From the IMG/VR virus record IMGVR_UViG_2534682325_000029: DNA of 19,196 nt. One strand, given 5' to 3'. How positions within the stretch are numbered: the stretch's first letter is position 1; each line of letters starts with the position of its first letter. The position numbers were made by a program, and so were the translations under genes. The notes beneath the pieces were generated by a model. It was not told the origin of the DNA. It searched no databases and saw only the letters and a program-made list of their open reading frames with translations. The stretch is from a virus (lineage: Duplodnaviria; Heunggongvirae; Uroviricota; Caudoviricetes). This document shows positions 1 to 19,196 of this stretch, one piece after another.

Positions 1-1023
1 TTACTTGGAATATTTTCTTGGAATATTTTCAGGTAACGGGACATCAAGTGTTGGTGAAACTTTAACCTTCCTGTCATAGATTAGCACTTGCCCTTCGGTT
101 TTGTGACCAGAGAAAAGTTGCTTATCCCGGCTGCTTCCTTCATAGTCTGAAATTCCTTTCGCCTTCAGATCATGAAAGGTGAAGTCGGTTAAAATACCTG
201 AAATTTTGCCTGCGTGATTTCTTGCTTCTACCCACATTTCGTTAAAGCCTTTGTACATATATCGGTTGCCGTATTGATTGCTGATTACATAGGCGGATGT
301 TGGTAACTGTTTTGCTTTTTCGATCGCCGCCTGTAATCGTGGACTCCATGCTTTTATCTGTTTTTTCCCTGTTTTCCCTTGCTGGATAAAGATCCCGTCG
401 TTTCCAATCTGCTCCCATTTCAGCGATAACACATCGGAAACCCTCGCTGCACACAGATAGGCAATTTCCATTGCGATAAAAACAGGAAGAGGTGCAACGC
501 TTAATACTGCCTGGTATTCTTTGTCGGTTACATATCGTTCGCGGTTTTTGGCCTTGAATTTACTTACACCTGCACATGGGTTAGCCTTCACGTATCCTCG
601 CTCATACCCCCAACTATAAACGCGCGACATACTGCTTTTTTCATGGTTTGCCTGCGTTTTACTCTGCTCGCCTCTTTTGTCCATGTATCGTCTGATGTGC
701 TCTGGTTTTACAGAATCGGCCAGCACCTTACCGAATACGGCCAGCAGCTTTTTTTGATGTTGCAGATAATCTTTTTGAGTTCTAGGACTAAGCTCGCTGT
801 AATAGGCGCTGGCGAGAAATTTTTCCCACAAACGCCCAAATGTCATTGCGCGATCGCGATGGTTAACCGTTTCTTCATACTTTTTCCATAATGCGGCTAA
901 ACCATCCTCGATTGCAGTTAAGGTTACAGATTCTCTGGATGTCGGTTTCCATACACTATATTTATTGGGGTATACCTTTGGCGGTAATTTTTCGTGTTCG
1001 GGATTTTTCCTTCGTCTTCCCAT
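1..1023 (-). CDS. int: Tyrosine recombinase, lambda-type phage integrase (340 aa)
   Basis: Full-length ORF. N-terminus MGRRRKNPEHEKLPPKVY parallels lambda Int MGRRRSHERRDLPPNLY as recalled from memory. C-terminal region carries HDLKAKG and LIYDRK consistent with the catalytic His and Tyr box. Start overlaps the upstream excisionase stop (TAATG). Confidence 0.88.
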   Translation of the reverse strand: MGRRRKNPEHEKLPPKVYPNKYSVWKPTSRESVTLTAIEDGLAALWKKYEETVNHRDRAMTFGRLWEKFLASAYYSELSPRTQKDYLQHQKKLLAVFGKVLADSVKPEHIRRYMDKRGEQSKTQANHEKSSMSRVYSWGYERGYVKANPCAGVSKFKAKNRERYVTDKEYQAVLSVAPLPVFIAMEIAYLCAARVSDVLSLKWEQIGNDGIFIQQGKTGKKQIKAWSPRLQAAIEKAKQLPTSAYVISNQYGNRYMYKGFNEMWVEARNHAGKISGILTDFTFHDLKAKGISDYEGSSRDKQLFSGHKTEGQVLIYDRKVKVSPTLDVPLPENIPRKYSK

Positions 1024-1226
1024 TAGATCGCACCGAAATCAGGTTCAGCCTCACGTGGTGGTAAAGTTTTTATACAGGTAAACAGTTCCCGACTGACGAT
1101 CGGTTTTCCACTACGATTGGTATAGAACGGAAGCCCATTTTTTATTAACCAGTTGCGCTGGTGGCTTGCATATTTGCAGCCCGTTAACGTTTGCAATTCA
1201 TTTTCGGTTAAAAATATGCTGCTCAT
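1023..1226 (-). CDS. Excisionase-like small DNA-binding protein (67 aa)
   Basis: Small ORF immediately upstream of int and translationally coupled to it by a 1-nt overlap. Size and position fit an Xis/AlpA-type directionality factor. Function inferred from context, not from a recognised motif. Confidence 0.55.
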   Translation of the reverse strand: MSSIFLTENELQTLTGCKYASHQRNWLIKNGLPFYTNRSGKPIVSRELFTCIKTLPPREAEPDFGAI

Positions 1227-1284
1227 AGCTATATCTCACAACCGCCGCTAACTATATGCCGTTAGCGGCGATCCGGGTTGAACA

Positions 1285-3756
1285 TTAAAAATCAGCCTGA
1301 CTCGGGAGCAGTTTTTGCCAGATGGCTGAAACGTATTTTGCCTGGTAACGCGCATCGTGCAGGGCGTTATGGCGTTCACCTTCGAATGGAATAGTCGTTC
1401 TTGCGTCGAAATCCATCACCAGTCCCAGAGCAACCATCGTTCTTACATCGCGATCATTGGTGTAACGCCACGGGCAGGGGATCCCCTGCCGTTCATATGA
1501 ACGGCGTAAAATCACGTTGTCGAAAGTTGCACCGTTACCCCAGACCTGAACAAAAAATTCACCGGAGTTTTCGTCGATAAATTCCCGGAATTGCAGCAGT
1601 GCATCATCCAACGTGATTTCATCGGTCAGAATGGAGGATTGTGCTTCGCGTGACTGTTTCAGCCACCACTTAATGGTGTCCCGATCGATGACCCCACCTG
1701 CGGTTTCCAGATCGATAGTTTTGCTGAATTCTGGCCCCATCTCTCCGGTTGCCGGATCAAAAAACTTACCGGCTATAGAGTTTATTGGCGCATCAGGATT
1801 TTTTCCCATTGTTTCAAGGTCAATCATCAGATGGTGCCACAACCTGCTGGTGGATGAGATTTCATGATGACCGTTCACTTTAATTAAGGGATTTGCTGTT
1901 TCGCCAGTTTTATTATCGCTGGCGTGATACTGATCGCTGCCAGTGTTCTCCTTGTGCAGATGTTCAGTGCCTTCCATTTCCTCCGGATCATTTTTCTGAG
2001 CTTCAGCCTGATTCTCTTCATCGAATGTTTCCAGGTAGGTTGCGTTCCCCATCACCGCACCACAGTCAGGACAGTTGCCGCCACCGGTCTGACCGCATGC
2101 GGTGCAAACTTTTTCCAGTTCCTGTTGCACTGCTGGTTCTGGTTGTTGTTCTTCTGGCCCGTTTTGTTGCGTATCCGGGCTGTTTTGTTCCGCTTCTGGC
2201 TCATTTTGTTTCACGTTGGGCTGATTCTGGTCCTCAGCGTCGCGACTCTGGATCCCTTTCACCCATTTCGGATCATTCGGGTCGCTAATCCCTTCAACAA
2301 ATTCACCACGTGATGCAGCAAGCAATTTATCGGCGTCAGGCTGGCTGATATTGGCTGCCTGCATAATTTTGTTTACTTCGTCAGCGGTAACTTTTACCGG
2401 CTCTGATTGTTCGGAATCTTCAGCGGTATCCACATTTTGCGGTAAGCCCGTGTATGTGCCATTTTTTCGGGCAAAATATTCTTCTTTTGAGATTTCGGTA
2501 CCGCCGGCAGCCAGCGCCTTGTCCAGACCAGAAAGTTTGTTTGCCCTGCCGTATTTTTCCCCGCCCTTATCGGTAAAGACGAAATAAAATGGTCCTTCAC
2601 GCTCTACAGATGGTTCAGCTTCCACCAGGATTTCATTTTTTTGAGTATCGGATTCTGCCGTCTCCACTGGAGCAGTTTGTGCTGCTGACGGCTGGAGAGC
2701 ATCAGTAGAGCTCTGGTCTGTTTCTTCATGTTCAAACACGCCCTTTGTCGTCAGGTATTCACTGATATATTTGTTCAGTGCAACGGGATCTTTGTGAATA
2801 TCGATCGGACGTTCGCGAACAAGGCCAAAAATAGTCTGACGGTCATAGCCAAGTGCTTCGGGCTGTTTGCGCATTGATGCTGAGATACGCTTCCAGTCTT
2901 CGCGATCCTTGTCGATAACCTCATTTGTCGCCCAGCGATGGATGGTACCGTCAATGTTTCCTGCATCCACATCACCGGGCCAGAGGGCGCAGGCCAGTTC
3001 ATTGTCGAGTGTTTTCCATGTCTGTTTGTATTCGCGGCGAATGGCAACAGTGACAGCCCCGGTTTTTTCAGCAGCGTTTTCAGGGTTCTGTTGGTTGACT
3101 CTGGCGCGGGCGAGATCAACAACAGACGTGTATTTTCCGGTTTCCTTGCGTTCACCTTCGCGACGTTTTTTCCAGATGCGCATCTCTGCCTGAATTTCAG
3201 GCCATTTAGCGCCAGGCTCACATTTATGCTTAACCCACCCGATGGCATGCAGTTTAAGTTCAGGATACATGGCGTTAACTTCTGGCATTTTCATCAACGC
3301 TTCAACGATATGTCCGCCGAATGTTGCCATGTCTTCCTGTAGTAATTCCTGTGCGCTAATCACCATATCAACGGTGATGTTTTCGCATGTGTCGAATTTA
3401 ACCAGGACTGCGTTCTGTACTTCAGGGGACAGCTTGTCAAAATTGACGTTCATCGGATCGGATTCTGGTTCGACCGGTACAAAGGAAGCTGACTCCTCAT
3501 CCCAGCGGTTTTCCTGCATATATTCGGTATCCCAGGAATCGAGGGCAGGGCGGGGTATGCCGGGTTTATCCTCGCAGACAATAAATTTATAAGCGCAGTC
3601 CTGAGCTGCCGGGAATTGCTCCAGAAATTGCCAGTGAAATTTTGCGCGTGCGCGACGCTCATCACCGGCTTCAATGGCAGTGGCCACCGCAACAGCGCTA
3701 TCTTCTTTTATGGCCTGTTCGTCAGGAATAGCAGCGCAAATAAAGATTTTACTCAT
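1285..3756 (-). CDS. Large prophage exonuclease (823 aa): RecE-like central segment, Q/E/P-rich linker, CxxC-x8-CxxC zinc ribbon, C-terminal DEDDh 3'-5' exonuclease domain
   Basis: C-terminal motifs MIDLETMG (Exo I, D-x-E), GNGATFDNVIL (Exo II) and HNALHDARYQ (Exo III, H-x4-D with Tyr) are typical of DnaQ-like exonucleases. Central segment DADKLLAASRGEFVEGISDPNDPKWVKGIQ resembles RecE of Rac as recalled from memory. SD GAGGT precedes the ATG. Confidence 0.75.
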   Translation of the reverse strand: MSKIFICAAIPDEQAIKEDSAVAVATAIEAGDERRARAKFHWQFLEQFPAAQDCAYKFIVCEDKPGIPRPALDSWDTEYMQENRWDEESASFVPVEPESDPMNVNFDKLSPEVQNAVLVKFDTCENITVDMVISAQELLQEDMATFGGHIVEALMKMPEVNAMYPELKLHAIGWVKHKCEPGAKWPEIQAEMRIWKKRREGERKETGKYTSVVDLARARVNQQNPENAAEKTGAVTVAIRREYKQTWKTLDNELACALWPGDVDAGNIDGTIHRWATNEVIDKDREDWKRISASMRKQPEALGYDRQTIFGLVRERPIDIHKDPVALNKYISEYLTTKGVFEHEETDQSSTDALQPSAAQTAPVETAESDTQKNEILVEAEPSVEREGPFYFVFTDKGGEKYGRANKLSGLDKALAAGGTEISKEEYFARKNGTYTGLPQNVDTAEDSEQSEPVKVTADEVNKIMQAANISQPDADKLLAASRGEFVEGISDPNDPKWVKGIQSRDAEDQNQPNVKQNEPEAEQNSPDTQQNGPEEQQPEPAVQQELEKVCTACGQTGGGNCPDCGAVMGNATYLETFDEENQAEAQKNDPEEMEGTEHLHKENTGSDQYHASDNKTGETANPLIKVNGHHEISSTSRLWHHLMIDLETMGKNPDAPINSIAGKFFDPATGEMGPEFSKTIDLETAGGVIDRDTIKWWLKQSREAQSSILTDEITLDDALLQFREFIDENSGEFFVQVWGNGATFDNVILRRSYERQGIPCPWRYTNDRDVRTMVALGLVMDFDARTTIPFEGERHNALHDARYQAKYVSAIWQKLLPSQADF

Positions 3757-3851
3757 TGTGTTTTAACCTCATTACAGATTTCAGGGTGAACGAATCCCTG
3801 CCATTGCTGGCATTTTTAATCCGTTGGTATGGCGTTAATATGGCTGGCGGG

Positions 3852-4040
3852 TTATCCAGCCGGTGTTTCGTTATTCAGGTACAGCGATACTTTTTTTACC
3901 GGTAGGCATTCACCAGAAATTTTTTGCTCGTCTCTTGCCTGGAGGCAGGATTCTTTACTGGCATAAATTCCGGTAATAACATTCTGTGATTCACCCGTTA
4001 TAAGAAAAACCGTCATCACCAGTGCAAATGCTGAAGTCAT
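3852..4040 (-). CDS. YdfD-like small protein with N-terminal hydrophobic segment (62 aa)
   Basis: ORF directly downstream of the dicB-like gene with a 4-nt stop/start overlap, mirroring dicB-ydfD order in the Qin prophage. N-terminal MTSAFALVMTVFLITG is hydrophobic. Confidence 0.5.
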   Translation of the reverse strand: MTSAFALVMTVFLITGESQNVITGIYASKESCLQARDEQKISGECLPVKKVSLYLNNETPAG

Positions 4041-4225
4041 TGACGTTCTCCGAAAATACCAAGTTTAATAAGGGCAATTCGGGAAAGAATGGAATTATCA
4101 TTGAGCAGATAAGGCTCATATTTCCGCATATTAATGGCATCCTCAGTAAACGCTTTATTACTGAGCAGAACACCAATATCAAAACAACCTTCAGACGTAT
4201 TAACGTTTGGTAATAACGTTTCCAT
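4037..4225 (-). CDS. dicB: DicB-like cell-division inhibitor (62 aa)
   Basis: N-terminus METLLPNVNTSEGCFDIGV...FTEDAIN closely matches E. coli DicB (METLLPNVNTSEGCFEIGV...FTEDAIN, recalled from memory). Same length as DicB. A DicF-like sRNA lies upstream as in the dicB operon. Confidence 0.75.
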   Translation of the reverse strand: METLLPNVNTSEGCFDIGVLLSNKAFTEDAINMRKYEPYLLNDNSILSRIALIKLGIFGERQ

Positions 4226-4403
4226 TATCGCGTCCTCAACAATGAATTTTGTGATGCAGTGCCTGGTGCCTCCAGGTGACGTTAACCAGTTAACAATTAA
4301 CGTCGGGTTAGTTGATGCTCGTTACGCCAGTAAAAGACCGCCTTACTGCTTTAACTGTTCCGCGTGCGCATAGCCGCATTCACCGCATCACAAAATTCAC
4401 TTT

Positions 4404-4445
4404 AAAAAGGGCGGATATCCATTTCCGCCGAATCACCAGAAAAGT
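4404..4445 (-). ncRNA. dicF: DicF-like small RNA (divergent, shortened variant) with intrinsic terminator
   Basis: Minus strand reads TTTCTGGTGATTCGGCGGAAATGGATATCCGCCCTTTTT. The 5' TTTCTGGTGA matches the DicF 5' end as recalled, and GGCGG...CCGCC plus a T5 run forms a terminator hairpin. Sits immediately upstream of dicB as in Qin. Internal loop is shorter than K-12 DicF, so function is uncertain. Confidence 0.45.
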
Positions 4446-4705
4446 GATAACAGAGGTTGTTGTGGCTGGGGTGTCACTTAAGCGTATGGTCAACCTGACA
4501 ACCCGGTGTCCTCAACGGGGGAAGGAATAACCCCGCCATACTTACCGCCGCGCCATTTCGCGGATTGCCACAACCAGAAGCGCACGGTCGAATTAAATTT
4601 AACGACGACCTATACAGAGAGACTAACTTCGCCGTGCGCTTTCGTGTTATGCCCTGACTTTTCAGGGTAAATTAACCTGTGGAAACCTGTTTTTACTGGC
4701 GCTAA

Positions 4706-4858
4706 TCAGTTAGCGTTTCTTGCTAACCAGCGATGCGCGCCAGCTTCGGTTTTAAACGTTTTACTTCTGGTATACGTCATCGCGGTAAACGTGCCGTCGT
4801 GGTTGGGGAATACTCCGCACACCAGAGATTCATTGTTGCCAAGATTGAGCATATCCAT
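4706..4858 (-). CDS. YdfA-like small protein (50 aa, below the ORF-track size cutoff)
   Basis: Hand-translated minus-strand ORF MDMLNLGNNESLVCGVFPNHDGTFTAMTYTRSKTFKTEAGAHRWLARNAN, preceded by SD GAGGT. First gene downstream of the putative PL promoter, matching ydfA position in the Qin dicB operon. Confidence 0.45.
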   Translation of the reverse strand: MDMLNLGNNESLVCGVFPNHDGTFTAMTYTRSKTFKTEAGAHRWLARNAN

Positions 4859-5038
4859 GTTGACCTCATTTACCCTTAACGCCGGGTCGCGGAACTAAAA
4901 ACCTGCTGCGCTGTTATACAAAGTGTTCCCGCCGTCATGTTCATACGCCTCGGGCTGGCTACTTAACCCCTGACCACTGCCGGGTAACTCGAGGTATTGC
5001 CCGACGTTCTGTGGGGCGAGGTAGGGTGGTATGTAATA

Positions 5039-5083
5039 AATCTAAAAGTATTTAGTTTTTCAGTCAAGGTAAATCTAGATTAA
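5039..5083 (-). promoter_or_regulatory. Putative OL/PL: leftward promoter (-35 TTGACT, 17-bp spacer, -10 TAGATT on minus strand) overlapping operator-like AATCTA/TAGATT palindromes
   Basis: Minus strand reads TTGACT (plus 5062-5067) then 17 nt then TAGATT (plus 5039-5044). Operator-like sites AATCTAAAAGTATTTAG (5039-5055) and perfect palindrome AATCTAGATT (5072-5081) overlap it. Confidence 0.45.
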
Positions 5084-5086
5084 TTT

Positions 5087-5112
5087 AAAAAAAAGGTCGG
5101 CATTGCCGACCT
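5087..5112 (-). terminator. Rho-independent terminator downstream of the cI-like gene
   Basis: Minus strand reads AGGTCGGC-AAT-GCCGACC followed by T8: a GC-rich hairpin plus U-tract located 21 nt after the cI stop. Confidence 0.6.
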
Positions 5113-5132
5113 CAAGTAAAGGACGTGGCGGG

Positions 5133-5780
5133 TTATAAGTTGAACTGTACACCTTTTGCTACGGCAACAATTTTACACTCTGGTGTAAGTAAGGATGACT
5201 GATAGCGTGGATTGAGAGGGCTTAAATACACAAGCTTCCCATCAATAACTAATTTCTTTATAGTCATAGATGGTTCATTTTTAAGCGGATCCGGAACTAT
5301 TACAGCGACGATGCTGCCATTTTTATAACTTTCTCCTGGCCTTAGGATCACAGTAGCACCAACTGGGATACTCGGTGATCCTGATGGGTTATGCATTGTG
5401 TCATCAGGCATTGAAACGGCAAAATCACCTTCCTCGACATCAAAGAATGTGGTGATTCTATCGACATTTCCCATTGTTTTCTCTCCTTTTAAGATTAGGA
5501 AAGAAATCGCCTCACCCCACGAAAGGTAGGGGATCTTGGTGCCTGAGGTACTTTGTACAAAAGATAATTCAGGAGACGATACTCCATATAGGAGATAGGA
5601 CTCAGTAGTTCCTAATGCCTGGGCTAACTTACTTAGAGCTTTGCTACCTGGTTCGTTTAGATCTTTCTCCCAGTACCCTATAGTAACCCCAGTCACGCCT
5701 GAAAGCTTACCCAGTTCTACTTGGGTCAGCCCCTTATCTTTTCTAAGTCTCTTAAGCCTGAAGCCAAGGCTTTCCATCAT
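5133..5780 (-). CDS. CI-type prophage repressor: N-terminal HTH (XRE family) plus C-terminal LexA/S24 peptidase-like domain
   Basis: N-terminal GLTQVELGKLSGVTGVTIGYWEKDLNEPGSKALSKLAQALG is an HTH_XRE signature. C-terminal ~120 aa has the size and layout of an S24 autocleavage domain. Start taken at the ATG ATG pair preceded by AGGAGA; the ORF-track start at 5792 is a TTG. Confidence 0.82.
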   Translation of the reverse strand: MMESLGFRLKRLRKDKGLTQVELGKLSGVTGVTIGYWEKDLNEPGSKALSKLAQALGTTESYLLYGVSSPELSFVQSTSGTKIPYLSWGEAISFLILKGEKTMGNVDRITTFFDVEEGDFAVSMPDDTMHNPSGSPSIPVGATVILRPGESYKNGSIVAVIVPDPLKNEPSMTIKKLVIDGKLVYLSPLNPRYQSSLLTPECKIVAVAKGVQFNL

Positions 5781-5874
5781 TTTCTCCTGCAAATTGAATA
5801 TAAATTATTTTAGATTGCATTGACCTAAAAAAAATTATCTTGTAATCTAAAAATACTTAGATTTGGGAGGTAAA
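5781..5874. promoter_or_regulatory. Putative OR region with divergent PRM/PR promoters and operator palindrome AATCTAA-N6-TTAGATT
   Basis: Intergenic region between divergent cI-like and cro-like genes. Contains TTGACC at 5820-5825, an A/T-rich -10 region, palindrome AATCTAAAAATACTTAGATT (5844-5863) and an extra TAGATT half-site at 5811-5816. Half-sites match those in the OL region. Confidence 0.5.
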
Positions 5875-6102
5875 ATGCGAGTTGATGAACTTGTCCAGTT
5901 TTTTGGTTCTGTTCAGAGGGTTGCCGATTTTTATGGGATAACCCGCGAAGCTATTTACATGTGGCGTAAGCGTCCTGGTGAAATAGTTCCGAAGGGGAGG
6001 GCTGCGGAAGCTGCTGCATACTCCAAGGGGAAATTATCTTTGAACCCAGAACTTTACAAAAAGAAGGATACCACTCAGGGCGAAGGAAAGGGGGATTCAT
6101 GA
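5875..6102 (+). CDS. Cro-like small HTH regulator (75 aa)
   Basis: Divergent from cI across the operator region. Strong SD GGAGG 4 nt upstream of ATG 5875; the ORF-track start at 5863 is a TTG. Size and basic C-terminal tail resemble lambda Cro. Stop overlaps the next gene start (ATGA). Confidence 0.65.
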   Translation: MRVDELVQFFGSVQRVADFYGITREAIYMWRKRPGEIVPKGRAAEAAAYSKGKLSLNPELYKKKDTTQGEGKGDS

Positions 6103-6524
6103 AAATCAAACATGAGCACATCCGCATGGCGATCAATGCCTGGGCCTATCCGGACGGTGAGAAAGTTCCTGCAGCTGAAATAGCCCGGACTTATTTCGAG
6201 CTGGGGATGACGTTCCCGGAACTGTACGACGACAGCCATCCGGAAGCCCTGGCTCGTAATACCCAGAAAATTTTCCGTTGGCTGGATAAAGACACCCCTG
6301 ATGCTGTTGAAAAAATTCAGGCTCTGTTACCGGCGATCGAAAAGGCAATGCCGCCTCTGCTGGTGGCCCGTATGCGCAGTCACAGCTCTGAATATTACCG
6401 TGAGATCGTCGAACGGAGGGATCGGCTGGTGAAAGATGTGGATGATTTTGTCGCAGCGGCGATCGCCTGGGGCACCCTGACTAACAGTGGTGGTCAGCCT
6501 GGTAATGCTGTTGTCGTGCATTGA
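6099..6524 (+). CDS. CII-like / YdaT-like early regulatory protein (141 aa)
   Basis: Positioned where lambdoid phages carry cII, coupled to cro by ATGA overlap, with SD AAGGGGG. N-terminus MKIKHEHI resembles Rac YdaT as recalled from memory; the family assignment needs a search. Confidence 0.5.
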   Translation: MKIKHEHIRMAINAWAYPDGEKVPAAEIARTYFELGMTFPELYDDSHPEALARNTQKIFRWLDKDTPDAVEKIQALLPAIEKAMPPLLVARMRSHSSEYYREIVERRDRLVKDVDDFVAAAIAWGTLTNSGGQPGNAVVVH

Positions 6525-6592
6525 CCAACAATATTCATGCCGGATTTCTTCCGGATGTTCGAGGGTAAAGTTCGGTATCAGATGAGGTGAGT

Positions 6593-7630
6593 ATGGCTAA
6601 TGCCTGGCTCAGATTGTGGCATGACATGCCAAATGATCCCAAATGGCGAACCATTGCCAGGGTCTCAGGACAGCCAATCGCAACAGTGATGGCGGTGTAT
6701 ATCCACCTTCTGGTGAGTGCGTCACGAAATGTCACGACATGTCACGGCGTGTCACTACGTGGTCACATTGATGTCACGACGGAAGATTTAGCAAGTGCGC
6801 TTGATGTGACGGAAGACGTGATTGATTCAATTTTGCATGCAATGCAGGGGCGAGTTCTGGATGGTGATCTTATTTCCGGATGGGAAAAACGCCAGGTGAT
6901 GAAGGAGGATAACGGTAATGTTTCGCAAACCGCAAAATCCCCGGCAGAGCGCAAGAGAGCGCAGCGGGAGCGGGAAAGACTGCGGAAGCAGAACACTGAT
7001 TGTCACGATGAGTCACGACGCGTCACGCATATGTCACGACAAATCACGACAGATACAGATACAGATAAAGAATTAAACCCCACACATAACGCGCGCATGC
7101 GCGAGAGTGCTACGACCGGTGAGTTGAATGACGCGTCGTTGCAGACAGCCGAACCTGAATACCTGGACGGCCTGAGCGAACCGATCGGGAAATTTCCGAT
7201 GACTGGAGTCTGGCAACCGTCGCCGGATTTTCGACAGCGGGCAGCAGTGTGGGGTATGGCTCTGCCTGAGCCTGAGTTTACACCTGCTGAGCTTGCCGCA
7301 TTCCGGGATTACTGGATGGCGGAGGGGAAGGTTTTCACGCAGGTTCAGTGGGAGCAGAAATTTGCCCGTCACGTGCAGCACGTCAGGGCACAGGTAAAAC
7401 CAGTCAGCAAGGGGGTAAGCCATGCAGCACCAGGTGGCACCGCATCACGGGCAGTTCAGGAAATTCGGGCAGCACGTGAACAGTGGGAACGTGAAAACGG
7501 ATTTATCAGCAACGGAAACGGCCTGGAAGCTGTGGGAACTTATGGGGGAGGTGTATTCGAACCGCTGGACCCAGAAGAACGGGGCTGCGCCGTCGAAGCT
7601 CTGGATTGCTCAGATTGGCGCGATGACTGA
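6593..7630 (+). CDS. Replication initiator, O-like, with origin iterons embedded in the coding sequence
   Basis: Position after cII-like gene and before P-like gene. Two clusters of 10-bp GTCACGAC-type direct repeats lie inside the ORF, as lambda ori lies inside gene O. ATG 6593 is preceded by GAGGTGA; the track start at 6587 is a GTG. Confidence 0.7.
   Translation: MANAWLRLWHDMPNDPKWRTIARVSGQPIATVMAVYIHLLVSASRNVTTCHGVSLRGHIDVTTEDLASALDVTEDVIDSILHAMQGRVLDGDLISGWEKRQVMKEDNGNVSQTAKSPAERKRAQRERERLRKQNTDCHDESRRVTHMSRQITTDTDTDKELNPTHNARMRESATTGELNDASLQTAEPEYLDGLSEPIGKFPMTGVWQPSPDFRQRAAVWGMALPEPEFTPAELAAFRDYWMAEGKVFTQVQWEQKFARHVQHVRAQVKPVSKGVSHAAPGGTASRAVQEIRAAREQWERENGFISNGNGLEAVGTYGGGVFEPLDPEERGCAVEALDCSDWRDD
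6719..6780. repeat. Iteron cluster 1: about six 10-bp-periodic GTCAC(G/T)AC-type direct repeats
   Basis: Read directly: gtcacgaaat gtcacgacat gtcacggcgt gtcactacgt ggtcacattg atgtcacgac. Confidence 0.8.
7001..7069. repeat. Iteron cluster 2 (five 10-bp repeats) followed by an (ACAGAT)x3 tandem hexamer and A/T-rich stretch; candidate replication origin core
   Basis: Read directly: tgtcacgatg agtcacgacg cgtcacgcat atgtcacgac aaatcacgac, then agatacagatacagataaagaattaaa. Confidence 0.75.

Positions 7631-19196: not shown

What the first reader, a model, noticed from the sequence alone, without database searches (positions are those of the whole stretch)
1285..3756. Unusual exonuclease architecture: RecE-like segment fused through a Q/E/P-rich linker and zinc ribbon to a DEDDh 3'-5' exonuclease domain
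Canonical RecE and lambda Exo are 5'-3' nucleases of the PD-(D/E)xK type and are paired with an annealase (RecT or Bet). Here the catalytic domain has clear DnaQ-like DEDDh motifs, no annealase-sized gene follows, and the protein has a long low-complexity acidic linker plus CTACGQTGGGNCPDCG. It may act in recombination with opposite polarity, or in another process such as nucleic-acid degradation for defence or anti-defence.
Basis: partly seen in the sequence, partly recalled or inferred. Interest (0 to 1): 0.45.

Follow-up and report, generated by a model that had tools for sequence, protein, structure and literature searches.

The report
RecE scaffold carrying a 3'-5' exonuclease
A very common, uncharacterised E. 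coli prophage gene is a natural domain swap in which RecE's non-catalytic region carries a DexA/DnaQ-type 3'-5' exonuclease instead of RecE's 5'-3' nuclease, and it never has an annealase partner.

Summary
ORF 1285-3756 (-) encodes an 823-aa protein of an E. coli O157:H7 lambdoid prophage.

- **C-terminus:** aa 641-813 is a PF16473 (Rv2179c/T4 DexA-like) DEDDh domain with all five catalytic residues.
- **Middle:** aa 473-625 is about 80% identical to RecE aa 450-591, including the Q/E/P linker and the CxxC-x7-CxxC ribbon. RecE has both, so they are not a new junction.
- **Breakpoint:** similarity stops at RecE residue ~591, where the similarity to the PD-(D/E)xK domain (Pfam match from aa 615) would begin.
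- **N-terminus:** aa 1-260 is not RecE-like; it is the YdfE_N module.

No annealase is present here or in about 18 related loci. The gene is always the last early-left gene before xis-int.

It is not rare: 3527 of 5426 complete E. coli genomes carry it, and K-12 ydfE is its remnant. A 2025 survey already lists a nuclease-only, Chi-rich "Tritos" phage class. The same scaffold also occurs fused to the RecE nuclease, fused to a Rad52/Erf-like fold, or alone beside gam-bet-exo. I read this as a DNA-end/recombination role. A defence role like the DexA homologue EcD is the main rival. Function is untested.

The parts
1285..3756 (-). Complete ORF, 823 aa plus stop; identical to RefSeq WP_000034457.1 'exonuclease'
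3052..3756 (-). aa 1-235: YdfE_N module (PF27430). Not similar to RecE. K-12 ydfE is the remnant of this part, cut by IS2.
   Evidence: dN/dS 0.10-0.17
2722..3051 (-). aa 236-345: helical module, probably YdfE_C (PF27432). Shared at about 35% identity with RecE aa 278-360.
   Evidence: dN/dS 0.10-0.16; confident helices in the AF2 model of a homologue
2605..2721 (-). aa 346-384: low-complexity linker evolving nearly neutrally
   Evidence: dN/dS 0.5-1.1; pLDDT below 50
2446..2604 (-). aa 385-437: small beta-hairpin plus helix mini-domain (GPFYFVF...GRANKL...EISKEEY)
   Evidence: The only confident part of the AF2 model of this protein, pLDDT 73-80. Confident in the homologue model too. dN/dS 0.05-0.13.
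2242..2340 (-). aa 473-505: conserved motif LLAASRGEFVEGISDPNDPKWVKGI. Shared with RecE and with most DEDDh-type and PD-(D/E)xK-type relatives.
   Evidence: dN/dS 0.03-0.20
2113..2241 (-). aa 506-548: Q/E/P-rich linker, also present in RecE
   Evidence: dN/dS 0.3-0.5
2032..2112 (-). aa 549-575: four-cysteine zinc-ribbon-like motif (C551, C554, C562, C565). Also in RecE and in the Stx-phage scaffold-only protein. Absent from the Kluyvera-locus fusions and from three other divergent relatives of unknown host.
   Evidence: dN/dS 0.04-0.16
1837..2031 (-). aa 576-640: acidic linker. RecE similarity ends at aa 625 (RecE ~591), which is the swap point.
   Evidence: dN/dS 0.6-0.9
1288..1836 (-). aa 641-823: DEDDh 3'-5' exonuclease domain (PF16473, T4 DexA-like). 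Catalytic residues D646, E648, D746, H796, D801.
   Evidence: dN/dS 0.10-0.11
1023..1226 (-). Downstream gene: DUF4224 excisionase. This is the position where RecE-type loci have recT.
1..1023 (-). Tyrosine integrase; reaches the window edge. Annotated as frameshifted in a reference genome.
3852..4225 (-). Upstream genes of the same operon: dicB (4037-4225) and the DUF1482/ydfD-like gene (3852-4040)
5039..5067 (-). The only sigma-70-like promoter match on this strand upstream of the gene. Candidate early-left promoter. No promoter-like site lies directly before the exonuclease gene.
   Evidence: consensus scan only, weak evidence
1846..1853 (+). Chi site (GCTGGTGG) inside the gene. It is one of five top-strand Chi sites in the window; the others are at 1157, 6359, 11885 and 13891. 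One bottom-strand site is at 12343.

Best explanation
The gene encodes an early-left-operon DNA exonuclease of a lambdoid prophage. It is a natural catalytic-domain swap of the RecE family.

A non-catalytic scaffold carries a C-terminal DexA/DnaQ-type DEDDh domain in place of RecE's PD-(D/E)xK 5'-3' nuclease. The scaffold consists of the YdfE_N module, the YdfE_C-like helical module, a mini-domain, the conserved RGEFVEGISDPNDPKW motif and a four-cysteine ribbon, joined by floppy linkers.

Proposed mechanism:
- The DEDDh domain removes nucleotides from 3'-OH ends of DNA by two-metal-ion catalysis.
- The scaffold brings it to the same partner or DNA-end substrate that RecE's own N-terminal region addresses.
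- It works without a phage annealase. Its phages are Chi-rich, so they probably rely on host RecBCD-Chi-RecA.
- In that setting, trimming 3' tails would condition phage DNA ends, for example by blunting them for RecBCD entry.

Shown here: the architecture, the breakpoint, intact catalytic residues, purifying selection on every folded module, absence of an annealase, Chi enrichment, and scaffold promiscuity.

Inferred: DNA rather than RNA as substrate, 3'-5' polarity, the tethering role of the scaffold, and cooperation with RecBCD.
For: Sharp swap point. Protein similarity to RecE ends at aa 625 (RecE 591). At the DNA level, K-12 recE homology to 'exonuclease' genes starts at RecE codon ~590 in the sampled hits annotated as exonuclease (H93, H95-H109).

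A natural chimera, P0132, has RecE aa 1-448 at 93-100% identity plus this DEDDh domain at 87%. All four combinations of N-module and nuclease module exist.

Functional constraint. dN/dS is 0.03-0.20 in the folded modules and about 0.5-1.1 in the linkers in comparisons with close homologues. All five catalytic residues are present in 118 of 120 E. coli clusters. Isolated phages carry the full-length gene: Tritos, HannyBb, PhiR42_1 and mEp460_ev081.

Recombination context of the parts:
- The stand-alone homologue in phage epsilon34 (52% identical) sits between an SSB gene and abc2, next to a putative recombinase. PMC12315714 counts it as a Rec-module nuclease.
- The scaffold is fused to the RecE nuclease with recT downstream in 1636 genomes.
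- The scaffold alone lies directly upstream of gam-bet-exo in Stx phage 75/02.
- The scaffold is fused to a domain whose AF2 model matches Rad52/Erf-type annealases in BFVD, probability 0.99-1.00.

No annealase, and xis-int directly downstream, in about 18 loci of three genera.

Chi. The window has 6 sites against 0.70 expected, 5 of them on the top strand. Fourteen related loci have 48 sites in the active orientation against 9 in the other. Rac, epsilon34 and Stx 75/02 early regions have 0-2. This agrees with the nuclease-only, Chi-rich 'Tritos' class of PMC12315714.

No promoter-like site lies directly upstream of the gene.
Against: No biochemical or genetic data exist for this protein; no functional study of YdfE appeared among the literature hits, judged from titles and abstracts only.

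The Pfam family is named after an exoribonuclease, Rv2179c, so RNA cannot be excluded as substrate.

3'-5' ssDNA exonucleases usually inhibit recombination, as PMC12315714 itself notes. A pro-recombination role is therefore not self-evident.

That paper also declines to count DnaQ-type genes lying next to int as Rec-module genes.

A related E. coli stand-alone enzyme has a demonstrated defence activity (PMC12153337).

The scaffold has no structural or sequence match to any protein of known function. Its tethering role is pure inference.
Confidence: 0.45

Rival explanations
1. Superinfection defence ('HREX'-like). The DEDDh domain selectively digests incoming phage DNA that carries modified cytosines, such as T-even 5hmC DNA, and so protects the lysogen or the induced cell.
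For: PMC12153337 reports that a stand-alone E. coli DexA homologue, EcD, degrades T4 DNA but not unmodified dsDNA, and protects cells from T4. The paper says bacterial DexA homologues are commonest in Escherichia, Citrobacter and Klebsiella and absent from K-12. That taxonomic pattern matches the distribution of this family. DexA is the closest solved structure.
Against: - The residue aligned with DexA W152, which DexA needs for 5hmC DNA, is T766 here. It is T, Y or N, never W, in 119 E. coli clusters.
- The D169 equivalent is V780; this loop alignment is uncertain.
- The D90 equivalent, whose loss defines EcD-like enzymes, is retained as D718 and invariant in the family alignment.
- No PADLOC defence model matches.
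- The gene has no promoter-like site of its own and lies in the early-left operon behind a terminator-like site. That argues against expression in the lysogen.
- This reading does not explain the RecE-type scaffold.
Confidence: 0.25
2. A 3'-5' exoribonuclease acting on phage or host RNA, as the NCBI name '3'-5' exoribonuclease' implies.
For: The Pfam family PF16473 is named after the M. tuberculosis exoribonuclease Rv2179c. Many RefSeq copies are named that way.
Against: Rv2179c was not retrieved from the PDB even with a family profile, while the DNA enzyme T4 DexA was, at E=7e-22. Every known partner or alternative cargo of the scaffold is a DNA recombination enzyme.
Confidence: 0.1
3. Nucleotide scavenging, like T4 DexA: degradation of host DNA fragments to mononucleotides during lytic growth.
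For: Homology to DexA. DexA's host-DNA scavenging role is described in PMC12153337.
Against: Temperate lambdoid phages are not known to degrade host DNA (my own knowledge). No endonuclease partner is evident in the operon. An elaborate, conserved 640-aa scaffold is unnecessary for bulk oligonucleotide degradation.
Confidence: 0.07
4. Anti-defence: removal of a host immune nucleic acid that has a free 3' end, for example retron msDNA or linear signalling oligonucleotides.
For: Only the general precedent that phage early genes often counter host defences. There is no specific evidence from this work.
Against: No similarity to known anti-defence proteins was found. DEDDh enzymes need a free 3' end, so cyclic signals are excluded (general knowledge of the fold).
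Confidence: 0.05
5. A decaying, non-functional mosaic remnant in a cryptic prophage.
For: K-12 carries only a truncated copy, ydfE. Some copies are split or interrupted by IS elements. The neighbouring integrase is annotated as frameshifted.
Against: Strong purifying selection on all folded modules. Intact catalytic residues in 118 of 120 clusters. Full-length copies in 3527 genomes and in viable phages.
Confidence: 0.02

Closest known systems
RecE (exonuclease VIII) of the Rac prophage, E. coli K-12
   Same: Shares the helical module (aa 262-345 to RecE 278-360). Shares the conserved RGEFV(E/D)GISDPNDPKW motif, the Q/E/P linker, the CxxC-x7-CxxC ribbon and the acidic linker, at about 80% identity over aa 473-625. 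Occupies the same early-left operon position in a lambdoid prophage.
   Different: The catalytic domain is DEDDh (PF16473), not PD-(D/E)xK (PF12684). The N-terminal 235 aa are YdfE_N, not PF06630. No recT follows. The NCBIfam RecE equivalog scores 260 bits against a cut-off of 1269.
T4 DexA (PDB 8KEL/8KEN) and the E. coli DexA homologue EcD ('HREX', PMC12153337)
   Same: Same DEDDh family, with all five catalytic residues aligned: DexA D7, the second motif-I acid (E9 in the HMMER alignments; the paper's legend prints E12), D119, H186, D191 correspond to D646, E648, D746, H796, D801.
   Different: DexA and apparently EcD (inferred from its residue numbering) are stand-alone proteins; DexA is 227 aa. 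Here the domain is the C-terminus of an 823-aa scaffold protein. The W152 equivalent is Thr. The D90 equivalent is retained.
Stand-alone DnaQ-like nuclease of lambdoid Rec modules, for example phage epsilon34 gp34 (PMC12315714)
   Same: 52% identical to the C-terminal domain, and also in the early-left operon.
   Different: gp34 is 182 aa and is packed between an SSB gene and abc2, next to a putative recombinase. Here the domain is fused to the RecE-type scaffold, and no SAP, SSB or anti-RecBCD gene is present.
'Tritos' Rec-module functional type (nuclease only; PMC12315714, Table 1)
   Same: The phage Tritos protein TRITO_27 is 85% identical over the full length. The gene order is the same: dicB, ydfD, exonuclease, xis, int. 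Both have no SAP and many Chi sites biased to the top strand.
   Different: None of substance; this window is a member of that class. The text I could read lists the class only in a table. It does not describe the domain architecture or the swap with RecE. Its supplement was not available.
E. coli K-12 YdfE (Qin prophage)
   Same: The DNA match to K-12 covers only the part of the gene encoding aa 1-255, at 89% identity, in the same dicB-ydfD context. Pfam names the two N-terminal families after it.
   Different: YdfE is truncated by IS2. It lacks the RecE-like middle region and the exonuclease domain.

Membership tests
DEDDh (DnaQ-like) exonucleases, Pfam PF16473 Rv2179c/DexA-like | Pfam model score above the gathering threshold | tested here: met
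   209.6 bits against a cut-off of 27, aa 641-813, full model length
DEDDh (DnaQ-like) exonucleases, Pfam PF16473 Rv2179c/DexA-like | Exo I (DxE), Exo II (D) and Exo III (Hx4D) catalytic residues | tested here: met
   D646, E648, D746, H796 and D801 are invariant in 16 diverse homologues and align with the DexA catalytic residues. Present in 118 of 120 E. coli clusters.
DEDDh (DnaQ-like) exonucleases, Pfam PF16473 Rv2179c/DexA-like | Mg2+-dependent 3'-5' exonuclease activity; substrate DNA or RNA | not testable with these tools
   Needs an enzyme assay
RecE / exodeoxyribonuclease VIII | C-terminal PD-(D/E)xK (RecB-like, PF12684) nuclease domain | tested here: not met
   RecE has PF12684 at aa 615-850. 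The query has no such hit, and its similarity to RecE ends at RecE 591.
RecE / exodeoxyribonuclease VIII | NCBIfam equivalog PRK09709 above its cut-off | tested here: not met
   260 bits against a cut-off of 1269; only aa 453-625 match
RecE / exodeoxyribonuclease VIII | N-terminal Exonuc_VIII domain (PF06630) | tested here: not met
   Absent here. Present in RecE and, by BLAST similarity to the RecE N-terminus, in sister DEDDh fusions such as the ST131 and P0132 proteins.
RecE / exodeoxyribonuclease VIII | Adjacent annealase gene recT | tested here: not met
   The downstream genes are xis and int. recE-recT pairs are found in 1636 genomes.
RecE / exodeoxyribonuclease VIII | Shared non-catalytic middle region (motif, linker, four-cysteine ribbon) | tested here: met
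   About 80% identity, aa 473-625 to RecE 450-591
HREX defence exonucleases (EcD type, PMC12153337) | Trp equivalent to DexA W152, needed for 5hmC DNA | tested here: not met
   T766 here. T (43), Y (74) or N (2) in E. coli clusters, never W.
HREX defence exonucleases (EcD type, PMC12153337) | Acidic residue equivalent to DexA D169 | tested here: inconclusive
   Aligns with V780 in a variable loop, with D782 nearby. The alignment is uncertain.
HREX defence exonucleases (EcD type, PMC12153337) | Loss of the tetramer-forming Asp (DexA D90) | tested here: not met
   The equivalent D718 is retained and invariant in the family alignment
HREX defence exonucleases (EcD type, PMC12153337) | Protection against T4 and selective cleavage of modified DNA | not testable with these tools
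   Needs plaque and nuclease assays
'Tritos' nuclease-only Rec-module type of lambdoid phages (PMC12315714) | A nuclease gene in the early-left operon, with no SAP, SSB or anti-RecBCD gene | tested here: met
   The Tritos orthologue is 85% identical with the same gene order.
'Tritos' nuclease-only Rec-module type of lambdoid phages (PMC12315714) | Abundant Chi sites biased to the top strand | tested here: met
   5 top and 1 bottom in 19.2 kb against 0.70 expected. 48 against 9 in 14 related loci.
Zinc ribbon | Two CxxC pairs, conserved | tested here: met
   C551, C554, C562 and C565 are invariant in 16 E. coli sequences. dN/dS 0.04-0.16. The motif is absent from the Kluyvera-locus fusions and three other divergent relatives of unknown host.
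Zinc ribbon | Metal binding and fold | not testable with these tools
   The AF2 model of this region has low confidence

The most novel reading that the evidence does not exclude
The non-catalytic part of RecE is a general 'delivery platform' of enterobacterial lambdoid phages. It presents interchangeable DNA-end enzymes to one host target or substrate: a 5'-3' PD-(D/E)xK nuclease, a 3'-5' DEDDh nuclease, a Rad52/Erf-like annealase, or none when Red proteins are encoded alongside. On this reading the DEDDh version defines an annealase-independent strategy. The phage trims 3' ends so that its Chi-rich genome is handled productively by host RecBCD-RecA. If so, RecE's long-unexplained N-terminal 590 residues would gain a function. 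The 'RecE-2' proteins described as lacking a nuclease would include unrecognised annealases.
Probability: 0.25. Interest if true: 0.6.

Novelty: new variant of a known kind. Interest (0 to 1): 0.4.

Why it matters
The gene is one of the commonest prophage genes of E. coli. It is in about two thirds of complete genomes, with up to ten matching places per genome (full or partial copies), including the O157:H7 prophages. Yet it has no tested function, and databases variously call it exonuclease VIII, exonuclease or exoribonuclease.

Recognising it as a RecE-scaffold/DexA-domain swap has four consequences:
- It corrects the 'exodeoxyribonuclease VIII' annotations.
- It gives a defined construct boundary, aa ~626, for biochemistry.
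- It links two 2025 papers that do not cite the connection: the nuclease-only, Chi-rich 'Tritos' phages and the DexA-like 'HREX' defence enzymes.
- It offers a handle on the unexplained non-catalytic part of RecE, which matters for recombineering with full-length RecE.

Tried and rejected
- **AlphaFold2 of the window protein.** The only alignment allowed had 16 sequences at least 86% identical. It failed, with mean pLDDT 36; only aa 390-435 were confident. I therefore make no structural claim about the scaffold of this exact protein.
- **Sequence searches for the scaffold.** A profile search of the PDB, the local Pfam copy and PADLOC found nothing.
- **Rv2179c.** It was not retrieved from the PDB even with a family profile.
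- **Literature.** Searches for Rv2179c with prophage, DexA with Rv2179c, ydfE, and full-length RecE gave nothing on function.
- **Supplement of PMC12315714.** The tables are not held. I could not see whether the authors type the Tritos nuclease as RecE or DnaQ.
- **DicF.** Rfam did not find it in this window.
- **Shared short motif.** I considered that the motif G-x-F-[SV]-[IV]-[DE]-[GN]-[LI] of the annealase-type relatives is the same as RGEFVEGIS here. A regular-expression count did not settle it, and I do not claim it.
- **Catalytic motif count.** A first strict pattern count (51 of 120) was an artefact of the pattern. It was replaced.
Full report
**Where the window comes from.** The first 6 kb are 100% identical to many E. 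coli O157:H7 chromosomes. In a reference genome the region is a lambdoid prophage next to tRNA-Ser and mtfA. On the minus strand the order is: LexA-like repressor (5133-5792), DUF1391/ydfA-like (4706-4858), dicB (4037-4225), DUF1482/ydfD-like (3852-4040), the finding's ORF (1285-3756), a DUF4224 excisionase (1023-1226), and the integrase (1-1023). The ORF is RefSeq WP_000034457.1, named 'exonuclease'.

The ORF has 823 codons.
- Pfam places a full-length PF16473 'Rv2179c-like 3'-5' exoribonuclease' domain at aa 641-813, with E=3.6e-62.
- In an alignment of 16 homologues, from enterobacteria to alphaproteobacteria and Patescibacteria, D646, E648, D746, H796 and D801 are invariant.
- A profile of that alignment finds T4 DexA (8KEL/8KEN) at E=7e-22. 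It also finds, weakly, other DnaQ-type exonucleases.
- The residues align with the DexA catalytic residues named in PMC12153337.
- All five are present in 118 of 120 E. coli cluster representatives.
- The NCBIfam RecE equivalog matches only aa 453-625, far below its cut-off.

**What exactly is RecE-like.** I fetched K-12 RecE. It has PF06630 at aa 2-178 and the PD-(D/E)xK domain PF12684 at aa 615-850.
- BLASTP gives a single HSP: query 262-625 to RecE 278-591.
- The part from query 473 onward is about 80% identical. It includes LLAASRGEFV(E/D)GISDPNDPKWVKGIQ, the Q/E/P-rich stretch, C(T/N)ACGQTGG(G/D)NCPDCGAVMG and the acidic tail. It ends at ...ANPLI / ...ADPVI.
- So the linker and four-cysteine ribbon are parts of RecE itself, not a new joint.
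- The swap point is at RecE ~591. From memory of the RecE literature (Chang & Julin 2001; Zhang et al. 2009), this is where the catalytically sufficient C-terminal domain begins. I did not check those papers here.
- The breakpoint is equally sharp in DNA. With K-12 recT-recE as query, the sampled hits annotated 'exonuclease' (H93, H95-H109) start at query position 1632-1639, which is RecE codon ~590, and none includes recT.
- The first ~260 aa have no similarity to RecE. They belong to the new Pfam family YdfE_N; a second family, YdfE_C, covers part of the following region.
- K-12's ydfE is the N-terminal remnant of this gene, cut by IS2.

**No annealase.**
- Pfam and PHROGs scans of the other window ORFs found replication, regulatory and HNH/RusA-type genes. 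They found no RecT, Bet, Erf, Rad52 or Sak4.
- I fetched related loci from E. coli, E. ruysiae, E. albertii, Kluyvera, Citrobacter and unnamed Enterobacteriaceae, plus phage Tritos.
- I compared all their ORFs with a panel of RecT, Bet, Erf, the epsilon34 recombinase, SSB, Gam and Abc2.
- In about 18 loci the long DEDDh fusion (709-851 aa) is followed directly by xis-int wherever the downstream region could be read. None has a panel annealase within 8 kb.
- In Citrobacter and Kluyvera only two or three small ORFs separate the repressor from the gene.
- By contrast, 1636 genomes hold a match covering at least 80% of the combined recT-recE query, and the sampled rows show recE followed by recT.

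**It is common and maintained by selection.**
- 3527 of 5426 complete E. coli genomes hold a copy covering at least 80% of the gene, with up to 10 matching places per genome (full or partial copies).
- Full-length copies occur in sequenced phages: Tritos, HannyBb, PhiR42_1, mEp460_ev081, Evi and the PPompW phages.
- Outside close relatives the N-terminal 630 aa are narrowly distributed. Only 247 clusters at 50% identity match among 1.84 billion proteins.
- Nei-Gojobori dN/dS against Tritos and an E. albertii copy is 0.10-0.17 for aa 1-235, 0.10-0.11 for 236-345, 0.05-0.10 for 385-437, 0.05-0.20 for the motif at 473-505, 0.04-0.05 for the ribbon, and 0.10-0.11 for the DEDDh domain. The linkers at 346-384 and 576-640 give 0.7-1.1.
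- This is a working multi-domain protein with floppy spacers, not a remnant.

**A modular family.** I mapped the representatives with domain probes and aligned them. The modules recombine in these forms:
- YdfE_N with DEDDh: this protein.
- PF06630-type N-terminus with DEDDh: for example the ST131 protein and the L007 protein, both again before xis-int. P0132 is RecE aa 1-448 at 93-100% identity joined to this DEDDh domain at 87%.
- PF06630-type N-terminus with PD-(D/E)xK: RecE itself.
- YdfE_N with PD-(D/E)xK: P0129 and P0232.
- Scaffold only: the 682-aa 'exodeoxyribonuclease VIII' of Stx phage 75/02 has the motif and ribbon but no nuclease domain. It lies directly upstream of gam-bet-exo.
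- Scaffold plus a ~270-aa C-terminal domain with no Pfam or PDB sequence match. Many Enterobacter, Klebsiella, Citrobacter, Pantoea and Salmonella proteins named 'exodeoxyribonuclease VIII' are of this type.

For that last type, an AF2 model built from 120 sequences is confident per domain, with mean pLDDT 70.7. Foldseek against viral models returns ~210-290-aa phage proteins. Several are named Rad52/59/22, RAD52-like recombinase, Erf or single-strand annealing protein, at probability 0.99-1.00 and E from 1.7e-6 to 5e-2. The domain alone finds stand-alone phage genes annotated 'DNA repair protein'. The tool does not report which residues aligned, so assigning these hits to the C-terminal domain is my inference.

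Taken together, every characterised or inferable cargo or neighbour of this scaffold is a DNA-end or recombination enzyme.

**Literature.** PMC12315714 (Genome Res 2025) surveys lambdoid recombination modules.
- It reports DnaQ-like 3'-5' nucleases in them, for example in epsilon34, and remarks that such enzymes usually inhibit recombination.
- It mentions sporadic DnaQ-type genes near int that it does not count as Rec-module genes. [quoted passage not shown]
- Its Table 1 has a 'Tritos' type: nuclease present; SAP, SSB and anti-RecBCD absent; 4 phages, all Chi-rich.
- The only nuclease annotated in the Tritos early-left operon is TRITO_27, which is 85% identical to this protein.

So the nuclease-only class is published. 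The architecture and its relation to RecE are not described in the text I could read. In epsilon34 the 52%-identical stand-alone gene sits between an SSB gene and abc2, next to a putative recombinase.

PMC12153337 (NAR 2025) solved DexA. It shows that a stand-alone E. coli homologue, EcD, digests T4 DNA and protects cells. It does not mention prophages or fusions.

**Chi sites.**
- The window has 6 Chi sites against 0.70 expected from shuffles. Five are on the top strand, one of them inside the gene.
- The Tritos genome has 9 top and 2 bottom.
- Fourteen related loci have 48 in the corresponding orientation and 9 in the other, over 125 kb.
- The early regions of Rac, epsilon34, Stx 75/02 and a P0133-type prophage have 0-2.
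- This fits the published idea that phages without their own recombination system use RecBCD-Chi.

**How it most likely works.**
- *Shown:* a DEDDh active site is intact and conserved. It is tethered by unconstrained linkers to conserved modules shared with RecE. The gene lies in the early-left operon with no promoter-like site of its own (weak evidence). There is no annealase. The genome is Chi-rich.
- *Inferred:* the enzyme removes nucleotides from DNA 3' ends. The scaffold targets it to the same partner or substrate as RecE's N-terminal region. In a phage that depends on RecBCD-RecA it conditions DNA ends, for instance by blunting 3' tails so that RecBCD can load. That role is proposed for host ssDNA exonucleases (Thoms & Wackernagel 1998, from memory).
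- I give this reading 0.45.

**Main rival, 0.25: an EcD-like defence nuclease.**
- Against it, the residue aligned with DexA W152 is Thr here, and T, Y or N in all E. coli clusters.
- The Asp whose loss characterises EcD is retained.
- PADLOC finds nothing.
- The scaffold would be left unexplained.
- Still, Tyr in 74 of 119 clusters could stack on a base like Trp, so the rival stays serious.
- RNA degradation, nucleotide scavenging and anti-defence are less likely. Decay is excluded.

**Verdict.** The finding is real and correctly read at the level of domains. It belongs to a known but uncharacterised family whose 'nuclease without annealase' status is already in print. What this work adds:
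- the exact RecE breakpoint;
- the combinatorial scaffold family;
- the selection profile;
- the link between the Tritos-type and DexA/EcD literature.

Novelty: new variant of a known kind. Interest: 0.4.

Noticed in passing
L048:7001-9370 (protein P0133, Enterobacter hormaechei); also P0177, P0130, P0271-P0387: Many enterobacterial proteins named 'exodeoxyribonuclease VIII' carry the same YdfE_N/YdfE_C scaffold but no nuclease domain. Their ~270-aa C-terminal domain has no Pfam or PDB sequence hit. An AF2 model matches Rad52/Erf-type single-strand annealing proteins in the viral structure library. In L048 the gene lies mid-operon, followed by an overlapping Sipho_Gp157 gene. These may be the 'RecE-2' proteins of PMC12315714 and may be unrecognised annealases. 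Phage ZF40, listed there as having no SAP, has one at 54% identity.
   Followed up: partly
L049:2568-4616 (Shigella phage 75/02 Stx): A 682-aa 'exodeoxyribonuclease VIII' consists of the RecE-type scaffold only, with motif and four-cysteine ribbon but no nuclease domain. It lies directly upstream of gam, bet and exo. It ends in a short segment (...AAVYGLCANPA...) that also ends the YdfE_N-type protein P0125.
   Followed up: partly
window 4410-4442: dicB is intact, but the DicF sRNA upstream of it seems lost. Rfam finds no DicF. Against the Tritos dicF region the flanks align (4606-4433 and 4414-4350), yet only the first 10 nt of the 53-nt DicF remain (4433-4442). A terminator-like hairpin persists at 4410-4429.
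   Followed up: partly
window 1157, 1846, 6359, 11885, 13891 (+ strand) and 12343 (- strand): Chi sites are about ninefold over the shuffle expectation, and five of six are in one orientation. The same bias (48 against 9) holds in 14 related prophage loci. Early regions of Rac, epsilon34 and Stx 75/02 have 0-2.
   Followed up: yes
protein P0270 (752 aa, representative cluster; not in the window): This DEDDh-type relative has Lys in place of the catalytic Glu (DLKTMG) and Ala in place of the Exo II Asp (SFANV). It may be a catalytically dead variant kept for its scaffold.
   Followed up: no
window 1-1023: The integrase ORF reaches the window edge. The identical reference genome annotates it as a frameshifted pseudogene, so this prophage copy may be unable to excise.
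   Followed up: no
window 10888-11212, 13978-14224, 14998-15170, 17239-18452: Other features of the prophage: a hok/sok toxin-antitoxin locus, three tRNA genes downstream of the Q antiterminator gene, an STnc100 sRNA match just before the SASA/NanS-type esterase gene, and an IS3-family IS1203 insertion with its ALIL frameshift pseudoknot.
   Followed up: no
E. coli K-12 Qin prophage (hits H76, H77): K-12 ydfE, which gives its name to the Pfam families YdfE_N and YdfE_C, is only the N-terminal part of this exonuclease gene; the DNA match covers aa 1-255. It is truncated by IS2, so the name-giving protein lacks the catalytic domain.
   Followed up: yes

Follow-up and report, generated by a model that had tools for sequence, protein, structure and literature searches.

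A truncated allele at the dicF position of a Qin-like dicBF operon in an Escherichia coli O157:H7 lambdoid prophage

In this study we analysed a viral stretch of 19,196 nucleotides, referred to as a whole as the window, and found that the cassette at positions 3852 to 4858 is the known prophage cell-division-inhibitor operon (ydfA, dicB, ydfD) with one unrecorded variant at the dicF position. DicF is a model prophage small RNA, which in EHEC has links to the sensing of oxygen, to type III secretion and to Shiga toxin. The basic picture of a known system is unchanged, and what is added to it is that these strains have one more dicBF operon, in which DicF is reduced to a bare terminator. Taken as a whole, the locus is in our judgement likely to be a Sp14-type PL dicBF operon with a truncated dicF, in which division would be blocked by DicB only and which would be silenced by CI.

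The window was identical to an O157:H7 lambdoid prophage, which according to the coordinates and the tRNA-Ser/mtfA junction should be CP-933U/Sp14. Judged from its sequence, the region is the promoter-proximal stretch of the leftward early (PL) operon and the homologue of the dicBF operon of the K-12 Qin prophage (ydfA-ydfB-ydfC-dicF-dicB-ydfD-ydfE), which it resembles in gene order, strand logic and the homologues of YdfA, DicB and YdfD. On the minus strand PL and its operators are followed by the 5' UTR, the ydfA-like gene, a leader, the dicF-position hairpin, a spacer, the dicB-like and ydfD-like genes, an exonuclease gene and the integration functions (Table 1). A first-pass annotation had proposed a Qin-type cassette in the PL-driven operon of an immunity region, here a lambdoid one, and this was borne out since all parts were found at their proposed place on the minus strand and the YdfA-like, DicB-like and YdfD-like ORFs exceeded the Pfam gathering score at the corresponding operon positions. 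The RefSeq annotation of the identical locus agreed with this identity of the cassette.

Pairwise alignment with the K-12 proteins revealed 80% identity for the YdfA-like ORF, and the YdfD-like ORF shared 47% identity with K-12 YdfD. The DicB-like ORF matched the PF05358 profile over its full length (positions 1-62 of 62, 121.4 bits versus a cut-off of 27) and aligned with K-12 DicB at 65% identity over 55 aa, which confirmed the earlier claim of a DicB homologue. Its C-terminal half differs, however, which counts as a caution on a division block by DicB alone. By analogy to K-12 DicB, such a block, if there is any, would come from the DicB protein together with MinC. The start of the ydfD-like gene overlaps the dicB stop (ATGA), likewise in K-12. 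Between the ydfA stop and the dicF-position element no ORF of at least 40 aa was found on the minus strand; ORFs of the size of ydfB or ydfC had already been noted as missing, and the alignment to K-12 agreed that both genes are simply absent. Moreover, K-12 Qin carries an IS2-interrupted ydfE pseudogene after ydfD, whereas the window has an exonuclease gene at this place, as in other O157 dicBF loci. Exonuclease VIII-type proteins have been described in Sp14 (Asadulghani 2009, PMC2669165). K-12 Qin is a remnant, whereas the window prophage is largely intact.

Table 1. Features of the dicBF-type operon and its control region in the window
Feature	Position	Strand	Evidence and remarks
Operator-like repeats overlapping PL	5037-5054, 5070-5087	minus	repeat family TAAATCTAAAAGTATTTA
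PL-like promoter, TTGACT-17-TAGATT	5067..5039	minus	promoter scan
5' UTR, PL to YdfA-like ORF	4859..5038	minus	about 180 nt; no ORF of at least 40 aa on the strand
CI-like repressor, HTH_3 + Peptidase_S24	5133..5792	minus	Pfam, E 2e-12 and 5.4e-11
Repressor gene terminator	5093-5113		terminator scan
YdfA-like ORF, 50 aa	4706..4858	minus	Pfam PF07151 (DUF1391), E 1.3e-28, 98.8 bits
Conserved untranslated leader	4443..4705	minus	about 260 nt; replaces ydfB, ydfC and the region of the dicF precursor
Truncated dicF-position element UUUCUGGUGAUUCGGCGGAAAUGGAUAUCCGCCCUUUUU	4404..4442	minus	K-12 alignment, fold, terminator scan
Structured spacer, dicF-position element to dicB	4226..4403	minus	consensus fold; 178 nt
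DicB-like ORF, 62 aa	4037..4225	minus	Pfam PF05358, E 1.3e-35; RefSeq name dicB
YdfD-like ORF, 62 aa	3852..4040	minus	Pfam PF07358 (DUF1482), E 2.6e-16, 59.7 bits
Exonuclease VIII (RecE)-type protein, 823 aa, next gene of the operon	1285..3756	minus	C-terminal Rv2179c-like exonuclease domain (Pfam), E 3.6e-62; RefSeq 'exonuclease'

Where K-12 Qin has the 53-nt DicF, the window locus has a hairpin element of 39 nt, and the span that corresponds to it in the K-12 alignment measures 58 nt. The element consists of a single-stranded 5' tail of 12-13 nt (UUUCUGGUGAUUC), a GC-rich stem of 6 bp, a loop of 8 nt and a U5 run, and its predicted fold has -10.7 kcal/mol. A DicF 5' end and a terminator hairpin had been described ahead of dicB, and both could be located: TTTCTGGTGA lies at 4433-4442(-), with a chance expectation of 0.06 per window, and 3' of it follow the hairpin GGCGGA-AAUGGAUA-UCCGCC and the sequence CTTTTT, for which the terminator scan picked 4429..4410. 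The first-pass annotation was also right that the element is shorter than K-12 DicF, but it placed the loss ahead of the terminator, after the 5' end, whereas the hairpin itself is shortened. With the DicF RNA (RF00039) the short allele shares the first 10 nt (UUUCUGGUGA), the U-run and the stem base GGCGG/CCGCC, the lowest 5-6 bp of the terminator hairpin, and besides these the operon location and the precursor hairpin around the 5' end. DicF nt 1-10 sit in the loop of this precursor hairpin, where the 5' end is cut. The upper stem AUCAG/CUG and the UUUUACUCCGUGA loop are both missing in the short allele, nt 11-18 differ from DicF as well, and in the alignment the K-12 segment UAUCAGUUUUACUCCGUGACUGCUCUG is replaced by AAAUGGAUAU.

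The element shares 60% identity with K-12, compared with 87% over 226 nt for the leader, which is above every ORF of the cassette, and 84% over 178 nt for the spacer. Because the flanks are 84-87% identical to K-12, the homology of the element is given by its position: it lies in a dicB operon, preceded by the conserved leader and followed by dicB, and has the DicF 5' end and an intrinsic terminator. A chance origin of the element was ruled out by the same identity of the flanks. As its sequence suggests, its main role within the operon would be intrinsic termination or attenuation, and it would also serve as a landmark for processing. RefSeq is silent under the element, which is uninformative since PGAP genomes lack an annotation for the canonical dicF too.

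The proposal of a DicF-like small RNA did not hold in the family sense, judged by the Rfam check that the first-pass annotation had itself named. The Rfam DicF model gave no match with the short allele at the gathering score of 48 bits, nor at E<=10 when sequences of 561 nt and 81 nt were searched. In the positive control the same model recognized K-12 dicF with 76.7 bits, and the class-3 (third) allele reached 43.5 bits. DicF pairs with ftsZ and pykA through its 3' part and with xylR through its 5' part (PMC5069750). In our duplex calculations nt 6-18 of K-12 DicF paired with xylR +7..+20 (12 bp, -20.4 kcal/mol) and nt 26-43 with the ribosome-binding site of pykA (-22.5 kcal/mol), and for the short allele neither pairing was obtained; the manX pairing uses nt 36-50. 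Since the upper stem and the loop are lost and nt 11-18 differ, the sequence comparison shows all four validated K-12 pairing sites (ftsZ, pykA and manX in the loop and 3' half, xylR at nt 6-18) to be absent or broken in the short allele. The earlier guess of different targets or inactivity thus pointed in the right direction, as the ftsZ, pykA and manX regions are lost and the xylR seed is broken.

It is extremely improbable that the element is a genuine DicF with ftsZ repression intact, in which case the operon would encode two division inhibitors as in Qin. The same operon position, the 10 nt of the 5' end and the terminator base would fit such a function, but the extended hairpin with the ftsZ-complementary loop and 3' part (AGUUUuaCUCCG versus CGGAGagAAACU of ftsZ; function in PMC5069750) is entirely missing and no Rfam DicF score was obtained at any threshold tried. 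A windowed local duplex search found no duplex with the ftsZ ribosome-binding site either, but this search also failed to recover the published ftsZ pairing, and our statement on ftsZ is therefore based on PMC5069750 and on the nucleotides that are missing. The windowed search was used instead of whole-length RNAduplex, which returned long-loop duplexes without meaning. In the operon with a truncated dicF that we favour, an RNA of about 39 nt may be released, which by its sequence would not be an ftsZ antisense RNA. A pairing of DicF with pchA has been reported in EHEC. If this pairing is limited to nt 1-10, it could survive in the short allele.

The short allele was present in 442 of the 5426 complete E. 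coli genomes, and it was also found in E. albertii (L140) and in prophage contigs of IMG/VR. A scan of GTDB genomes with the pattern TTTCTGGTGA..GGCGG..CCGCC was too loose and produced nearly exclusively chance matches, among which the E. albertii locus alone was useful. The 39 nt are near-invariant across prophages, E. albertii included, despite divergence in dicB, in the spacer and in the hairpins of the leader. Changes are limited to three loop variants (AAAUGGAUAU, AAACGGAUAU and AAAUGAAUAU), a C/A exchange just after the stem and one stem change in locus L264 (GGCGG to GGTGG), in which pairing is kept as G-U. Among about 40 distinct dicF-position sequences the short allele is the only class that lacks the upper stem and loop.

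Such conservation of the element despite diverged flanks would also fit a working Hfq-dependent sRNA with the 5' tail as its seed, that is, a re-targeted DicF paralogue and not a remnant. We regard this reading as rather unlikely, although several further observations fit it: the free 5' tail, the GC hairpin and the U5 run are typical in shape for sRNAs that bind Hfq, pairing is preserved despite the stem change in L264, loop and tail are hypervariable across prophages as expected with allele-specific targets, and canonical copies are kept alongside in the same O157 genome. However, the first 10 nt are conserved in the canonical and class-3 alleles too, which processing alone could explain, and the loop of the short allele varies freely among its three variants. 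No deposited phage genome with the allele was found, and a full-text literature search with the element sequence retrieved no paper. Likewise, we found no evidence of a transcript; at the inferred position there is no entry in the EDL933 RNA-seq/Ribo-seq paper or in its supplements, and the main text of Tree et al. 2014 mentions neither DicF nor Sp14.

In O157:H7 DicF has been described as present in 'four copies' (PMC7873438, PMC11774850), and the DicF positions listed for EDL933 are 1.255, 1.881, 2.159 and 2.326 Mb (PMC5331693). The window locus corresponds to about position 2,784,079 of EDL933, away from all four of them, and the O157:H7 strain PV15-279 contained five dicBF loci. A fifth dicB-carrying locus should be taken into account when dicF and dicB are counted or deleted in O157:H7, and searches with the Rfam model or by near-identity miss the short allele. 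At the other O157:H7 dicBF loci, which also lie in lambdoid prophages of the same genome, the cassette is the same, but unlike at the window locus ydfC is kept and dicF is canonical or class-3. The allele series offers a natural experiment to separate the parts of DicF needed for processing and termination from those needed for target pairing.

In lambdoid early-left operons the dicF position might even be a swappable small-RNA slot, in which the terminator base and the spacer are constant while the 5' tail and the loop are exchanged. We put this idea forward tentatively and consider it unlikely. Ahead of dicB or kilR at least eight loop types and at least four tail types occurred at the dicF position. 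In Rac-SA53 and phiSTEC1589-Stx1c the same terminator base and U-run and a nearly identical structured spacer are located ahead of kilR, a small cell-division inhibitor gene, which in Rac-type phages is followed by exonuclease VIII. The Rac-type module differs from the window locus in its 5' tail and loop, in its full-length upper stem and in having kilR instead of dicB downstream. If the slot existed, O157:H7 would possess three functionally different alleles at once, namely canonical DicF, class 3 and the minimal form, and one could not treat the 'four DicF copies' of EHEC as equivalent. In that case selection would have favoured the minimal allele, as a seed-only form or as a natural null, and it would uncouple the expression of DicB from ftsZ antisense control.

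With regard to the control of the operon, the operator repeats of 16-18 nt are common to PL and PR (cI-cro gap), with a further copy at 5842-5859 and an inverted one at 5801-5816 in the gap. From this arrangement the adjacent CI-like protein is predicted to repress the operon via the operators that overlap PL. K-12 Qin has DicA and DicC, whereas the window locus has a CI-like repressor with HTH and S24 domains and a P22-Cro-like partner. Unlike this locus, the O157 loci L250 and L251 have repressors without an annotated S24 peptidase domain. The first-pass annotation had noted a LexA-type cI repressor, whose S24 domain we can confirm, and had suggested from it that the module could be SOS-inducible, which is doubtful from the sequence and from published data. 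In an alignment of the repressor, lambda cI and 14 homologues the nucleophile position (lambda Ser149) was occupied by Thr in DDTM, while the general-base Lys (lambda Lys192) was kept in IKKL. Moreover, the scissile Ala-Gly was changed to Ala-Ile, with VQAGMF of lambda aligned to GEAISF. Both the Thr and the Ala-Ile were found in the window repressor and in every relative down to about 49% identity, whereas remoter relatives keep the Ser and three of these also the Ala-Gly. In principle, Thr can act as a nucleophile, so self-cleavage of the repressor is conceivable.

After treatment with mitomycin C, Asadulghani et al. (2009, PMC2669165) observed marked transcript increases only for Sp5, Sp13 and Sp15; in addition, the early genes left in Sp1 were clearly induced. 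In the same study Sp14 was classed as inducible only via regional replication driven by Sp15. A cassette in which RecA-stimulated self-cleavage of the repressor fires PL and DicB then blocks division is thus improbable, given the substitutions throughout the subfamily, the absence of Sp14 from the prophages with a reported transcript increase and the ascription of its excision to Sp15 replication. On the other hand, the repressor has retained its HTH and Peptidase_S24 domains and the Lys of the Ser-Lys dyad, the Sp14 repressor was listed among those retaining the peptidase domain, and Sp14 DNA in circular form was seen solely after treatment with mitomycin C (PMC2669165). In the CI-silenced operon that we prefer, the repressor would probably not cleave itself upon SOS, and the cassette would consequently be silent under normal conditions. 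A repressor subfamily with Thr for Ser would explain why no transcript response of Sp14 to mitomycin C was reported despite its peptidase domain.

The untranslated regions on both sides of the element are predicted to be structured as well. Their consensus folds were derived from 42 non-redundant loci, which are highly similar and show double changes at only 3 pairs in each alignment. In the leader, helices were predicted with little covariation; among them, CCCUGA-AAAG-UCAGGG forms a hairpin at 4652-4667 and GCGCACGG pairs with CCGUGCGC in a long-range stem. A comparison of the leader with Rfam gave no family match. In the consensus fold of the spacer a closing helix of about 26 bp pairs the sequence just after the terminator with that just before the Shine-Dalgarno sequence of dicB, and the single-sequence fold had -78.4 kcal/mol (z = -3.75). 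The dicBF mRNA of K-12 is processed by RNase III (PMC5069750), and the spacer is probably the counterpart of this processing region. According to the folding model, the spacer of read-through transcripts would form a long helix that involves the ribosome-binding region of dicB. The STnc100 model (RF02076) reached 29.3 bits (E 1.6e-4) at 4248-4397(-) of the spacer, which is below its gathering score of 47. A full STnc100 member with 100.8 bits is located elsewhere in the window, at 14998-15170.

Judged from its sequence, the window is a lambdoid prophage of E. coli O157:H7 (see table); many O157:H7 chromosomes match it with 100% identity over bases 3800-4900. In strain PV15-279, tRNA-Ser and mtfA adjoin the locus. 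For EDL933, sok_14 and STnc100_9 were reported at 2,777,459 and 2,773,346 (PMC5331693). The sok and STnc100 positions in the window correspond to these two in reversed orientation, which would place it in CP-933U, the prophage named Sp14 in Sakai. The first-pass annotation had described a cell-division inhibition cassette in a PL-driven operon, and this anatomy holds. Three ORFs match Pfam families, the DicB-like one over its full length, and the dicB stop overlaps the ydfD start as in K-12. The promoter is overlapped by repeats of 16-18 nt which are also present in the cI-cro gap, and this is a PL/OL arrangement. Moreover, alignment of the ydfA-to-dicB interval with the ydfC-to-dicB interval of K-12 agreed with the earlier remark that ydfB and ydfC are both missing here, and indicates that the entire non-coding stretch between ydfA and dicB is homologous to K-12. 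The sequence TTTCTGGTGA has a second exact copy at 3910-3919 (minus strand) within the ydfD-like ORF (2 copies observed on one strand vs 0.06 expected per window).

Table. Features of the prophage and of its dicB-like operon
Feature	Position	Strand	Remarks
Integrase	1-1023	minus	
Exonuclease, 823 aa	1285-3756	minus	
YdfD-like ORF	3852-4040	minus	Pfam DUF1482, E 2.6e-16; 47% identity to K-12 (62% in segment comparison)
DicB-like ORF	4037-4225	minus	Pfam DicB full length, E 1.3e-35; 65% identity to K-12 (71% in segment comparison)
Spacer past terminator	4226-4403	minus	84% identity to K-12
dicF-position element	4404-4442	minus	60% identity to K-12
Leader	4443-4705	minus	87% identity to K-12
Leader hairpin	4652-4667	minus	CCCUGA-AAAG-UCAGGG
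YdfA-like ORF	4706-4858	minus	Pfam DUF1391, E 1.3e-28; 80% identity to K-12 (81% in segment comparison)
Sigma-70-like promoter	5067..5039	minus	TTGACT-17-TAGATT; directly past repressor terminator
CI-like repressor	5133-5792	minus	HTH and S24 domains (Pfam)
P22-Cro-like gene, ydaT, DnaT-like O protein, P, hok/sok, DUF968, RusA, Q		plus	in this order after repressor; hok/sok coordinates in next row
hok/sok locus	10888-11062		sok, 114.9 bits
Three tRNAs, STnc100 RNA, NanS-p-like esterase, IS3-family element		plus	in this order beyond Q; coordinates in rows below
tRNA-Met(CAT), Arg(TCG), Arg(TCT)	13978-14227		after Q
Full STnc100 copy	14998-15170	plus	late region
Esterase, 616 aa, NanS-p type	15307-17157		DUF1737/SASA; late region
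IS3-family element	about 17239-18452		ALIL frameshift pseudoknot; late region

The element at the dicF position reads UUUCUGGUGAUUCGGCGGAAAUGGAUAUCCGCCCUUUUU. Its first 10 nt are those of DicF, and GGCGG/CCGCC at the base of the stem and the U-run are likewise shared, whereas UAUCAGUUUUACUCCGUGACUGCUCUG of K-12 DicF is changed to AAAUGGAUAU and GACGUUUGG to GAUUCGG. Its predicted fold, at -10.7 kcal/mol compared to -15.9 kcal/mol for K-12 DicF, leaves 12 nt as a free tail and closes a loop of 8 nt with a stem of 6 bp. A terminator scan detected the element. The loop AUGGAUAU (4414-4421, minus strand) is repeated exactly in the 8 nt that open the ydfA-like ORF, ATGGATAT (4851-4858, minus strand), which may be a coincidence or a trace of the allele's origin.

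Membership of the element in the DicF family was not borne out. The Rfam DicF model did not match it at the gathering score, nor at E ≤ 10 on 561 nt and on 81 nt, whereas K-12 dicF as control reached 76.7 bits. Balasubramanian et al. demonstrated base pairing of DicF with ftsZ and pykA through its 3' part, and with xylR through its 5' part (PMC5069750). In our local duplex search, xylR +7..+20 paired with nt 6-18 of K-12 DicF over 12 contiguous bp (-20.4 kcal/mol) and the pykA ribosome-binding site with nt 26-43 (-22.5 kcal/mol); manX was predicted to pair with nt 36-50. Since the short allele retains nt 1-10 only, the ftsZ, pykA, xylR and manX pairing sites are lost or broken. On sequence grounds the element is a dicF homologue by descent and position, yet without the defining features of the family.

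In this operon, where a terminator-shaped hairpin that has lost the pairing regions is followed by a spacer with a closing helix, the short hairpin most likely works as a terminator or attenuator inside the operon and marks a point for processing. An RNA of about 39 nt, should one be released, would have no ftsZ antisense role, and division would be inhibited via DicB alone. The short allele is well conserved and sRNA-shaped, as would also be expected of a re-targeted sRNA acting through its seed only, a reading that we regard as improbable. In K-12, RNase III processing of the dicBF mRNA takes place directly downstream of the terminator (PMC5069750). The spacer is predicted to form a closing helix of roughly 26 bp extending to the dicB ribosome-binding region (z = -3.75), which is probably this RNase III substrate. 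The leader is better conserved against K-12 than every ORF of the operon and matched no Rfam family. The 5' half of its hairpin resembles lambda boxB. A stem between the distant segments GCGCACGG and CCGUGCGC, variable in its apical part, is also predicted; kilR loci share part of this leader.

The short allele was present at full length in 442 of 5426 complete E. coli genomes, for the most part O157:H7 but also O91:H21, O104:H21 and one commensal. It also occurred in E. albertii and IMG/VR prophage contigs, and was not found in any deposited phage genome. Its variation is small: the loop has three variants, C or A occurs directly past the stem, and a single change within the stem is compatible with G-U pairing. 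Canonical dicF was found in 3973 genomes. A third allele type with another loop is class-3 (GGCGGCAUCUGUUUGCCCAUGAACUGAUGUCCGCC; loci L012, L111 and L250, the last at NZ_AP018488.1 2029196). It is carried at ≥99% identity by about 600 complete genomes of E. coli, O157:H7 included, and obtained 43.5 bits from the Rfam DicF model, slightly under the 48-bit threshold. In PV15-279 there are three canonical copies plus one class-3 and one short copy. The list of four DicF positions in EDL933 (PMC5331693) lacks the window locus. A scan for the invariant junction of terminator and spacer yielded about 40 distinct sequences at the dicF position, in which at least eight types of loop and four of 5' tail occur. 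Among them the window allele is the sole class without upper stem and loop; it co-occurs with one particular DicB C-terminal type. The same module precedes kilR in Rac-type phages. Across loci L252-L293 (IMG/VR contigs, Rac-SA53 and phiSTEC1589-Stx1c), terminator base, U-run and spacer form a constant module before dicB or kilR, combined with many loops and 5' tails. In L255, L260 and L293 a non-DicF tail is joined to the ftsZ-pairing loop of DicF. PGAP-annotated RefSeq E. coli genomes carry no feature under canonical dicF either, and therefore missing ncRNA annotation is uninformative for any dicF allele.

The system is already known, being a dicBF-type operon of a kind noted before in several O157 prophages; the truncated dicF-position allele is unrecorded and the neighbouring repressor atypical. 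The value is modest, chiefly a caution for dicF/dicB copy counts in EHEC, and the short allele represents a natural dissection of DicF's parts.

The repressor had been taken as a full LexA-type cI that could render the cassette SOS-inducible. Its HTH and S24 domains are present and the catalytic Lys is retained in its subfamily, but when it is aligned to lambda CI together with 14 homologues, Thr (DDTM) stands at the position of lambda Ser149 and Ala-Ile in place of the Ala-Gly cleavage site. Both changes are shared with all relatives at ≥49% identity, and subfamily sites also read Ala-Met, Ala-Lys or Ala-Thr; more distant relatives keep the Ser, three of them also VQAG. Hosts of this subfamily are E. 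coli, Salmonella, Yersinia, Sodalis, Arsenophonus and Symbiopectobacterium. Asadulghani et al. described marked transcript increases upon mitomycin C treatment for Sp5, Sp13 and Sp15 only, plus Sp1 with a clear induction of residual early genes, and classed Sp14 as inducible solely through Sp15-driven regional replication (PMC2669165). Given both substitutions and this classification, SOS inducibility of the cassette is doubtful.

Besides, the spacer gave a sub-threshold STnc100 match (29.3 bits) and has two hairpins in common with the full STnc100 copy, with compensatory changes (CCUGG/CCAGG vs CCGGG/CCCGG). The recently named sRNA EvrS and STnc100_4 have overlapping coordinates in EDL933. 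From this overlap, EvrS seems to belong to a set of about 11 paralogues of STnc100, contrary to its description as single-copy (PMC11774850).

Follow-up and report, generated by a model that had tools for sequence, protein, structure and literature searches.

A probable P22 immC-type immunity switch, with a repressor that is likely not cleaved through RecA, in prophage Sp14 of Escherichia coli O157:H7

Introduction

In phage lambda a tripartite right operator (OR) lies between the divergent repressor and cro genes and the left operators (OL) are found beyond the repressor gene, the operators being 17 bp long and OR1 sitting between the -35 and -10 hexamers. The cI repressor carries the scissile Ala111-Gly112 bond and the nucleophilic Ser149, corresponding to Ser119 of LexA, with Lys192 (Lys156 in LexA) as general base. 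Self-cleaving repressors of the LexA/S24 type have an Ala-Gly or Cys-Gly bond in the linker, cut on stimulation by activated RecA or alkaline pH.

In the immC region of phage P22 the repressor and cro genes are also divergent, the repressor joins an HTH_3 N-terminal domain to an S24-type C-terminal domain, Cro belongs to the Pfam family P22_Cro, and the operators, of which the left set numbers three (OL1-3), are 18-bp dyads with four AT-rich bases at the centre, contacted by the repressor at positions 2-7 and 12-17. Their consensus is ATTTAAGATATCTTAAAT (PMC5175364), and a T-to-C change at position 3 reduces binding of the P22 repressor at least 16-fold, to non-specific levels (PMC4267663).

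Switches have also been described in the cryptic prophages Rac (RacR/YdaS/YdaT), CP-933P (PaaR2/YdaS/YdaT) and Qin (DicA/DicC; PMC8630535, PMC9986795, PMC10448788). Their repressors are short HTH proteins that lack an S24 domain, and one of them, DicA, is relieved by the antirepressor Rem; cro is followed by a YdaT-family gene, and the leftward operon includes a DUF1391 gene and dicB. These prophages share their backbone type with Sp14 (CP-933U, at serU) of E. coli O157:H7, which is lambdoid and Rac/Qin-like. A literature search on the operators of Sp14 and on the phage records ON470583 and ON470580 (binding, footprint, transcription starts) found nothing. The DNA analysed here, a window of 19,196 nucleotides, is prophage Sp14, and the repressor encoded there matches Sakai ECs_2766 at 100% identity. 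A preliminary description of the window had proposed a lambda-like OL/OR arrangement with AATCTA/TAGATT half-sites around a cI-like gene, together with RecA-dependent induction.

Results

Genes and Borders of the Immunity Module

The module and its neighbourhood comprise the following features:

4037-4225, leftward operon: dicB, beyond the DUF1391 gene, with an exonuclease gene further along
4706..4858, minus strand: DUF1391 (ydfA/ydaF-like) gene (Pfam DUF1391, E=1.3e-28; RefSeq annotation of the identical O157 locus)
5093..5113, minus strand: intrinsic terminator of the repressor gene (9-bp stem with 6 GC pairs, then a T run)
5133..5777, minus strand: cI/C2-like repressor gene (214 aa, beginning with MESLG; 5780 offers another ATG in frame)
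5865-5870, plus strand: Shine-Dalgarno sequence GGGAGG before the cro-like gene
5875..6102, plus strand: cro-like gene (75 aa; Pfam P22_Cro 38.3 bits, cutoff 30.2)
6099..6524, plus strand: YdaT-family gene in the cII position (Pfam YdaT_toxin; PHROG "CII-like transcriptional activator")

The repressor (Pfam HTH_3 and Peptidase_S24, the latter with E=5e-11) and the P22_Cro-type product are thus encoded divergently across a gap of 97 bp, and the terminator is predicted to fold as RNA at -15 kcal/mol (z = -3.3). The P22 immC region was read from phage ES18, which carries a P22-type immC. Both products have relatives there: the Sp14 repressor is 31% identical to the P22-type C2 of ES18 (gp55; BLASTP, E=9e-27) and the cro-like product 24% identical to ES18/P22 Cro (E=6e-6), while the best solved-structure matches of the repressor N-terminal domain are those of P22 C2 (1adr, 2r1j, 3jxb; E=3e-7).

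The match to prophages with other immunity types ends at about 5039 and restarts at about 6094 (query position 1195 = window position 6094), which would put the right edge of an exchangeable immunity cassette near 6094. The DUF1391 gene is the first of the leftward operon under the predicted PL, the leader of which is common to thousands of Rac-like prophages. A search for DicF in the gap between dicB and the DUF1391 gene gave a sub-threshold STnc100-like match only, and the dicBp region of Qin, considered as a homologue of the Sp14 PL region, showed no homology to it. As in the Rac, CP-933P and Qin switches, Sp14 has a YdaT-family gene after cro, and the DUF1391 gene and dicB in its leftward operon; unlike in Rac-type switches, YdaT-type sites (TTGATT-N6-AATCAA) occur in Sp14 at chance level only.

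Operator Dyads and Promoters

The half-site motifs flank the repressor gene on both sides, as had been described, and they do so far above chance. Across the whole window AATCTA/TAGATT is not enriched (10 occurrences against 7.0 expected); six of the ten fall in two AT-rich intergenic stretches (153 nt, 21% GC), for which local-composition shuffles give a mean of 0.30 motifs and never reach six (0 of 20000). The functional unit is, however, a larger predicted operator, a dyad of 18-20 bp of the form (A)ATCTAA-N6-TTAGAT(T) with its half-sites 6 bp apart, rather than the abutting half-sites first proposed. With at most one mismatch, AATCTAA-N6-TTAGATT occurs three times in the window, each time in these two stretches, and not once in 200 shuffles. 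A weight matrix was built from about 28 related loci only, leaving the Sp14 sites out (consensus AATCTAAGTTAACTTAGATT). The five best 20-mers that it finds in the 19-kb window start at 5844, 5797, 5039, 5822 and 5072, and the next independent match scores 5.1 bits. At 12 bits or more the same matrix has 83 matches in the 7.9 kb of intergenic DNA that flanks the repressor genes of the relatives and two in 90 kb elsewhere, and in the 44 kb of Sp14 no further dyad (up to two mismatches) was found outside the repressor-flanking regions. This ranking and the conservation reported below support AATCTA/TAGATT as a putative operator half-site. The five dyad copies, which are candidate repressor sites, and the predicted promoters are listed here with their matrix scores, which derive from sequence and are no readout of relative affinity:

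5039..5058: OL1, AATCTAAAAGTATTTAGTTT (one mismatch to the 20-bp pattern; 20.2 bits, third best in the window)
5039..5067, minus strand: predicted PL (-35 TTGACT at 5067..5062, 17-bp spacer, -10 TAGATT at 5044..5039)
5072..5091: OL2, AATCTAGATTAATTTAAAAA (9.4 bits, fifth best), just upstream of the PL -35
5797..5816: OR3, AATATAAATTATTTTAGATT (one mismatch; 25.2 bits, second best)
5820..5848, plus strand: predicted PR (-35 TTGACC at 5820-5825, 17-bp spacer, -10 TAATCT at 5843-5848)
5822..5841: OR2, GACCTAAAAAAAATTATCTT (15.7 bits, fourth best), overlapping the -35 and spacer of the predicted PR
5844..5863: OR1, AATCTAAAAATACTTAGATT (no mismatch, perfect 7-bp arms; 25.5 bits, best in the window)

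On the right-hand side three dyads of 25.2, 15.7 and 25.5 bits, spaced 25 and 22 bp from start to start (OR3-OR2-OR1), overlap TTGACC-17-TAATCT. OR1 covers the -10 and the start of the predicted PR, transcription from which is expected to begin near 5855; the -10 matches three of six consensus positions and lies under the threshold of the promoter scan. The left half of OR3, read leftward as TATATT (5802..5797), is likely the -10 of the repressor maintenance promoter (PRM), an assignment that we infer from geometry.

On the left-hand side the -35 of TTGACT-17-TAGATT lies between OL1 and OL2, and the left half-site of OL1 on the minus strand is itself the TAGATT -10 of the predicted PL, which scored 9 of 12 matches in the promoter scan and would start transcription near 5032. 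OL2, which turned up as a repeat of OL1 and OR1 and whose right half runs into the terminator U-tract of the repressor gene, is probably a weak operator. Another candidate for OL2 at 5062-5081, which ends on the 10-bp palindrome AATCTAGATT and lies 23 bp from OL1, was rejected (0.1 bits, not conserved), and neither the stretch from OL2 to the terminator nor the sequence downstream of PL yielded a third OL site.

All the strings singled out in the preliminary description, AATCTAAAAGTATTTAG at 5039-5055, AATCTAGATT at 5072-5081, AATCTAAAAATACTTAGATT at 5844-5863 and TAGATT at 5811-5816, are where it had placed them, and its leftward TTGACT-17-TAGATT promoter (5067..5039, minus strand) was recovered with a -10 that doubles as an operator half-site across the family. 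Their reading as elements needs revision. The supposedly extra TAGATT at 5811-5816 is the right half of the full site OR3; the 10-bp palindrome, thought to overlap the promoter hexamers, begins 4 nt upstream of the -35, and it is AATCTAAAAGTATTTAG that overlaps the -10. As a unit the palindrome dissolves into the left half of OL2 plus one A-to-G change specific to Sp14, since three other E. coli alleles have AATCTAAATT or AATATAAATA in place of AATCTAGATT, which is also absent from more distant relatives. OR2, lying between OR3 and OR1 over the PR -35, had been missed.

Conservation in Related Loci

When 26 relatives are aligned without gaps on the -35, the three right-hand dyads fall in the same register: the position of OR3 is conserved in the 26 relatives, the dyad at the register of OR2 is present in all of them and OR1 is conserved, with an invariant -35 (TTGA[CT]) and TAATAT as -10. 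Among four E. coli alleles OR3 is invariant and OR as a whole nearly so, the flanks being variable. On the left, OL1 is found at the same position in the relatives, a -35 TTGAC[ACT] with the -10 TAGATT recurs, and so does the order OL1, -35, OL2, the equivalent of OL2 being AATCTAAATTAATTTAAAAA or AAACTAAAATAATTTAAAAA. A column-conservation profile of OR (25 distinct sequences) was uninformative because the whole intergenic region is conserved, so that operator columns could not be separated from those of promoter and spacer.

The canonical relatives of the repressor (208-210 aa; Salmonella, Klebsiella, Citrobacter, E. coli and other genera), 40-48% identical to that of Sp14, share with it the core ATCTAA-N6-TTAGAT, the three-site OR and the OL1, -35, OL2 layout. 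Many of these have ACCAA-N7-TTGGT in place of CTAA/TTAG as the OR2 dyad; unlike Sp14, the canonical relatives keep VQAG and GDSM in the repressor.

Comparison with P22 and Lambda

The OL / repressor / OR / cro order of the lambda-like immunity region that had been proposed stands in that, as in lambda, a tripartite OR separates the divergent genes and OL is found past the repressor gene; the closest model for the Sp14 switch is nonetheless P22 immC. Besides the divergent genes and the domain composition of repressor and Cro, Sp14 and P22 have in common 18-bp dyad operators with AT-rich centres, OR1 downstream of the -10 (unlike lambda, where it stands between the hexamers), OL1 in the PL spacer and -10, and OL2 upstream of the -35. 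The OR spacing is 25/23 bp in P22/ES18 and 25/22 bp in Sp14, and TTGACT of ES18/P22 overlaps the left end of OR2 in a register identical to that of TTGAC on the Sp14 OR2.

The operators themselves differ, the half-site being ATCTAA(G) in Sp14 and ATTTAAG in P22. Relative to the P22 consensus, the Sp14 sites mainly have C for T at the contacted position 3 (A in OR3) and G at position 16, and none of them matches ATTTAAG-N4-CTTAAAT; the consensus of the family likewise equals the P22 operator with C for T at position 3. Since the change to C at position 3 abolishes specific binding of the P22 repressor, the immunity of Sp14 is expected to be separate from that of P22. The claim of a distinct operator specificity held: with the relatives-only matrix the P22/ES18 operators reach at most 6.7 bits and those of lambda, unrelated in sequence, at most 2 bits, and the Sp14 sites are also unlike those of 434 and mEp390. 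In the recognition helix, alignment pairs Asn32, Ser36 and Gln37 of P22 with Gly, Gly and Tyr in the Sp14 repressor. Further differences from P22 are the two visible OL sites in place of three, the YdaT-family protein where P22 has C1/cII, the lack of any N/gene-24-type antiterminator gene seen beside PL, and an S24 domain without the Ser and the Ala-Gly bond. By its operators the module is predicted to be heteroimmune to P22, and distinct also from lambda, 434 and mEp390.

The S24 Domain of the Repressor

The C-terminal domain of the repressor is homologous to that of lambda cI, and its model superimposes on the latter (1f39) with a TM score of 0.87 and an rmsd of 1.7 Å, as an S24 fold. The AlphaFold model was used for this fold only, its mean pLDDT being 67, with about 80 in the C-terminal domain and less than 50 at residues 23-46, where the alignment with P22 C2 puts the helix-turn-helix recognition helix.

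Unlike in lambda cI, both the nucleophile and the scissile bond are altered. The nucleophile position holds Thr (DDTM), whereas lambda and the canonical relatives have G[DN]SM; WGEAISF aligns with HVQAGMF of lambda and WVQAGQF of the relatives, giving Ala-Ile for Ala-Gly. The general-base Lys is present (IKKL aligned with lambda FKKL). The substitutions were seen in the alignment and among the 30 related loci scored. In 120 cluster representatives, all 11 Thr proteins have a residue other than Gly after the scissile bond (I, M, T or V), while Gly follows it in 106 of the 107 Ser proteins. Thr-type, full-length P22-C2-like repressors form a clade found in E. coli, Salmonella, Yersinia, Symbiopectobacterium, Sodalis, Arsenophonus and Phlomobacter, through which DDTM and the Lys are invariant, and this invariance suggests that the pocket keeps some function. 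For distant representatives (30-35% identity) the cleavage-site column of pairwise alignments was judged unreliable and the nucleophile column alone was used. Other HTH-S24 lineages have Ala at the nucleophile position, so that pseudo-peptidase versions appear to recur.

The window contains no LexA box with zero mismatches, and all of Sp14 no convincing one, the two CTGT-N8-ACAG matches inside tail genes being a chance-level count. Antirepressor families were absent among the early-region ORFs (Pfam, PHROG, PADLOC), as was a Rem homologue at the hokD/DUF968 position.

Discussion

We consider it probable that the immunity (lysis/lysogeny) switch of Sp14 follows the P22 immC plan with a repressor that is not cleaved through RecA; it is an ordinary switch of the P22-like kind, previously uncharacterised. 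The 214-aa repressor would bind the ATCTAA-N6-TTAGAT dyads as a dimer through its P22-C2-like helix-turn-helix. On PR it would span the -35 and spacer from OR2 and the -10 and start from OR1, and from OR3 it would lie over the -10 of the leftward maintenance promoter; OR2, centred near -41.5 of the latter, is placed as are the sites through which lambda-type repressors activate their own promoter. Just past the repressor-gene terminator, OL1 and OL2 stand on either side of the PL -35, the -10 being an operator half-site, and PL would drive the operon running from the DUF1391 gene through dicB to the exonuclease gene. Cro, a member of the P22_Cro family, is expected to act on the same sites as the repressor.

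That the motifs are AT-rich promoter, UP-element or nucleoid-protein (H-NS/IHF) sequence repeating by chance might be supposed from the 21% GC of intergenic DNA that is conserved throughout; the dyad symmetry with its fixed 6-bp spacing, the confinement of the five copies to the two repressor-flanking regions with none elsewhere in the 44 kb of Sp14 (up to two mismatches), the failure of local-composition shuffles to ever give the pattern, and a register and consensus that parallel the experimentally defined P22 operators (PMC4267663) make this explanation hardly credible. The literal version of the preliminary description, with operators made of abutting or loose half-sites, the 10-bp palindrome included, two elements per side and a RecA-cleaved lambda-type repressor, draws on strings that do exist and on the Pfam Peptidase_S24 match, and a peptidase domain was assigned to the Sp14 repressor by Asadulghani et al. 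(PMC2669165). It is nevertheless very unlikely, as the palindrome differs even between alleles of E. coli, the 20-mer ending on it scores 0.1 bits, a third right-hand site exists, and the scissile Gly and catalytic Ser are both replaced.

The dyad layout may be right and the repressor still SOS-inducible, if a Thr-Lys dyad cuts Ala-Ile/Met/Thr or another bond with RecA. Thr could in principle serve as nucleophile, the S24 fold is retained, DDTM and Lys are invariant in the clade at 50% identity or more with Ala or Ser before the bond, and the pattern resembles purifying selection on an active site. To our knowledge, however, the LexA/S24 family has no member with a Thr nucleophile, which counts against such cleavage, as do the residue after the bond, whose variation (I, M, T, V) looks free of constraint, and the recurrence of pseudo-peptidase versions with Ala at the nucleophile in other lineages. 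LexA becomes non-cleavable with Ser to Ala or with scissile Gly to Asp (PMC11787620), and Sakai Sp14 shows no autonomous induction by mitomycin C, although a defective excisionase or other defects could also account for the latter (PMC2669165). On balance we regard Thr-Lys cleavage as unlikely. An antirepressor encoded by Sp14 or by another O157 prophage may inactivate the repressor, in the manner of the Gifsy switches or of Rem with DicA, but we rate this as rather unlikely. Lambdoid repressors that are non-cleavable and under such control are on record (PMC3121763, PMC10448788), O157 has 18 prophages (PMC2669165), and antirepressors are small, diverse proteins that may act in trans from another prophage. 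No cognate gene was recognised in the window or Sp14, where family matches among early-region proteins, a Rem homologue at the hokD/DUF968 position and a convincing LexA box were lacking, and the repressors known to be so controlled (Gifsy GfoR/GftR, DicA) are short and without an S24 domain, whereas that of Sp14 has 214 aa and an S24-like domain.

Returning to a P22-type switch with an uncleaved repressor, the Sp14 protein is probably SOS-blind, that is, not inactivated by RecA-stimulated autocleavage, because Thr replaces the nucleophilic Ser and Ile the Gly of the scissile bond. The deduction of RecA-dependent induction from the S24 type therefore does not hold, and the annotation "Peptidase_S24" by itself is no predictor of SOS inducibility, given that catalytic Ser and scissile Gly are both gone here; their loss is consistent with the published finding that mitomycin C does not induce Sp14 autonomously. 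For the clade as a whole we lean, with some reserve, towards an S24 domain changed as a unit, its members being either SOS-blind "pseudo-peptidase" repressors or the first Thr-Lys autoproteases of the LexA family; in the former case the retained pocket may serve another signal, e.g., an antirepressor, a ligand or oligomerisation. If this reading is true, a prophage that carries EspJ and TccP would be induced by a non-textbook route. Sp14/CP-933U has the genes of these type III effectors (EspJ and TccP/EspFu) on board.

The present analysis provides an operator map for the Sp14/CP-933U immunity module, with five predicted sites and three predicted promoters, and indicates that one altered base per half-site, compared with P22, marks out a widespread family with an immunity of its own. 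Of the 5426 complete E. coli genomes searched, 474 carry the module.

Prophage identity and gene order

The immunity module of the window is an uncharacterised new example of a well-known switch type. The 1251-bp stretch around its operators matches E. coli O157:H7 chromosomes at 100% identity, where the host prophage adjoins tRNA-Ser (serU) and mtfA; the Sakai counterpart is "prophage Sp14, lambda-like phage" (CP-933U in EDL933), whose OR sequence matches exactly over 67 bp and whose "phage repressor protein CI" (ECs_2766) is 100% identical to the window repressor. The latter is encoded by a minus-strand ORF (5133-5777) with HTH_3 and Peptidase_S24 domains, and its start at 5777 (MESLG) agrees with the database annotation and all homologues. 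The best solved-structure matches were the DNA-binding domain of the P22 C2 repressor for the N-terminal domain and the C-terminal domain of lambda cI for the C-terminal one. The plus-strand ORF at 5875 is a member of Pfam P22_Cro, and the gene after it belongs to the YdaT family, classed in PHROGs among "CII-like" regulators.

Gene order around the repressor
Leftward, in order: integrase, DUF4224 gene, RecE-like exonuclease, DUF1482 gene, dicB, DUF1391 gene, repressor gene
Rightward, in order: cro, ydaT-family gene, O-like and P-like replication genes, onward

The integrase ORF (1-1023, minus strand) is intact, as in Sakai; in strain Z1615 (locus L001, 1077-2124) it is annotated as frameshifted, the immunity region being otherwise identical. 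The dicB-DUF1391 gap (4248-4397, minus strand), the position of dicF in prophage Qin, gave no DicF match and a sub-threshold STnc100-like one (29 bits vs. a gathering score of 47); a complete STnc100 copy is present at 14998-15170 (plus strand). A hok/sok type I toxin-antitoxin module occupies 10888-11212 (sok RNA 10888-11062; hokD/mokC ORF end 11212), the Q antiterminator gene (13072-13767) has three tRNA genes (13978-14224; ileZ, argN and argO in Sakai) on its downstream side, and an IS629/IS3-family insertion (17239-18452, minus strand; ALIL frameshift pseudoknot at 18055-18171) stands between a 616-aa ORF (15307-17157) and the lysis region.

Operators and promoters

The AATCTA/TAGATT half-sites noticed in the preliminary description on both sides of the repressor gene are real, all the strings quoted there being in place, and their general reading as OL/OR operators of a distinct immunity was right. 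Window-wide the hexamer is not enriched (10 copies vs. 7.0 expected); six of these copies fall within two AT-rich intergenic stretches (153 nt, 21% GC), where shuffles keeping local composition contain 0.30 and none of 20,000 reaches six. The 20-bp dyad AATCTAA-N6-TTAGATT, with at most one mismatch, occurs at 5844, 5797 and 5039 and is absent from all 200 shuffles.

The anatomy of the sites was corrected, to five dyads of 18-20 bp and P22 type, by comparison with 28 or more loci whose repressors are 34-96% identical to that of the window (Salmonella, Yersinia, Symbiopectobacterium, Arsenophonus, Xenorhabdus, Proteus, Rouxiella, Rahnella, Kosakonia, Enterobacter, Serratia, and others). Anchored on the -35 TTGA[CT], the sequences between repressor gene and cro in these loci can be aligned with hardly a gap and show three dyads in fixed register; downstream of the repressor gene OL1 is followed by the -35 of the leftward promoter and then by OL2.

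Predicted operators, from dyad register (OR) or layout (OL) in the relatives, and terminator
5039-5058: OL1
5072-5091: OL2
5113..5093, minus strand: strong terminator of the repressor gene
5797-5816: OR3
5822-5841: OR2
5844-5863: OR1

The sites of the relatives alone, with neither the window nor its 92%-identical copies included, were used to derive a symmetrised weight matrix (consensus AATCTAAGTTAACTTAGATT). The five best 20-mers of the 19-kb window were exactly OR1, OR3, OL1, OR2 and OL2 (25.5, 25.2, 20.2, 15.7, and 9.4 bits), and no other independent 20-mer exceeded 5.1 bits; in the relatives, matches of at least 12 bits numbered 83 in 7.9 kb of repressor-flanking intergenic DNA vs. 2 in 90 kb elsewhere. 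No further site with up to two mismatches was found in the 44-kb Sp14. OR2 had been missed on the right side, and the "extra TAGATT" described there is present but is the right arm of OR3 rather than a separate half-site. The "perfect palindrome AATCTAGATT" (5072-5081), said to overlap the leftward promoter, does not reach the promoter hexamers, being set 4 nt upstream from the -35. It consists of the OL2 left arm followed by spacer bases; since three other E. coli alleles carry AATCTAAATT or AATATAAATA there, it is the product of one Sp14-specific A-to-G change. The 20-mer ending on it (5062-5081) was ruled out as a site (0.1 bits).

Xenorhabdus santafensis (locus L017, 2920-2975) has a pair of strong sites resembling operators (24 and 29 bits) that, instead of adjoining the repressor gene, are located some 800 nt downstream of it; an inserted gene has probably displaced OL. 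Many canonical relatives, i.e., those keeping VQAG/GDSM in the repressor (L023, L027, L028, L030, L031, L039), replace CTAA-N6-TTAG at OR2 with an ACCAA-N7-TTGGT dyad of 17-bp symmetry, which could be a deliberately weak OR2 or the site of a second protein.

We infer the leftward early promoter PL to be TTGACT-17-TAGATT, as previously proposed and as called by the scan tool (5067..5039), and the cro promoter PR to be TTGACC (5820-5825), 17 bp, TAATCT (5843-5848). The PL -10 is the outer half-site of OL1 across the repressor family. TAATCT is the PR -10 of Sp14, of its E. coli alleles and of one relative (L005); the hexamer is TAATAT with unchanged OR1 spacing in Salmonella L004, and TAATAT with OR1 one base further downstream in more distant relatives; PR may be weaker in Sp14. 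OR2 is predicted to cover the PR -35 and spacer, and OR1 the -10 and start site of PR. If the maintenance promoter PRM mirrors PL, its -10 could plausibly be the outer half of OR3, which gives TATATT in the leftward direction (5802..5797); OR2 would then lie near -41.5 from the predicted start, the activation position of lambda-type repressors.

Immunity specificity and exchange of the module

P22-type operators were taken from the record of phage ES18, in which OR1-3 and OL1-3 of this type are annotated (OR3 AGTTAAGTCATCTTAAAT, OR2 ACTAAAGATTCCTTTAGT, OR1 ATTTAAGTGTTCTTTAAT). OR spacing is 25 and 23 bp in ES18 vs. 25 and 22 bp in Sp14, TTGACT overlaps the OR2 left end in the same register, and ES18 OL1 and OL2 bracket the PL -35. 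The P22 repressor contacts positions 2-7 and 12-17 of its operator (consensus ATTTAAGATATCTTAAAT; PMC5175364), leaving the central four bases uncontacted, and a T·A to C·G change at position 3 (and 16) reduces its affinity by a factor of at least 16, leaving non-specific binding (PMC4267663). The Sp14-family consensus ATCTAAGTTAACTTAGAT is the P22 consensus with exactly this 3C/16G change, and the recognition helix has Gly, Gly and Tyr in place of P22 Asn32, Ser36 and Gln37. The Sp14-family matrix gives at most 6.7 bits on P22/ES18 operators and at most 2 bits on those of lambda, while mEp390, whose repressor is the closest among named phages (36% identity), has GTAGG-N4-CCTAC-type sites. These differences indicate that the switch, though of P22 type, has an immunity specificity of its own.

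The whole module was present in 474 of 5426 genomes. Thousands of E. coli genomes match only from 4900 to ~5039 (leader of the leftward operon) or only from ~6094 onward (ydaT gene), with other repressors between, e.g., RacR, which places mosaic joints at the PL -10 (~5039) and at the cro end/ydaT start (~6094); these are the classical limits of the "imm" region. Beside other immunity types, more than 3000 E. coli genomes carry the 180-nt leader that separates PL from the DUF1391 gene (4859-5038), conserved at 85-95%.

S24 domain and induction

RecA-dependent induction had been deduced from the S24 domain, a step left unsupported by alignment with lambda cI and the canonical relatives. The window repressor has Ala-Ile at the position of lambda Ala111-Gly112 (WGEAISF vs. 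WVQAGQF) and Thr at that of Ser149 (DDTM vs. GDSM), while Lys192 is retained. All relatives of at least 50% identity, a clade spanning at least seven genera, share these changes, with invariant DDTM and Lys and with I, M, T or V after the bond. Xenorhabdus relatives are intermediate (Ala-Leu, yet Ser retained), and those of 34-48% identity all have the catalytic Ser, with Ala-Gly in all but Proteus penneri (VQAD). Among 120 cluster representatives, Gly was lacking in 11 of 11 of the Thr type and present in 106 of 107 of the Ser type. The predicted model of the repressor, of modest confidence, retains the S24 fold. In LexA, Ser to Ala or scissile Gly to Asp, substitutions other than the Thr and Ile of Sp14, give a non-cleavable protein (PMC11787620). 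The Sp14 repressor was judged intact by Asadulghani et al., who saw no autonomous induction of Sp14 by mitomycin C and suspected a defective excisionase (PMC2669165); their results on Sp14 are consistent with an SOS-blind repressor, without proving it. No convincing LexA box, antirepressor family member or Rem homologue was found in the window or in Sp14.

This conserved clade with Thr and without Gly is the sole mildly surprising element of the module. A search of 1.84 billion representatives revealed other HTH-S24 lineages whose nucleophile position is occupied by Thr or by Ala, so that degenerate S24 domains are a recurrent phenomenon and the feature is less novel.

Follow-up and report, generated by a model that had tools for sequence, protein, structure and literature searches.

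The window, that is the whole stretch of 19,196 nucleotides of viral DNA that was analysed, derives from a lambda-like (lambdoid) prophage of E. coli O157:H7 and contains a replication module with the gene order cI-cro-ydaT-initiator-P. The gene of the putative initiator harbours two arrays of short direct repeats, the second of which is followed by an A-rich tract and by a palindrome. The features of the locus are the following:

6593-7630, plus strand: gene of the putative initiator (345 aa)
initiator residues 1-100: winged-helix domain, DnaD-NTD-like ("replisome organizer" type)
initiator residues 117-136: basic helix
initiator residues 142-197: disordered linker
initiator residues 200-270: DnaT-type ssDNA-binding domain
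6721-6782, plus strand: array 1, six direct repeats with the core GTCAC(G), spaced by 10, 10, 10, 11 and 11 bp
6806-6810, minus strand: one copy of the core in inverted orientation (top strand GTGAC), 28 bp past the last repeat of array 1 (GTCAC-N28-GTGAC)
7002-7052, plus strand: array 2, five direct repeats (four GTCACG and one ATCACG), spaced by 10, 10, 11 and 10 bp
7040-7089, plus strand: A-rich tract of low G+C (0.325 G+C, AT skew +0.56), proposed DNA-unwinding element
7049-7071, plus strand: (ACAGAT)3.8 hexamer repeat (Tandem Repeats Finder, period 6), encoding (TD)n and lying within the A-rich tract
7090-7103, no strand assigned: G+C-rich palindrome CGCGCGCATGCGCG, with the perfect 12-mer CGCGCATGCGCG at 7092-7103, directly after the A-rich tract
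7422-8084, plus strand: lambda-P-like helicase-loader gene, with a 5′ end that overlaps the initiator gene out of frame

The repeats of array 1 start at 6721, 6731, 6741, 6751, 6762 and 6773 (in order, GTCACGAAAT, GTCACGACAT, GTCACGGCGT, GTCACTACGTG, GTCACATTGAT and GTCACGACGG) and those of array 2 at 7002, 7012, 7022, 7033 and 7043 (in order, GTCACGATGA, GTCACGACGC, GTCACGCATAT, GTCACGACAA and ATCACGACAG), with a gap of 220 bp between the two arrays. The first-pass annotation had described about six and five tandem 10-bp repeats roughly 220 bp apart. Copy numbers and gap were borne out. The repeats recur every 10-11 bp, and the fifth repeat of array 2 has a degenerate core, ATCAC. Tandem Repeats Finder returns period-10 arrays at 6721-6766 and 7002-7039. 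The array repeats are far beyond chance: GTCAC-N5-6-GTCAC occurs nine times in the window versus 0.05 expected (0 of 200 shuffles), eight of these matches falling within the two arrays and the remaining one being an isolated pair at 8620. Of the seven exact copies of GTCACGA in the window, six belong to the arrays. Apart from the pair at 8620, neither the window nor the locus flanks contain a second GTCAC cluster of the kind of SPP1 oriR, and GTCAC-N5-GTCAC is absent elsewhere in the fetched flanks of every locus. Host DnaA boxes are not enriched in or near the arrays, the region 6700-7100 having one weak match only, at 6881.

Array 1 codes for residues 43-64 (ASRNVTTCHGVSLRGHIDVT), part of the folded N-terminal domain with residues of a beta-hairpin of the winged helix, whereas array 2 codes for residues 137-154 (CHDESRRVTHMSRQITTD) and, with the hexamers, for the disordered linker. 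The earlier suggestion that the encoded linker is shaped by the DNA repeats is thus appropriate for array 2 and the hexamers, but not for array 1. As the 10-11-bp period is not a multiple of three, the core is read in all three frames (as A-S-R, V-T and G/C-H), and a repeated peptide motif is therefore no explanation for the arrays. A reading devoid of any function at the DNA level would regard the repeats as slippage products tolerated in flexible segments of the protein, or as the outcome of a constraint that acts solely on protein or mRNA. This would fit with the lower confidence of the structure model at both arrays (pLDDT ~68 at residues 41-60 and <50 from residue 142) and with the repeat copy number, which differs among relatives in in-frame 21-bp steps; with respect to most relatives, array 1 of the window has a 21-bp insertion corresponding to two repeats and 7 aa. 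The presence of the core in three reading frames is at odds with such a view, and so is the comparison of homologous genes.

About 25 gamma- and beta-proteobacterial relatives have, in fact, their GTCAC repeats at the same codons. The codon test was carried out on 22 non-redundant relatives with 58-91% amino acid identity, belonging to Escherichia, Aeromonas, Pseudomonas, Bordetella, Serratia, Stenotrophomonas, Acidovorax, Chromobacterium, Gilvimarinus and other genera. The core codons GTC, ACG, GGT and CAC are unchanged in all 22 relatives, and TCA in 21-22 of them; the top-codon fraction is 0.93 for the core codons versus 0.53 for the remaining codons of conserved residues in these genes (p = 1e-6, a value which, like the other p-values, overstates independence, as the compared sequences share phylogeny). 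Likewise, most genes of the GTCAC group have the inverted GTGAC copy at the equivalent offset (193; 214 in the window), and the Val72 codon is GTG in 19 of 19. The core is kept even when the amino acid changes, as in the case of R45Q, by CGA to CAA. Frozen synonymous sites of this kind are a sign of selection on the DNA or the RNA, and not of its purpose. The fact that they are frozen in the cores only strongly disfavours the absence of a DNA-level function, which would also leave unaccounted for the conservation of the arrays across proteobacterial classes and the different cores displayed by subfamilies at the same positions; in addition, mRNA structure would not yield direct repeats at helical-turn spacing. 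On the whole, that reading is hardly credible. The repeats are also retained in the isolated phages Evi, Tritos, Aeromonas pAEv1818 and Pseudomonas phita81A, that is, in functional homologues, where their absence would have spoken against the first-pass annotation. No helical phasing between the two arrays is claimed, the distance from first repeat to first repeat varying from 240 to 281 bp among relatives.

More distant homologues present the cores CGAACGC, GTAACG and GTGACGC at the same two positions of the gene and with the same 10-bp spacing; in other words, across about 50 loci the cores (GTCACG, CGAACGC, GTAACG, GTGACGC) are specific to the subfamily and their positions are conserved. 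A host factor is disfavoured as the binder, because different cores occur within one host genus. The pattern, at least three direct repeats that appear to co-vary with the element's own initiator, is the one expected of the iteron type. The constant partner of the arrays is the N-terminal domain only, the C-terminal domains varying past the A-rich tract, and the genes downstream differ from locus to locus (P-like, IstB/DnaC-like, DnaB, Toprim-DnaB primase-helicase and others). Right after array 2, homology to prophages of other types sets in. Specifically, the C-terminal half of the gene (from ~7051) and the P-like gene share 87-94% DNA identity with ydaU/ydaV-type genes of Rac-SA53 and with PPompW prophage genes, and the mosaic junction falls inside 7040-7089, with Rac ydaU-type homology starting at ~7051-7067 according to megablast breakpoints.

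The arrays might instead be bound by another protein, as a centromere-like partition site, as a hotspot of recombination and module exchange, or as a site for the YdaT-like or DUF1627 winged-helix proteins encoded nearby. Type II centromeres typically have two clusters of short direct repeats spaced by a helical turn, plasmid R1 parC being made of two arrays of 10-11-bp repeats, and the two clusters described here have the same arrangement; the mosaic junction right after array 2 and the weak winged-helix/MarR-like matches of the downstream DUF1627 protein could be accommodated as well. The module, however, is without partition genes, many loci keep the GTCAC arrays without YdaT, P-like or DUF1627 neighbours, no gene but the one containing the arrays is constantly linked to them, and we know of no need for a centromere in integrated lambdoid prophages. 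A binder other than the initiator appears, for these reasons, very improbable.

Both the hexamer repeat and the A/T-rich stretch annotated after the second cluster are present, the former at 7049-7071 and the latter coinciding with the G+C minimum of the gene (0.325, 40-bp windows, at 7040-7089), straight after array 2, where the top strand is strongly A-rich. In nearly all of the ~50 homologues the 40-bp window of minimum G+C lies directly 3′ of array 2, even in hosts of 60-67% G+C, a typical tract being CAGATAAAGATAAAGAT. Tracts of (GATAAA)n or (GATACA)n, equivalent to (ACAGAT)n, follow array 2 across the family, and the GAT and AAA codons of the tract are frozen among relatives. Family-wide, the position of the palindrome shows a modest enrichment in short inverted repeats, which have no sequence in common (mean best stem 5.5 vs 4.4; Wilcoxon p = 1e-6, a significance that is overstated, as the compared sequences are interrelated). 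When extra promoters and terminators were looked for in the region, only the palindrome scored, as a minus-strand terminator-like element without a convincing T-run.

The arrays and the A-rich (ACAGAT)n tract are therefore best explained, with good probability, as a vegetative replication origin of the iteron type embedded in the gene of its own initiator, of which the adjoining palindrome is probably a part. Array 2 and the A-rich unwinding element are proposed as the origin core and array 1 as an accessory element; array 2 is retained in relatives without array 1 (loci L041, L044 and L053). Such an origin would be the functional counterpart of ori-lambda and of SPP1 oriL. The split, iteron-type origin put forward by the first-pass annotation is in this way strongly supported, at the level of sequence comparison, by the repeats at the same codons, the frozen synonymous sites, the different cores at the same positions and the family-wide A-rich tract.

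The protein encoded by the gene had been called O-like. The term is suitable for position and role, but no sequence similarity to lambda O is detectable (BLASTP E = 3.2; profile comparison probability 0.05%; no match to the O family in Pfam), and homology to lambda O was consequently rejected. Against the replisome-organizer profiles PF09681 (E = 0.013, 16 bits, with a cut-off of 23.3) and TIGR01714 (17.8, with a cut-off of 49.8) the N-terminal domain scores below the threshold, and a comparison with SPP1 G38P by hhalign, with a shallow profile, gave no match; both results weigh against the origin interpretation. Relatives of the protein bear the NCBI label 'phage replisome organizer'. At the C-terminus lies the three-helix ssDNA-binding domain of DnaT, and DnaT was the only match in a PDB sequence search with the family profile. 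The protein has this domain in common with the host DnaT, but as an orthologue of it the protein was rejected: NCBIfam NF002770, which describes full-length DnaT, gives 93.1 bits against a cut-off of 201, profile positions 80-156 alone being matched. By contrast with the initiator, the downstream gene is, on sequence grounds, a true relative of lambda P, and the only one of the two: its product matches Pfam Phage_lambda_P (E = 3.4e-16, 59.9 bits, with a cut-off of 26), has 24% identity to lambda P (E = 3e-6) and falls in a PHROG named 'P-like helicase loader'. It is the presumed partner of the C-terminal half of the initiator.

The iteron origin is further supported because its layout matches those of the proven origins ori-lambda, SPP1 oriL and TP901-1/Tuc2009. 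The first, located in gene O, is an established origin of this layout (PMC7466680). In lambda and in the Stx phages 933W and P27, as in the window, the origin occupies a central part of the initiator gene, flanked by the regions coding for N-terminal origin binding and C-terminal partner binding; initiator-binding repeats are followed by an A-rich purine-biased tract and then by a palindrome, a P-type loader gene comes next downstream, and the context is cI - cro - cII-position gene - initiator - P. Extra iterons lengthen O by 13 aa in Stx phages (PMC7466680), just as extra repeats lengthen the initiator here by 7 aa. The two systems differ in that the iterons of lambda, four in number, are 18 bp long and form one cluster at intervals of ~20-24 bp, whereas the window has 7-bp asymmetric cores every 10-11 bp in two clusters; the O family is marked by a single cluster of 4-6 iterons of ~18-19 bp, each with dyad symmetry, and no such cluster is found in the window. 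Moreover, the first cluster of the window lies within the region coding for the DNA-binding domain, the C-terminal domain is DnaT-like and there is no O homology.

SPP1 oriL is a proven origin within gene 38, which encodes the replisome organizer G38P and is accompanied by the G39P loader and the G40P helicase (PMC6316719). [quoted passage not shown] SPP1 has, in addition, a second distant origin, oriR, of which no counterpart was seen in the window, while the present family occurs in Gram-negative hosts with a P-like loader and a DnaT C-domain. TP901-1 ORF13 and Tuc2009 Rep2009, from Gram-positive lactococcal P335-type phages, are described in PMC8965321 as binding direct-repeat regions of their own genes that serve as ori, and it is by description that they are likened to the origin in a replisome-organizer gene considered here. 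DopC combines a DNA-binding N-terminus (HTH_36) with DnaT_C and is encoded next to the P-derived DopE, with no iterons reported in dopC (PMC5509034). Rac YdaU and DopC-DopE share with the window the pairing of a DnaT_C-domain protein with a P-like protein, but have other N-domains (DUF1376 in some E. coli prophages; HTH_36 in DopC), and GTCAC arrays accompany only the window-type N-domain. The Gilvimarinus loci L018 and L019 were considered as domesticated dopC and rejected, being ordinary lambdoid modules with YdaT, P and NinB. Plasmid iterons are ~17-22 bp long, about two helical turns apart and located outside the rep gene; iteron plasmids with a winged-helix Rep (pPS10, R6K) thus differ in iteron length, spacing and location. 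The structural match of the initiator to RepA of a staphylococcal multiresistance plasmid (4pta) is weak and generic for winged helices.

Sites bound by the initiator could also have a mainly regulatory function, acting as a roadblock or autorepressor of the gene's own 3′ half and of the P-like gene, with the origin elsewhere; in a variant, initiators supplied by superinfecting phages of related type would be titrated by them, in the manner of lactococcal Per or the lambda 'inhibition phenotype'. Iteron plasmids have operator-type inverted repeats, which array 1 with the conserved inverted copy (GTCAC-N28-GTGAC) resembles. Cross-titration between prophages is plausible in view of the up to four module copies in many E. 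coli genomes, and cloned ori regions of TP901-1 and Tuc2009 give a Per phenotype, according to the same source (PMC8965321). Such a function leaves unexplained, however, the universally adjacent A-rich tract, whose AT-rich codons are frozen even in high-GC hosts, and the match to the ori-lambda order of iterons, AT-rich tract and palindrome; furthermore, the 19-kb window and the flanks of all loci showed no repeat cluster besides these. A purely regulatory arrangement is thus improbable. Regulatory and origin roles are compatible, as origin iterons of known systems do both.

For the iteron origin, we infer the following chain of events. Upon derepression, transcription from the cro-side promoter would lead to the expression of ydaT, the initiator and the P-like gene, and the N-terminal winged-helix domain would bind the 7-bp cores. 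With one core every 10-11 bp, the initiator molecules would be aligned on one face of the helix and may assemble into a cooperative O-some-like complex on array 2, while array 1 and the inverted copy, ~220-280 bp upstream, may be an accessory site for looping, enhancement or autoregulation. The stress imposed by the complex, together with transcription through the gene, would melt the adjacent purine-biased A-rich tract. The C-terminal DnaT-type domain might then hold the opened strand and/or dock the P-like loader carrying host DnaB, and the host replisome would subsequently take over. The N-domain and the arrays would represent a portable origin-plus-reader module, which recombination at the A-rich tract would join to C-terminal domains matching whichever helicase or loader gene follows.

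How the iterons would be read deserves some attention. Subfamilies with different repeat cores have almost the same recognition helix and wing (AMQGRVLDG), which counts against the origin interpretation. Between the GTCACG and CGAACGC subfamilies these two elements do not change, and the only consistent differences are the array-1-encoded residues N46A, T48E and H58R, a conservative I77V and an indel region at residues 108-120, which reaches into the beginning of the basic helix. A tentative and rather unlikely possibility is that the initiator reads the iterons with the hairpin encoded by array 1 itself. If the hairpin were the specificity determinant, a single DNA segment would serve as binding site and at the same time encode its reader, and a change of the site would automatically alter the reader, with a built-in route to new origin specificities.

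Among 5426 complete E. coli genomes, 644 contain the module, with up to four copies in many genomes and often in several prophages per O157:H7 genome. Temperate phages that infect Pseudomonas, Aeromonas, Bordetella, Serratia and others have it as well. Papers classifying the replication regions of Stx and EHEC phages make no mention of its origin, and the literature covered (papers on Eru replication regions, on Rac oriJ/ydaU and general searches, with few subscription journals) does not describe it, although an earlier description is possible; the layout is familiar from lambda and SPP1, and it is the widespread family itself that appears not to have been described previously. Knowledge of the origin and its reader would offer a handle on which prophages co-replicate or interfere after induction, a point relevant to the mobilisation of Stx phages and effector-carrying prophages in EHEC. 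It would also bear on origin incompatibility or Per-type exclusion between phages and be useful for new conditional replicons. Finally, the family would represent a clean natural experiment on the change of initiator and iteron specificity, with both locked in one reading frame.

The window is a lambdoid prophage of E. coli O157:H7, 100% identical to many O157:H7 chromosomes, and the prophage adjoins tRNA-Ser and mtfA. The features on which the present analysis bears are the following:

5133-5792, minus strand: LexA/cI-type repressor gene
5863-6102: P22-Cro-type gene
6099-6524: YdaT-family gene
6593-7630: initiator gene, ORF of 345 aa, containing both repeat arrays
6721-6782: array 1, six direct repeats with the core GTCAC(G), starting at 6721, 6731, 6741, 6751, 6762 and 6773
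6806-6810: single inverted core, GTGAC, 28 bp after array 1
7002-7052: array 2, five direct repeats, starting at 7002, 7012, 7022, 7033 and 7043
7049-7071: (ACAGAT)3.8 hexamer array, following array 2
7092-7103: G+C-rich palindrome CGCGCATGCGCG, after the A-rich tract
7422-8084: ORF of the lambda-P-family gene, downstream of the initiator gene
After the lambda-P-family gene: DUF1627 gene

The first-pass annotation had described about six and five repeat copies, hexamers and an A/T-rich tract, and this description is accurate, the fifth repeat of array 2 having a degenerate core (ATCAC). Nine GTCAC-N5-6-GTCAC pairs occur in the window against 0.05 expected, with none of 200 shuffles reaching as many, and six of the seven window copies of exact GTCACGA fall in the repeat region. 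The A-rich tract that follows array 2 and includes the hexamers coincides with the gene's G+C minimum in 40-bp windows (0.325, at 7040-7089) and displays a strong top-strand A excess. The sole pair outside the initiator gene, GTCACAGTGCAGTCAC (GTCAC-N6-GTCAC, 8620-8635, within the DUF1627 gene), is probably a chance occurrence.

The earlier designation of the gene as O-like is appropriate for its position and presumed role but not for homology: comparison with lambda O detected no similarity, and the initiator is ruled out as a lambda O homologue. Matches to the "phage replisome organizer N-terminal" profiles cover the whole winged-helix N-domain, with scores under threshold; the PHROGs family is named "replication initiation protein", and close relatives are labelled "phage replisome organizer" by NCBI. 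Array 1 codes for aa 43-64, a stretch of pLDDT ~68 within the folded domain, where helix 29-45 ends and a hairpin leads on to helix 63-70. Array 2 codes for aa 137-154, where a long basic helix (117-136) gives way to a disordered linker (142-197), inside which the hexamers encode (TD)n. The proposal that the repeats shape the encoded linker is consequently tenable for array 2 and the hexamers, but not for array 1.

The downstream P-like gene is, judging from its sequence, a true but distant relative of lambda P. Its ORF begins within the initiator gene in another reading frame (overlap region 7422-7630), with start candidates at ATG 7422, preceded by a Shine-Dalgarno-like AAGGGGG run, and at the in-frame ATG 7542; RefSeq places the start only at 7623. 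Pfam, however, aligns its P profile from aa 55 of the long ORF onward (profile position 28), which puts the true overlap at about 90-210 nt. The same overlap is found in Gilvimarinus (locus L019), E. albertii (L007) and others. PHROG 15931 (482 positions) matches both proteins, which suggests fused or mis-joined annotations elsewhere.

Relatives of the N-domain, collected by tblastn and a genome-wide search, are present in isolated phages (Escherichia Evi and Tritos, Aeromonas pAEv1818 and several Pseudomonas phages) and in 58 bacterial loci of gamma-, beta- and alpha-proteobacteria, Acidobacteria and one Gemmataceae MAG. The repeats, whose absence from homologous functional genes would have counted against the origin reading, are retained: in about 25 loci of at least 58% identity, GTCAC stands at the shared gene offsets 129/139/149/160 and ~389/399/409(/419), and no GTCAC-N5-GTCAC occurs elsewhere in the fetched flanks of any locus. 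Array 1 of the window and of E. albertii (L007, 2629-2682) carries a 21-bp insertion corresponding to two repeats and 7 aa (TCHGVSL), array 2 of the window a 21-bp expansion too (an extra repeat pair, 7022-7042), and in other relatives the added repeats sit at the 5' end of array 2. Since the indels measure 21 bp, copy number shifts in frame-preserving two-repeat steps (10+11), which parallels the O protein of Stx phages, where two extra iterons correspond to 13 extra residues (PMC7466680). Three loci lack array 1 and retain array 2 and the A-rich tract, which therefore look like the core element. The 40-bp window with the gene's lowest G+C comes immediately after array 2 in almost every member, typically reading CAGATAAAGATAAAGAT... 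or (CAGATA)n, and does so even in hosts of 60-67% G+C. Just past the tract, short inverted repeats that differ in sequence show a modest enrichment.

That the repeats have no DNA function whatsoever is barely conceivable. With a period of 10-11 bp the core is read in all three frames (A-S-R, V-T, G/C-H), and a peptide repeat is therefore no explanation. In 22 non-redundant genes, the core-overlapping codons GTC, ACG, GGT and CAC are each found in 22/22 and TCA in 21-22/22, whereas codons for equally conserved residues outside the cores vary freely among synonyms; the top-codon fraction is 0.93 versus 0.53 (Mann-Whitney p=1e-6, a value that overstates independence, the sequences being phylogenetically related). 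The core also survives residue changes, such as R to Q through CAA in place of CGA, and the inverted core is frozen as well across relatives, as are GAT and AAA codons in the A-rich tract.

Arrays and tract most likely represent the vegetative replication origin of the prophage, a prediction drawn from their ori-lambda-like order combined with a replisome-organizer-like repeat style. As in ori-lambda, initiator-binding-type repeats, a purine-biased A-rich tract and a palindrome follow in the same order, the whole set lying within the initiator gene, with the loader gene downstream (PMC7466680). The repeat style is nearer to Gram-positive phage replisome-organizer origins: SPP1 oriL is located in gene 38 (PMC6316719), where we observed 9-bp-spaced repeats at mid-gene, and TP901-1 and Tuc2009 carry origin repeats inside the organizer gene (PMC8965321). 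In the proposed mechanism, the N-domain would occupy the cores along a single face of the helix, and the resulting complex, aided by transcription, would open the A-rich tract, whereupon the initiator's DnaT-type domain and the P-like loader would recruit DnaB. Array 1 and the inverted copy are probably accessory, serving in looping, enhancement or autoregulation; a purely regulatory or titrating role of both arrays is unlikely. An origin inside the initiator gene is a textbook principle. The assignment is testable and offers a neat case of co-constraint between DNA site and protein, without conceptual surprise.

No published description of this initiator family or its repeats was found in a literature coverage that was incomplete; iterons go unmentioned in the papers that sort EHEC phages by replication region, and none were reported in the related domesticated genes dopC and dopE (PMC5509034). 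These were described from Cellvibrionales, the order of Gilvimarinus, whose ordinary prophage copies of the GTCAC-iteron initiator (L018, L019) have YdaT, P-like and NinB neighbours and may resemble the phage genes from which the domesticated pair arose.

In more distant homologues GTCAC is replaced at both positions by another core, again at 10-bp spacing, namely CGAACGC in 16 loci, GTAACG(C) in 5 and GTGACGC in one, with xxxACG common to all subfamilies. Both GTCACG and CGAACG types occur within Pseudomonas; the repeat reader must therefore travel with the element and not with the host. Another DNA function served by another binder is very improbable. Between subfamilies with different cores, hardly any change is seen in the recognition helix and wing (AMQGRVLDG), and the few consistent differences concern array-1-encoded residues 46, 48 and 58, I77V and an indel region (aa 108-120) that reaches the first residues of the basic helix. 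The conserved part may read the shared ACG and the variable positions the remainder; alternatively, the array-1-encoded differences may simply be dictated by the DNA. A more adventurous and improbable reading makes the array-1-encoded hairpin the determinant of iteron specificity.

Past the A-rich tract the proteins diverge, some having a DnaT domain and most other C-terminal parts, and the next gene encodes a P-like, IstB/DnaC-like, DnaB, Toprim-DnaB primase-helicase or unrelated protein. In E. coli, 7051-7067 is where similarity at the DNA level to prophage genes of the Rac-SA53 ydaU and PPompW types sets in. The N-domain and its arrays behave as a single portable unit, connected at the A-rich tract to a C-terminal module specific to the partner, a logic familiar from lambda O.

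Among other cargo, dicB (a cell-division inhibitor) and the hokD type I toxin gene are annotated at 4037-4225 and 11057-11212 (RefSeq, identical region). Three tRNA genes (13978-14227) downstream of the Q antiterminator gene are called Met(CAT), Arg(TCG) and Arg(TCT) by ARAGORN; the first is tRNA-Ile in RefSeq, presumably reflecting a lysidine-modified CAT anticodon. For the left-end integrase (1-1023), the annotation of strain ECP19-198 gives a frameshift, and the element may therefore be excision-defective.

Of 5426 complete E. coli genomes, 644 carry the module of N-domain and arrays, a single genome having as many as four copies. O157:H7 strains typically have it at 2-3 places; one origin specificity may thus be common to several of their resident prophages, with possible cross-activation or titration after induction.

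What the first reader, a model, noticed from the sequence alone, without database searches (positions are those of the whole stretch)
7422..7630. 209-bp out-of-frame overlap between the O-like and P-like reading frames
The P-like frame has a strong SD (AAGGGGG) before ATG 7422, and its N-terminal region loosely parallels lambda P, yet the O-like frame stays open until 7630. In lambda, O and P overlap by only about one nucleotide. Either the genes truly overlap, P starts later (7542 or 7623), or an indel has shifted one frame.
Basis: seen in the sequence. Interest (0 to 1): 0.4.

Follow-up and report, generated by a model that had tools for sequence, protein, structure and literature searches.

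The report
Replication genes truly overlap 209 bases
In this E. coli O157:H7 prophage the gene for the helicase loader (a lambda-P relative) really does start 209 bases inside the preceding replication-initiator gene, in another reading frame; related prophages and phages keep the same overlap, yet current reference annotation cuts the loader 67 residues short.

Summary
The initiator ORF (6587/6593..7630) and the P-like ORF (ATG 7422..8084) overlap by 209 nt, and P reads +1 relative to the initiator.

RefSeq starts P at ATG 7623 (153 aa). That start is wrong: seven invariant residues of the family (R48 W49 K52 N53 G54 P57 W61) and three confidently modelled helices lie upstream of it.

In 31 of 33 usable related loci (43-93% P identity) an initiator ORF ends inside conserved P sequence, giving overlaps of 182-242 nt. 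Each locus keeps a Shine-Dalgarno site plus an ATG at the 7422-equivalent position. The initiator codon covering that ATG is always NAT.

Selection switches frame at about 7520. Upstream, changes are mostly silent in the initiator frame (11 silent there versus 5 silent in P). Downstream they are mostly silent in the P frame (14 versus 2).

The most likely start is ATG 7422, giving a 220-aa P whose leader is modelled as disordered, like lambda P domain I. ATG 7542 is the main rival. An indel artefact is excluded.

The initiator's C-terminal tail and P travel together as a cassette behind several different initiator N-terminal domains.

This is a new variant of a known module and a systematic annotation error. 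Interest is moderate.

The parts
6593..7630 (+). Replication initiator gene ('O-like'; YdaU / DnaT-like ssDNA-binding-domain protein, 345 aa from ATG 6593; GTG 6587 would give 347 aa). Stop TGA 7628-7630.
   Evidence: ORF list. Pfam DnaT domain PF17948 at aa 203-269, 63.6 bits. RefSeq CDS WP_001262409.1 at the same coordinates.
7409..7415 (+). Shine-Dalgarno site AAGGGGG for the P gene, lying inside the initiator gene (codons K-G-V).
   Evidence: Anti-SD duplex -11.8 kcal/mol, the strongest of all candidate starts. The equivalent site in 31 homologous loci has a median of -10.2, against a background of -2.9. GGAGG-type motifs sit 6-10 nt upstream of the ATG in most loci.
7422..8084 (+). Helicase-loader gene (lambda-P family), full form of 220 aa, starting at ATG 7422.
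   Evidence: PF06992 at 59.9 bits. The ATG is conserved in 31/31 loci as NAT-G in the initiator frame. The exact protein is deposited as AAG57032.1 / A0A0H3JLB7. The AF2 model's best PDB matches are lambda P chains: 9oa1_Z, E 3e-6, 219 aligned columns, TM 0.38.
7422..7520 (+). Overlap half A. The initiator frame dominates (conserved tail segment [26 protein letters not shown]). The P frame encodes a variable leader (aa 1-33) that is modelled as disordered.
   Evidence: 11 changes are silent in the initiator and non-synonymous in P; 5 are the reverse. Initiator third positions are the most variable in a second, more diverged set. P aa 1-25 have pLDDT <50.
7521..7622 (+). Overlap half B. The P frame dominates (A34-W35-K-L-W38...M41...R48 W49..K52 N53 G54..P57...W61, start of P domain II). 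The initiator frame encodes a variable acidic tail.
   Evidence: 14 changes are silent in P and non-synonymous in the initiator; 2 are the reverse. The contrast between halves gives Fisher p=0.004. Entropy is 0.84 at P3 against 0.21 at P1 and 0.18 at P2 in the diverged set. Invariant residues are listed.
7542..7544 (+). ATG for M41. RefSeq uses the equivalent start for the 180/181-aa forms in other genera. It may be a secondary internal start.
   Evidence: Near-invariant M, but CTG in L032, L035 and L037. Weak SD here, -4.2 kcal/mol.
7623..7625 (+). ATG for M68, the start used by RefSeq/PGAP in E. coli (153-aa form, 8-nt ATGACTGA overlap). Judged not to be the real N-terminus.
   Evidence: annotation. 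The position is M or L in homologues and lies downstream of seven invariant residues. No SD, -3.1 kcal/mol.

Best explanation
The two replication genes of this Rac/lambdoid-type prophage (CP-933U of E. coli O157:H7) really do overlap by 209 nt in different frames.

Ribosomes translating the initiator read through to TGA 7628-7630. Other ribosomes start independently at the SD (7409-7415) and ATG 7422 inside the initiator gene and make a 220-aa lambda-P-type helicase loader.

The overlap has two halves with opposite 'master' frames. From 7422 to about 7520 the DNA is constrained by a conserved segment of the initiator's C-terminal tail. There the P frame only has to stay open, and it yields a loosely conserved N-terminal leader that is modelled as disordered (the counterpart of lambda P domain I). 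From about 7521 to 7622 the DNA is constrained by the first helices of P's compact domain II. There the initiator frame carries a drifting acidic tail.

Shown: both frames are open, the frames carry these selection signatures, the ATG and SD are conserved, and the arrangement is family-wide. [quoted passage not shown]
For: (1) The P family alignment (27 sequences, 47-80% identity) has invariant R48 W49 K52 N53 G54 P57 W61 and near-invariant M41, all upstream of the RefSeq start M68.

(2) In 31 of 33 usable loci from about 20 genera of Enterobacterales, an initiator ORF of at least 235 codons ends 15-31 codons upstream of WPPDLAEF, inside conserved P. Overlaps are 182-242 nt.

(3) The initiator codon over the P ATG is NAT in 31/31 loci (CAT 14, AAT 14, TAT 2, GAT 1), so the amino acid changes while 'AT' stays fixed. 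The next codon always begins with G. Elsewhere in the same genes NAT:NAC is 50:50.

(4) The SD is strong at 7422 (-11.8 kcal/mol). The median over 31 loci is -10.2 against a background of -2.9 (p=7e-20).

(5) L020, L028, L031, L035 and L038 have no other ATG/GTG/TTG between that ATG and the conserved W motif. The M41 codon is CTG in three loci.

(6) Codon-position signatures in 14 close sequences: initiator third-position variability drops from 46% to 19% in the overlap (p=6e-4), and P third-position variability from 47% to 25% (p=0.004). Half A has 11 initiator-silent against 5 P-silent changes, and half B has 2 against 14 (p=0.004). An independent diverged set repeats this pattern.

(7) In the AF2 model, aa 1-25 are disordered and aa 31-70 form helices with pLDDT 83-89. 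The best Foldseek PDB matches are lambda P chains, with 219 aligned columns. Lambda P has a flexible domain I (1-29) followed by a compact domain II (~30-119) (PMC12661323). Deleting lambda P aa 9-86 abolishes its function (PMC3640518).

(8) Initiators with different N-terminal domains share only the C-terminal tail that overlaps P. These are DnaT-type, Phage_rep_O, DUF1376 or no Pfam match.
Against: There is no direct protein or ribosome-profiling evidence for any start.

The first ~33 residues from ATG 7422 are poorly conserved and modelled as disordered, so their translation is inferred only from the conserved ATG, the SD and the open frame.

M41 is near-invariant. Its upstream context is more SD-like than background in other lineages (median -6.5 kcal/mol), so initiation at 7542 may occur as well as, or instead of, 7422.

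My scripts chose the 'far ATG' partly by requiring an ATG with an SD, and the loci are phylogenetically related. The per-lineage probabilities therefore cannot simply be multiplied.

Of the two loci where P has no overlapping partner, one is a stand-alone gene between ttcA and a DEAD-box helicase gene and looks like a prophage remnant (L040). The other (L047) was not examined further.

Significant sequence homology to lambda P covers only aa 71/85-192.
Confidence: 0.8

Rival explanations
1. P starts at ATG 7542 (M41, 180 aa). The genes still overlap, but by 89 nt. The open frame, ATG and SD at 7422 would then be non-functional or would drive only a minor isoform.
For: M41 is conserved in at least 90% of homologues. 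RefSeq annotates 180/181-aa forms from this position in Citrobacter, Klebsiella, Salmonella, Brenneria and others. The upstream context in several lineages reads TGGGAGGTC-ATG, with a median anti-SD energy of -6.5 kcal/mol against a background of -2.9. Residues 1-25 are modelled as disordered.
Against: The conserved A34-W35-x-x-W38 lies upstream of M41 and belongs to a confident helix (aa 24-45). M41 is CTG (Leu) in L032, L035 and L037. In the window the SD at 7542 is weak (-4.2) while the one at 7422 is strong (-11.8). This reading does not explain the NAT-G conservation in 31/31 loci. Stand-alone P genes (L040, L047) start 26 and 10 codons before the W motif.
Confidence: 0.13
2. P starts at ATG 7623 (153 aa), as RefSeq has it. 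The overlap would be the ordinary 8-nt ATGACTGA coupling junction, and the upstream P-frame ORF would be a caller's over-extension.
For: All 12 RefSeq E. coli records inspected and phage Rac-SA53 are annotated this way. ATGA-type junctions are typical of coupled phage genes, including lambda O/P.
Against: Seven invariant residues and M41 lie upstream of this start. Between 7521 and 7622, 14 of 18 changes are silent in the P frame, and third-position entropy in that frame is four times that of positions 1 and 2. The position is Leu in many homologues. There is no SD. This start would remove three helices of domain II. The analogous lambda P deletion of aa 9-86 is non-functional (PMC3640518).
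Confidence: 0.02
3. The overlap is an artefact or decay product: a sequencing indel or a frameshift mutation in a cryptic prophage has displaced one frame.
For: The element is a prophage in a bacterial chromosome, where decay is common. One homologue (L046, Leclercia) does have a disrupted P frame.
Against: The sequence is identical in many independently sequenced O157 chromosomes (342 records at 99% or more). The same two-frame arrangement occurs in 31 loci at 43-93% identity and in isolated phages (Rac-SA53, PPompW, Chris1, and a Vibrio phage). Indels in the closely related set are multiples of 3.
Confidence: 0.01
4. The upstream part of the P frame is reached by a programmed +1 ribosomal frameshift from the initiator frame near 7510-7520. 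This would make an initiator-P fusion, while free P starts downstream.
For: The dominant frame switches from the initiator to P at about 7520, which is the pattern a frameshift site would leave.
Against: I saw no recognisable +1 shift site by eye, such as a slippery codon followed by an in-frame stop or rare codon with an upstream SD. This was not searched systematically. The conserved SD and ATG 100 nt upstream are unexplained by this reading. The initiator frame stays open 21-37 codons past the switch in all loci.
Confidence: 0.02

Closest known systems
Phage lambda O-P replication module (initiator plus DnaB helicase loader)
   Same: The gene order is the same: repressor/cro region, initiator with iterons inside its own gene, then loader. 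P matches PF06992. Its sequence homology to lambda P is colinear (aa 85-192 against lambda 94-204). The model's best PDB matches are lambda P chains. The layout of a flexible leader followed by a compact domain resembles lambda P domains I and II (PMC12661323).
   Different: Lambda O and P overlap by 4 nt (ATGA); here the overlap is 209 nt and dual-coding. The initiator here has a DnaT domain and no lambda-O Pfam match. P shares about 24% identity with lambda P, over its C-terminal two-thirds only.
Rac-type prophage ydaU-ydaV genes (Escherichia phage Rac-SA53, KU052037)
   Same: About 89% nucleotide identity over the 3' third of the initiator gene and all of P. The neighbours are the same: dicA/dicC-like, ydaT, ydaU, ydaV, ydaW (DUF1627). 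The P frame is open from the equivalent ATG.
   Different: The record annotates ydaV as 153 aa with an 8-nt overlap. The N-terminal two-thirds of the initiator differs from the window's.
Long same-strand out-of-frame gene overlaps in phages (for example lambda Rz/Rz1, phiX174 overlapping genes); recalled from general knowledge, not tested here
   Same: Two proteins are read from one DNA stretch in different frames, with reduced synonymous variation.
   Different: Here neither gene is nested. The 3' end of one essential replication gene overlaps the 5' end of the next. The dominant frame switches midway, so each protein contributes a tolerant, probably flexible end laid over the other's constrained segment.
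Lambda O' read-through product
   Same: [quoted passage not shown] That is an initiator tail encoded over the start of P.
   Different: In lambda it would be an occasional read-through product of uncertain significance. Here the extension is constitutive and conserved.

Membership tests
Lambda P helicase-loader family (Pfam PF06992) | Sequence match to the family profile above the curated threshold | tested here: met
   59.9 bits against a cut-off of 26, covering profile positions 28-161 of 162 for the 220-aa form. The 153-aa form scores 57.8 bits but covers only positions 50-161.
Lambda P helicase-loader family (Pfam PF06992) | Homology and fold shared with lambda P itself | tested here: met
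   BLASTP E 3e-6 and hhalign 92.7% probability over aa 85-192 against lambda 94-204. PDB profile hit 8v9t, E 1.4e-6. Foldseek top hits are 9oa1 lambda P chains, E 3e-6, 219 columns, with low TM (0.38) because the domain orientations differ.
Lambda P helicase-loader family (Pfam PF06992) | Binds and loads host DnaB and is recruited by the cognate initiator | not testable with these tools
   Needs biochemistry. Inferred only from homology and from the gene's position downstream of an iteron-containing initiator gene.
Lambda O initiator family (Pfam PF04492 Phage_rep_O) | N-terminal Phage_rep_O origin-binding domain | tested here: not met
   The window protein's only Pfam match is DnaT PF17948. 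A homologous cassette in L030 does carry PF04492 in front of the same tail.
Lambda O initiator family (functional analogue) | Iterons (origin) inside the initiator gene, followed by an A+T-rich stretch | tested here: met
   GTCACG-type repeats at 10-11-nt spacing at 6713-6780 and 6994-7051. GTCACGNC occurs 8 times in the window against 2.2 expected, and 5 of these lie in the gene. The A/T-rich stretch at 7049-7085 was read from the sequence.
Dual-coding (overlapping) gene pair | Both frames open across the overlap in diverged homologues | tested here: met
   True in 31/31 loci that have an overlapping partner. The expected chance of staying open is about 0.2 per lineage for each frame.
Dual-coding (overlapping) gene pair | Purifying-selection signature in both frames and reduced synonymous variation | tested here: met
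   Third-position variability falls in both frames (p=6e-4 and p=0.004). The dominant frame switches at about 7520 (p=0.004), and a second set repeats the pattern.
Dual-coding (overlapping) gene pair | Both products made from the overlapping segment (start site verified) | not testable with these tools
   No proteomic or ribosome-profiling data were available. The start at 7422 is inferred from SD and ATG conservation.

The most novel reading that the evidence does not exclude
The overlap may be a selected linkage and coupling device rather than mere genome compaction. The initiator's loader-docking tail and the loader's N-terminal region are written on the same DNA. Recombination that swaps origin-binding domains among lambdoid and Rac-type phages therefore cannot separate a tail from its cognate loader. 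In addition, translation of the initiator through the loader's ribosome-binding site could set the initiator:loader ratio. If the tail and the P N-terminal region also contact each other, the two interacting surfaces would co-evolve nucleotide by nucleotide.
Probability: 0.3. Interest if true: 0.6.

Novelty: new variant of a known kind. Interest (0 to 1): 0.42.

Why it matters
First, this is a systematic annotation error. About 1,250 of 5,426 complete E. coli genomes carry this module. In every RefSeq record inspected, P is listed as 153 aa, lacking invariant residues and most of the domain that is essential in lambda P. Other genera get 180-181 aa. Phage records use still later starts (140 and 136 aa). 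In Vibrio phage record MG592575 the overlapping loader-like ORF is not annotated at all. Surveys that count helicase loaders from annotated proteins could therefore miss or truncate them.

Second, it is a clean natural example of a roughly 200-nt same-strand overlap between two essential genes, conserved across enterobacterial genera and apparently also in a Vibrio phage. The dominant frame switches midway, which makes it useful for studying overprinting and for testing overlap-aware gene callers.

Third, it identifies a portable 'initiator tail plus loader' cassette behind at least four different initiator N-terminal architectures. That points to the roughly 60-residue tail as the loader-recruiting element, which can be tested directly.

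Tried and rejected
A protein search with only the last 85 residues of the initiator returned nothing but short E. coli fragments and gave no information on architecture. I used Pfam scans of initiators translated from the fetched loci instead.

The claim that the tail segment [17 protein letters not shown] is helical therefore has no model behind it.

Direct BLASTP, hhalign and PDB profile searches gave no significant match between the N-terminal 70-84 residues of P and lambda P. The correspondence there rests on colinearity, the Pfam profile reaching position 28, and the AF2/Foldseek result.

A promoter and terminator scan of 7000-8300 found nothing relevant inside the overlap.

Literature searches for CP-933U, DnaT-like and replication protein P found no description of this overlap. 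Absence from the searched library does not prove it is unpublished.

The +1 frameshift-fusion idea was considered because the dominant frame switches near 7520. I dropped it because no shift site was evident and because the SD and ATG are conserved.

Full report
**What is in the window.** The region is the early-right replication module of a lambdoid/Rac-type prophage.
- A LexA/CI-like repressor gene lies on the minus strand (5133..5792). It is followed on the plus strand by a Cro-like gene (5863..6102) and a YdaT-family gene (6099..6524).
- Next come the initiator ORF (6587/6593..7630), the P-like ORF (7422..8084) and a DUF1627 gene (8119..8817).
- Bases 6500-8200 are 100% identical to many E. 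coli O157:H7 chromosomes.
- The exact 220-aa product of 7422..8084 is deposited as AAG57032.1, 'unknown protein encoded within prophage CP-933U', from strain EDL933. It is also UniProt A0A0H3JLB7.

**The observation.** Both ORFs are open as described and share 7422-7630, which is 209 nt. P reads +1 relative to the initiator.
- AAGGGGG (7409-7415) sits 6 nt before ATG 7422. It is the strongest anti-SD partner of any candidate start: -11.8 kcal/mol, against -4.2 at ATG 7542 and -3.1 at ATG 7623.
- The P frame is closed immediately upstream by TAA 7416-7418.
- Lambda's own O and P overlap by 4 nt.

**How databases treat it.**
- RefSeq/PGAP starts P at ATG 7623 (153 aa, ATGACTGA junction) in all 12 E. 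coli records I opened. GenBank's Rac-SA53 record does the same.
- The PPompW phage records start it at the 7662-equivalent position (140 aa). Citrobacter phage Chris1 uses a still later start with no overlap.
- In other genera RefSeq mostly gives 180-181 aa, which is the 7542-equivalent start. GenBank, ENA and Logan gene calls give 215-223 aa.
- All three lengths of the window protein exist in the protein collection. The start is therefore unsettled in practice.
- From memory, common gene callers penalise or forbid same-strand overlaps beyond a few dozen bases. That would explain the pattern, but I did not test it.

**Where P really begins: family conservation.**
- An alignment of 27 homologues at 47-80% identity has invariant R48, W49, K52, N53, G54, P57 and W61 and near-invariant M41. 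All of these lie upstream of M68, the 7623 start, which is itself M or L.
- Upstream of M41, the motif A34-W35-x-(L/F)-W38 is also conserved.
- An AlphaFold2 model built on this alignment has mean pLDDT 78. Residues 1-25 are disordered (pLDDT <50). Helices span 24-45, 47-53, 59-66, 70-85 and 94-104, with block-mean pLDDT of 83-89 for residues 31-70.
- Its best matches in the PDB are the lambda P chains of the DnaB-lambda P complex (9oa1_Z, E 3e-6, 219 aligned columns). TM is low (0.38) because the domain orientations differ.
- The paper describing that structure gives lambda P a flexible domain I (residues 1-29), 'likely intrinsically disordered in solution'. A compact domain II (~30-119), domain III and a C-terminal lasso follow (PMC12661323).
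- Significant sequence homology runs colinearly from our residue 85 to lambda residue 94. The 220-aa form therefore matches lambda P's 233 aa end to end.
- The 153-aa form would lack the counterpart of lambda residues ~1-76. A lambda P deletion of residues 9-86 abolishes replication function (PMC3640518).

**The arrangement is family-wide.** A scan of one genome per species returned 37 loci from about 20 genera of Enterobacterales, at 43-93% P identity.
- Of the 33 loci in which the P motif could be located, 31 have an ORF of at least 235 codons in the -1 frame relative to P. It ends 15-31 codons upstream of the WPPDLAEF motif, inside conserved P sequence.
- In those loci the P frame is open back to an ATG 25-40 codons before the W motif. 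The overlaps are 182-242 nt.
- Stops occur at 4.2% per codon in the P-relative frame over the non-overlapping parts of these initiator genes. They occur at 5.0% per codon in the initiator-relative frame over the non-overlapping parts of P.
- Each open stretch therefore has only about a 0.2 chance per independent lineage. The lineages are related, so these figures are indicative only.

**The start codon carries its own signature.**
- In all 31 loci the initiator codon that covers the P ATG is NAT (CAT 14, AAT 14, TAT 2, GAT 1). The initiator residue therefore wanders among His, Asn, Tyr and Asp while 'AT' stays fixed.
- The following codon always begins with G. Elsewhere in the same genes NAT and NAC are used 50:50.
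- Upstream, most loci have GGAGG-type motifs, typically written as Gly-Gly GGA-GGT in the initiator frame. The median anti-SD energy is -10.2 kcal/mol against -2.9 for background positions (p=7e-20).
- Five loci have no other ATG, GTG or TTG between this ATG and the conserved W motif. In three loci the M41 codon is CTG.
- Two loci lack an overlapping partner (L040, L047). There P starts 26 and 10 codons before the W motif, so the motif belongs to P itself. L040 at least looks like a prophage remnant.

**Selection in the two frames.** I aligned 13 homologous loci at 87-99% identity to the window.
- In the initiator-only flank, variable sites fall 25/16/49 over initiator codon positions 1/2/3. 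In the P-only flank they fall 17/13/71 over P positions 1/2/3. Both are normal patterns.
- In the overlap the counts are 17/1/13 of 67 each by initiator position.
- Third-position variability drops from 46% to 19% for the initiator (p=6e-4) and from 47% to 25% for P (p=0.004).
- The two halves differ. In 7422-7520, 11 changes are silent in the initiator and non-synonymous in P, against 5 the other way. In 7521-7622 the counts are 2 against 14 (Fisher p=0.004).
- At the protein level the initiator segment [26 protein letters not shown] is nearly invariant while the P leader varies. Further on, the P segment [41 protein letters not shown] is nearly invariant while the initiator tail varies.
- A second, more diverged set repeats this (11 distinct sequences, each with a 215-nt overlap). 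In half B the entropy is 0.84 at P position 3, against 0.21 and 0.18 at positions 1 and 2. In half A the initiator's third position is the most variable.
- The apparent conservation of the initiator's 'EPLDxEERG' can be explained by P's invariant RW..KNG, which is written on the same bases (read directly from the sequence).

**A portable cassette.** The initiators in front of P are not one family.
- Pfam finds a DnaT domain in the window, L019 and L042. It finds a genuine lambda-type Phage_rep_O domain in L030, DUF1376 in L032 and L033, and nothing in L031, L037 and L039.
- E. coli records likewise alternate between 'DnaT-like' and 'DUF1376' partners for a nearly identical P.
- All of them share only the last ~60 residues, which is exactly the part that overlaps P.
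- In lambda the C-terminal part of O is generally taken to recruit P. PMC12661323 uses O residues 156-299 as the C-terminal domain. The P-recruiting role is from general knowledge and I did not verify it in a cited paper.
- My inference is that the shared tail is the loader-docking element, and that the overlap keeps it physically inseparable from its loader.

**Beyond the Enterobacterales.**
- A tblastn of the first 100 residues against phage genomes hit 126 Vibrio phage records at about 37% identity.
- I opened one, Vibrio phage 1.205.O (MG592575). A 217-aa ORF (L053 1959..2612) is 36% identical to P residues 33-131. It overlaps the 3' end of a winged-helix initiator-like gene (1253..2170) by 212 nt.
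- That ORF is not annotated: the record shows a gap from 2170 to 2626. Its C-terminal half has no Pfam match.
- The start there is less clear, because the SD-like GAGGA lies 14 nt upstream.

**Verdict.**
- The overlap is real and conserved, and it is not a sequencing artefact.
- P certainly begins upstream of 7623. The most probable start is ATG 7422 (confidence about 0.8). ATG 7542 is the main alternative or a secondary start.
- Still inferred are the actual initiation site, the function of either overlapping protein end, and whether the overlap serves coupling or linkage.
- The finding is a new variant of the lambda-type initiator-loader module and a widespread annotation error. It is moderately interesting rather than surprising.

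Noticed in passing
window 6713-6780 and 6994-7051 (plus A/T-rich 7049-7085): Two clusters of GTCACG-type iterons at 10-11-nt spacing lie inside the initiator gene, about 260 nt apart. The second is followed by ACAGATACAGATACAGATAAAGAATTAAA. This is probably the prophage replication origin, the analogue of ori-lambda inside O. GTCACGNC occurs 8 times in the window against 2.2 expected.
   Followed up: partly
L053 1959..2612 (Vibrio phage 1.205.O, MG592575.1 38226-38879): An unannotated 217-aa ORF is 36% identical to P residues 33-131. It overlaps the 3' end of the annotated winged-helix protein gene by 212 nt. The tblastn search hit 126 Vibrio phage records in all. The C-terminal half has no Pfam match. 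It may relate to the phage-derived VdhL loaders of Vibrionaceae (PMC11087808), which I did not test.
   Followed up: partly
L040 2426..3052 (Erwinia sp. CGal63): A stand-alone 208-aa P-like gene with no initiator partner sits between a ttcA-like gene and a DEAD-box helicase gene (identified by eye from the translations). ttcA is the Rac attachment locus in E. coli K-12 (from memory). It looks like the last surviving gene of a decayed prophage.
   Followed up: partly
L046 (Leclercia adecarboxylata NCTC13032) around 2685-2750: The P frame is open for only 21 codons upstream of WPPD, although tblastn matched residues 8-220 at 73% identity. This is probably a frameshifted P pseudogene.
   Followed up: no
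The ATG has the better SD: GAGGTGA, -6.9 against -3.0 kcal/mol.
   Followed up: partly
protein collection, clusters reported: The nominal 90%-identity clusters holding the 153-, 180- and 220-aa P forms also contain initiator (345-aa 'phage replisome organizer') and YdaT entries. The cause is unknown, but cluster membership is unreliable here.
   Followed up: no
window 8053..8817 vs 8119..8817: The DUF1627 (YdaW-like) gene has a longer possible ORF from ATG 8053 that would overlap the end of P by 32 nt. RefSeq uses ATG 8119, which has a strong SD: GGGAGGAAAA, -10.3 kcal/mol.
   Followed up: no
window 7425-7433 and homologues: The only length variation inside the overlap among close relatives is a CAG/GCA triplet gain or loss right after the P ATG (ATGCAGCAC against ATGCAGCAGCAC). 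It keeps both frames intact.
   Followed up: yes
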